From NCBI GenBank assembly GCA_964388775.1, contig CAYMBW010000004.1, positions 1 through 40,995 of the forward strand: a DNA stretch of 40,995 nucleotides, given 5' to 3'. Both the position numbers and the translations under genes were made by a program. Below the pieces are notes generated by a model that made no database searches, had not been told where the DNA came from, and saw nothing but the letters and a program-made list of their open reading frames with translations. The stretch's first letter is position 1. Each line of letters starts with the position of its first letter. Shown in pieces: positions 1 through 40,995 of this stretch. This stretch comes from an uncultured Candidatus Saccharibacteria bacterium. Its GTDB lineage: Bacteria; Patescibacteriota; Minisyncoccia; Minisyncoccales; PEYH01.

Positions 1-178
1 TCCCTATTTTATATTGGCCATCTGCTCCTGTATTTAGAGGAACCGCCACATTGCCGTTAGGAGGGGCAACACTCGGCTCGGTCCAAGCGAAGATATAAAA
101 AGCCGTTACTGCTAAAAGCACTATAACGGCAAAACTCAAAGAAATAATCTTGGGCGAAATTTGATTCTCTTTTTTCAT
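1..178 (-). CDS. 5' part of a secreted/surface protein (runs off the window edge)
   Basis: Manual translation from ATG at 178: MKKENQISPKIISLSFAVIVLLAVTAFYIFAWTEPSVAPPNGNVAVPLNTGADGQYKIG. Signal-peptide-like hydrophobic stretch followed by an AWTEPxxxPPxGNVxxPLN motif; no stop before the edge. Confidence 0.7.
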   Translation of the reverse strand, partial: MKKENQISPKIISLSFAVIVLLAVTAFYIFAWTEPSVAPPNGNVAVPLNTGADGQYKIG

Positions 179-264
179 AGAATTAAAGTATTAATTTGAT
201 TAATTAATCTATAATAGCACATTGTCAACAACACAAGCAATACAATTGTGGAAAACTTTTTCTG

Positions 265-332
265 CTAATTATTAATCATTAATCACTTGCCCGCCTCGGG
301 CGGGTTAATCAGTAATAATTAATAATTTATCA
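265..332. repeat. Degenerate heptamer array (TTAATCA-like) interrupted by a GC-rich palindrome
   Basis: ctaatta ttaatca ttaatca [cttgcccgcctcgggcggg] ttaatca gtaataa ttaataa tttatca; inverted repeat cccgcc/ggcggg at 290-304. Confidence 0.8.
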
Positions 333-370
333 TTAGGGCTACCGCATAAACAGTCCCCTCTTGATTCCCT

Positions 371-399
371 TTGCTTGTATCTTAAAAATCCTATACAAT
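371..399 (+). promoter_or_regulatory. Putative sigma70 promoter for the 431 ORF and dnaE
   Basis: TTGCTT-N17-TACAAT, about 30 nt upstream of ATG 431. Confidence 0.5.
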
Positions 400-430
400 A
401 TACTAATATATTATCGTTATATTCTAATCT

Positions 431-1114
431 ATGGAGCAACTCCTGCATCGATTCACTGAGCAAGAGATATTCCAAGAACTAAGAAACGCTGAACGAGAAA
501 ACCGGACCGCAGATTTTTCCAATAAGCTTCTGCCGGAGTTTTCTTTTTCCGGAAAAGAAATAAATACCGGCATAAACCTCAAGGGTTCAACCATCCAAGG
601 CGCTCTTCATTTAGACGAATGCAATATCAAGGGAGATGTTAATTTGGAACAAGCCCTGATTTATGCCACATTATATATTTCAAAAACCGAAATCCAAGGA
701 GAATTTTTTGCCAATCAGATAAGAATCCGCGAAGTTTTGAATATGGTTGCTTCGACTTTCAAAAAGAATATATATATGAAAGAATCGTCCATCAAAGGTT
801 TTTTGGGACTGAACAAAGTGCAAATTGATGGAAACTTGGACATAAGCAAATCCATTATAAGAGACATTGTCACAAAAACAGGCACGATTAGAGGAGATGT
901 TTATCTCCGCGACGCTAAAATCGGCGGTTCGGTAATAGCGACAGAGGTTATGTCGGAAGGACTTGGAAATTTTGAAAGGACGAACATCGCCCAAAATCTT
1001 GACCTTAAAAATTCAAAATTTAAAGAAGTGGTTATCTTAAGCGGGACGATAGTTGAAGGAGAAATTGAGGCCCAAGACCTGCAATGCAAAAGTTTAATCG
1101 CGCATGTATCCTAA
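431..1114 (+). CDS. Hypothetical beta-solenoid / pentapeptide-like repeat protein
   Basis: 227 aa with recurring approximately 17-aa units of the type (L/F)xxxxIxGx(L/V)x(L/F), e.g. LKGSTIQGALHL, LDECNIKGDVNL, LNKVQIDGNLDI, LRDAKIGGSVIA. Confidence 0.6.
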   Translation: MEQLLHRFTEQEIFQELRNAERENRTADFSNKLLPEFSFSGKEINTGINLKGSTIQGALHLDECNIKGDVNLEQALIYATLYISKTEIQGEFFANQIRIREVLNMVASTFKKNIYMKESSIKGFLGLNKVQIDGNLDISKSIIRDIVTKTGTIRGDVYLRDAKIGGSVIATEVMSEGLGNFERTNIAQNLDLKNSKFKEVVILSGTIVEGEIEAQDLQCKSLIAHVS

Positions 1115-1122
1115 ATAGAATT

Positions 1123-4100
1123 ATGTCTCCTGCATTCACCCATCTTCATGTGCATAGCCAATATTCTCTCCTCGATGGACTGCCAAAAATCGAGGAACTT
1201 TTAGATTATGTCAAAAAAAACGATATGGATAGCGTGGCGCTAACCGACCACGGAGTTCTTTACGGCGCGGTAGAGTTTTATAAAAAAGCGAAGCAAGCGG
1301 GAATCAAACCGATAATCGGCTGTGAAGTTTATATGGCCTACGAAAGCATGACCCAAAAAAGGCCAAAAATTGACAGCAAACGTTATCATTTAATCTTGCT
1401 TGTGAAAAATGAAATCGGTTACCGCAATTTGGTAAAAATGGTAAGTAAGTCCCACTTAGAGGGTTTTTATTACAAACCAAGGATAGACGAGGAATTATTG
1501 TTTCAACACGCCGAAGGACTTATTGCCCTTTCCGGCTGTTTACAGGGAAAAATCCCCCGCCTTATAATCTCCGGCCGTATTGAGGAAGCGGAAAAAACAG
1601 CTCTAAAATATCAAAAGGCCTTTGGCAAAGAAAACTTTTACCTGGAAATCCAACATCACGCAAACATTCCGGAACAAAGCAAAATAAATAAGATTCTTAT
1701 AGAATTATCCAAGAAACATAATATTCCTTTGGTGGCCACTAATGACTGCCATTATCTCCGGCCGGACGACGCAGAAGCGCAGGATATTTTGATGCTCATT
1801 AATACCGGCGCAAAGCCGGACGACTCTAACCGCCTCACTATGAGGCAAGACGATTTTTCTATGACGCCACCGAAAGAAATGGCAGAAAATTTTAAAAATG
1901 TCCCTGAAGCGATTAGCAATACTCAAAAAATAGTTGAGGCCTGTAATTTTGAATTCAAATTAGGGGAGATAAAGCTCCCCCATTTTCCGGTGCCAAATCA
2001 AGGCAATCCCGACCAATATTTAAAAAATATCTGCGAGAGAAGATTTGAGAAAAGAAAAAAAGAATTCAAAAACGAAAAAGAATCAAGAGATAGATTGGAC
2101 TATGAGCTGGAAGTTATTGAAAAAACCGGATTCGCTTCCTATTTCCTTATTGTGGCTGATTTTGTTGAGTGGGCAAAGGAAAATAAAATAGTAGTAGGTC
2201 CCGGCCGGGGCAGCGTGGGTGGCTCTTTGGTTGCTTATTTGACCAATATCACCAACATCAATCCCTTGCAATATAACCTTCTTTTTGAAAGATTTTTAAA
2301 TCCAGAAAGAATCTCTATGCCTGATATTGACCTTGATTTTGCCGATACCAGAAGAGACGAGGTTATAGAGTATGTCTCCCGGAAATACGGGCAAGAAAGG
2401 GTTGCTCAAATTATAACATTCGGGACGATGGCTGCCCGGGCAGCGATAAGAGATGTTGGCAGGGTCTTGAAATATCCTTACAGTTTGTGCGATAAAATTG
2501 CCAAAATGGTTCCTTTGGGGTTTGACCTTGACCAAACACTTAAACGAGTGCCCGAGTTCCGCGAAGCATATGAAAACGATGAACAAATTAAGCGACTGAT
2601 TGATTTGTCCAAAAAATTAGAGGGCGTTGCCCGCCATGCTTCGACGCATGCTTGCGGAGTTGTTATTTCCGCAAAACCGCTTGATACTCTTGTCCCCGTC
2701 CAACGGCCAACTCAAAGCGACGGTAATATTATCACTCAATATGAAATGCATTCAATCGAGGACCTGGGTTTGTTAAAAATGGATTTTCTGGGGCTAAAAA
2801 ATCTCACTATGATTGAGGAAGCCATTAAGCTTATTAAGGCAACCCGCGGGGAAAAAATTGAAATTGACGAAATCCCGCAAAATGACAAAAAAACCTATAA
2901 ACTTTTGCAGAAAGCGGAAACTACCTCTATTTTCCAACTGGAAAGTTCCGGTATGAAAAAATGGCTCCGCCAACTTCAACCCTCAACATTTGAAGATATC
3001 TCCACCATGCTTGCCCTTTACCGCCCCGGCCCTATGCAGTTTATTCCCGAGTATGTGGCTCGAAAACAAAAAAAGAAAAAAGTTGAATACCTGCATCCCA
3101 AGCTAAAGCCAATTTTGGAAGCGACTTACGGACTGCCGGTATTTCAGGAACAGATGATGCAAATCGCCAGAGAAATTGCCGGATTTTCGCTTAGTGAGGC
3201 GGATATCCTGCGAAAAGCAATCGGCAAAAAAATCCCCTCTCTCCTACGCGAACAAAAAGAAAAATTCATTTCCGGCGCAATCAAACAGGATGTTGAAAAA
3301 GAAATCGCCCAAAAAATTTGGAGTTGGTTCTTACCTTTCGCCCAATATGGATTTAATAAATGTTTGACTGGAGAGACAAAGATAATCTCTCCCACAGGTC
3401 ATATTAGAACCATTGAAGATGTTTATAACGAAAGCAAACTGAAGAGAGCTTATCGCTATACTGGAAAGTCGGTGATTTCTTTGAACGAAAATTTAAAGTT
3501 TAAAGCTGGCAAAATTTTAGAAATAAACAAAAACGGCAAAAAACCGGTTTACGAAATTACAGCATGCTCGGGGCGAAGAATTAAGGCAACAACAGAACAT
3601 AAATTCCTTATCTTTTCCGGCTGGAAAAAATTAGAAAAACTGAAAAAGGGAGATAGAATTGCTATTGCTCGTTCTTGGCCCACACATAAAATGGCTAAAA
3701 TCAATTGGTCGTGGCATAAAACCGCTCTATTAGGATACGCGTTAAGTGAAGGGAATCTCTGCCATCCGCATGGATTCTATCTCTATACGAATTCTAAAGA
3801 AATGCTTAAAGAATATGTAAAAATCCTTGAAAAATTTAAAAATACTAAAGCAACTGTTTCCGAGAGGAAAGAGATAGAAAAGAGGGGCAGATATTCCGTG
3901 TATGCCGGCAGGATTAATCTTAAACAAAAATCCGAAGCAGTGGACTGGATAATGGATGAGCTTAATTTGAAATATAAAAAAGCTACTCAAAAATTTATTC
4001 CTCTTGACGCTTTTAAACTTGAAAATAATAAATTAGGAGTCCTGCTCGGCGCAATGTGGAATGGAGACGGTTGTATTGATTCTAAAACAGGATCAATCTA

Positions 4101-5697
4101 CTATGCCACTTCATCTCAACAGCTTGCCGAACAAGTTCAAAACCTTCTTTTGCGCTTTGGAATCGTATCAAAATTGCATAAGAAAAAGTTTAATTACCGA
4201 GACACGCAAAAAATAGGTTGGACAATTAATTTTAGCCGTTACGATAATCTTCTTAAATTTTCTGAAAATATAGGGCCTCATCTTATTGATAAAAGGAAAA
4301 GAGACTTTCAACAAATATTGAACACTCATCCGATTTTAAAAATAGACGATGATTCCGTATTGTCTGCCCGAGGCACTTTAGACACGGTACCCACAGAAGT
4401 GATCATAGAAATAAGAAATGAATGCCAGCGCGCAAATATTCCTATGAAAACAGTAGCTGACTGGGCAGGAGTTTCGTATAGGCTTTTTCAAATAGATCGC
4501 CGCAAGAAAGGCCTGCAAAGAGAGACATTATCTAAAATTGCCAATGTCTTAGATTCTGAAAGATTAAAAAATTTGGCTAAATCAGATATTTATTGGGATA
4601 GAATAAAATCTATCAGATACATAGGAAAACAAGAAACATATGACCTTACAATTCAAAAAAATCATAATTTCACAGCCAATGGATTTATTGTTCATAATTC
4701 TCATTCAACGGGTTATGGAATTATCGCCTACCAGACCGCATACCTGAAAGCCAACTACCCGGTAGAATTTATGGCAGCAGTGCTGGCCTCTGAAAAACAA
4801 GACGTTGAAAGAATCGCCTTTCTTCTGGAAGAATGTAAAAGAATGAATATTGAGGTTCTGCCTCCGGATATAAATGAAAGTTTCAAAAACTTTGCGGTTG
4901 TGGATAAGAACAAAATCAGGTTCGGACTTTTAGCCATTAAAAATGTCGGTCATAATATTGTCGAAACAATCGTGAATGAAAGAGCCGCCCACGGGAAATA
5001 TCAATCAATCGGCGATTTTGTAAACAGAACCCTTTCAAAGGATTTAAATAAAAAATCAATGGAAGCGCTGATTAAGACCGGCGCTTTTGATAAATTAGAA
5101 GAAAGAAATATGCTGCTTGGCAATCTGGAACGATTATTAACCTGCTCAAGGGAAATCCAAAACAACAAAAAAAATGGGCAGAAAGGACTTTTTGACGGTT
5201 CCAAAATGAAGACCACTATTAATTTAGAACAAATGGAGCCGGCCGGTGCCGCTGAAAAACTGCAATGGGAAAAAGAATTATTAGGGCTTTTTGTGTCAGG
5301 GCATCCCCTGGAGACATGCCCGAAATCTGTCGCCAAGAAAACGGTTCCTATATCGAAAATTCTCCAAGAACTCACCAAGACAGAAGACCAGCCGGGCTTC
5401 CCTTTGAATGTGCCTGACAAAATATTTAAAAAAATAATGCCCGGAACCCGTCTTAAAATATGCGGATTGATTTCTCGAATTAAAAAGATTATTACTAAAA
5501 GCGGACGCCCGATGTTTTTCGTAAAAATACAGGATTTAACCGGTGAAATTGAAGCAATTATTTTCCCCAACAGCGCGGAGCAATACGCTCACGTCTTGCA
5601 GGAAAATAAAATAGTCATTGTTTCGGGCAGAGTTGATTTTAAAGACGATTCCCCGAAAATGATTGTCGACGGCATTGAAGAAATCATAGAAGAATAA
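1123..5697 (+). CDS. dnaE: DNA polymerase III alpha subunit, intein-containing
   Basis: PHP motif FTHLHVHSQYSLLDG, ALTDHG, GPGRGS, catalytic PDIDLD, YGFNK/SH and a C-terminal OB fold. Start set at ATG 1123, after the upstream stop at 1114. Confidence 0.97.
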   Translation: MSPAFTHLHVHSQYSLLDGLPKIEELLDYVKKNDMDSVALTDHGVLYGAVEFYKKAKQAGIKPIIGCEVYMAYESMTQKRPKIDSKRYHLILLVKNEIGYRNLVKMVSKSHLEGFYYKPRIDEELLFQHAEGLIALSGCLQGKIPRLIISGRIEEAEKTALKYQKAFGKENFYLEIQHHANIPEQSKINKILIELSKKHNIPLVATNDCHYLRPDDAEAQDILMLINTGAKPDDSNRLTMRQDDFSMTPPKEMAENFKNVPEAISNTQKIVEACNFEFKLGEIKLPHFPVPNQGNPDQYLKNICERRFEKRKKEFKNEKESRDRLDYELEVIEKTGFASYFLIVADFVEWAKENKIVVGPGRGSVGGSLVAYLTNITNINPLQYNLLFERFLNPERISMPDIDLDFADTRRDEVIEYVSRKYGQERVAQIITFGTMAARAAIRDVGRVLKYPYSLCDKIAKMVPLGFDLDQTLKRVPEFREAYENDEQIKRLIDLSKKLEGVARHASTHACGVVISAKPLDTLVPVQRPTQSDGNIITQYEMHSIEDLGLLKMDFLGLKNLTMIEEAIKLIKATRGEKIEIDEIPQNDKKTYKLLQKAETTSIFQLESSGMKKWLRQLQPSTFEDISTMLALYRPGPMQFIPEYVARKQKKKKVEYLHPKLKPILEATYGLPVFQEQMMQIAREIAGFSLSEADILRKAIGKKIPSLLREQKEKFISGAIKQDVEKEIAQKIWSWFLPFAQYGFNKCLTGETKIISPTGHIRTIEDVYNESKLKRAYRYTGKSVISLNENLKFKAGKILEINKNGKKPVYEITACSGRRIKATTEHKFLIFSGWKKLEKLKKGDRIAIARSWPTHKMAKINWSWHKTALLGYALSEGNLCHPHGFYLYTNSKEMLKEYVKILEKFKNTKATVSERKEIEKRGRYSVYAGRINLKQKSEAVDWIMDELNLKYKKATQKFIPLDAFKLENNKLGVLLGAMWNGDGCIDSKTGSIYYATSSQQLAEQVQNLLLRFGIVSKLHKKKFNYRDTQKIGWTINFSRYDNLLKFSENIGPHLIDKRKRDFQQILNTHPILKIDDDSVLSARGTLDTVPTEVIIEIRNECQRANIPMKTVADWAGVSYRLFQIDRRKKGLQRETLSKIANVLDSERLKNLAKSDIYWDRIKSIRYIGKQETYDLTIQKNHNFTANGFIVHNSHSTGYGIIAYQTAYLKANYPVEFMAAVLASEKQDVERIAFLLEECKRMNIEVLPPDINESFKNFAVVDKNKIRFGLLAIKNVGHNIVETIVNERAAHGKYQSIGDFVNRTLSKDLNKKSMEALIKTGAFDKLEERNMLLGNLERLLTCSREIQNNKKNGQKGLFDGSKMKTTINLEQMEPAGAAEKLQWEKELLGLFVSGHPLETCPKSVAKKTVPISKILQELTKTEDQPGFPLNVPDKIFKKIMPGTRLKICGLISRIKKIITKSGRPMFFVKIQDLTGEIEAIIFPNSAEQYAHVLQENKIVIVSGRVDFKDDSPKMIVDGIEEIIEE
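3361..4698 (+). mobile_element. DnaE intein (446 aa) with LAGLIDADG homing endonuclease
   Basis: Starts CLTGETKII after YGFNK; block B ATTEHKF; LAGLIDADG motifs LLGYALSEG and LLGAMWNGDG; ends TYDLTIQKNHNFTANGFIVHN followed by extein Ser (SHS). Confidence 0.95.
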
Positions 5698-5704
5698 AAC
5701 AATG

Positions 5705-5713
5705 TGCTATAAT
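5705..5713 (+). promoter_or_regulatory. Extended -10 promoter element upstream of the arginine decarboxylase gene
   Basis: TGCTATAAT (TGn-TATAAT) about 38 nt upstream of ATG 5751. Confidence 0.55.
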
Positions 5714-5750
5714 AAAAAATCTTTTAATATTCAATAAATACTAAAAATAC

Positions 5751-6248
5751 ATGTCAGAAAATGTCGAAAAACAAAATTTAAATATCTATATAGCTACTGG
5801 CACAGGAGAAGGGAAAACAAAAATCTCTGCCTTTGATGCCGCATTAATGAATGCCGGTATCGCCAATTATAACTTAATTTATCTATCTTCGGTTATCCCC
5901 AAATCTTCAATCATAAAAATTAGGAAAATAAAACCCAAGAAAAATGAGTATGCCAATAAGCTCTATCTGGTCATAGCTCGTTTTGACCAAAGCACTATCG
6001 GAAAAGAAGCGTGGGCTGGATTAGGATGGATTCAAGACAGAGAAGGTCGAGGATTGTTCGCCGAACATTGGGCAGAGAGTAAAGAAGCAGTAATCAAGCT
6101 AATTCATAATTCTTTAAATGAAATGAGAGAATTAAGGCCCTATAAATATGGAAAAATCTACTACTCTGTAGCGGGCGCGAGATGTAAAGATAGACCGGTC
6201 TGCGCTGTTGTAGCGGCTACATATAAAAGTGAAAATTGGGAAAAATAA
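5751..6248 (+). CDS. pdaD: Pyruvoyl-dependent arginine decarboxylase
   Basis: GTGEGxTxxSAFDAALxxAGIANYNLIYLSSVIP signature with the Ser-Ser autocleavage site; GLFAEH; C-terminal CAVVAATY. Confidence 0.88.
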   Translation: MSENVEKQNLNIYIATGTGEGKTKISAFDAALMNAGIANYNLIYLSSVIPKSSIIKIRKIKPKKNEYANKLYLVIARFDQSTIGKEAWAGLGWIQDREGRGLFAEHWAESKEAVIKLIHNSLNEMRELRPYKYGKIYYSVAGARCKDRPVCAVVAATYKSENWEK

Positions 6249-6293
6249 AAAAAGAGGGTAGCTCGGCTCGAAAAACTCGAGACAAACTACCCT
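6245..6293 (-). terminator. Intrinsic terminator between convergent pdaD and the GNAT-like gene
   Basis: Minus strand agggtagtttgtctcgagtttttcgagccgagctaccct followed by ctttttttattttt. Confidence 0.7.
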
Positions 6294-6307
6294 ATTATTG
6301 TCTACTG

Positions 6308-6838
6308 CTATCCGCCCCATTGATATATGCGATATACCTGTGTGTCTAATGTTTCTCCTTCTATTGATCTATGTAAGGCCCTTTTTGCAAACAAAGGAAT
6401 TGCTCTATTGGCCGTTTGGGAATAATCGAAAGCCACAGCCCCACTTTCGGGTAAAGAGCAAATCATTTTTTCTAAGAGCTTAGCACCCAATGCCATGCTA
6501 GCGACATCGATCTTTACAGCAATACCTACCAAGTAATAGAGCAATCCCCTATTAATAGGTTCCGGAAACTTCTTCTGGAAAAAAGAGATGTTGATCCATG
6601 GAACTTTTTCTAGGTGGTTGGTGATAATCCCAATGCCTGCCGGTTTTTCTTCTACGAAAAGGACAAATTTCTGGAAATCTCTGTCCTTCATTGCCTCCAG
6701 AAATTCCTCTTTATGACAGTGTTGCCTGCAAGGAGTTTCAGCGTTTACTGCTTGAAATGTTGCGTCATACATCTCCCATAGCTCTCTTCGGAGCGTTGTG
6801 TCGGAGATGCAGAGTTCCTTCTTGATATCGAGAATCAC
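6308..6838 (-). CDS. Hypothetical GNAT-fold acyltransferase-like protein
   Basis: Layout of helix (LWEMYDATF), helix (EEFLEAMKD), strands KFVLFVEEKPAGIGII and LLYYLVGIAV, then a motif-A-like helix MALGAKLLEKMI. AGGAGG at 6852-6847 favours the GTG at 6838 over 6847. Confidence 0.6.
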   Translation of the reverse strand: MILDIKKELCISDTTLRRELWEMYDATFQAVNAETPCRQHCHKEEFLEAMKDRDFQKFVLFVEEKPAGIGIITNHLEKVPWINISFFQKKFPEPINRGLLYYLVGIAVKIDVASMALGAKLLEKMICSLPESGAVAFDYSQTANRAIPLFAKRALHRSIEGETLDTQVYRIYQWGG

Positions 6839-6856
6839 AAATATCACCTCCTAATC

Positions 6857-7237
6857 TTAATAGAATTTGAAATAGACAAAATACCCTATCGAGCCACTAA
6901 TCCATACCCAAATCCCAAGATGAACATACCAGCGCAAATTCTTCCCTACTACCTCGATATAGAGATAAGGCGATGCCCATGCCAATCGATTGATAAGCAA
7001 TCCCCAAATCAACGAGCTATTGGTGAAACTTAATTCACTGAAATCAAAGCGAATCAAATCTCCTAAGCCGATTGAGAAAATGCCACTTCCTCTTAACATA
7101 AGGTAAATCCCGAAATAGTATGGTAGAAAACTGAAAAGATAGATAATGATAAAAGTCATGGGGTTGACATTATGACTTTTAGCCCTATCGTTCAATTTAC
7201 TACATTTTTCTTTCAAAAACCTGATAATCATCACCAT
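6857..7237 (-). CDS. Small integral membrane protein (about 3 hydrophobic segments), unknown function
   Basis: 126 aa; hydrophobic segments TFIIIYLFSFLPYYFGIYLML, LIWGLLINRLAWASPYLYI, WYVHLGIWVWISGSIGYFVYF; AGGAGG SD at 7248-7243. Confidence 0.7.
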   Translation of the reverse strand: MVMIIRFLKEKCSKLNDRAKSHNVNPMTFIIIYLFSFLPYYFGIYLMLRGSGIFSIGLGDLIRFDFSELSFTNSSLIWGLLINRLAWASPYLYIEVVGKNLRWYVHLGIWVWISGSIGYFVYFKFY

Positions 7238-7288
7238 CGCATCCTCCTATTCAATTCTTTATTAAAAATTGTCAAAAAATCTAAATTA

Positions 7289-7317
7289 AGATTAACACAA
7301 TTATCTTTAATAGTCAA
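7289..7317 (-). promoter_or_regulatory. Putative sigma70 promoter for the membrane protein-GNAT operon
   Basis: Minus strand TTGACT-N17-TAATCT with TG extension, in the 82-bp divergent spacer before the kinase. Confidence 0.5.
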
Positions 7318-7319
7318 AT

Positions 7320-8930
7320 ATGATAATAATCGTCCAAATTATTCCTCTCTTAATTATCGGGGTTACTCTCATATTAGGAATAGCCATATTATTACACAGT
7401 CCACGTAAGAGGCCCAATCAAGTGTTGGCTGGTATAGTATTAAGTTCTGCTTTTTGGGTCTTCGCAAACTTAATGGTAGATATGGCCAAAAATGATACAG
7501 CAGTGCTTCGATGGAGTCGGCTGACACTTCTGGGACCCATTTTAATTCCTTTTCTATTTCTTTATTTCTCTTATATTTTCCCTCGTTCTTCAAAAATAAA
7601 TAAACTAAAATGGTTTTTTATTTTCCTTCCCATCGTCTTGCTATTTTTTGTGCCAACTCACTTCAATATTCAAGAAGTATACTTTGTCTCGGGTAGCATT
7701 CCTCAAGTAATTCCGGGAATATTATATGTGCCATTTTTTATCTATTTCGCAAGTTATGTTGCTATTGCTCTTTACAATTTTTTAAAAAACATAAAACGAT
7801 CCTCGACGCTTGAAAAAAAACAGATACAATATGTAATTATTGGAACAGTTTTGACCGTTTCGATAGGCCTTATCACTAATGTTTTATTGTTATCCTTTGG
7901 TATTCCCGAAGCTTCCAGTTTTGGCCCATACGCAACAATTTTCTGGACTGTTTTCCTTTCATTAGCTATTCTTAAGCACCACCTTTTTGACATTAAGGTT
8001 ATTGCCACAGAGTTATTTACGGCCCTGTTAATTATATTGCTCTTTATTAATATTTTTTCTTACAACAGTTTAAGCCAACTTATTCTAAACATTGCAATCT
8101 TCATAGGAACAATAATCTTTGGCATCTTTTTAATTAAATCTGTCTTTCGGGAAGTCAAAATACGAGAAGAAAAAGAAAAATTAGCCCTGGAGTTAGAGTT
8201 GGCAAATGCGAAATTAAAAAAACTTGACCAGGCAAAATCAGAGTTTTTGTCCATTGCCTCGCACCAGTTGCGCACTCCCCTTTCTGTGATTAAAGGATAT
8301 CTCTCAATGGTTCTTGAAGGGACTTATGGAAAAATCTCCAAAAAAGTGAAAAAACCGATAAATAATGTTTTCCAAGCAAGTAAACAATTAAATCAGTTGG
8401 TTAATACGCTTCTGAACGTTTCCCGCATTGAGGCCGGGAAGATAAAATTAGAAGCGAGCCCAATGTCCATTAAGGAGGTGCTTGAGCCAATAACCGAAGA
8501 ATTCAAAATAGTAGCAGAAGAAAAAGGCCTATATCTTAATCTTTCAATCTCCGATTCCCTGCCTCTAATTCCTCTGGACAAGGAAAAGATGAATCAGGTT
8601 GTAATGAATATTATTGATAATGCTATTAAATATACTGAAAGAGGGGGCATCACCATAAAATGTAAAATGAAAAATGAAAAATTAAAAATAATGATATCAG
8701 ATACTGGACTGGGTATGGATAAAAAACAATTGACTGAAATATTCCAAAAATTCAGCCGAGGGACGGCCGGAGAGACCCACTGGTCAAACGGAGCCGGTTT
8801 GGGAATGTATATCGCCAAAGAATTCACGGAACTGCATAAGGGAAAAATCTGGGCTGAATCAAAAGGCCAGGGCAAGGGCTCAACCTTTAATATTGAACTT
8901 CCTGTAAATTTGAGTACAATAAAGGATTAA
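7320..8930 (+). CDS. Sensor histidine kinase with N-terminal multi-TM (HisKA_7TM-like) domain
   Basis: About 280-aa hydrophobic N-terminus, H-box SEFLSIASHQLRTPL, N-box NIIDNAIKYT, G1 DTGLGM, F-box IFQKF, G2 GAGLGMYI, GKGSTF. Confidence 0.93.
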   Translation: MIIIVQIIPLLIIGVTLILGIAILLHSPRKRPNQVLAGIVLSSAFWVFANLMVDMAKNDTAVLRWSRLTLLGPILIPFLFLYFSYIFPRSSKINKLKWFFIFLPIVLLFFVPTHFNIQEVYFVSGSIPQVIPGILYVPFFIYFASYVAIALYNFLKNIKRSSTLEKKQIQYVIIGTVLTVSIGLITNVLLLSFGIPEASSFGPYATIFWTVFLSLAILKHHLFDIKVIATELFTALLIILLFINIFSYNSLSQLILNIAIFIGTIIFGIFLIKSVFREVKIREEKEKLALELELANAKLKKLDQAKSEFLSIASHQLRTPLSVIKGYLSMVLEGTYGKISKKVKKPINNVFQASKQLNQLVNTLLNVSRIEAGKIKLEASPMSIKEVLEPITEEFKIVAEEKGLYLNLSISDSLPLIPLDKEKMNQVVMNIIDNAIKYTERGGITIKCKMKNEKLKIMISDTGLGMDKKQLTEIFQKFSRGTAGETHWSNGAGLGMYIAKEFTELHKGKIWAESKGQGKGSTFNIELPVNLSTIKD

Positions 8931-8940
8931 ACATAAAATT

Positions 8941-10662
8941 ATGAAATTAGAAATATTGAGGCATTCTTTATCGCACATAATGGCAGCAGCGGTCCAGGAG
9001 TTATATTCCGGGACTAAATTTGGCATTGGACCGGCGATAGAAAACGGATTCTACTACGATTTTGATTTGCCGAAGCAGATATCAGAAAGCGAATTCCCGG
9101 AGATCGAGAAAAAAATGAGAGAGATTATCAAAAAAAATCTGCCGTTTCGCAAAAAACAAATCAGCAAGGTTGAAGCAAAAAAAATATTTAAGGACCAGCC
9201 GTATAAATTAGAACTAATAGATGAATTGGCTAAGAGCGGTTCTAAAATCAGCATCTATCAGGTTGGCAATTTTATTGATTTATGCAAAGGCCCTCACTTA
9301 AAATCAACAAAAGAAATTTCTCCGGACAGCTTCAAACTCACCAAGGTTGCTGGCGCATATTGGCGCGGACAAGAGAGAAACAAAATGCTCACCAGGATTT
9401 ACGGAACCGGTTGGGGGAAAAAACAGGAACTCAATAAATATTTGGAAAATATTGAAAAGGCGGAGCAAAGAGACCACAGGGTTTTAGGCAGCAAACTGGA
9501 ACTCTTTATGTTTGATGAGGAAGTGGGAGCCGGTCTCCCAATCTGGATGCCCAAAGGAGCAATGCTAAAACATATCATTGAAGGATATTTGTATGAGCAA
9601 TTATACAAGGCAGGATACCAATGGCTTAGTTCTCTTCACATCGCTAATCTCAACCTCTGGAAAACCTCGGGTCATTGGGGGTTTTATCGGGAGAATATGT
9701 ATGCCCCTATTAAGATTGACGATGAGGAATATATGCTCAAACCGATGAATTGTCCGTTCCATATCAAGGTCTATAATTATAAAATCAGAAGTTATAAAGA
9801 CCTGCCTATCAGATTTGCCGAGCTTGGCACGGTTTACCGGTATGAAAAATCAGGGGTCTTGCACGGATTGGCGCGCGTAAGAGGCTTCACTCAAGACGAC
9901 GCCCACATATTCTGCGCTCCGGAGCAATTATCCGAAGAACTTTTCAAAACCATAAAACTGGCTATCAAAATGCTGAGCGATTTTGGCTTCAAAAATTACC
10001 AAATCTATCTTTCCACTCAACCGGAAAAGTATGTTGGCACTGATGAAATTTGGAACAAGGCAACCAAGGCGCTGAAATACGCCCTTGATACGTTAAAAAT
10101 AGATTATGAGATGGATAAGGGAGGTGGAGCGTTTTACGGCCCCAAAATTGACATTAAGATAAAAGATAGTTTGGGCCGGCCTTGGCAATGCACTACTATC
10201 CAAGTTGATTTCAACCTGCCGCAAAGATTTAAAATGTCGTATATTGACGAGAAAGGCAAGAAGCAAGAGCCCATTATGATACACCGCGCTCTTTTAGGGG
10301 CGATGGAGAGATTTATTGCTATGCTAATAGAGCATACCGGTGGCGCTTTCCCGTTATGGCTTTCCCCTGTCCAAGTATGGGTTTTGCCAATTGGGCAAAA
10401 GCACGAAAAATACGCCCAAAAAATAACCGATGAATTGCAAGAAACCGGGTTCAGAGCAGAAATAAGAAACGAGAACGAAACTATTGGCAAAAAAATCAGA
10501 AACGGCGAGATTCAAAAAATCCCGTATATTTTAGTTGTCGGAGATAAGGAAATAGAAAATAAAACCGTAAGGGTCAGGGAAAGAAACAAAGGAGACATCG
10601 GCGAAACCTCGCTCCTTTCTCTTATCAAAAAGCTTAAATTAGAACTACAAAAAAAGAAATAA
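8941..10662 (+). CDS. thrS: Threonine--tRNA ligase (lacks N-terminal TGS domain)
   Basis: RHSLSH editing motif, DLCKGPH, RDHR, KPMNCP, RVRGFTQDDAHIF, FYGPKID, HRALLG. Confidence 0.97.
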   Translation: MKLEILRHSLSHIMAAAVQELYSGTKFGIGPAIENGFYYDFDLPKQISESEFPEIEKKMREIIKKNLPFRKKQISKVEAKKIFKDQPYKLELIDELAKSGSKISIYQVGNFIDLCKGPHLKSTKEISPDSFKLTKVAGAYWRGQERNKMLTRIYGTGWGKKQELNKYLENIEKAEQRDHRVLGSKLELFMFDEEVGAGLPIWMPKGAMLKHIIEGYLYEQLYKAGYQWLSSLHIANLNLWKTSGHWGFYRENMYAPIKIDDEEYMLKPMNCPFHIKVYNYKIRSYKDLPIRFAELGTVYRYEKSGVLHGLARVRGFTQDDAHIFCAPEQLSEELFKTIKLAIKMLSDFGFKNYQIYLSTQPEKYVGTDEIWNKATKALKYALDTLKIDYEMDKGGGAFYGPKIDIKIKDSLGRPWQCTTIQVDFNLPQRFKMSYIDEKGKKQEPIMIHRALLGAMERFIAMLIEHTGGAFPLWLSPVQVWVLPIGQKHEKYAQKITDELQETGFRAEIRNENETIGKKIRNGEIQKIPYILVVGDKEIENKTVRVRERNKGDIGETSLLSLIKKLKLELQKKK

Positions 10663-10664
10663 AA

Positions 10665-11108
10665 ATGAAAACCGCCCATAATACAATTTCTCTTCAGACG
10701 AAAGAAAGATTAGATATTGTAAATATCACGGATGATATCAAAAATTACATTGCCCGGACAGCGATTAAAGATGGTATTATAAACATCCAAACTCGACATA
10801 CTACTGCAACGATTTTGGTTAATGAAAGCGAACCGGAACTATGGAAAGATTTTAAAAATCATTTGGAAAAACTTGCTCCCGCGACAGAAAAATACCACCA
10901 CGATAATCTGGAAATAAGAACCGTTAATGTCTGCGAAGATGAATGCCAAAACGGACATTCTCACTGCAAGGCATTGCATCTGCCAACCAATATATGCCTT
11001 AATATAATTGATGGACAACTCCAATTGGGACAATGGCAAAGCATTCTATCCATTGAATTAGACCACGCCAGAAAAAGACAAATCCAGCTACAAATCATCG
11101 GAGAATAA
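10665..11108 (+). CDS. yjbQ: YjbQ/UPF0047 family protein
   Basis: HTTATILVNE, Y-H-H-D, NGHSH and LGQWQSI motifs. Confidence 0.85.
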   Translation: MKTAHNTISLQTKERLDIVNITDDIKNYIARTAIKDGIINIQTRHTTATILVNESEPELWKDFKNHLEKLAPATEKYHHDNLEIRTVNVCEDECQNGHSHCKALHLPTNICLNIIDGQLQLGQWQSILSIELDHARKRQIQLQIIGE

Positions 11109-11150
11109 TTGGTCAGTAATTATTTATCATTAATCAATAATCAGTAATCA
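11109..11150. repeat. Degenerate heptamer array (NTAATCA), 6 units
   Basis: ttggtca gtaatta tttatca ttaatca ataatca gtaatca. Confidence 0.75.
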
Positions 11151-11225
11151 GTGGCGGCCTTTACTGGGGCGCTTTTTTGTTTTAAGATTGGAGAATAATA
11201 ATTGCCCGCGCCTTATTGAAAAATT

Positions 11226-12563
11226 ATGAAATATCATACTATCACTTATGGGTGCCAAATGAATAAATCAGACAGCGAAAGGATTGCCGGGGCGCTTAAT
11301 GTTCTTGGCTTTAATAAAACCACTAATGCAGACAAGGCGGATTTAGTTATTTTTAATCTATGTTCAATCAGGCAATCAGCCATAGACAGAGCAATTAGCA
11401 AAATTAAAAATTTTGCTGAATCCAAAATCCAAATATCAAATATTAAATCAAGCCCCAAACCTAAAATTCTCCTAACCGGATGCATCTTAAACAAAAATAA
11501 AAGAAAACTCGAAAAAGTTTGCGATGGGATTTTTAAGATAGATGACCTACTGGAATTGCCGACCATTCTGAAAAAAATCGGACTTAAAACAACAAAAAAT
11601 CCGAATTCTAAAATCAGACATTATCTTGATATAAAACCTGATTATGAGATAGGGCCGAGCGCTTATATTCCAATAATGACCGGGTGTAATAATTTCTGCT
11701 CTTATTGTGTGGTTCCCTATACCCGCGGAAGAGAAATTTCCCGGCCGGCAAAAGATATTTTATGCGAAATCAAAACTCTGGTAAAAAAGGGGGTAAAGGA
11801 AATCTGGCTGCTGGGACAGAATGTCAACAGCTACGAGTCCAAAGTCCAAAATGTAAGAGAAATTGATTTTGCGGAGTTGCTGAAAATGGTTAATAATATT
11901 AAAGGAAATTTTTGGATTAGATTTACTTCTTCGCATCCAAAGGATTTGACTAATGAAATGATTGAATCATTCGTTAAATGTCAAAAAGCCACTCCCTATC
12001 TTAATCTGCCTATCCAGTCAGGTAATGATGAAATTCTGAAGGCGATGAACAGGCCCTATTCTGTTGAAAAATACAAAAAATTGATTAAAAAAACGCGCCA
12101 GACCTTTAAAAAATATCGTAAGGGCCAAGAAAAAATCCTTTCTCTTTCCACTGATGTGATAGTTGGTTTTCCCGGTGAAACCAAGAAACAATTTCAGGAT
12201 ACAAAAAAAACCTTGAAAGAAATTGGTTTCGCCGCCGGATACATTTCGCCCTACTCTCCCCGCCCCCAATCAACTGCCTTCAAACTGAAGGACAATATAT
12301 CGCCATCTGAAAAACGAAAAAGAAAAAAAGAATTAGTAAAAATAATAGAAAACAGCGCTTTGAGATTTAATAAACAATTTGTCGGGAAGAATGTAGAGGT
12401 CTTGGTGTTTGACAAAAAAAATGATTTTTTTCTCGGCAAAACCCGCCACCACCAGGTAATAAAATTCCTTTCAGATAAAGACCTTGTTGATAAGTTTATA
12501 AACTTAAAAGTGACAAAAGCGACCGCCTATGGTCTTCAAGGTGAACTAACCAAGGTCTGTTGA
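11226..12563 (+). CDS. miaB: tRNA-2-methylthio-N6-dimethylallyladenosine synthase (radical SAM methylthiotransferase)
   Basis: TYGCQMNKSDSE, radical SAM motif CNNFCSYC, DVIVGFPGET, C-terminal TRAM domain; adjacent to miaA. Confidence 0.92.
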   Translation: MKYHTITYGCQMNKSDSERIAGALNVLGFNKTTNADKADLVIFNLCSIRQSAIDRAISKIKNFAESKIQISNIKSSPKPKILLTGCILNKNKRKLEKVCDGIFKIDDLLELPTILKKIGLKTTKNPNSKIRHYLDIKPDYEIGPSAYIPIMTGCNNFCSYCVVPYTRGREISRPAKDILCEIKTLVKKGVKEIWLLGQNVNSYESKVQNVREIDFAELLKMVNNIKGNFWIRFTSSHPKDLTNEMIESFVKCQKATPYLNLPIQSGNDEILKAMNRPYSVEKYKKLIKKTRQTFKKYRKGQEKILSLSTDVIVGFPGETKKQFQDTKKTLKEIGFAAGYISPYSPRPQSTAFKLKDNISPSEKRKRKKELVKIIENSALRFNKQFVGKNVEVLVFDKKNDFFLGKTRHHQVIKFLSDKDLVDKFINLKVTKATAYGLQGELTKVC

Positions 12564-12603
12564 AATCAGACCTTAACAGACCTCAATATTGTCTTATGTT
12601 GTT

Positions 12604-13503
12604 ATGGCCTTAAAAGAAAAAACTAAATTAATTGTGATTCTCGGACCCACAAGCTCCGGGAAAAGCGATTTAGCCGTACACCTCGCCAAAAAATTCAACG
12701 GTGAGGTAGTTTCCGCTGATTCAAGGCAAGTATACAAAGGGATGGATATCGGCACAGGGAAAATAACCAAACAAGAGATGATGGGCATCCCCCATTATCT
12801 TCTAAATGTAGCTTCTCCAAAAAAAAGATTCACAGTGACCCAATATGTCAAAAAAGCGGACAAGGCAATTGAAAAAATCCATAAAATCGAAAAATTGCCG
12901 ATTGTCTGCGGAGGCACCGGTTTTTATATCCAGGCCCTTATTGACGGAATCACCATACCTGCGGTAAAACCGGATTGGGGTTTAAGAAAGAAACTGGAAA
13001 AACAAATTACAGAAGAACTATTCCAAGAATTAAAAAAACTGGATTTGAGAAGGGCAAAAGATATTGATAGGCATAATAAAAGACGCCTGATTAGGGCTAT
13101 TGAAATTATCGTGAAAACAAAAAAAACAATAAGCCCTATTAAAAAGAAACAAAAATATGATGTCTTAACACTCGGGATTAAACCGGAAAAAAAAGAACTT
13201 CAAAATAAAATTCACGCTCGCCTATTGAAACGGCTTAAGCAAGGAATGGTAAAAGAGGTAAAAGAACTAAAAAAATCCGGCTTATCTTGGAAGCGGCTTG
13301 AAGAATTCGGTTTGGAATATAGGTTTGTTGCTTTCTATCTCCAAAACAAAATGGACTATAAAGAAATGACTGATAAATTACAGAAAGAGATTGAGCATTA
13401 TGCCAAAAGACAAATGACTTGGTTTAAAAAGGATAAAGGAATCATCTGGATTGAAAATAAAAAAACAGCGGAAACGCTGATTAAAAAATTCTTAAATAGT
13501 TAA
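12604..13503 (+). CDS. miaA: tRNA dimethylallyltransferase
   Basis: GPTSSGKS P-loop, SADSRQVYKGMDIGTGK, GGTGFY, YAKRQMTWF; ATG 12604 chosen as start. Confidence 0.95.
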   Translation: MALKEKTKLIVILGPTSSGKSDLAVHLAKKFNGEVVSADSRQVYKGMDIGTGKITKQEMMGIPHYLLNVASPKKRFTVTQYVKKADKAIEKIHKIEKLPIVCGGTGFYIQALIDGITIPAVKPDWGLRKKLEKQITEELFQELKKLDLRRAKDIDRHNKRRLIRAIEIIVKTKKTISPIKKKQKYDVLTLGIKPEKKELQNKIHARLLKRLKQGMVKEVKELKKSGLSWKRLEEFGLEYRFVAFYLQNKMDYKEMTDKLQKEIEHYAKRQMTWFKKDKGIIWIENKKTAETLIKKFLNS

Positions 13504-13512
13504 AAGGATTCA

Positions 13513-13546
13513 TCGGGGGAGAGCAAACAAGCTTGCCCTCCCCCGA
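13513..13546. terminator. Strong hairpin between convergent miaA and the small ORF (likely terminator)
   Basis: tcgggggagagcaa-N6-ttgccctcccccga, 14-bp stem with one mismatch. Confidence 0.7.
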
Positions 13547-13562
13547 ATCTGACAGTGTATCC

Positions 13563-13787
13563 TTATTCCGCAAGAGCGGGATAGATGTCGCCTATGGTCC
13601 GAGGTCCTCCTTCGCCCTCCCTTGCTGCTAATATAGCAGCGACATCCTTCTCACTCACCCGATTAGGCATAAAGCCCTTGTCCCTTACGGTGGCTTCTGC
13701 CTCTATCTCGCTTAATACGAATGGTGATAGACGGTAGGCGGGATCTTTCTTCCGCTTGCCCCTTAGCGTGGATGCGCTATAAGACAC
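13563..13787 (-). CDS. Small hypothetical protein (74 aa)
   Basis: GTG start preceded by AAGGAGG (13800-13794); followed by the terminator hairpin; no recognised motif. Confidence 0.6.
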   Translation of the reverse strand: MSYSASTLRGKRKKDPAYRLSPFVLSEIEAEATVRDKGFMPNRVSEKDVAAILAAREGEGGPRTIGDIYPALAE

Positions 13788-13860
13788 GATTAACCTCCTT
13801 TTTTTGGATTATGTTACGCTATGCCAATCCCCTTTCATGTTTGTTGTCGCCCAATCCCAA

Positions 13861-14379
13861 TCAAATAACACCACCTCCTTGCCGGAAACGAACCTTGGAA
13901 TAGTGTTGTTGTCTTATTATGTTAATATTCCGGAATCCGGAATTCAACATTTTCTCGACAAGTTGAGCAACCATCAAGATTTCGTTTTCTAATAACACAG
14001 AACAACCTTCTTCCAATAGCACTTCAGCTTTAAAGTTTTCGGTGAGTTGTCCTCGAGGATGAAGCGCCAATCGATCAAAAGGCACTCGCCACACTTTTAA
14101 CCACGACCGGATTATTAATCTAGTCACCCATAAATTCTCTGTTGAAGAGAAGACCACTACTCTGCCTCCCCTTCTCTTGTGCTCGATAACAGCTTCTTTC
14201 GCACTTCTCTTTGGGGGGCGCAAAAGATAACCGACAAACACAAGTGGAAAAAGCAGGATAAAGAGAATAAGTCCCGTCCTATGCTCTGCTATCCAACGAT
14301 GGACAAAATATGGCAAAGAAAACCATGCCAATGTTCCGTCAAAGTCCGTTACAAGGACTTCGGGCTTCGTTTTCTCCAA
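13861..14379 (-). CDS. Membrane-anchored HAD-superfamily hydrolase-like protein
   Basis: Motif I VLVTDFDGTL, TM segment GLILFILLFPLVFVGYLL, motif II VVVFSST, motif III Lys (NFKAE); TTG start with AAAGGAGGTG SD. Confidence 0.7.
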   Translation of the reverse strand: MEKTKPEVLVTDFDGTLAWFSLPYFVHRWIAEHRTGLILFILLFPLVFVGYLLRPPKRSAKEAVIEHKRRGGRVVVFSSTENLWVTRLIIRSWLKVWRVPFDRLALHPRGQLTENFKAEVLLEEGCSVLLENEILMVAQLVEKMLNSGFRNINIIRQQHYSKVRFRQGGGVI

Positions 14380-14453
14380 TGGGACTCACCTCCTTTAACT
14401 GGATACCTTGTCAGATATAACAAGTTGACAAAGAGCTGTTTTTTTGTGCTTAT

Positions 14454-14482
14454 ATTATACTCTAATTTAATACTTTTGTAAA
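14454..14482 (-). promoter_or_regulatory. Near-consensus sigma70 promoter for the HAD cassette, overlapping the gatB 3' end
   Basis: Minus strand TTTACA (14482-14477)-N17-TATAAT (14459-14454). Confidence 0.65.
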
Positions 14483-15985
14483 GAGTTTCTCCAATATCTC
14501 CGGGTTTGCCCTGCCTTTTGTCTTAGCCATTGCCTGACCAATCAAAAATTGCAAAGCATTCTCTTTGCCCTTTTTATAATCATCCACTGCCCGCAAATTA
14601 GCGGCAACAACATCAATAACAATCTGCTCAAGTTCCTGTTTGTCTTTAACTTGGCTCAAACCCTTCTCCTCAACTACATCCGAGGGGTCAGAGCCCTTGT
14701 TAAACATCTCTTTCAAAATAATCTTAGCAATCTTACTTGTTATTTCTTTCCTATAAAGCATAGAAATAAATTCGGCGAAATTCTCCGCGCTGATACGAAA
14801 TTCTTTGTCTTCCACGGACATTCCGTTTAAAAGACCCGTTAAATCGGTAAGAACATAGTTTGAAGTAGTTTGAGCCAACTCCCTGTATTCCTTCTCTCCT
14901 ATCTCTTTATTATCTTTATCTTCAAGCCAGGCCTGAAATTCAGAAACTACCTGCTCAAAATATTCGCCTAAATCCTTATTAAAAACAAAAATTTCAATAT
15001 CTTCATCTTTTAAAAAGTATTCATCCTTAAACCGGATTCTTTTAATATGGGGCAATTCGGGAATCTCGCTTTTGATTACGGAGACATATTCATCAGCAAG
15101 CGCCAAAGGAGGCAAGTCCGGCTCCGGGAAATATCGATAATCATGCGCCTTTTCTTTGATTCTTTGGCTCACCGTGATTTGTTTTTTATCATCCCATCCT
15201 CTTGTTTCGTGGACAACATCGTTGCCCGAATCCAGAATTCCTGCCTGGCGCTCAATCTCATATTCTATCGCCTTTTTAACCACTCGAAAAGAATTCAAAT
15301 TTTTGATTTCAACCTTTGTGCCCAATTCTTCACTCTCTTTCCCTCCCCCGCCTATATCCTCCCCCTCCCGCCGGGAGGGGGAGGTTGGAAGGAGAAGGGC
15401 TTTCAGTGATATATTTGCCTCAATTCTCATCTGCCCTTTTTCCATATCTGCTGATGAAACCCCCAAGTAACGGAGAATAAGCTGAACCTCCCGAGCAAAA
15501 TTATACGCCTCTTCCGCGTTTGTTAAATCGGGCTCAGTAACCAATTCCATTAAAGGGATTCCCGCTCTGTTAAAATCAACCAATGAACCATCTTTTTGAT
15601 GAATTAATTTGGCTGCTTCTTCTTCTAAGTGTATCCTGGTAATTCCTATCTTCCTTCTGTTTATCTCTAAAAACCCATTTTCGCACAGGGGCAAAGCGAA
15701 CTGCGAAATCTGGTAACCTTTGGGAAGGTCAGGATAAAAATAATTTTTCCTTGCAAATTGCGAATGCTTGGCAATTTCACAGCTTAAAGCAATACCGGTT
15801 TTGACCACTTTTTTGACCGCCTCCGCGTTAATAACCGGCAAGACCCCGGGATGACCCATACAAATAGGACAAACATTGATATTTGCCCTTGGCTCAAGAG
15901 AATCATTCTTGCAGGAACAAAACATCTTAGAGTTTGTGTTGAGCTCTGCGTGAATCTCTAACCCAATTGTGGGAGTATATTTCAT
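14462..15985 (-). CDS. gatB: Asp-tRNA(Asn)/Glu-tRNA(Gln) amidotransferase subunit B
   Basis: IGLEIHAEL, KNYFYPDLPKGYQISQ, RIHLEE, DFNRAGIPLMELVTEPD, EIKNLNSF, YRYFPEPDL. Confidence 0.97.
   Translation of the reverse strand: MKYTPTIGLEIHAELNTNSKMFCSCKNDSLEPRANINVCPICMGHPGVLPVINAEAVKKVVKTGIALSCEIAKHSQFARKNYFYPDLPKGYQISQFALPLCENGFLEINRRKIGITRIHLEEEAAKLIHQKDGSLVDFNRAGIPLMELVTEPDLTNAEEAYNFAREVQLILRYLGVSSADMEKGQMRIEANISLKALLLPTSPSRREGEDIGGGGKESEELGTKVEIKNLNSFRVVKKAIEYEIERQAGILDSGNDVVHETRGWDDKKQITVSQRIKEKAHDYRYFPEPDLPPLALADEYVSVIKSEIPELPHIKRIRFKDEYFLKDEDIEIFVFNKDLGEYFEQVVSEFQAWLEDKDNKEIGEKEYRELAQTTSNYVLTDLTGLLNGMSVEDKEFRISAENFAEFISMLYRKEITSKIAKIILKEMFNKGSDPSDVVEEKGLSQVKDKQELEQIVIDVVAANLRAVDDYKKGKENALQFLIGQAMAKTKGRANPEILEKLFTKVLN
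15341..15399. repeat. GC-rich palindromic element inserted in frame in gatB
   Basis: Perfect 13-bp inverted repeat cctccccctcccg (15358-15370) / cgggagggggagg (15372-15384); encodes the extra peptide LLLPTSPSRREGEDIGGGG. Confidence 0.8.
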
Positions 15986-16039
15986 GTATTATTAACAATT
16001 GCGACTTGTTTTTAGTTTAGCAAACTTTCAGTAAAAATT

Positions 16040-16070
16040 CAAAAGAAAACCCCCGCAAAAAGCACGGGGG
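16040..16070 (-). terminator. Intrinsic terminator after thyX
   Basis: Minus strand cccccgtgctttttgcggggg followed by ttttctttt. Confidence 0.75.
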
Positions 16071-16083
16071 CCAAACCGCCAAC

Positions 16084-16776
16084 TTAGTTTCGAACGATTT
16101 TCGCGCTTGGGATATCTTCGTCCACTACGAAATCGTCAAAAACGACTGGGACTAACTTTTGAACTTCTTTCAGCAACTCAATCATGGTCATCCTAATCTC
16201 CCAGTGAGCCGCTGGAGAACACCTTAATTCAAAAATGTGCCGCCACTCACGAAAGTTAGTGGTTATCACAATCTGAGCGACAACCCCGATAGGAAGAACT
16301 TGTCTGGCATCCTCGAGAACCCATCCCTCTTTTCTCAAACCGCGATACATCTGCTCATTAAGGGCAACCCAGTCTTCAAAAGAAACATGGATTCGGCCTC
16401 CATCAGAAAAAATTAAATCTACTACCTTTTCTTTTGGGTCCTTATCTGGTGGACAAACCACCCGAAGATTGCTCTCATCAACATATCTTGTTGACTCCTG
16501 AGTAGGGGATGTCAGGCGATGACGAACTTGTTCGTGGGTCAAACCACGAGAAATATTAGAGAAGCGCACTATCATACATGAGTGTTCTATAACACTTTCG
16601 TGTCCTCGTTTTCTCAGCATCGTTACAAATCTTGTTGCTGACTCCTCAGTAATCTTATCTTGACTCTGATAAGCCGTCCTACCAGCCATCTCTATAAGCT
16701 GTAGAGGACTCTCTCCATGTAGCCCAGTTAGCAGGCCCATAATTTCGAACTTGCCCGGTGGTTTTAAAATTTCCAT
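16084..16776 (-). CDS. thyX: FAD-dependent thymidylate synthase
   Basis: GHESVIEH, signature RHRLTSPTQESTRY (RHRx7SxR), ARQVLP, NFREWRHIFELR, AHWEIR. Confidence 0.95.
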   Translation of the reverse strand: MEILKPPGKFEIMGLLTGLHGESPLQLIEMAGRTAYQSQDKITEESATRFVTMLRKRGHESVIEHSCMIVRFSNISRGLTHEQVRHRLTSPTQESTRYVDESNLRVVCPPDKDPKEKVVDLIFSDGGRIHVSFEDWVALNEQMYRGLRKEGWVLEDARQVLPIGVVAQIVITTNFREWRHIFELRCSPAAHWEIRMTMIELLKEVQKLVPVVFDDFVVDEDIPSAKIVRN

Positions 16777-16944
16777 TTTTCCCTCCTTTAGGAATTAAAT
16801 TGTCAATGAGCTGACGCCTTCTTTTTTGTTTTTGATTAATAGCCCTTGATTGAAATATCATTTGAACTTATCCAGTCCTTATTGATATAGTGCGGGCAAG
16901 TTCTAAATAGTATTCTTCTTTTGACGGCCGTTTTGCCATAATGG

Positions 16945-17364
16945 TTATTCCGTTTCAACGCCCATTGAGCGGGCAGTCCCGGCGATTATCTTCATCGCCT
17001 GTTCTACATCTTCAGTATTTAAATCCGCCATTTTCTTTTGAGCAATCTCTTTAAGCTGTCCTTGAGTGAGCTTGCCTACTTTCTTGCGATTAGGGGTTCC
17101 GGAACCCTTGTTAATCCCAACCGCTTTTTTGATTAAATCAGACGCTAAAGGTTGCTTTAACCGAAAATCATATGTTCTATCCTCGTAAACAGTGACTTCG
17201 ACAGGTATGGTTGACCCCATTTGTTCTTTGGTCGCGTCATTGAATTTCTGACAAAACTCTCCGATATTCAGCCCTTGAGATGCTAAGGCCGGCCCGATGG
17301 GAGGGGCGGGATTGGCTTGACCTGCAGAAATCTGGAGTTTAATAATGGCTTTGATTTTTTTCAT
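16945..17364 (-). CDS. rplK: 50S ribosomal protein L11
   Basis: [27 protein letters not shown]. Confidence 0.98.
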
Positions 17365-17377
17365 AGATATATATTGA

Positions 17378-17923
17378 CTAAATTTTCTTTATTTGCAGAG
17401 AATCCAATTCAACGGGCGTATCTCTACCGAATAAGTTGACCATTACTTTCACTTTGCCCTGTTCTTGGTCCAATTCCGAAACCTTGCCTTCATATTCCTT
17501 AAACGGGCCGTCCGTAATTTTTACCATATTACCGACCTCAATGTTAATTTTATATTTTGGCGTATCTGCCCCTACTCTCTGATTTATATCTAATATCTCC
17601 CCGGATGAAACCGGCACCGGAGTGGTCCCCGCCCCTACAAAACCCGTAACATTCGGGGTATTCCTCACTATGTACCAAGAATCATCAGTTACTATCATTT
17701 CTACTAAAACATAGCCCGGATAAATCTTCTCTTCAATCATTTTTCTTTTCCCGCCTTTTATCTTGATTTTTTTCTCTTTCGGCACTAAAACATTAAATAT
17801 CTTATCTTCCATCCCGAGCGACTCAACCCTATGCTTAAGATTTTTCGCCACCGAATCCTCATATCCCGAATAAGTATGAAGCACATACCATTGCTTAGTT
17901 TTAGGAATCTTTTGTTTTGGCAT
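17378..17923 (-). CDS. nusG: Transcription termination/antitermination factor NusG
   Basis: [34 protein letters not shown] motif, FGRDTPVEL. Confidence 0.98.
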
Positions 17924-17929
17924 AAAAAC

Positions 17930-18133
17930 TTACAGGGCGATTAATTTTTTCAAAAGCGACTGAAATACAAAATCCAATCCACCTAAGAAAAAGGCTACTA
18001 CTGCTGATATGACGACTACCGTCAAAGAATATCGTATTGTTTCTTCTCTGGTAGGCCAATTGATTTTTTTAACCTCTGTCTTTACCTGTTTAAAGTAAAG
18101 AAAGAGTTTGTGCGGAAGTAAAGCTATATTCAT
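17930..18133 (-). CDS. secE: Preprotein translocase subunit SecE
   Basis: EVKKINWPTREE followed by a single TM helix; upstream of nusG. Confidence 0.93.
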   Translation of the reverse strand: MNIALLPHKLFLYFKQVKTEVKKINWPTREETIRYSLTVVVISAVVAFFLGGLDFVFQSLLKKLIAL

Positions 18134-18160
18134 GTTTTTATTATTATCAAAAACGTCCTT

Positions 18161-18182
18161 AAAATCCCCTTGAGGGGAATTT
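18161..18182 (-). terminator. Hairpin downstream of gyrB (probable terminator)
   Basis: Minus strand aaattcccctcaaggggatttt. Confidence 0.45.
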
Positions 18183-18186
18183 CCTC

Positions 18187-18214
18187 ATATTATCATACAC
18201 CGGCCTGATGTCAA
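18187..18214 (-). promoter_or_regulatory. Possible promoter upstream of secE
   Basis: Minus strand TTGACA-N16-TAATAT with TGn extension. Confidence 0.4.
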
Positions 18215-18216
18215 GT

Positions 18217-21200
18217 TTAAATATCCAAATTTTTAACATACTTGGCATGGGTCTGGATAAATTTCTTTCTTGCTAAAACCTCTTGTCCCATCAGAACATC
18301 AAAAGTCTTGTCTGCCTCCTTAGCATCCTCTATCGTCACTCTCAATAAAGTTCTATTCTCCGGATTCATGGTCGTTTCCCAAAGCTGGTCCGCATCCATT
18401 TCACCTAAACCTTTATACCTCTGGACGTTTAAACTCTTGCCTCCTGATTTGCGCATATCTTCCACAATCTCTGTTTTGTCCGCCTCATTATAGGCATACT
18501 CCATCTTTTTACCATCTTGAATCTTGTAGAGAGGCGGTTGGGCAATATATAAATAACCCTGGTCAACTATGGCTCTAAGATACCTATAAAACAAAGTCAA
18601 CAAAAGTGTTCTTATGTGCGCACCGTCAACATCAGCATCAGTCATAATAACTATCCTGTGATAACGTAATTTGGAAATATCAAAGTCCTGCGCTATCGCC
18701 GTGCCCAAAGCGATAATTAACGCCTTAATTTCGTCAGAACTTAAAATCCTATTAAGCTTAGCCCTTTCCACATTAAGAATCTTTCCCCTTAATGGCAGAA
18801 TGGCCTGAAATCTTCTGTTCCTTCCCGCTTTTGCGCTATTGTGGACAAAAACCCCGCTAGCCAAGGCAAAATTATGGGTTTTTGGAACCTCGATATCATA
18901 AACATCCACTCTTTGTTCGAGGAATTCTATTCTTTGTACTTTGTGATTAAAATTCTGAACAGCTTCGGTTAATTGTTCTCTGTTGTTATCAAAGAACCTC
19001 GTTAGCATTGTTTCCAGCTTCAATAGATTAGCATTTTTTCTGGGTAAATTATTACGTTCTCGGTCATAGAAATCAATGCTCCCATAATCTTCATGGACCT
19101 TTTTCAGAAAAGTCATGCTCTCGCGAAAATAAACTTTATTATAAGCTAATTTTCGCTTTTCTCTAAAAGTTTTTGTCCATTGTACTTTTGTTTTATCTGA
19201 CCGCCATTTCCGCAACGTTTCATTATTCCATTGCTCTTTTGCCAACAAAGAAAGTTCTTTTCTCTTTTCAGGATGATTCTTAAAATAATTTTTTGTCTTT
19301 TCGGACATTATTTTTAGATTCTCCTTGTTTGCTCGATATTTTCTTTGGGCTTCATATAATCTTTTAAGATTATTTTTTCTATATTCTTCATTGGAATAAT
19401 AAAATTCTAAAAATTTATTTCGCATATATTCCTTATAATTCGGGTTCTCCCATTGTTTCTTTGCTCGCTCGCTCAACATATCGCGCATTGATTTCATCTT
19501 AGCTGACATCTTTTTTCTATACCCCTCTTCTTGCTTAAGTTTTTTGCATTTCTCTATCACGTCTGGTCGATGAAGGGTAAGCCGAGCAAAATCCCTATGT
19601 ATCTTCAAGTGCTCCTCTTTACTCAACCTGATTAAATTATTTGGATTATTATTTTTTTTGTCAAAATCTATATGGTGGCGATATAATCCTGCATCTTCAA
19701 TATAAATATTATTTTCCGTATTATATTTATCAGCCAATAAATGTGTAAAAATATAAAAATGTTTCATTGGGTCAAAAATCATTTCGTAGCCATCAATTGT
19801 AATTTTCCCTCCAATTTGAGATATTTTTTTCCTAAATGGCATTAAGCTCTCTCCGGGCTTTAAATTTTTTGCTTCTTTGTATTCTCCATTGCGAAGCATA
19901 AATTTATGATCTATGGTACAAGTGATTTCCTCGTTATTATCTAAGACAATTTTTAATACCTTTTCATTTTTTTTAGTAAGCCGAGGATTAATTATTTTTT
20001 CAATACCTATGTTCCCACCTTCTTTAATAGTATAACAATAATTAGATTTCCCATTCTGCCACTCATTTATCAATTCTTTAAAACTTACATCTCTGCCGTC
20101 TGTTAATGCTATCTTAGTATCGCCAGTAAAACACCCCCCGGCGCTTGCGCCTTCCACGATAAACAACTCTGACTGCGCAGGGTCTTTAGACGAGCAATCA
20201 GCTAACTTGCCCGGCAAGCTTAATCCCTCCAGGGCTCCTTTTCTAAGAACTGTTTGACGAGCGGCTGTTGCTGCTTTCCTTGCTTTGGCAGCCAAAAGGC
20301 AATACTGAAGAATCGCCCGAGCATCCTGGGGATACTGTTCTAAATACTCGGTCAATGATTCATTCAAGGCCATTTCTACGGCAGTTTTTGCCTCCGGATT
20401 ACCGAGTTTGGTTTTTGTTTGTCCTTCAAACTGTGGTTCCCTAATTTTCACCGAGATTACAGCATTAAGCCCGACCCTCACATCCCTGCCATTCAGATTT
20501 TCCTCGTCTTCTTTAAGATAATTATTTTTCTTGGCATAATCATTAAGAACTCGGGTCAAGGCGCTCCTAAAACCGGTCAAATGACTCCCGCCCTCAAGGG
20601 TAAAAATATTATTAGCAAAACTCTCTTCGTACCCCTCTTGGTCTTCTGTATATTGGAAGGCTACTTCCACTAAGATGCCTTCCTTTTCTTTGGAAGCATA
20701 AAACGGCGTTTCATGAATCAAATTATTGCTTCCAGCTAAATATTTGGTATAGGTTTTCAAGCCGCCTTCAAAATAAAAAGTATAAACGAACTTTTCATTC
20801 ATTTTTTGGTCTTCAAACCTCAACTTTACGCCTTTGGTTAAATACGCCTGACGCCTTAAATGATTTAAAATAGTTTTGCGGTCAAAGGCAACAGTCCTGA
20901 AGATTTCTTTGTCTGCTTGGAATATAACGGTTGTTCCTCTCTGGCTGCACTTCCCTTCTTTCTTTAATTTTGTCTTTGGTATGCCCTTAGAATACTCCTG
21001 ACTATACAAAAAGCCGTCCCGACAAACCTCCACTCTCATAAAAGAGGAAAGGGCACAGACAACTGAAACCCCAACTCCATGAAGTCCGCCTGACACCTGA
21101 TAAACCTTTTTCCCGAACTTAGCCCCGGCATGAAGAGTGGTCAATACGGTTTCAAGAGCAGAGACCTTTGTCTGGGGATGCACATCAACCGGGATTCCCC

Positions 21201-21447
21201 TACCGTTGTCTGACACTTTCACCTGATTATCCGACGAAAGAATCACTTTAATATCATCGGCATAACCGCCCATTGCCTCATCTATCGCATTATCAAGACA
21301 TTCCCAAATTAGATGATGTAATCCATCGGGACCGGTGGAACCGATATACATTGCCGGCCTCTTCCGCACCGGTTCCAGGCCTTTTAAAACAAAAATATCT
21401 TTTGCCGTATATCCCTGACTGTCTGTTTCTTTATTATTCTTTGGCAT
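18217..21447 (-). CDS. gyrB: DNA gyrase subunit B, intein-containing
   Basis: RKRPAMYIG, DNGRGIP, LHAGAKF, GGLHGVGVS, Toprim EGASAGG, PLRGKILN, MTDADVDGAHI, RYKGLGEM. Confidence 0.97.
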   Translation of the reverse strand: MPKNNKETDSQGYTAKDIFVLKGLEPVRKRPAMYIGSTGPDGLHHLIWECLDNAIDEAMGGYADDIKVILSSDNQVKVSDNGRGIPVDVHPQTKVSALETVLTTLHAGAKFGKKVYQVSGGLHGVGVSVVCALSSFMRVEVCRDGFLYSQEYSKGIPKTKLKKEGKCSQRGTTVIFQADKEIFRTVAFDRKTILNHLRRQAYLTKGVKLRFEDQKMNEKFVYTFYFEGGLKTYTKYLAGSNNLIHETPFYASKEKEGILVEVAFQYTEDQEGYEESFANNIFTLEGGSHLTGFRSALTRVLNDYAKKNNYLKEDEENLNGRDVRVGLNAVISVKIREPQFEGQTKTKLGNPEAKTAVEMALNESLTEYLEQYPQDARAILQYCLLAAKARKAATAARQTVLRKGALEGLSLPGKLADCSSKDPAQSELFIVEGASAGGCFTGDTKIALTDGRDVSFKELINEWQNGKSNYCYTIKEGGNIGIEKIINPRLTKKNEKVLKIVLDNNEEITCTIDHKFMLRNGEYKEAKNLKPGESLMPFRKKISQIGGKITIDGYEMIFDPMKHFYIFTHLLADKYNTENNIYIEDAGLYRHHIDFDKKNNNPNNLIRLSKEEHLKIHRDFARLTLHRPDVIEKCKKLKQEEGYRKKMSAKMKSMRDMLSERAKKQWENPNYKEYMRNKFLEFYYSNEEYRKNNLKRLYEAQRKYRANKENLKIMSEKTKNYFKNHPEKRKELSLLAKEQWNNETLRKWRSDKTKVQWTKTFREKRKLAYNKVYFRESMTFLKKVHEDYGSIDFYDRERNNLPRKNANLLKLETMLTRFFDNNREQLTEAVQNFNHKVQRIEFLEQRVDVYDIEVPKTHNFALASGVFVHNSAKAGRNRRFQAILPLRGKILNVERAKLNRILSSDEIKALIIALGTAIAQDFDISKLRYHRIVIMTDADVDGAHIRTLLLTLFYRYLRAIVDQGYLYIAQPPLYKIQDGKKMEYAYNEADKTEIVEDMRKSGGKSLNVQRYKGLGEMDADQLWETTMNPENRTLLRVTIEDAKEADKTFDVLMGQEVLARKKFIQTHAKYVKNLDI
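18838..20133 (-). mobile_element. GyrB intein (432 aa) with HNH homing endonuclease
   Basis: Starts CFTGDTKIAL after EGASAGG; block B CTIDHKF; HNH motif YRHHIDFDKKNNNPNNL...EHLKIH; basic helical NUMOD3-like repeats; ends VYDIEVPKTHNFALASGVFVHN followed by Ser (SAK). Confidence 0.95.
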
Positions 21448-21452
21448 AGAAA

Positions 21453-21487
21453 TTATTAGTGATTAGTGGTTAGTGGTTAGTGATTAG
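21453..21487. repeat. Heptamer array between pheT and gyrB
   Basis: ttattag tgattag tggttag tggttag tgattag. Confidence 0.85.
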
Positions 21488-21494
21488 TGATGAT

Positions 21495-23603
21495 TCAAGA
21501 GGATTTCCGCACCTCCCAATCCAAATTGTCTTCCATGCTCTGAATAATTTTTGCCGTCATTGCCTCAATCTCCTGTCCGCTCAAGGTTCTGTCTGCTGCC
21601 TGAAATATTATATGAAAAGCCAAACTCTTTTTCCCTTCCGGTAACTCCGGTCCCTCATAAAAATCAAATAAATCAACATCTTGAATATATTGATTCTCGC
21701 TGGTATTGATGATATTTAACACTTCGCTGACTCTTGTATCTTCCGGCAAAAGCAAGGAAATGTCGCGCATCGCCGCAGGGAATTTAGAAATAGGCCGGTA
21801 TTCGCTTTCCTCATTGCATTCCCTTAAAAGAACTTCAAAATCAATGTCAAAAGCGAAAATCTCTTGGGTCTTACCGCCTTTAATCAACACCGGAAAATTC
21901 AATGCTCCCAAAAACCCAATTTCCCTATTCCCAATCTTAATCTCCGCCATCTTGTGTTTGTCCCAGAGGTCAAAACTTGTGTCTTCCGGGGTGGGCTGAT
22001 ATTCATCGAAATAATAATCGCTGATTCCCAAATTATTAAACAAAGCATCGATAACTCCCTTGAGTATGTAAAACGATTCTTTTCCTCCGGCCATTACCCC
22101 GCTCAACATCTTTTTCTCTATAACTTTGTTTTTCTCCTGTTTGAATATCTTGCCTATTTCAAAAATTTTAATATTTTTTTCCGCGCTAAAATTTCTAAAA
22201 TTATACTGAATATTTTCAAAAAGATTTAATATCAAATTCGGCCGAAGGTAATAAAACTCTTCTGAAAACGGATTTTGTAATTCCACCAATCCTTTGCCCA
22301 ACATATCGCCTATTTTTTTACCAATAAAAGAATAGTTATACATTTCTGAAAATCCCGCCTCTTTCAAAGAATCCTTAATTTTATCTTCCCAAAAAATATC
22401 ATCATTTCTTTTTGCGGGCATCAGCGCTAATGTCGGATAACTTGACTCTAATTTCTCATACCCATAGATTCTGCCTATTTCCTCGGCAAAATCTTCATTA
22501 CGGACTAAGTCCGGACGCCAAGTCGGGATATCCACCAAAAAATCCGATTTTGTTTTAAGCCCGAGAGAATTTAAAATTCTGATAACTTCTTTTTTTTCTA
22601 CTTTAATCCCTAATAGCCCTTCTATCTTGTTTAAATCTAATTTTAATTTTCTTGACGAAATTTTCTTGAGATAAATATCTACCCTGCCCTTGGCGATTTT
22701 CCCTCCGACTCGCCCACCAACGCTTGAGCGTAGCGATTGCGGGCAGGCAATTTCTTGAATTAATTGGGCCAACCTGTCTACTGCCAATTCTGCGAGATTT
22801 GGGTCCAACCCGTGCTCAAACCGGAAAGAAGCATCGGTTTTTAAGCCGAGCTTTTGAGAACTTGCGCGAATCAATACGGAATCAAAGTTGGCGGATTCAA
22901 GGAAAATATTTTTTGTCTCTTTGCTTATCGCCGCGCTTTTCCCGCCCTTAATGCCGGCTATTGCTAAAATCTTTTCAGAATCAGCAATGACAAGGTTATC
23001 TTTATCTAATCTATATGTCTTGTCGTCTAAGGCATCTATCTGTTCTCCGATTTTTGCCCGTCTTATAAAAATCTTTTTGCCCTCAATTTTGTCCAAATCA
23101 AAAGTATGAAGCGGTTGACCAAATTCAAGCATCACATAATTCGCCGCATCCACAATATTATTAATCGGCTCAAGCCCGCAGAGGCACAACCGCTCTTGGA
23201 TATATTTAGGAGAAGACCCCACCTTCACTCCGACTAAGACCCTTCCCATATATCTTAGACAATCTCTTCCATTATCTACTCTTACATTTATAAAATCATT
23301 TATTTTTGGTTCCGCATCTTCTTTGATTTTTAACTTCCCGCCTGCAACGTTGTAGTAACTGCGGGCAGGTTCATTTTTAATTTTTAATTTGGTAACAGCC
23401 CCGCATTCTCGGGCAATCCCAAAATGCGATAAACAATCAGTCCCCCTGTTTGGCGTCACATCAATATCCAAAGCCCAATCCCCGCCCTCTCTTTTCATTG
23501 TTTCAACTTCAAAACTATGAAGCGTCAAAAGCTCGGCCAATTTCTTTGGTTCAGGCAATTTCTCGTTAAAAAATGATTGTAGCCAGTTATAAGAAAATAA
23601 CAT
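21495..23603 (-). CDS. pheT: Phenylalanine--tRNA ligase beta subunit (lacks B2 OB-fold domain)
   Basis: MLFSYNWL, TPNRxxDCLSH, INNIVDAANYVMLEFGQPLHTFD, RPDL...EEIGRIYGY, FDX-ACB domain RDISLL. Confidence 0.96.
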   Translation of the reverse strand: MLFSYNWLQSFFNEKLPEPKKLAELLTLHSFEVETMKREGGDWALDIDVTPNRGTDCLSHFGIARECGAVTKLKIKNEPARSYYNVAGGKLKIKEDAEPKINDFINVRVDNGRDCLRYMGRVLVGVKVGSSPKYIQERLCLCGLEPINNIVDAANYVMLEFGQPLHTFDLDKIEGKKIFIRRAKIGEQIDALDDKTYRLDKDNLVIADSEKILAIAGIKGGKSAAISKETKNIFLESANFDSVLIRASSQKLGLKTDASFRFEHGLDPNLAELAVDRLAQLIQEIACPQSLRSSVGGRVGGKIAKGRVDIYLKKISSRKLKLDLNKIEGLLGIKVEKKEVIRILNSLGLKTKSDFLVDIPTWRPDLVRNEDFAEEIGRIYGYEKLESSYPTLALMPAKRNDDIFWEDKIKDSLKEAGFSEMYNYSFIGKKIGDMLGKGLVELQNPFSEEFYYLRPNLILNLFENIQYNFRNFSAEKNIKIFEIGKIFKQEKNKVIEKKMLSGVMAGGKESFYILKGVIDALFNNLGISDYYFDEYQPTPEDTSFDLWDKHKMAEIKIGNREIGFLGALNFPVLIKGGKTQEIFAFDIDFEVLLRECNEESEYRPISKFPAAMRDISLLLPEDTRVSEVLNIINTSENQYIQDVDLFDFYEGPELPEGKKSLAFHIIFQAADRTLSGQEIEAMTAKIIQSMEDNLDWEVRKSS
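22710..22748. repeat. Palindromic element inserted in frame in pheT (copy 2)
   Basis: Minus strand gcctgcccgcaatcgctacgctcaagcgttggtgggcga; encodes ACPQSLRSSVGGR between IQEI and GGKI. Confidence 0.7.
23337..23370. repeat. Palindromic element inserted in frame in pheT (copy 1), within a heptamer run
   Basis: Minus strand acctgcccgcagttactacaacgttgcaggcggg; encodes PARSYYNVAG between KLKIKNE and KLKIKE. Confidence 0.7.
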
Positions 23604-23628
23604 GTTGATTAAATTAAAAGTCCAAAAT

Positions 23629-24693
23629 CTAAAATTGCTCTAAAAATCTCAAATCCCCCTTGTATAACAACCTGACATCATCAATTTTATATCTCATCAT
23701 TGTAAGGCGGTCCAACCCCATTCCAAAAGCAAAGCCCTGCCAGTCCTTCGGATTTAATCCTGCCGACTTAAACACTTGCGGATGAACCATTCCTGCCCCT
23801 GCCATCTCAAGCCATCCCGTTTTTGAACACACGCTGCAGCCCTTGCCTCCGCAGACCAAACACCTTACATCAACCTCAAAACTCGGTTCGGTAAAAGGAA
23901 AAAAACTTGGTCTTAATCGTATTTTTGCGGATTGCCTGAAAAACATTTCAAAAAACCTTTCCATAATGGCTTTCATATTCGCAGCGCTTATTTTTTTGTC
24001 CACCATCAGCCCCTCTATCTGATAAAAATTGATTTCATGAGAAGCATCGGTTGCTTCATATCGAAACGTCCTACCCGGAACGATTATTCTCAACGGCGGA
24101 TTATGTTTTTCCATATATCTCACTTGAACCGGACTGGTATGCGTCCTTAGCAATAATCTCTGATTTTTATTTTTTATTTTGGACTTTGGACTTTGGACTT
24201 TGGACTCTTTCGGGCGTAGCCAAAAAGTGTCCCACATATCTCTGGCCGGATGATTGGCAGGAATATTCAAAGCGTCAAAATTATACCACTCGCTTTCTAT
24301 TTCGGGCCCTTCAATAACCGAAAAACCAAGCCGTTCAAAAATGTCCTCTACCTCTCTCTTGACTTGAGTAATCGGATGAAGATGCCCCGTTATTAATTTA
24401 TGGCCGGGAAAACTAAAATCTATTTTCTTTTTCGGCTTATTCTTTTCATCTGTTGCGCCGACTGCCTTTTTTTTGATAATAATTTTTTCTTCCAACTCCC
24501 GCCTGATTACATTCGCCAATTTGCCAATTTCTCTTTTCTTTTTTTCAGGAAGATCTTTCAAGGAACGCAAAATAAGGATTACTTCCCCTTTCTTTCCCAG
24601 ATATTTCTGGAAAACTTGTCTTATTTCCTCATTATTTCGGGCTGAACTAATCTCTTTTTCCGCCCTGTTTTTTATATCTTTTAAATCCTCCAT
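23629..24693 (-). CDS. pheS: Phenylalanine--tRNA ligase alpha subunit
   Basis: GHLHP, NFDALN, HPARDMWDTF, LRTHTSPVQ, FPFTEPSFEVD, GAGMVHP, FAFGMGLDR. Confidence 0.97.
   Translation of the reverse strand: MEDLKDIKNRAEKEISSARNNEEIRQVFQKYLGKKGEVILILRSLKDLPEKKKREIGKLANVIRRELEEKIIIKKKAVGATDEKNKPKKKIDFSFPGHKLITGHLHPITQVKREVEDIFERLGFSVIEGPEIESEWYNFDALNIPANHPARDMWDTFWLRPKESKVQSPKSKIKNKNQRLLLRTHTSPVQVRYMEKHNPPLRIIVPGRTFRYEATDASHEINFYQIEGLMVDKKISAANMKAIMERFFEMFFRQSAKIRLRPSFFPFTEPSFEVDVRCLVCGGKGCSVCSKTGWLEMAGAGMVHPQVFKSAGLNPKDWQGFAFGMGLDRLTMMRYKIDDVRLLYKGDLRFLEQF
24179..24206. repeat. Four perfect TTGGACT heptamers inside pheS
   Basis: (ttggact)x4, translated as ESKVQSPKSK in the loop between DTFWL and LLRTHTS. 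Confidence 0.9.
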
Positions 24694-24818
24694 TTTCCTT
24701 TATTGTTCCTTTATTCTACCGCAAAAATCAACTAAAATCAAATTAAAAAAAAGGATATCCACAGTTTTAAAATAGTTAAGAATTGGCCAAAAAAGTTACT
24801 ACGTTGCTACGAGATTAC

Positions 24819-24837
24819 TACGAGGCCCGGCCTCGTA
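24819..24837. repeat. Short perfect palindrome
   Basis: tacgaggcc-c-ggcctcgta, preceded by partial direct repeats (ttactacg, ctacgag). Confidence 0.6.
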
Positions 24838-24840
24838 AGA

Positions 24841-24875
24841 ACAAAAACCTGTTGGAAAATTCAACAGATTTTTGT
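24841..24875 (-). terminator. Hairpin downstream of tRNA-Asp (probable tRNA operon terminator)
   Basis: acaaaaacctgttg...caacagatttttgt inverted repeat. Confidence 0.55.
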
Positions 24876-24892
24876 AAAGGCAAAAATTTATG

Positions 24893-24966
24893 CGGGGACG
24901 ACCGGACTCGAACCGGCAACCTCATCCGTGACAGGGATGCGATCTAACCAATTGATCTACGTCCCC
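24893..24966 (-). tRNA. tRNA-Asp (GTC)
   Basis: GGGGACGTAGATCAATTGGTTAGATCGCATCCCTGTCACGGATGAGGTTGCCGGTTCGAGTCCGGTCGTCCCCG folds as a cloverleaf; G73 discriminator; CCA not encoded. Confidence 0.95.
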
Positions 24967-25647
24967 ACAATCTATGGCTTTTATAAAAATTCTATGTTTT
25001 CTCTCTAAATAATATATGGAATCCCCTTTATTTTCAACCCTATACATAAAAGAAAAAAGGCGCAAGGCATCTCTAGTGCTAAAAGATAGCTCAAAACAAT
25101 TACCTCGTTTCTTAAAAATGCTGCCTCCCTCAACTCTATTATGTTTCCACAAAGAGTCCCTCAATCCTTCTAAAAAATCTTTGCTGCCGGATGTGAATCT
25201 GACAGAAAAAACTCGTTGCTGCAAAGATTTCCTATTACTTCTTTTGTACACACCAGAAACTACATGGCCATCTCCATCAAAATAACCTCTGATAAAATCC
25301 GGCAAACAAGCCACCGGCACTTTGGGGAATTTAATTATCTTACTTTTAGCTGGACAAAATCCTATTCTTATCAAATCTTGAAAAATAATTTTACTACCAA
25401 TTTGAATTCTGTATCTATCTTTCCATTTGCTATTCTTGTGCTTGTAAGTCCCTATCTTATGACCAGAGCCCATTGCTACCTTTACATTATAAATAAGATC
25501 TTTGTCGATTGATGTAAACTCAACATAGAATGCGCCTCTTGAATTCTTAAACATACATCCATCCGCAGCAAAATAACCAAGTATATAGGCCATCTTCGGC
25601 GACCAAAATTTAAAAAAATTCTGATTAATCTTACAGGGAACAGCCAT
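24922..25647 (-). CDS. Free-standing double-motif LAGLIDADG homing endonuclease
   Basis: Motifs MAYILGYFAADG and FIRGYFDGDG; no intein splicing motifs; lies between tRNA-Met and tRNA-Asp, with its 3' end overlapping tRNA-Asp. Confidence 0.88.
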   Translation of the reverse strand: MAVPCKINQNFFKFWSPKMAYILGYFAADGCMFKNSRGAFYVEFTSIDKDLIYNVKVAMGSGHKIGTYKHKNSKWKDRYRIQIGSKIIFQDLIRIGFCPAKSKIIKFPKVPVACLPDFIRGYFDGDGHVVSGVYKRSNRKSLQQRVFSVRFTSGSKDFLEGLRDSLWKHNRVEGGSIFKKRGNCFELSFSTRDALRLFSFMYRVENKGDSIYYLERKHRIFIKAIDCGDVDQLVRSHPCHG

Positions 25648-25688
25648 TAATCTTTTCGTCTTATGATCAAAAACATTTAGGAAGAGTG

Positions 25689-25761
25689 TGCCGGTGGAGG
25701 GGTTCGGACCCCCGACACAAGGATTATGATTCCTCTGCTCTAGCCACTGAGCTACACCGGC
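25689..25761 (-). tRNA. tRNA-Met (CAT), probably elongator
   Basis: GCCGGTGTAGCTCAGTGGCTAGAGCAGAGGAATCATAATCCTTGTGTCGGGGGTCCGAACCCCTCCACCGGCA; paired 1:72. Ile2 not fully excluded. Confidence 0.88.
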
Positions 25762-25775
25762 TACATTAATTTATG

Positions 25776-25846
25776 TCGCGGGGCCTGGAATTGCACCAGG
25801 GTCTGGGGCTTATGAGACCCCCGAGATACTACTTCTCTACCCCGCT
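25776..25846 (-). tRNA. tRNA-Met (CAT), probably initiator fMet
   Basis: AGCGGGGTAGAGAAGTAGTATCTCGGGGGTCTCATAAGCCCCAGACCCTGGTGCAATTCCAGGCCCCGCGA; 1:72 mismatch (A:G), A11:U24 pair, G-rich anticodon stem. Confidence 0.85.
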
Positions 25847-25920
25847 ATAAAAAACTATTGATTATGATAACTTAAAAACGAAAAAAAATCAACCCGTTTT
25901 CAGATGACACAGATAATGAA

Positions 25921-25983
25921 TTATTGATTATCAATTATCAATGATAAATTATCAATGATAAATTATTAATGATTAGTTATTAG
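25921..25983. repeat. Heptamer array with units in both orientations
   Basis: ttattga ttatcaa ttatcaa tgataaa ttatcaa tgataaa ttattaa tgattag ttattag. Confidence 0.8.
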
Positions 25984-26606
25984 TTTATCTCCCCCATCTC
26001 TTTGAGCGCTTTACCATAAACGGCCACTAATTCCTTTGCCCTTTCCTTGGTCAGTATGGTTTTGGGATTATTAAGCATTTTTTCTAATACTCTTTTTACT
26101 TCCATAATTTTATCAAAATTGGAAACTGATTCCGGCGACAGCTCTTTCCCGTATTTCGCCATCATTTGAACAAAAATTTTATCCGCATCAATCAATGCCA
26201 ATTTATAATTGAGTTCTCCGTTGCCTTCCAGCCGATCTGAAACCCTTTCCCAGTCGGTTCTCTCAACCCTGCCCTCCTTTAAATCCTTTATCTCTAAAAA
26301 TTCTGGCGCCTGCTCCCCTTTTTCTTGTTCATCAGAAGAAGGTCTTTTCTCCTGTTTTTCGCGCGCCTGTTTGAGTAATTCTTTTTTCCTTTTAGCCGCG
26401 CGCAGGCCATAATTATCCCTCCAGTATTTATAATCCTCCCAATCATCCAAATATAAATATCTAAGATAGCTTGTGGTAAATAAAAAATATATAATCGCTC
26501 CAAAAAGCAGAACGGAAAGAATAATTATCACAATTTTAATCGGCAAAAACGCCCTCTGCAATTCCGGGGAAACGATTATATTAAAAATGTCTTGGAGTAA
26601 TTTCAT
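25980..26606 (-). CDS. Hypothetical single-pass membrane protein
   Basis: N-terminal TM (IVIIILSVLLFGAIIYFLF), charged linker, helical C-terminus with W...YKLALIDADK; ATG 26606 overlaps the gatA end. Confidence 0.7.
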   Translation of the reverse strand: MKLLQDIFNIIVSPELQRAFLPIKIVIIILSVLLFGAIIYFLFTTSYLRYLYLDDWEDYKYWRDNYGLRAAKRKKELLKQAREKQEKRPSSDEQEKGEQAPEFLEIKDLKEGRVERTDWERVSDRLEGNGELNYKLALIDADKIFVQMMAKYGKELSPESVSNFDKIMEVKRVLEKMLNNPKTILTKERAKELVAVYGKALKEMGEIN

Positions 26607-28017
26607 CTTCAAAATAATTAGCTGTGTTAAAAAGTAAATCTTCTTTAAAGGGCGGGGCAATTAACTGAACCCCAATCGGCAATCCGCCTGATTCCCCCGC
26701 CGGAATCGATATTGCCGGAAGCCCGGCCAAATTAGCGGGAACAGTTAGCAGGTCGGCTAAATACATTGATAACGGATTATTTAATCGCTCTCCGAGTTTA
26801 AAAGGCAAGGTTGGCAAGGTGGGGGTAAGAATTAAATCCACTTTCTCAAATGCCTTTTTAAAATCTTCTATAATTTTGGTCCTCACTTTCTGGGCGCGCA
26901 AATAATAGGCGTCATAATAGCCGGCAGACAAGACATAGGTGCCTAACATTATTCTTCTCTTGACCTCATCACCAAAATGCTTGGACCTTGTCCTTGTGTA
27001 TGTATCCAATAATGTCTCTCCTGATTCCGACATTCCGTATCTTATACCGTCATAACGCGCTAAATTGCTGGAAACCTCGGCTGGCGTAATAATGTAATAG
27101 CACGGCACACCGTAACCGAGATGGGGCAGGCTTAATGTTTTAAACTTGATTCCGCTCTTCCTTGATTTTTCAATTAAGGACTCAAAAGCATCTCTTACTT
27201 CTTTTTGAATCCCATCACCGGAGCATTCTTGAGGCAAACCAATTATTAAATCCTTAATCGGCTTATCAACCATCCCATATTCCTTCTCTATTTCGCAGCT
27301 CGTTGAATCCATCTCATCTCTTCCTTTTATTATATCAAATAAAATCCTGGCGTCTTCTGTATTTTTAGCCAAAGGCCCTATCTGGTCCAAGGATGAAGCC
27401 ATCGCTATCAGACCATATCTGGAGACCGCCCCATATGTTGGCTTCATCCCCACTATCCCGCAAGAAGACGCTGGCTGACGAACCGAGCCGGCAGTATCGG
27501 AACCAAGCGCCCCAAGACACATATCCGCGGCCACGGCAGCAGCCGAGCCGGAAGAAGACCCGCCCGGCGCATACTCTAAATTATTGGGATTTTTGGTTGC
27601 GCCATAGGCCGAATATTCTCCAGATGCGCCCATCGCAAATTCATCCATATTGGTCTTTCCCACAATAATCGCCCCTGCTTCTTTGAGCTTTTTTACAACA
27701 GTCGCATTGTAAGGGGCAATATAATTATCCAAAATTTTGGAGCCGGCAGTGGCGCGTTTGCCTTGAACTAAAATATTATCCTTGAGCGCCATTGGAACTC
27801 CTGCTAAGGGCGGTAATTTGCTTTTAGCAAAGACCAAAGCATCAATTTTTTTGGCCTGCTCTTTCGCTTCTTCTTTAAAAACAGAGATAAAAGCATTGAT
27901 GGTTTTATCTTTCTTTGAAATATTATCTAAATAACCATCAATGATTTCTTTACAAGAAAACTCTTTGCTCTCCAATCCCTGGACAATCTTTTTAATGGTC
28001 AAAGAAGATAAGTCCAT
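26581..28017 (-). CDS. gatA: Amidotransferase subunit A
   Basis: Amidase signature GKTNMDEFAMG, GGSSSGSAAAV, GSDTAGSVRQPA, SSNLARYDGIRYG, EVKRRIMLGTY. Confidence 0.97.
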   Translation of the reverse strand: MDLSSLTIKKIVQGLESKEFSCKEIIDGYLDNISKKDKTINAFISVFKEEAKEQAKKIDALVFAKSKLPPLAGVPMALKDNILVQGKRATAGSKILDNYIAPYNATVVKKLKEAGAIIVGKTNMDEFAMGASGEYSAYGATKNPNNLEYAPGGSSSGSAAAVAADMCLGALGSDTAGSVRQPASSCGIVGMKPTYGAVSRYGLIAMASSLDQIGPLAKNTEDARILFDIIKGRDEMDSTSCEIEKEYGMVDKPIKDLIIGLPQECSGDGIQKEVRDAFESLIEKSRKSGIKFKTLSLPHLGYGVPCYYIITPAEVSSNLARYDGIRYGMSESGETLLDTYTRTRSKHFGDEVKRRIMLGTYVLSAGYYDAYYLRAQKVRTKIIEDFKKAFEKVDLILTPTLPTLPFKLGERLNNPLSMYLADLLTVPANLAGLPAISIPAGESGGLPIGVQLIAPPFKEDLLFNTANYFEDEITPRHF

Positions 28018-28019
28018 AA

Positions 28020-28307
28020 TTAAAATATTGGCTTTACTTTTATAAACCTTCCTTTTTTATGAGGGGCTGCGTTGACGAGCTCATCGGCAAGTTCATTGCT
28101 CGATGATTTTATCTCATCAATCCGAGTAATATTTTTCAAATTGATAGAATGGCTGGTAGGGCTGATATTTTCAATATCAACCTCTTTGAGTTTGTCAATA
28201 TAATCTAAAATAGTGGAAAGGTCTTTTTGAAATCCTTCCAGTTCTTTTTCCGTGAAATTCATCCTGGCGAGTCCTGCAATATGCTTAATTTGTTCGAGGT
28301 CAATCAT
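28020..28307 (-). CDS. gatC: Amidotransferase subunit C
   Basis: HIAGLAR, ILDYIDKLKEVD, APxxxGxFIKV; upstream of gatA. Confidence 0.92.
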   Translation of the reverse strand: MIDLEQIKHIAGLARMNFTEKELEGFQKDLSTILDYIDKLKEVDIENISPTSHSINLKNITRIDEIKSSSNELADELVNAAPHKKGRFIKVKPIF

Positions 28308-28315
28308 AATAAATT

Positions 28316-29401
28316 TTAGGCCCGTTCACCCGGCTGGCGCGGAGCTTCAAACTCTTCCTTTTCAGATAATACATCTTCAAGCTGGTCAAGATTTTCCAAC
28401 ACCATACCGGCGCCCCTCACTACTGCCGTAAGGGGGTCTTCGATAATTTTAGTCGGTATCTTGGTTTCCTTGGCAATCAACTCGTCTAATCCTTTAAGCA
28501 TAGACCCGCCTCCGGCCAGAAAAATCCCGCGCGCCATTACGTCTGCCAGTAATTCCGGCGGAGTCGCCTCTATTGTGTCTTTAATGGCATTAATAATTTG
28601 CCTTACTGATTTTTGGAGAGCAATCCTAATATTTCCTTCTCCCACCATTATCTCTTCCGGCAATCCGGTAATTAAATTCCTCCCCCGAATCGGCACCTCC
28701 GTTTTATTGTCTTTACCGGGCTTAGTCCCTTTGCTGGCATACGCGGAACCAATCTTAATTTTTACTTTTTCAGCGGTGCGCGAACCAATCAATAAGCGAT
28801 ATTCTTCCTGGCTGAAATCAATAATGTCCTGGTCAAGCTTGTCCCCTGCGATTTTTAAACTTTGGGCAAGCACTATCCCCCCAAGAGATATCACCGCAAT
28901 ATCGGTCGTGCCGCCTCCTATGTCAACAATAAAATTTCCGCCCGGCTCCTGAATTGGCAAACGGGCTCCTATGGCAGCTGCAATTGGCTGTTCTATTAAA
29001 TAAACTTTTCTGGCGCCGGCATTTTTCGTAGCATCCCGAACTGACTTTTTCTCCACTTCGGTAAGCCCGCAAGGAATGCCGACGATTACTCTGGGCCTTG
29101 GAAAAACAACCCGATTTTTATAAGCGCCTTCAATAAAATATTTAAGCATTTGCTCGGCTATTTCAAAATCCGAGATTACGCCTTTAATTAAGGGCCTGCT
29201 GGCAACAATATGGGTCGGCGTCCTACCTACCATTCTCTTGGCTTCCTGACCGATAGCTAAGACCTGTCCTGTCTTCTGGTTAATCGCTACCACCGATGGC
29301 TCCGTAAGAACAATCCCCTCTCCTTTTACATAAGCAAGAGTGGTGGCTGTCCCCAAATCAATGGCAATATCTTTCTTTAGGTTGGAAAAAGGATTGAACA
29401 T
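28316..29401 (-). CDS. mreB: Rod shape-determining protein MreB/Mbl (paralogue 1)
   Basis: IDLGT, EPSVVA, DIGGGTT, TPPEL, LAGGG. Confidence 0.93.
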   Translation of the reverse strand: MFNPFSNLKKDIAIDLGTATTLAYVKGEGIVLTEPSVVAINQKTGQVLAIGQEAKRMVGRTPTHIVASRPLIKGVISDFEIAEQMLKYFIEGAYKNRVVFPRPRVIVGIPCGLTEVEKKSVRDATKNAGARKVYLIEQPIAAAIGARLPIQEPGGNFIVDIGGGTTDIAVISLGGIVLAQSLKIAGDKLDQDIIDFSQEEYRLLIGSRTAEKVKIKIGSAYASKGTKPGKDNKTEVPIRGRNLITGLPEEIMVGEGNIRIALQKSVRQIINAIKDTIEATPPELLADVMARGIFLAGGGSMLKGLDELIAKETKIPTKIIEDPLTAVVRGAGMVLENLDQLEDVLSEKEEFEAPRQPGERA

Positions 29402-29407
29402 AATTTC

Positions 29408-29442
29408 AAAGTTAAAAGTCCAAAGTTAAAAGTCCAAATCTA
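29408..29442. repeat. Heptamer array between proS and mreB
   Basis: aaagtta aaagtcc aaagtta aaagtcc aaatcta. Confidence 0.8.
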
Positions 29443-29445
29443 AAT

Positions 29446-30684
29446 TTAAATCTTTAAGTCCTTAATTTTGACAAGTTTAGCTTGTTTTCCGGCTCTTTCT
29501 TTGAGTTCAACGCTGTCTTTTTCCAATGTTCTCTCGCTCAAGACAATCCTCAAAGGAATGCCAATTAAATCTGACTCCGCAAACTTCTCTCCGGGGCTAA
29601 CGCCTATCCTGTCATCGTATAATACTTCAACACCGGCTTTTTGTAAATGGCCATAAATCTTCTCCGCTCGCTCCTTTATCTTCTTGTTCTCAAGGTTTAG
29701 AGATATTAAATGAACCGCATAAGGAGCTGTTTCTTTGGGCCAGATAATACCATTATCATCGTGGTTGGCCTCAATAATAGTTGCCATAAGCCGTCCCACT
29801 CCGATACCATAAGAGGCCATAATAACCAATTTCTTTTTGCCATCCTTTTCTGTAAAAGACAGGTCAAATGGTTCAGAATACTTGGTTCCTAAGGGAAAAA
29901 TATTGCCAACCTCTATTCCTCTTGATTGCTTAAGTATCGTTTGACATTTTGGGCATTTATCGCCTTCCTTATTTTTCGCTATTTCCTTATTCTGGGCAAA
30001 ATCACACTTTGGACAATAGATAACCGTATCTTCTCCAATGGGGGTAAGGGCTTGAAACTCGTGAGTGAAAGAACTTGTAAACCCCTCCCCCGACGCTTCC
30101 ACCATTTTCACGGATAGTCCGCATCTTTTAAAAATCTTTAAGTAGCTCTTTGCCACCTTGGAATAATAATCCTGAAAATCTTTCTCGTCAGCATGGAAAC
30201 TGTATAAATCCTTCATCGCAAATTCTCTTGTCCGCAGGAGCCCTCCGGTATACCTTACCTCGTTTCTAAATTTGGTCTGAATTTGGAATAAAGAAAACGG
30301 CAAGTCCTTATATGAAGACACCCTGTCCTTGGCAATCTTTGTCATTATTTCCTCGTGGGTTGAGCCAAGAGCAAACTCTTTGCCATGGCTGTCTTTAAGC
30401 TTGAATAATGGAGGTGACATTGTATCCCACCGACCGGTCTTCTGCCAAATTGTTTTTGGATGCATCATCGGCAGAAAAACCTCCTGCCCGCCAATCGAAA
30501 GCATCTCTTCTCTAATAATCTGAGCCACTTTTTGATGGACTCTCCATCCCAAGGGCAAAAAACTATAAATACCCGAACCAAGCTGGTCTATGAAATCACC
30601 CTTGTATAAAAACTTATAGGAAACCGCCTCAATGTCATTGGGAACCTCCTTTTTACTGCGATAGAAAAGTTTTGATTGGCGCAT
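29446..30684 (-). CDS. proS: Proline--tRNA ligase, short bacterial type without INS editing domain
   Basis: GIYSFLPLG, THEE, QIQTKFRNEVR, GLLRTREFAMKDLYSF, GIEVGNIF, YGIGVGR, anticodon-binding domain. Confidence 0.95.
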   Translation of the reverse strand: MRQSKLFYRSKKEVPNDIEAVSYKFLYKGDFIDQLGSGIYSFLPLGWRVHQKVAQIIREEMLSIGGQEVFLPMMHPKTIWQKTGRWDTMSPPLFKLKDSHGKEFALGSTHEEIMTKIAKDRVSSYKDLPFSLFQIQTKFRNEVRYTGGLLRTREFAMKDLYSFHADEKDFQDYYSKVAKSYLKIFKRCGLSVKMVEASGEGFTSSFTHEFQALTPIGEDTVIYCPKCDFAQNKEIAKNKEGDKCPKCQTILKQSRGIEVGNIFPLGTKYSEPFDLSFTEKDGKKKLVIMASYGIGVGRLMATIIEANHDDNGIIWPKETAPYAVHLISLNLENKKIKERAEKIYGHLQKAGVEVLYDDRIGVSPGEKFAESDLIGIPLRIVLSERTLEKDSVELKERAGKQAKLVKIKDLKI

Positions 30685-30689
30685 ATGAT

Positions 30690-31814
30690 TTAGAATAATA
30701 TATCTTTAAATTGTATTATATCTTTGATACTAATCACGATGAATAGGGCCAGCAGAAAAAACATCCCAAAACCGTTTACTACCCGCTCAACCTTTGCGGG
30801 CGCTCGCTTTTTGAAGATTGCCTCATAAATCACAAACACCAATCTCCCGCCGTCGGCGGCTGGAATCGGCAAAATATTTACAACCGCCAAACCAAGAGAA
30901 ATGGCTGCTATAAAGTAGAATAATTGCCAAACCCCGCTATCCATACTTAATTTAGTAAACGCCAAAATTCCTATTGGGCCCGAGAACGAAGAAGAAAGCG
31001 GTTGGATATTCCGCTCGGCTATGGAGACCTTTATTAGATGGCCGAGCGCGCTGAATGTAAAATCTCCAAGATTCAATGTGTGTAAGACGCCGGAAAAAAC
31101 CTTATTAGAAAGCCCCTCGTATGAAAGGCGACTTACATCGCCAAGCATCACCCCGATAGCCCCGCTATTCTCCGGAGGATTAACCCTCGGCACAAGATTA
31201 ACAATCTTTTCTTTATCGGGATTATGGACGTTTACGAGGCGAAGAATAATCTCTTCCCCCTTATTTTGGTTAATAAAATTAATAAGCTCCTCGGAATTTG
31301 AAAAATATTCGCCATTTCCGGCAATAACCACGTCAAATTCATTTATGCCCGCTTTTTGGGCCGGCGAGCCGTCTAAAACTTCCGAAATCATTGGATAATC
31401 AGTTTGTTGGCCGAAAGGAAAACGATAATCAAAAAATTGGCCTTGAAATGTCTGAAAATTATGAAATCCTAAAAGGAAATAAAATAAAATAATCGCAGCC
31501 AGCAAATTGGCTCCGATGCCGGCCAAAAGTATCCTTGCCTTAATTCTTGGCGGTTTAGCGCAAAAACTGTCGGAATCTTTCATTGTCTCTTCTTCGGAAT
31601 TCTCCCCGTATATTTTTACAAAACCCCCGACAGGAATCCAATTGATAGAGTATATGACGCCCTTTATTTTCTTGCCCCAAATTCTGGGCGGATAGCCGAT
31701 ACCGAATTCCTCAACCCTCACTCCCGACCTTCTGGCAATTATAAAATGCCCAAACTCGTGAGAGAGAATGACAAAACTAAAAATAAGGAAAAAAACAATT
31801 ATAACTAATAACAT
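30690..31814 (-). CDS. rseP: RseP-like site-2 (M50) metalloprotease with PDZ domain
   Basis: HEFGH, GIGYPP, IPVGGFV, PDZ SPAQKAG, NILPIPAADGG. Confidence 0.92.
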   Translation of the reverse strand: MLLVIIVFFLIFSFVILSHEFGHFIIARRSGVRVEEFGIGYPPRIWGKKIKGVIYSINWIPVGGFVKIYGENSEEETMKDSDSFCAKPPRIKARILLAGIGANLLAAIILFYFLLGFHNFQTFQGQFFDYRFPFGQQTDYPMISEVLDGSPAQKAGINEFDVVIAGNGEYFSNSEELINFINQNKGEEIILRLVNVHNPDKEKIVNLVPRVNPPENSGAIGVMLGDVSRLSYEGLSNKVFSGVLHTLNLGDFTFSALGHLIKVSIAERNIQPLSSSFSGPIGILAFTKLSMDSGVWQLFYFIAAISLGLAVVNILPIPAADGGRLVFVIYEAIFKKRAPAKVERVVNGFGMFFLLALFIVISIKDIIQFKDILF

Positions 31815-31818
31815 AAAA

Positions 31819-32373
31819 TTATTCTAATATTTCTTTCTTTTTATGGTCTTTGATTTCTTCTATCTTCTTATGATATTCGTCTATCGCCTTCTGAAGCTCG
31901 TCTTTTGCTTTGAATTTATCGTCTTCAGAAATCGCTTTTTGATTAAATTGCTCCTGAATTTCTTTCCAAGAATCATCCCGCCATCTTCTCAATGTCTGAT
32001 ATGATTCCTCCGCTTTTTGGGCAATCTGCTGGATAAGCTTTTCGCGAAATTCGCCGGTAAGGGGCGGTAAGTTAATCCTGATAGCCTGGCCGTCAACCAC
32101 CGGGGAAGTGCCTAAATCCGCCTGCTGAAGCGCTTTTTCTATGGCTCCGACATATTCATTGGTCCAGGGCTGAATTAAAATCTGCCTTGACCCCGGGCAA
32201 GAAATACTGGCTAATTGTTTTATGGGAAGTTTGGACCCGAAACAATCAACCACTATATCCTCAACCAAAACCGGACTGGCAGTACCGGAACGGACTTGCT
32301 GCATCTCTCTTTTAAAGAAATTTTCTACTTTATCAAGCTCTATTTTAAGATTGTCAATAATTTGTTTATACAT
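31819..32373 (-). CDS. frr: Ribosome recycling factor
   Basis: VRSGTASP, PIKQLASI, IQPW, IRINLPPLT, KKKEIL. Confidence 0.93.
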   Translation of the reverse strand: MYKQIIDNLKIELDKVENFFKREMQQVRSGTASPVLVEDIVVDCFGSKLPIKQLASISCPGSRQILIQPWTNEYVGAIEKALQQADLGTSPVVDGQAIRINLPPLTGEFREKLIQQIAQKAEESYQTLRRWRDDSWKEIQEQFNQKAISEDDKFKAKDELQKAIDEYHKKIEEIKDHKKKEILE

Positions 32374-32407
32374 ATTCTAATTATTAATTATCATTAATCA
32401 ATTATCA

Positions 32408-33376
32408 TTAAATTTTCATCAATAAAATTTCAAGGGCCAATCTCGGATTCGTGTTAGTGGTTTTGATGACAAACCCTATCTTTTCAATAAGTCCGATAAT
32501 ACTCCTTATCTTGGCTTGAGAATAATCGCCTCCCGCAGGTACAAAAGTATTTTTGCCTTTTCCCAAACTTTCTAATAAAAGCTCCCTGAAATAACTCAGC
32601 CAGACATTTAAAGAACAACGCATCTCTTCGGTATTCTTGGCAAGAGTTTCAGCATAGCGGAAACGAAAGATTAAAGGCGCTTTTGAAAGTTTTATAATAT
32701 CCGTTATCCGTTTTTTTTGCAACCCGGCCATTTCTGGATTCCTATAATACTCCATCGCCAATCCGGGCCTGCCAAAGGATAGCCAGGAAATTTCTTCAGC
32801 CAACTTCTTGGGGATATTATCTTTTACAAGCGATTCTTCTATATCTTTCTCTCGGAGCAAATCAAATCTTACTAATTGGCATCGAGAAACAATTGTTGAC
32901 AAAAGCTGGTCTGACTGTTCCACGATTAGAATTATCACCGTCTTGCCTTTGGGCTCTTCCAATATTTTTAGAAGAGCTCCTTGCGCGTCATAAGTCATTG
33001 CTCCGGCATTGTCTATAATCGCTGTTTTATAGCCGGAATCAGCGGAAGAAAGGGAAAGTTCTGATTTCAATTCGGAAATTTTCTCAATCCGTATCGCTAA
33101 ATTTTTGCTTTTATCTTCCTTGTCGCTGTTTTCAGGCGGTTCTGGTTTTAAAAAAAATAAGTTCCGGGAAAAGCCATTTTCAAATCCCTTACAACTCTCA
33201 CATTTTCCGCAAGGGACAATATCGGAATTACAACAATTCAACAATTTAATAAATTCCATGGCAATCGTCCTTTTCCCGATATTTAACGGTCCATAAAATA
33301 AATAGGCGTGAGCTACCTTATCATTTTGAATACATCTACTTAAAAATTCCCATTGTTTATTGTGTCCTATTATCAT
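32408..33376 (-). CDS. holB: DNA polymerase III delta' subunit
   Basis: HAYLFYGP, zinc motif C...PCGKCESC, ALLKILEEP, TIVSRC. Confidence 0.9.
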   Translation of the reverse strand: MIIGHNKQWEFLSRCIQNDKVAHAYLFYGPLNIGKRTIAMEFIKLLNCCNSDIVPCGKCESCKGFENGFSRNLFFLKPEPPENSDKEDKSKNLAIRIEKISELKSELSLSSADSGYKTAIIDNAGAMTYDAQGALLKILEEPKGKTVIILIVEQSDQLLSTIVSRCQLVRFDLLREKDIEESLVKDNIPKKLAEEISWLSFGRPGLAMEYYRNPEMAGLQKKRITDIIKLSKAPLIFRFRYAETLAKNTEEMRCSLNVWLSYFRELLLESLGKGKNTFVPAGGDYSQAKIRSIIGLIEKIGFVIKTTNTNPRLALEILLMKI

Positions 33377-33381
33377 AAAAA

Positions 33382-34389
33382 TTACTTTTTGCTCATTATA
33401 CTTCGTTTATAAACATCCAAATTCTCCAATACCGCTCCCGTCCCTTTGGCCACGCAAAAGAATGCCTCATCTGCCAAAAAACAAGGGACCCCGGTCGCCT
33501 TAGCTACCAATTGGTCAAGATTTCTTAATAGACCCCCGCCGCCGGAAAGCACCATCCCTTTATCCATAATATCAGAGGCCAATTCTGGCGGGGTATCGCG
33601 CAAAACTGATTTGATGGCTAAAATAATTTCTTCTAAAACATCTTGAATTGCTTCGCTCACTTCGTTGGAAGAAATTTTAACACTTCTTGGCAGTCCGGAA
33701 ATCAAATCCCTGCCTCTGATTTCTATAAACCTTTCTTTTTCTTCGGGGACAGCTGTTCCCACTTTTATTTTCACCTCTTCCGCGGTCTGCTCCCCCACTG
33801 CCAAATTGTGCTTCTTTTTAATATACTCGCTAACCGCAACATTCATCTTGTCCCCCGCCATCCTGATGGAATTAAAGGTGACAATTCCGCCCAAGGATAT
33901 CACCGCTACTTCGGTCGTTCCCCCGCCTATATCAACAATCATATGGCCGGAGCAGGTGTGAATCGGAATACCCGCTCCTATGGCTGCCAGAATCGGCTCT
34001 TTGGCAATATAGGCATTTTTCGCTCCTGCTAAAATAGCGGCCTCAATTACCGCCCTCTTTTCAGTTGAAGTAATCCCCGCCGGCACGGATATTATCAAGT
34101 CCGGCTTTATAAACTGGTATTTCGGCTTAACTTTCGTGATAAAATATTTTAGCATTGCTTCGGTTATCCGAAAATCAGCGATTACTCCGTCTTTAAGAGG
34201 CCTAAAAACAGTTATGTTCTCCGGAGTCCGTCCGGTCATTTCCTTCGCCGCCTGCCCAACGGCCAAAATTTTATTCTCGCTTATATCAACCGCGACAACA
34301 GAGGGTTCGGTCAAAACCACCCCTTTCTTGGGGATAAATACCAATGAATTGCAAGTTCCAAGGTCTATTCCTATTTTTCGTATAAACAT
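33382..34389 (-). CDS. mreB: Rod shape-determining protein MreB/Mbl (paralogue 2)
   Basis: IGIDLGT, RPLKDGVIADF, DIGGGTTEVAVISLGG, TPPELASDI. Confidence 0.94.
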   Translation of the reverse strand: MFIRKIGIDLGTCNSLVFIPKKGVVLTEPSVVAVDISENKILAVGQAAKEMTGRTPENITVFRPLKDGVIADFRITEAMLKYFITKVKPKYQFIKPDLIISVPAGITSTEKRAVIEAAILAGAKNAYIAKEPILAAIGAGIPIHTCSGHMIVDIGGGTTEVAVISLGGIVTFNSIRMAGDKMNVAVSEYIKKKHNLAVGEQTAEEVKIKVGTAVPEEKERFIEIRGRDLISGLPRSVKISSNEVSEAIQDVLEEIILAIKSVLRDTPPELASDIMDKGMVLSGGGGLLRNLDQLVAKATGVPCFLADEAFFCVAKGTGAVLENLDVYKRSIMSKK

Positions 34390-34394
34390 ATGAT

Positions 34395-35675
34395 TTAACT
34401 TTTAACTCGTTTGATATCCGCTCCGAGTTTCTGCAACCTTTCTTCAATTCTCTCATATCCCCGGTCTATCTGATAGATATTATTTATAACCGTTTCTCCT
34501 TTTGCAAGCAACGCCCCGACGATTAAAGACGCTCCGCCTCTCAAATCCGGCGAATCAACAATCACGCCTCGAAGAACCGTAGGCCCATTAACAATCGCCC
34601 GATGCGGGTCGGCAAAGATTATCTGCGCCCCCATTTTATTCAGTTCGTTCAAATATCTAAGACGGCCGTCATATAAAGGGTCGTGTAATAATGTTGCTCC
34701 CTCGGTTTGAGTTGCCAAAACCCCGAATAACGGTAAAAGGTCTGTTGGTATGCCGGGATAAGGCATTGCTTGAACTTTTTCCATTTTAAAACTTGCCCAA
34801 GGTTTTACTCTTACTTTATTTTTTCCGATTATCTCTATGGGCAAACCAAAATCTTTTAGTCGCTTTAAAGGAAATTCCAAATACGAAATTTCAACATTCT
34901 TGACAATGATATCGCTTCTTGTGGCTGCTGCCATTAAAATAAAGGTTCCCGCTTCTATCGGGTCATTCAAAATCTTATGTTTAGCCCCTGAAAGTGTCTT
35001 TTTGCCCACAACCGAAAAATTATGAGAGCCGAATGCCTTAATTTTTGCCCCCATTTTATTTAAAAATTTAACTAATTCCTGGGTGCTGTAATCGCAATCC
35101 GCCGCTTTAATAATTGTTTTTTTGGGAAGAGCGCTGGCAAAAAGAAGCGCATTTTCGGTGGCTGTGACGCTAAACTCATTCAGAATTATCTCGTCTGCCG
35201 GCTTGTTTTTAAACTCTAAACGGAAATACTCTGCCTGCTCTGTCACTTCTTCGCCTATCTTTATTCCCAGTTGAGAAAAAGCGTCTAAATGGGTTGAAAT
35301 CGGCCTTGCGCCAATAACACATCCCCCGGGTTGGGCGAATCTTACCACTTTGCACCGAGCCAGCAAGGGCCCTAAAAGCAAAACAGAACCCCTTAATCTG
35401 GAAACTAATTTTTGGTTGATTTTTCCTACGTCTAAGCGCGACTTCTGTCTTATGCGCAAAGCCCTCTTTTTAATCCATTCTATTTCTTTACCCAAGCTCT
35501 TGAGTATTTCTAACAAACAAAAAACGTCCTCAATCAAAGGAACATTGTCTATAACGCACTCTTTGTCAGTGAGTAAGGTGGCCGCCAAAATAGGAAAACA
35601 GGCGTTTTTCGCGCCCCTTGCTTCTATCGTCCCTTTCAAACGCTTTCCCCCATTGATTATAAATTGCTCTGCCAT
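34395..35675 (-). CDS. murA: UDP-N-acetylglucosamine 1-carboxyvinyltransferase
   Basis: GAKNA, PGGCVIGARP (active-site Cys), SVTATEN, PYPGIPTD, DLRGGA, IDRGYE. Confidence 0.95.
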   Translation of the reverse strand: MAEQFIINGGKRLKGTIEARGAKNACFPILAATLLTDKECVIDNVPLIEDVFCLLEILKSLGKEIEWIKKRALRIRQKSRLDVGKINQKLVSRLRGSVLLLGPLLARCKVVRFAQPGGCVIGARPISTHLDAFSQLGIKIGEEVTEQAEYFRLEFKNKPADEIILNEFSVTATENALLFASALPKKTIIKAADCDYSTQELVKFLNKMGAKIKAFGSHNFSVVGKKTLSGAKHKILNDPIEAGTFILMAAATRSDIIVKNVEISYLEFPLKRLKDFGLPIEIIGKNKVRVKPWASFKMEKVQAMPYPGIPTDLLPLFGVLATQTEGATLLHDPLYDGRLRYLNELNKMGAQIIFADPHRAIVNGPTVLRGVIVDSPDLRGGASLIVGALLAKGETVINNIYQIDRGYERIEERLQKLGADIKRVKS

Positions 35676-35875
35676 GCTATTTTTATGCTACCTTGAAATA
35701 AAAAAAATGGCAAATTGATTGCCTTGCATTTCTCTCTGCCATTACCGGGTAACGGGCATAACGAAAAAATAACAGACAAATAATCTGAGCTCGCACGCTT
35801 TCTCTTGCTTTCGCAGACAACAAGGTTGTGTTAGAATAAACATTAATCATTGCCTATGTATACTTACCAATAAAA

Positions 35876-37369
35876 ATGACTAAGCGCTTTAAAAAAAATC
35901 TATTTTTCTCAATCTGCGTCCTATTTATTTCCATCACGCCGATTGTTATTTTATACGCTTCCGGGTATCGTTTCGACTTCAATAATATGAGAGTCGTCCA
36001 AACGGGCGGGCTTTTCTTCAAAATTTCCCCTCCCGGAGTTATGGTATATATTGACGATAAGCCATACAAAAAGACAAATTTCTTTTTTGACACGGCTCTA
36101 ATGAGCGGACTTTTGCCAAAAAGCTATCATATCTCAATCCAAAAAAACGATTATCATACTTGGGAAAAAGAACTTCTTGTAGAAGAAAAAATGGTGACAG
36201 AAGCGAAAAACATTATTCTTTTTCCCAAAAATCCCCTGTTTAATCTTGCTTTAAAAAATATCAAAACCTTTTTTCCCGCGCCCGATGAAAAGAAAGCGGT
36301 TCTTGAAATTGCCACTGACCAGAGATGGGCATTCGCTTCTTTTGATTTGCAAAGTCAAAAACAGGAACAGCTCTTAAGTGAAGATGACTTACAAATTCTT
36401 AAGTCAGACAGCGCCCCGATAATCTCCCAGAAAATCTCCGGGGCGACACCCACGAATATCATCTGGTCCAGCGATTCCAAAAAAATTCTGATTGAACTTG
36501 ATAAAAAAGGAGAAAAACAGTATCTGGCAACAGAACCCTCCCCCAATAAGGGTCTTTTTGTGATTGATTGGGATAAGAAGATAAAAAATATTAACTTTAA
36601 CCCCAATAATTCCGATGAAATATTCTTTATCTCCTATACTCCGGCCGCCTCTTCAACAAAAACCAACAGCGCGCTCCAGCCAACCGATCCATTGTCCGCA
36701 ATTTTTGTCATTAGGGGCAACGGCGAAGAAACGGCCCTTGATTTTTCCGACCCTTCATTAAAACAAAATGTTTTGGCTTATGCGATTGTTGACAATTATA
36801 TTGTCTGGTTAAGTGAATCAGGTTTAATTTATAAAGGGAGTATCAACGGAGATAAAATATCGCTTGCGGAAATATTGAATGTAAAACCAATAGCTATAAA
36901 GGCCTCTGCCAATTACCAAATTTTATCCAAGAATCTATCGAGCGTCTTTCTTAAAGAAGATGAGGGGTTTTATCACCTTAATCCTGAAAAACGCATTTTA
37001 GAAAAAATATTTGACTCCGCTAAAGAAATTATTTTTGCTAAAGATATGAAAAAAATCGCTGTTAATACCGGAAATCAAATATGGCTTTATTATCTTGAGG
37101 AGGAGAAAAGCCAACCCCAGAGAACAAAAGATGAAAAAGCGCTTCTTGCTAATTTTCCCCAAGAAATTACAAATCTCCATTGGTTGAATAACCAATATTT
37201 AATATTTCAAATTAATGAATCAATCAAAATTTCGGAAATTGATAACCGTTCTAAGCCCAATATGATTGAACTGACAACTTTCTCCGACCCTTCAACATTC
37301 TGGCTCTCAAATAAACTCTTTGTTTTAAGTAACAATAATCTATTTTTTAGCGAAGATATTGTAAAGTAA
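35876..37369 (+). CDS. Membrane-anchored PEGA-domain protein with beta-rich (propeller-like) C-terminal region
   Basis: N-terminal TM, YASGYRFD...QTGGL, PEGA-like segment (SPPGVMVYID...LLPKSYHISIQKNDYHTWEK), WSSDSKKIL-type repeats. Confidence 0.75.
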   Translation: MTKRFKKNLFFSICVLFISITPIVILYASGYRFDFNNMRVVQTGGLFFKISPPGVMVYIDDKPYKKTNFFFDTALMSGLLPKSYHISIQKNDYHTWEKELLVEEKMVTEAKNIILFPKNPLFNLALKNIKTFFPAPDEKKAVLEIATDQRWAFASFDLQSQKQEQLLSEDDLQILKSDSAPIISQKISGATPTNIIWSSDSKKILIELDKKGEKQYLATEPSPNKGLFVIDWDKKIKNINFNPNNSDEIFFISYTPAASSTKTNSALQPTDPLSAIFVIRGNGEETALDFSDPSLKQNVLAYAIVDNYIVWLSESGLIYKGSINGDKISLAEILNVKPIAIKASANYQILSKNLSSVFLKEDEGFYHLNPEKRILEKIFDSAKEIIFAKDMKKIAVNTGNQIWLYYLEEEKSQPQRTKDEKALLANFPQEITNLHWLNNQYLIFQINESIKISEIDNRSKPNMIELTTFSDPSTFWLSNKLFVLSNNNLFFSEDIVK

Positions 37370-37383
37370 AAAAATATTCAAAA

Positions 37384-37410
37384 CCAAAAACCGCCTAACG
37401 GCGGTTTTGG
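37384..37410. terminator. Bidirectional terminator between the convergent PEGA gene and rpsI
   Basis: ccaaaaaccgcc-taac-ggcggttttgg. Confidence 0.8.
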
Positions 37411-37430
37411 AATTTCTCTATAAAAACAAT

Positions 37431-37967
37431 TTACCTCTTGGACCATTGCGGTCCGCGTCTTGCTCTTTTCAAGCCAAACTTCTTTCTCTCCCGCATTCTC
37501 GGATCGCGGGTTAAAAATCCAGCTTTTTTAAGGCGCTTCCTGAAGTCAGGATTAAATTTTATAAGAGCTCGGGAAATGCCGTGTCTTGCCGCGCCCGATT
37601 GCGCGCTTTTCCCTCCTCCTGAAACCTTAATGGAAATACTGAATTTATCCAAACAATTCATCATCTCAAGGGCTGACAAAATGGTTCCTTGTAATTCTGG
37701 ACTCGGAAAGTACTCTTTAATCTCCTTATTATTAACCAAAAATTCTGTCTTGCCTCTCGTTGAGAAAAGACGCACTCTGGCGACAGCGGTTTTTCTTCGG
37801 CCAACCGCCTCTATATACTTTTCTTCTGTTGCTTTTTTTTCAACTGGTAATTTTAAAACCGCCGCTTTGCTCTCTTTTTTTGGCGCTCTCTTTTTGATAG
37901 GCGCTTTCTCCTTCGGCGCTAACTTCTTAACTATTTTTTTAATTGTTGTCTTGGTCTGCTTGGGCAT
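37431..37967 (-). CDS. rpsI: 30S ribosomal protein S9 with Lys-rich N-terminal extension
   Basis: GRRKTAVARV, GGGKSAQ, LTRDPRMRERKKFGLKRARR, WSKR. Confidence 0.97.
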   Translation of the reverse strand: MPKQTKTTIKKIVKKLAPKEKAPIKKRAPKKESKAAVLKLPVEKKATEEKYIEAVGRRKTAVARVRLFSTRGKTEFLVNNKEIKEYFPSPELQGTILSALEMMNCLDKFSISIKVSGGGKSAQSGAARHGISRALIKFNPDFRKRLKKAGFLTRDPRMRERKKFGLKRARRGPQWSKR

Positions 37968-37986
37968 AATATTGATAAAGATTATA

Positions 37987-38337
37987 TTACAGCTCTACTT
38001 TTAGCCGCTTTATCTGCTGGGCTCTTAATTTATTTTTCGGCAGCATTCCAAGCACTGCCCTTCTCATTACTTGGGCCGGGTCTTCTGAATAAACTTTAGA
38101 CAAAGAAATTTCTTTCAATCCGCCCGGGTATCCGGAGTGCCTGTAATACTTCTTTTTCTCTAATTTCTTGCCCGTAAGCTTTGCCTTCCCAAAATTGGTG
38201 ATGACGACAAAGCCACCAATATCTTTATTGGGAGCAAAATTTTCCTCATTTTTACCGCGCAACAATGCGACTGCCGCGCTTGCCACTCTTCCTAACGATT
38301 TTTCAGCCGCATCAATTGTATATGTTTGTCTCTCCAT
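37987..38337 (-). CDS. rplM: 50S ribosomal protein L13 (short form)
   Basis: IDA...LGRVAS, YYRHSGYPGGLK, AVLGMLPKNKL. Confidence 0.96.
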   Translation of the reverse strand: MERQTYTIDAAEKSLGRVASAAVALLRGKNEENFAPNKDIGGFVVITNFGKAKLTGKKLEKKKYYRHSGYPGGLKEISLSKVYSEDPAQVMRRAVLGMLPKNKLRAQQIKRLKVEL

Positions 38338-38350
38338 AAAATAGTTGCTA

Positions 38351-38734
38351 TTACTTTTGGATTTTAGATTTTGGCCGTTGGATTTTTGCCGTAAATTCTA
38401 TTATTGCCATTTTCGCGCCATCGTTTTCTCTCGGCCCTGTCTTGATAACCCTTGTATACCCTCCTTGCTGTTTTTTGTAAAGAGGCGCTATCTCATCCAT
38501 CAATTTCTTCACTATCCGCGGAGCGAATAATTTCGCCAATCCCCTTCTCGCTGCCAAATCGCCTTTTCTGGCTTTGGTTATTTTTTTCTCAATAAAAGAA
38601 GACAGCTCTTTTGCTTTTGCTTCGGTTGTTTCAATTTTCTCTTTCAAAATTAAAGATGAAGCCAATGTCTTCAAAAGCGCCTTTCTGGGACCGGTCCTCC
38701 TATGAAATTTTCTGCCTTTAATTCTTTTCCGCAT
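38351..38734 (-). CDS. rplQ: 50S ribosomal protein L17
   Basis: IETTEAKAKE, GGYTRVIK, RxxDGAxMAIIE. Confidence 0.96.
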   Translation of the reverse strand: MRKRIKGRKFHRRTGPRKALLKTLASSLILKEKIETTEAKAKELSSFIEKKITKARKGDLAARRGLAKLFAPRIVKKLMDEIAPLYKKQQGGYTRVIKTGPRENDGAKMAIIEFTAKIQRPKSKIQK

Positions 38735-38741
38735 ATTATTA

Positions 38742-39692
38742 TTACTGCTTCATTGCTATGGCCAATTTCTTCAAAACCTTTTTGATTTCTTTCAAACCCT
38801 TGGGGCCAAGGCCTTCTATATTTAGAATATCTTCTTCTTTTTTGCGGACTAACCCTGAAACGGTTTTAATGTGCGCATTGGCTAAGGCATTTATTGTGCG
38901 CGCGGAAAGCTTCAGCTCCTCAATGCTCTTTATTTCCTCAATATCTTTACTTTTCTTAATCTTACCCTTGGCACTCGGCTTTTTTACTGCTAATTTTTCT
39001 TTTATGAGATTAGTCCTCTCGTTAAAGATTAAAGTAAAATGGCTTATTAAAATTTCTGTCGCTTCCATTAAGGCCTCTTCCGGGCTTATTGTGCCATCGG
39101 TCTCTATCTCCAAACTCAAACGCTCAAAATCAGTCCTATTCCCCACTCTCATACTGTCAACCTTGTAGTTTACTTTCTGAATCGGAGTATAAATAGCGTC
39201 CAAACTTATCTGTCCTATCTCTAACTTATCTTTATCTCGAATCTCCCTTGGCTCATAACCGATCCCTTTCTGAACCAGAAGGTCCATCTCTAAAACGGCC
39301 TTCTTGTCCGTAAGAGTGGCAATATGTAAATCCTTATTAACTAATTCCAATTGGGACGGCAACTTTAAGTCTTTCCCCTGAACCACTTTCTCTCCTTGTA
39401 ATTTTAATGTTGCCTGTTGAGGTTCATCAGAAAAAAGTTTGAAACGCAATTTCTTTAAATTAAGACAAATCGTGATGACGTCTTCCAAAACCCCCGGCAG
39501 GGTTGAAAATTCATGCTGGACTCCTTTAATTTTCACTTGGGTAACCGCTGCGCCCTTCAAGGAAGACAACAAAACTCTGCGTAAAGCATTGCCCACGGTA
39601 ATGCCGTATCCCGGATATAATTCTTCGATTATAAATACGGCGCGGTTATTATCCTTTTCAGAAATTATCGGGACTTTGGGTAAAAAAATCAT
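38742..39692 (-). CDS. rpoA: RNA polymerase alpha subunit
   Basis: GYGITVGNALRRVLLSSL, HEFSTLPGVLED, CTD LKLSARTINAL. Confidence 0.97.
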   Translation of the reverse strand: MIFLPKVPIISEKDNNRAVFIIEELYPGYGITVGNALRRVLLSSLKGAAVTQVKIKGVQHEFSTLPGVLEDVITICLNLKKLRFKLFSDEPQQATLKLQGEKVVQGKDLKLPSQLELVNKDLHIATLTDKKAVLEMDLLVQKGIGYEPREIRDKDKLEIGQISLDAIYTPIQKVNYKVDSMRVGNRTDFERLSLEIETDGTISPEEALMEATEILISHFTLIFNERTNLIKEKLAVKKPSAKGKIKKSKDIEEIKSIEELKLSARTINALANAHIKTVSGLVRKKEEDILNIEGLGPKGLKEIKKVLKKLAIAMKQ

Positions 39693-39707
39693 ATTTGTCT
39701 GTCCTTG

Positions 39708-39745
39708 CTCCCCCTCGCTTTGCTCGGGGTTCGCTCGGGCTTAAT
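39708..39745. repeat. 38-nt dispersed repeat, copy 1 (upstream of rpoA)
   Basis: ctccccctcgctttgctcggggttcgctcgggcttaat; 33/38 identical to 40901-40938. Confidence 0.85.
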
Positions 39746-39756
39746 GAGAGATTAAA

Positions 39757-40395
39757 TTATCTTGAATAAAATTCAAATATTGAAGATATTTCCGCCGGCG
39801 GAGCAACTTCTTCAAAATTAGGCACTCCGATAAATTCACCCTCTATTTTTTCTTTGTCCAATTTAAGCCAGCTCGGGACTTGATATTTTTTAAGATTTAC
39901 TGATAATTTTGCAAATACCGGCTTTTTGAAAGAATTGGGTCTAATACTGATTTTATCCCCTTTTTTTAAAGAGAAACTGGGAATGTCCACCGGTTTCCCA
40001 TTGACCAGAAAGTGGCCGTGGGAAACTAATTGCCTTGCCTGAGCTCGGTTCGAGGTAATCCCCAGGCGAAAAACAGTATTATCCAGTCGACTTTCCAATT
40101 CTTTGACTAAAAGTTCTGCCGGATTCTCCTCTTTCTTGGCTCTATGCGCTTTTTCCAACACTACTTTGACATAGTTGCTAAATTGTCTCTCTCTAAGACC
40201 ATACCATGCTCTTAATTTCTGTTTTTCTTTCAGCTCTTTCCCATATTCTGATAGCGCCCTGCTCCTCCTCTTCTTGGTGCTGCCAGGAGGATACGGTTTC
40301 TTAATCATCGGGCACTTAGACGAAAAACATTTCTCTCCTTTAAGAAACAATTTCCTGCCTGTTCTGCGACAAATTTTACATTTTGCATCTTCCAT
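39757..40395 (-). CDS. rpsD: 30S ribosomal protein S4 (Zn-binding Cys type)
   Basis: CKICRR...LKGEKC...C, LKEKQKLR, LESRLDN, ARQLVSHGH, EFYSR. Confidence 0.97.
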   Translation of the reverse strand: MEDAKCKICRRTGRKLFLKGEKCFSSKCPMIKKPYPPGSTKKRRSRALSEYGKELKEKQKLRAWYGLRERQFSNYVKVVLEKAHRAKKEENPAELLVKELESRLDNTVFRLGITSNRAQARQLVSHGHFLVNGKPVDIPSFSLKKGDKISIRPNSFKKPVFAKLSVNLKKYQVPSWLKLDKEKIEGEFIGVPNFEEVAPPAEISSIFEFYSR

Positions 40396-40423
40396 AAAAC
40401 TTTCTGTTTAATACCTATTATTA

Positions 40424-40885
40424 CTAAACTCTCCTTGGCTTGGGAGGCCGACAACCATTATGCGGAATTGAAGTTTTGTCTTCGATTGAAGTGATATTCA
40501 CCCCATGGGCAGCTAAAGCCCTAACGGCTGATTCGCGGCCGCTCCCGATTCCTTTAATTTTTACATGAATTTTGTCTAATTTAAATTTCTGAATATTCTG
40601 CGCCATTAATTCTGCTACCCGGTTAGCGGCATAAGGAGTACCCTTTTTCGTACCCTTAAAACCGATTTTACCGGCGCTAGTCCAGCATAAAACACTACCT
40701 TGCTCATCGGTGAGCGTCAAAATAGTATTGTTATAAGAAGAAGAGATGTAAAGAAATCCATTTTGGATACCAGTCCTGCTTGACATCGTTGTCGCTGTCG
40801 CTCCTTTTTCTATCTTGCTTTCTACATCTTCTCGTTCTTTAAGCAGCTCTTCCGAGCTTTTTTTGATGACTTTTTTCTTTCCCAT
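40424..40885 (-). CDS. rpsK: 30S ribosomal protein S11
   Basis: SSYNNT, GFKGTKKGTPYAA, GIGSGRESA, PHNGCRPPKPRRV. Confidence 0.97.
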   Translation of the reverse strand: MGKKKVIKKSSEELLKEREDVESKIEKGATATTMSSRTGIQNGFLYISSSYNNTILTLTDEQGSVLCWTSAGKIGFKGTKKGTPYAANRVAELMAQNIQKFKLDKIHVKIKGIGSGRESAVRALAAHGVNITSIEDKTSIPHNGCRPPKPRRV

Positions 40886-40900
40886 ATTCTTTCGCCCTCA

Positions 40901-40938
40901 CTCTCCCTCGCTTCGCTCGGGAATCGCTCGGGCTCAAT
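40901..40938. repeat. 38-nt dispersed repeat, copy 2 (upstream of rpsK)
   Basis: ctctccctcgcttcgctcgggaatcgctcgggctcaat; followed by an AAAATTA/AAAGTTA heptamer run to the window end. Confidence 0.85.
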
Positions 40939-40995
40939 CAAGTTAAAAATTAAAAATCAAAAGTTAAAAGTTTCAGTATTAAGTCCAAAATATTT

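Follow-up and report, generated by a model that had tools for sequence, protein, structure and literature searches.

A candidate module for making and sensing a modified amine between dnaE and thrS of a small Patescibacteria genome

Four genes between dnaE and thrS

The window, the 40,995-nucleotide stretch of DNA analysed here, lies on contig C4 of the tiny genome (588 kb, completeness given as 100) of a lake bacterium. Gene layout confirmed that the interval between dnaE (1084–5697, + strand) and thrS (8941–10662, +) holds the four genes of the original prediction: those for an arginine decarboxylase, a GNAT-fold protein, a membrane protein and a kinase. The first, pdaD (5751–6248, +), encodes a 165-amino-acid homologue of pyruvoyl-dependent arginine decarboxylases. 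Its stop lies 59 bp from that of the minus-strand gene for a divergent GNAT-fold acyltransferase of an unnamed family (6308–6847, 179 amino acids); since pdaD converges on the GNAT operon, the two are not co-transcribed. The GNAT gene had been placed at 6308–6838; the gene is present, but its start was called at a GTG codon at 6847, and 6838 is an alternative start at residue 4. The Atlas record also uses 6838. Upstream in the same operon, with 9 bp between its stop and the GNAT start, is the gene for a small membrane partner (6857–7237, −, 126 amino acids, about three hydrophobic segments). The coordinates also bore out the predicted divergence of this two-gene operon from a multi-TM kinase gene (7320–8930, +, 536 amino acids) across 82 bp (7238–7319); 10 bp separate the kinase gene from thrS. 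A promoter scan returned sites no more often than in shuffled sequences and none with both hexamers within 7238–7319, and this region had no Rfam match. Each of the four lake metatranscriptome libraries compared contained contigs that match the GNAT and membrane genes at 99–100% identity. RNA-library contigs covered 6322–6748, 6600–6941 and 6617–6824 on the GNAT gene and 6884–7091 on the membrane gene, and the 6600–6941 contig bridges both genes.

PdaD matched Pfam PvlArgDC at E 3.5e-21 (76.2 bits; cut-off 22.7) but, unlike known pyruvoyl enzymes, scored under the NCBIfam equivalog cut-offs (53.6 versus 106.95 and 39.2 versus 207). It aligned with the M. jannaschii PvlArgDC structures (1n2m, 2qqd) at E 1.2e-8 and retains the Ser-Ser self-cleavage site (S46–S47) as well as Asp, Asn and Glu at the corresponding positions, residues that we take to serve self-cleavage and catalysis. 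The same catalytic motifs are kept by the pdaD genes of similar loci in other lineages. From family and motifs, we infer that the window's PdaD is a decarboxylase.

Neither the 179- nor the 126-residue protein matched a Pfam or NCBIfam family at E ≤ 0.01. For the 179-residue protein, the sole match at E ≤ 10 was Acetyltransf_1 (E 0.019), and at that threshold neither the LuxI nor the FeeM family matched its sequence; no polyamine acetyltransferase model recognised its family, which comprises 751 representative clusters at E ≤ 1e-3. Fold prediction was more informative. The AF2 model (pLDDT 80.1, pTM 0.80) had 161 PDB matches at E ≤ 0.001, all of them GNATs among the matches listed, and VIA structural comparison gave Z scores of up to 14.3. 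The model therefore bears out a GNAT fold for the 6308–6847 protein, which had been a guess from sequence. Comparison with the signal synthases gave a divided answer: FeeM (PDB 2g0b, Z 13.3 over 160 residues) and LasI (PDB 1ro5, Z 12.4 over 164) share the fold and are among the longest alignments, but ordinary acetyltransferases matched as well or better (Z 14.3). By our reading of the sequences, the usual CoA-binding loop appears degenerate in the window's protein, which counts against the pathway proposed below, and a CoA-type R-x-x-G-x-A/S loop appears to be kept in many members of its family. A search for close homologues of the 126-residue protein gave five; it also shares homology with the N-terminal portion of fused membrane–GNAT proteins of about 300 residues (BLASTP against P0019: E 7e-11, 33% over 102 residues).

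The kinase contains the Pfam domains HisKA_7TM (E 6.9e-16), HisKA and HATPase_c. Its sensor is the HisKA_7TM seven-helix bundle (residues 1–225; 7320–7994). The remainder (7995–8930) consists of two more membrane helices (225–245 and 251–289 in the model, also seen as hydrophobic segments), the DHp domain (HisKA, 305–373) and HATPase_c (420–529), without a receiver domain. In the AF2 model of residues 1–290 (pLDDT 84.6, pTM 0.76), the membrane part takes the shape of a GPCR-like bundle that exposes just one short beta-hairpin loop beyond the membrane. The 50 VIA matches listed (Z 17.9–13.7) were without exception 7TM domains of GPCRs or designed folds that resemble them; Foldseek matches were weak (best E 4e-3). 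The kinase had been called an orphan, and locally it is one: no receiver gene adjoins it, and contigs C1, C2 and C3 hold all five receiver domains of the genome, C4 none. All five are stand-alone, without DNA-binding output, and two lack an adjoining kinase gene: the first is on C3, flanked on both sides by type IV pilus ATPase genes, and the second on C2.

The genome had no Arginase-fold, PAD_porph or Spermine_synth match anywhere, so the lack of a polyamine context, originally noted for the neighbourhood, extends genome-wide; by these searches, no agmatinase, agmatine deiminase, spermidine synthase or other canonical agmatine-consuming enzyme was found. None of the four genes encodes an Arg/agmatine antiporter. 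Since the genome also had no CoaE match, the acyl donor is uncertain. The only carrier protein that the genome encodes lies in unrelated surroundings, and Patescibacteria are generally not known to synthesize fatty acids.

Recurrence of the gene set

A profile of the GNAT family matched 8 of 401 Patescibacteria genomes, in seven GTDB families including the window's own. A HisKA_7TM kinase gene adjoins the GNAT gene in all seven other loci, and a decarboxylase gene does so in six, three of them encoding PvlArgDC and three a LysA-like PLP enzyme that matched TIGR03099 (E 1e-37 to 4e-32). At the seventh locus, where no decarboxylase was seen, the contig starts 1.3 kb upstream. The two decarboxylase types appear to be a case of non-homologous displacement; because the type varies, the amine may differ between lineages and need not be agmatine. 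Gene order is changed among the loci of the six other families. In control HisKA_7TM loci without the module, a pdaD, module-type PLP decarboxylase or GNAT gene was found within 3–5 kb in 0 of 19. Module kinases also cluster in a kinase tree, with 4 label changes compared with 8.4 in shuffles; none of 500 shuffles had so few. In this tree, the kinase of the window shares a group with those of modules in two further families (G246, G424), and the one that occupies the dnaE–thrS position of G071, a member of the window's own family, lies outside it.

Within the genus, pdaD, GNAT and kinase genes are all present in the window's genome (G000) and in G201, and all three are missing from G179, G202 and G203. 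In G179 and G202, dnaE directly abuts thrS. The block thus comes and goes as one unit. Directly upstream of the G201 kinase gene is a homologue of GAMT (1xcj, E 1e-32), which would fit a guanidino substrate. At the same dnaE–thrS position, G071 carries its HisKA_7TM kinase with a methyltransferase and without pdaD or GNAT. Contigs of several assemblies break at this spot.

The gene set also occurs in Actinomycetota, culturable ones among them. From 209 pattern matches, 167 encoded relatives and 80 loci were kept. In 75 of these, pdaD lies directly upstream of the GNAT gene, within 1.5 kb; the other 5 lack a decarboxylase beside it. The same polytopic N-terminal domain was found in 77 of 80; it precedes a kinase core at 65 loci and a GGDEF domain at 14, and a profile of the kinase N-termini matched those of the GGDEF proteins (E 2.8e-13, 1.8e-9 and 9.2e-6; reversed controls, E > 6). 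Pfam scans of 12 loci confirmed PvlArgDC, hybrid kinases, Hpt proteins, receivers and GGDEF–EAL proteins. Homology between the sensor membrane domains of Patescibacteria and Actinomycetota was undetectable (hmmsearch E ~1; hhalign probability 0.1%). The proposed co-occurrence of GNAT, pdaD and a sensor, kinase or GGDEF/EAL, thus holds across phyla. In relatives, the GNAT domain is also fused to the small membrane protein, an MFS exporter (elsewhere adjacent), a SAM methyltransferase, a second GNAT domain in tandem or a FeeM domain. The last fusion, P0092 from Margulisiibacteriota, carries a true FeeM domain (PF21926, E 3.6e-11; weak match to TIGR03694, E 3.4e-4) ahead of its GNAT domain.

Relation to known systems

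In Vibrio and Legionella, an autoinducer synthase is encoded beside a polytopic receptor kinase (LuxM–LuxN, CqsA–CqsS, LqsA–LqsS), with relay through LuxU (Hpt) and LuxO. The window has the same arrangement, a putative small-molecule synthase gene adjoining that of a multi-pass kinase without a large periplasmic domain, and the actinobacterial versions, with hybrid kinases and separate Hpt and receiver genes, resemble the LuxU/LuxO relay. The likeness is one of arrangement: the module's chemistry is a decarboxylase plus a GNAT, unlike LuxM or the CqsA-type PLP acyltransferase, and its sensor is HisKA_7TM, GPCR-like in the model. The CoA-type loop that many family members appear to keep is a further difference from FeeM and LuxI enzymes, which need none. 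The PEP-CTERM/exosortase set comprises a PLP decarboxylase (TIGR03099), a FeeM-like acyltransferase (TIGR03694) and the membrane kinase PrsK, according to the TIGRFAMs descriptions; we know of no experimental characterization of this set. In this set, as in the modules with a PLP enzyme, a multi-pass membrane kinase is linked with a LysA-like decarboxylase and an acyltransferase of the GNAT fold. However, the module's PLP decarboxylases fall far below the TIGR03099 cut-off (111–149 bits versus 478), the window's GNAT does not match TIGR03694 and the module lacks an exosortase context.

Known pyruvoyl arginine decarboxylases include archaeal PdaD, which serves polyamine synthesis, and Chlamydia AaxB, which works with the antiporter AaxC. 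The window's PdaD shares their family and catalytic motifs, but its genome, unlike the archaeal system, has no agmatinase, agmatine deiminase or aminopropyltransferase match and, unlike AaxB–AaxC, its block has no antiporter gene. With SpeG, PaiA, BltD and AgmNAT, the window's GNAT shares the fold and, as proposed here, a small cationic amine substrate; an exporter beside or fused with the acetylase in module relatives recalls BltD with the Blt exporter. The module's GNAT nevertheless belongs to a different, unnamed sequence family and comes with a membrane anchor as well as a decarboxylase and a membrane sensor of its own. Drosophila AgmNAT is a GNAT able to make N-acetylagmatine (PMC5647378).

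Proposed pathway and alternatives

Judged by comparative genomics, decarboxylase, GNAT and sensor are very probably functionally coupled; the evidence throughout is association of genes. That the four genes form one module, in which a modified amine is made at the membrane and coupled to a receptor kinase, we rate at about an even chance. The set looks like an undescribed module for making a modified amine and sensing it; no description of such a module was found in the literature searched. In the proposed pathway, PdaD would self-cleave to form its pyruvoyl group and convert arginine to agmatine. Because no enzyme of the genome was found to take agmatine on to putrescine or spermidine, the adjacent GNAT-fold enzyme would take agmatine as its substrate. 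The 3-TM partner, fused to this enzyme in relatives, would hold it at the membrane. The GNAT would N-acylate agmatine with an acetyl or perhaps a longer chain, and the product would leave the cell, as the MFS exporters of relatives may indicate, or remain in the membrane. The divergently encoded kinase would then read it; as its sensor exposes just one short loop, the ligand would probably bind within the membrane. The kinase may phosphorylate a stand-alone receiver, the pilus-flanked receiver on C3 and the unpaired one on C2 being candidates. Our favoured reading is this closed loop, in which the kinase's ligand would be the module's own product, presumably N-acyl(acetyl)-agmatine. Besides the degenerate CoA-binding loop, several observations speak against the pathway: the convergent orientation of pdaD, the missing CoaE match, the loci with no decarboxylase beside the GNAT gene, the variable decarboxylase type, the many HisKA_7TM kinases outside the module, that of G071 included, the undetected homology between the two kinds of sensor and the lack of a neighbouring receiver gene. 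The original acyl-agmatine circuit for quorum or host signalling is, as a whole, partly supported; each of its points that sequence analysis can probe was borne out.

A possible but doubtful alternative is that the kinase responds to a cue from outside or from the envelope (pH, osmolarity, host contact or an exogenous amine) and that amine metabolism runs without self-sensing. The kinase would control, or merely accompany, production of N-acetyl- or N-acyl-agmatine, and the product would protect the cell, serve as a compatible solute or be exported to act on the host, and would not be the kinase ligand. A kinase adjoining pathway genes is equally typical of regulators and receptors, and HisKA_7TM kinases occur mostly without the module (169 of the 401 genomes, versus 8 with the GNAT), as at the G071 junction. 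An OmpR-type regulator follows the GNAT gene in three actinobacterial loci (L055, L111, L116), as in ordinary regulated operons, and the MFS exporters would suit an exported product of this kind. However, transcriptional control of the operon by the kinase has no evident route, because the genome's receivers are stand-alone and without DNA-binding output. Retention of the polytopic sensor across outputs and phyla fits a dedicated receptor better than a generic stress sensor, and genomes of the genus that have lost the enzymes have lost the kinase too. We consider it unlikely that the module remodels the membrane or envelope, with the anchored GNAT moving a long acyl chain or acting on a lipid or envelope component, so as to yield a cationic agmatine-containing lipid or modified scavenged lipids while the sensor monitors membrane state. 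The tethering of the GNAT, the FeeM fusion of one relative, the long FeeM and LasI alignments, the almost wholly intramembrane sensors and an LPG_synthase_C gene between kinase and GNAT in G281 are consistent with such a role. Against it stand the equal or better fit of plain acetyltransferases, the lack of FeeM or LuxI sequence membership, the lone carrier protein in a lineage presumably devoid of fatty-acid synthesis, and the MFS fusions, which suggest a soluble exported product.

Polyamine homeostasis or detoxification is less probable still: the cell would use agmatine as its polyamine, and the GNAT, as a SpeG/PaiA/BltD-like acetylase, would inactivate the excess for export, or the genes would serve acid resistance as an arginine decarboxylase system. 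The structural matches of the GNAT model include polyamine acetyltransferases (PaiA 1tiq; 5k9n, 8a9n), the MFS next to or fused with the GNAT resembles B. subtilis blt–bltD, and a spermidine-synthase-like gene lies about 3.5 kb from the module in G517 and G475. Yet a detoxifying acetylase needs neither a dedicated decarboxylase nor a membrane sensor kept across two phyla, the block is dispensable in the genus, unlike a sole polyamine source, and both the missing antiporter and the failure of polyamine acetyltransferase models to recognise the family argue against this role. Very improbable is that four unrelated accessory genes happen to share a variable spot. The dnaE–thrS junction is indeed variable, empty in G179 and G202, otherwise occupied in G071 and the site of contig breaks, but chance assembly is already contradicted by the recurrence of the same families, in changed order, in six other Patescibacteria families and in Actinomycetota, and by the control-locus counts; the gene fusions of the GNAT domain also speak against it.

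The four-gene block and its products

The window is contig C4 of a genome (G000) that comprises 588 kb in 19 contigs, with a completeness rating of 100%. Close homologues of the window's proteins carry a Patescibacteria label, and the stretch is present in lake-water metagenomes. Gene coordinates and Pfam searches bore out exactly the layout of four genes between dnaE and thrS given in the original prediction. dnaE (1084–5697, with an intein and LAGLIDADG domain inside) is followed by the PvlArgDC-family gene pdaD (5751–6248, + strand), a gene for a 179-aa protein (6308–6847, − strand), a gene for a 126-aa hydrophobic protein (6857–7237, − strand) and a kinase gene with HisKA_7TM, HisKA and HATPase_c domains (7320–8930, + strand), after which lies thrS (8941–10662). 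pdaD converges on the 179-aa gene across 59 bp; the latter forms an operon with the membrane gene (9-bp gap), which diverges from the kinase gene across 82 bp, and 10 bp separate the kinase gene from thrS. That the block is a mobile element encoding an integrase or transposase of its own was also considered and rejected, as no such domain occurs in the four genes or their flanks.

PdaD scored 76.2 bits against Pfam PvlArgDC (cut-off 22.7). In alignments with the M. jannaschii enzyme (1n2m, 2qqd), D29, N41, S46-S47 and the Glu of F-A-E-H match up with D35, N47, S52/S53 and E109, which we take to be the self-cleavage and catalytic or substrate residues. The Ser-Ser self-cleavage site is thereby kept, and the motifs are also kept in seven module or related PdaD proteins, other lineages included. 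The assignment as a pyruvoyl arginine decarboxylase stands as to Pfam family and catalytic motifs, but the score falls below the NCBIfam equivalog cut-offs (53.6 versus 106.95), so that arginine specificity is read solely from family and motifs. Genome-wide searches of G000 found no Arginase-fold agmatinase, agmatine deiminase or spermidine synthase, which leaves agmatine without a canonical onward route and extends to the whole genome the missing polyamine context that had been claimed for the locus. The absence of an Arg/agmatine antiporter likewise held: no transporter is encoded among the four genes or the dnaE and thrS flanks, and the window locus does not show the antiporter beside the decarboxylase that marks arginine-dependent acid resistance; an MFS gene does occur in the module of one relative (G475).

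The 179-aa protein matched no curated family; its score against Acetyltransf_1 (15.6 bits, E 0.019) lies under the Pfam gathering cut-off of 20.7, and 17 of 47 members of its family matched that model at E ≤ 0.01. An AlphaFold (AF2) model built with 10 relatives (pLDDT 80.1, pTM 0.80) has the GNAT alpha/beta fold, with 161 PDB matches at E ≤ 0.001, all of those listed being GNATs, in agreement with the original GNAT-like call. VIA, a structure comparison against the PDB, gave Z scores up to 14.3 over residues 2–179; FeeM (Z 13.3, 160 aligned) and LasI (Z 12.4, 164 aligned) were among the matches, where rows within about 1 Z of one another count as tied. LasI and FeeM share the fold but match no better than ordinary acetyltransferases, so that the fold does not point to a particular acyl donor. 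The protein also differs in sequence membership from LuxI, FeeM and the known polyamine acetyltransferase families; in Pfam it belongs to neither LuxI nor FeeM, and Acetyltransf_1 was the sole listing at E ≤ 10. The loop by which GNATs bind the pyrophosphate of acyl-CoA reads Q/R-x-x-G-x-G/A after strand 4. By eye, this region reads S-M-A-L-G-A-K in the window protein, R-A-L-G-S-R in its close relatives, and R-H-K-G-F-A or R-N-Q-G-F-A in fused relatives; the family profile matched PDB acetyltransferases over the CoA-loop region only (E 0.0019). With regard to acyl supply, no CoaE match was found in G000, and the genome has one stand-alone carrier protein (86 aa), encoded beside tgt at locus L134 (C2:26000–38000). 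At the same locus lie an AbiEi/AbiEii toxin-antitoxin pair and a gene for a UvrD-type helicase/PD-(D/E)XK nuclease that matches an intein-splicing domain.

The 126-aa protein has about three hydrophobic segments and is homologous (E 7e-11) to the N-terminal part of approximately 300-aa proteins that carry the same GNAT domain at their C-terminus, which by homology marks it as the putative membrane anchor of the GNAT enzyme, split off as a separate gene. Fusion partners of the GNAT domain among relatives include the small membrane protein, an MFS transporter, a SAM methyltransferase, a FeeM domain and a second GNAT copy, as is expected for a small-molecule pathway whose product is further modified and exported. 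In the FeeM fusion, a 422-aa protein of Candidatus Margulisiibacteriota (P0092), this GNAT domain follows a genuine N-acyl amino acid synthase domain of the FeeM family (PF21926, 43.5 bits); PF21926 is matched solely by that separate N-terminal domain. Through this fusion the family extends into a third phylum and gains a link to the chemistry of lipo-amino acids.

The kinase has nine hydrophobic segments and the domain order of the HisKA_7TM class, an N-terminal 7TM domain (PF16927, 59.2 bits, cut-off 28.6) followed by HisKA (57.2) and HATPase_c (86.5). In PMC5847659, HisKA_7TM is listed among sensor domains for which no ligand is known. A model of residues 1–290 (18 sequences; pLDDT 84.6, pTM 0.76) consists of a bundle of seven helices, a single short beta-hairpin loop and two more helices running into the DHp. 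In the full PDB comparison with VIA, all 50 listed rows were GPCR seven-helix domains or designed GPCR-like folds, with about 210–225 residues aligned and Z from 17.9 (rmsd 3.2, 208 aligned) down to 13.7, on a scale where helical bundles may reach Z of about 14 by chance; Foldseek matches were weak (best E 4e-3, TM 0.49). The modelled sensor is likely to have a GPCR-like topology, for which we claim no homology, with a pocket inside the membrane.

Genome G000 encodes three kinases and five receivers. All receivers are stand-alone (123–128 aa in the four with ORFs scanned), and none of the five lies on the window contig, in keeping with the description of the kinase as an orphan. Within the loci L136 (G000:C3:36000–41000) and L138 (G000:C1:8000–13000), one receiver gene that has no neighbouring kinase is flanked by genes for PilB-like and PilT-like ATPases, and a second stands in a row of kinase, receiver and PilB genes. 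A further receiver gene, on C2, likewise has no neighbouring kinase. The output of two-component systems in this organism seems to be tied to type IV pili. In another Patescibacteria genome (G284), genes for a receiver, a pilin-like protein and a prepilin peptidase come after the module kinase. Given these arrangements, type IV pili are a reasonable guess, and no more, for the output of the module kinase.

Recurrence of the block in two phyla

The GNAT family is large yet sparse: a search of 1.84 billion proteins gave 751 representative clusters at E ≤ 1e-3. It was found in 1 of 201 genomes of the window's order, namely the window's own, and in 8 of 401 genomes across the phylum; in the class of genome G517, 5 of 351 genomes have it, and these belong to one family. 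Neighbourhoods of about 8 kb on each side of the GNAT gene (less at contig ends) were scanned against Pfam for the seven other phylum-level matches, which fall into six other families. A HisKA_7TM kinase adjoins the GNAT gene in every one of the seven, and a decarboxylase in six: PvlArgDC in G517, G475 and G281, and a PLP-dependent Orn/DAP/Arg-type enzyme in G284, G246 and G424. The seventh locus, in G330, is not fully judgeable, as its contig begins 1.3 kb ahead of the GNAT gene. The PLP enzymes resemble LysA, score under the lysA cut-off, and also match an exosortase-associated decarboxylase model. Gene order and strands vary, and interspersed genes include the MFS transporter (G475), a membrane protein (G517), receivers (G284, G281) and LPG_synthase_C (G281). 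That unrelated decarboxylase folds swap beside the same kind of GNAT and kinase is a classic mark of a functional unit. HisKA_7TM kinases themselves are common (169 of 401 genomes); at 19 control loci, taken from genomes or places without the GNAT, none had pdaD, a module-type PLP decarboxylase or a GNAT within 3–5 kb, and five had a receiver. Co-occurrence, on which the original prediction had been staked, was thus upheld in Patescibacteria.

A broad GNAT alignment searched against genome contigs returned four Comamonas stretches that were rejected as spurious (31% identity over 41 residues), and against metagenome contigs only two close relatives. A word-index protein search gave 22 proteins without useful taxonomy, one of ten clusters being named (Margulisiibacteriota). 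A protein atlas contained unannotated look-alike clusters, for which Actinomycetota were the commonest source, and a narrower alignment of high-GC members yielded 167 confirmed stretches in species genomes, of which 80 loci were kept (Cellulosimicrobium, Isoptericola, Promicromonospora, Nocardia, Micropruina, Nocardioides, Microlunatus and Desertihabitans, and MAGs). A profile of the window-clade GNATs matched all nine actinobacterial GNATs tested (E 3e-24 to 5e-16), with no reversed control matched. Pfam analysis of 12 chosen loci revealed PvlArgDC directly upstream of the GNAT gene, an upstream hybrid kinase of about 340 unassigned polytopic residues, PAS, HisKA, HATPase_c and mostly then receivers, and divergent receiver and Hpt genes; in three of the 12, a gene for an OmpR-type regulator lies downstream. 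The place of the kinase is taken by a GGDEF or GGDEF-EAL protein in Nocardia and two other lineages.

Of the 80 loci, 75 have pdaD no more than 1.5 kb from the GNAT gene, none has a PLP decarboxylase at E ≤ 1e-4, and 77 have the polytopic N-terminal domain, the remaining three being short contigs; the search across phyla for pdaD together with sensor genes (kinase, GGDEF/EAL) thus came out positive. The domain (about 320–430 residues, for example L065:3551–4570 and L108:7612–8571 among loci L055–L133) precedes a kinase core in 65 loci and GGDEF in 14. Profiling the N-terminal regions of the kinases gave matches to the N-termini of GGDEF proteins (E 2.8e-13, 1.8e-9 and 9.2e-6; reversed controls E > 6), so that one sensor domain is kept through a change of output. 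It had no Pfam match at E ≤ 0.001 and no NCBIfam match at E ≤ 0.01. No homology with the HisKA_7TM region was detected, with hmmsearch E values of about 1, equal to reversed controls, and an hhalign probability of 0.1%.

Close relatives of G000 differ in whether they carry the block. Within its genus, G201 has pdaD (77% identity), the GNAT gene and the kinase (61%), while G179, G202 and G203 are without all three. dnaE directly abuts thrS in G179 and G202; the G203 junction was left out, as thrS was not found there. Among genomes from the family's other genera, G204 shows pdaD at one contig end and the kinase at another, with no GNAT found, and G071 reads dnaE, methyltransferase, HisKA_7TM kinase (40% identity), thrS. 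In a tree of 30 kinases, made by a quick method, unrooted in effect and with some long branches, the module-linked kinases cluster, requiring four label changes versus 8.4 in shuffles (0 of 500 shuffles as low). The window kinase falls in with module kinases from two further families (G246, G424), apart from the kinase of G071 in the same position, which suggests from sequence relationships that the block came with its own kinase. A quick GNAT tree of 122 rows places the actinobacterial sequences in one clade (97) and scatters those of Patescibacteria through deep clades; neither donor nor direction of transfer is readable from it.

A second contig of G201 (L048, G201:C12, 7448–8796) carries, upstream of the kinase, an intact homologue of guanidinoacetate N-methyltransferase (GAMT; E 1e-32 to 1xcj), pdaD remnants in two broken pieces and part of a kinase N-terminus (58 residues), and represents either a recombination scar of two module variants or a strain mix in the assembly. 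The presence in the module of an enzyme that methylates guanidino groups is in line with a substrate made from arginine; G000 has no GAMT homologue at E ≤ 1. Assemblies break repeatedly within the module (contig ends at L010, L011, L049, L007 and L008): G201 C3 begins inside the membrane gene, the end of G204 C1 falls within pdaD and that of C8 a short way upstream of the kinase, and the metagenome contigs L007 and L008 begin at or just ahead of the GNAT and membrane genes. These breaks suggest strain-level variation or repeats at the module site.

A candidate amine signal and its rivals

As far as comparative genomics can establish, we are confident that the decarboxylase, GNAT and polytopic sensor are functionally coupled. 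In the mechanism that we consider most likely, arginine would be decarboxylated to agmatine, agmatine would be N-acylated at the membrane, and the acylated product would be released and read by the receptor-like kinase. The original prediction of an undescribed N-acyl-agmatine (or related) quorum or host-signalling circuit gains from the layout, the GNAT fold, the recurrence and the missing polyamine context, but acylation of agmatine and the release and sensing of the product are steps that we infer. The module resembles the synthase and polytopic-kinase pairs of Vibrio and Legionella, the actinobacterial version even having a hybrid kinase, Hpt and receiver relay; no homology with them was seen. 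To the uncharacterized exosortase-associated decarboxylase/acyltransferase set it bears a resemblance at sub-threshold scores only. No description of the module was found in the literature searched (HisKA_7TM, Patescibacteria, acyl-agmatine and pdaD topics; subscription journals lay outside its coverage). The gene layout of the original prediction is confirmed and its interpretation supported in part; we regard the module as an undescribed variant of the synthase-receptor kind.

Chance neighbourhood of the four genes is practically excluded: synthase and receptor genes are linked at 7/7 Patescibacteria and 77/80 actinobacterial loci, and at 0/19 controls. The main rival grants the same pathway and has the kinase sense something other than its product; HisKA_7TM kinases are widespread at places without the GNAT. 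The two minor rivals are membrane-lipid modification, which would suit a membrane-anchored acyltransferase and the LPG_synthase_C gene of one locus, and polyamine housekeeping.

Under the signalling reading, the module links a receptor in the membrane to a brief pathway that runs from an amino acid through an amine to an acylated amine, and it would bear on how ultra-small, host-dependent Patescibacteria perceive their surroundings, a matter on which little is known. Its breadth spans several Patescibacteria families, and Actinomycetota with other receptors and outputs (phosphorelay, c-di-GMP), and it would provide a working function for three families without a library name: the GNAT, the small membrane partner and the actinobacterial sensor domain. 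Since the module occurs in culturable Cellulosimicrobium, Isoptericola and Promicromonospora, product and sensing can be tested at the bench, and results from these genera could carry over to uncultured lineages. Actinomycetota include known hosts of some Patescibacteria. A bolder proposal, which we consider improbable, is that the decarboxylase-GNAT pair makes acylated (in some lineages methylated) guanidino-amines as a signalling chemistry common to ultra-small Patescibacteria and Actinomycetota, read via polytopic receptors (in Patescibacteria a GPCR-like seven-helix bundle on a histidine kinase); the tiny cell would make, mimic or eavesdrop on its partner's amine signal, coupling it to stand-alone receivers and type IV pili. 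If true, bacteria would possess an aminergic receptor system of GPCR fold, and symbiont-host communication would gain its first molecular handle.

RNA-library coverage and flanking features

A promoter and terminator scan of 5600–9000 was uninformative: promoter-like sites were fewer than in shuffles, and the single terminator-like site falls within the kinase gene. Rfam, including guanidine riboswitches, gave no match at E ≤ 1 across 5500–9100. Four lake metatranscriptome libraries searched with 4500–11500 contained four contigs at 99–100% identity, all on the GNAT and membrane genes (6322–6748, 6600–6941, 6617–6824 and 6884–7091), one of which crosses the junction between the two. These contigs indicate presence in RNA libraries, with DNA carry-over possible; none was seen on dnaE, pdaD, the kinase gene or thrS, an absence of cover that says nothing on expression.

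The dnaE intein spans approximately 3361–4704 (protein residues ~760–1207), with a LAGLIDADG homing-endonuclease domain. The dnaE orthologues of L007 (1078 aa) and G071 (1076 aa) are without it, and that of G179 keeps it, the alignment spanning residues 10–1530. A gene for a 227-aa protein (431–1114) overlaps the dnaE start by 31 bp and is kept upstream of dnaE in relatives; its weak pentapeptide-repeat and bactofilin matches are both under Pfam cut-offs. GC skew, about zero before ~14 kb, is strongly negative from there to the window end (−0.15 to −0.27).
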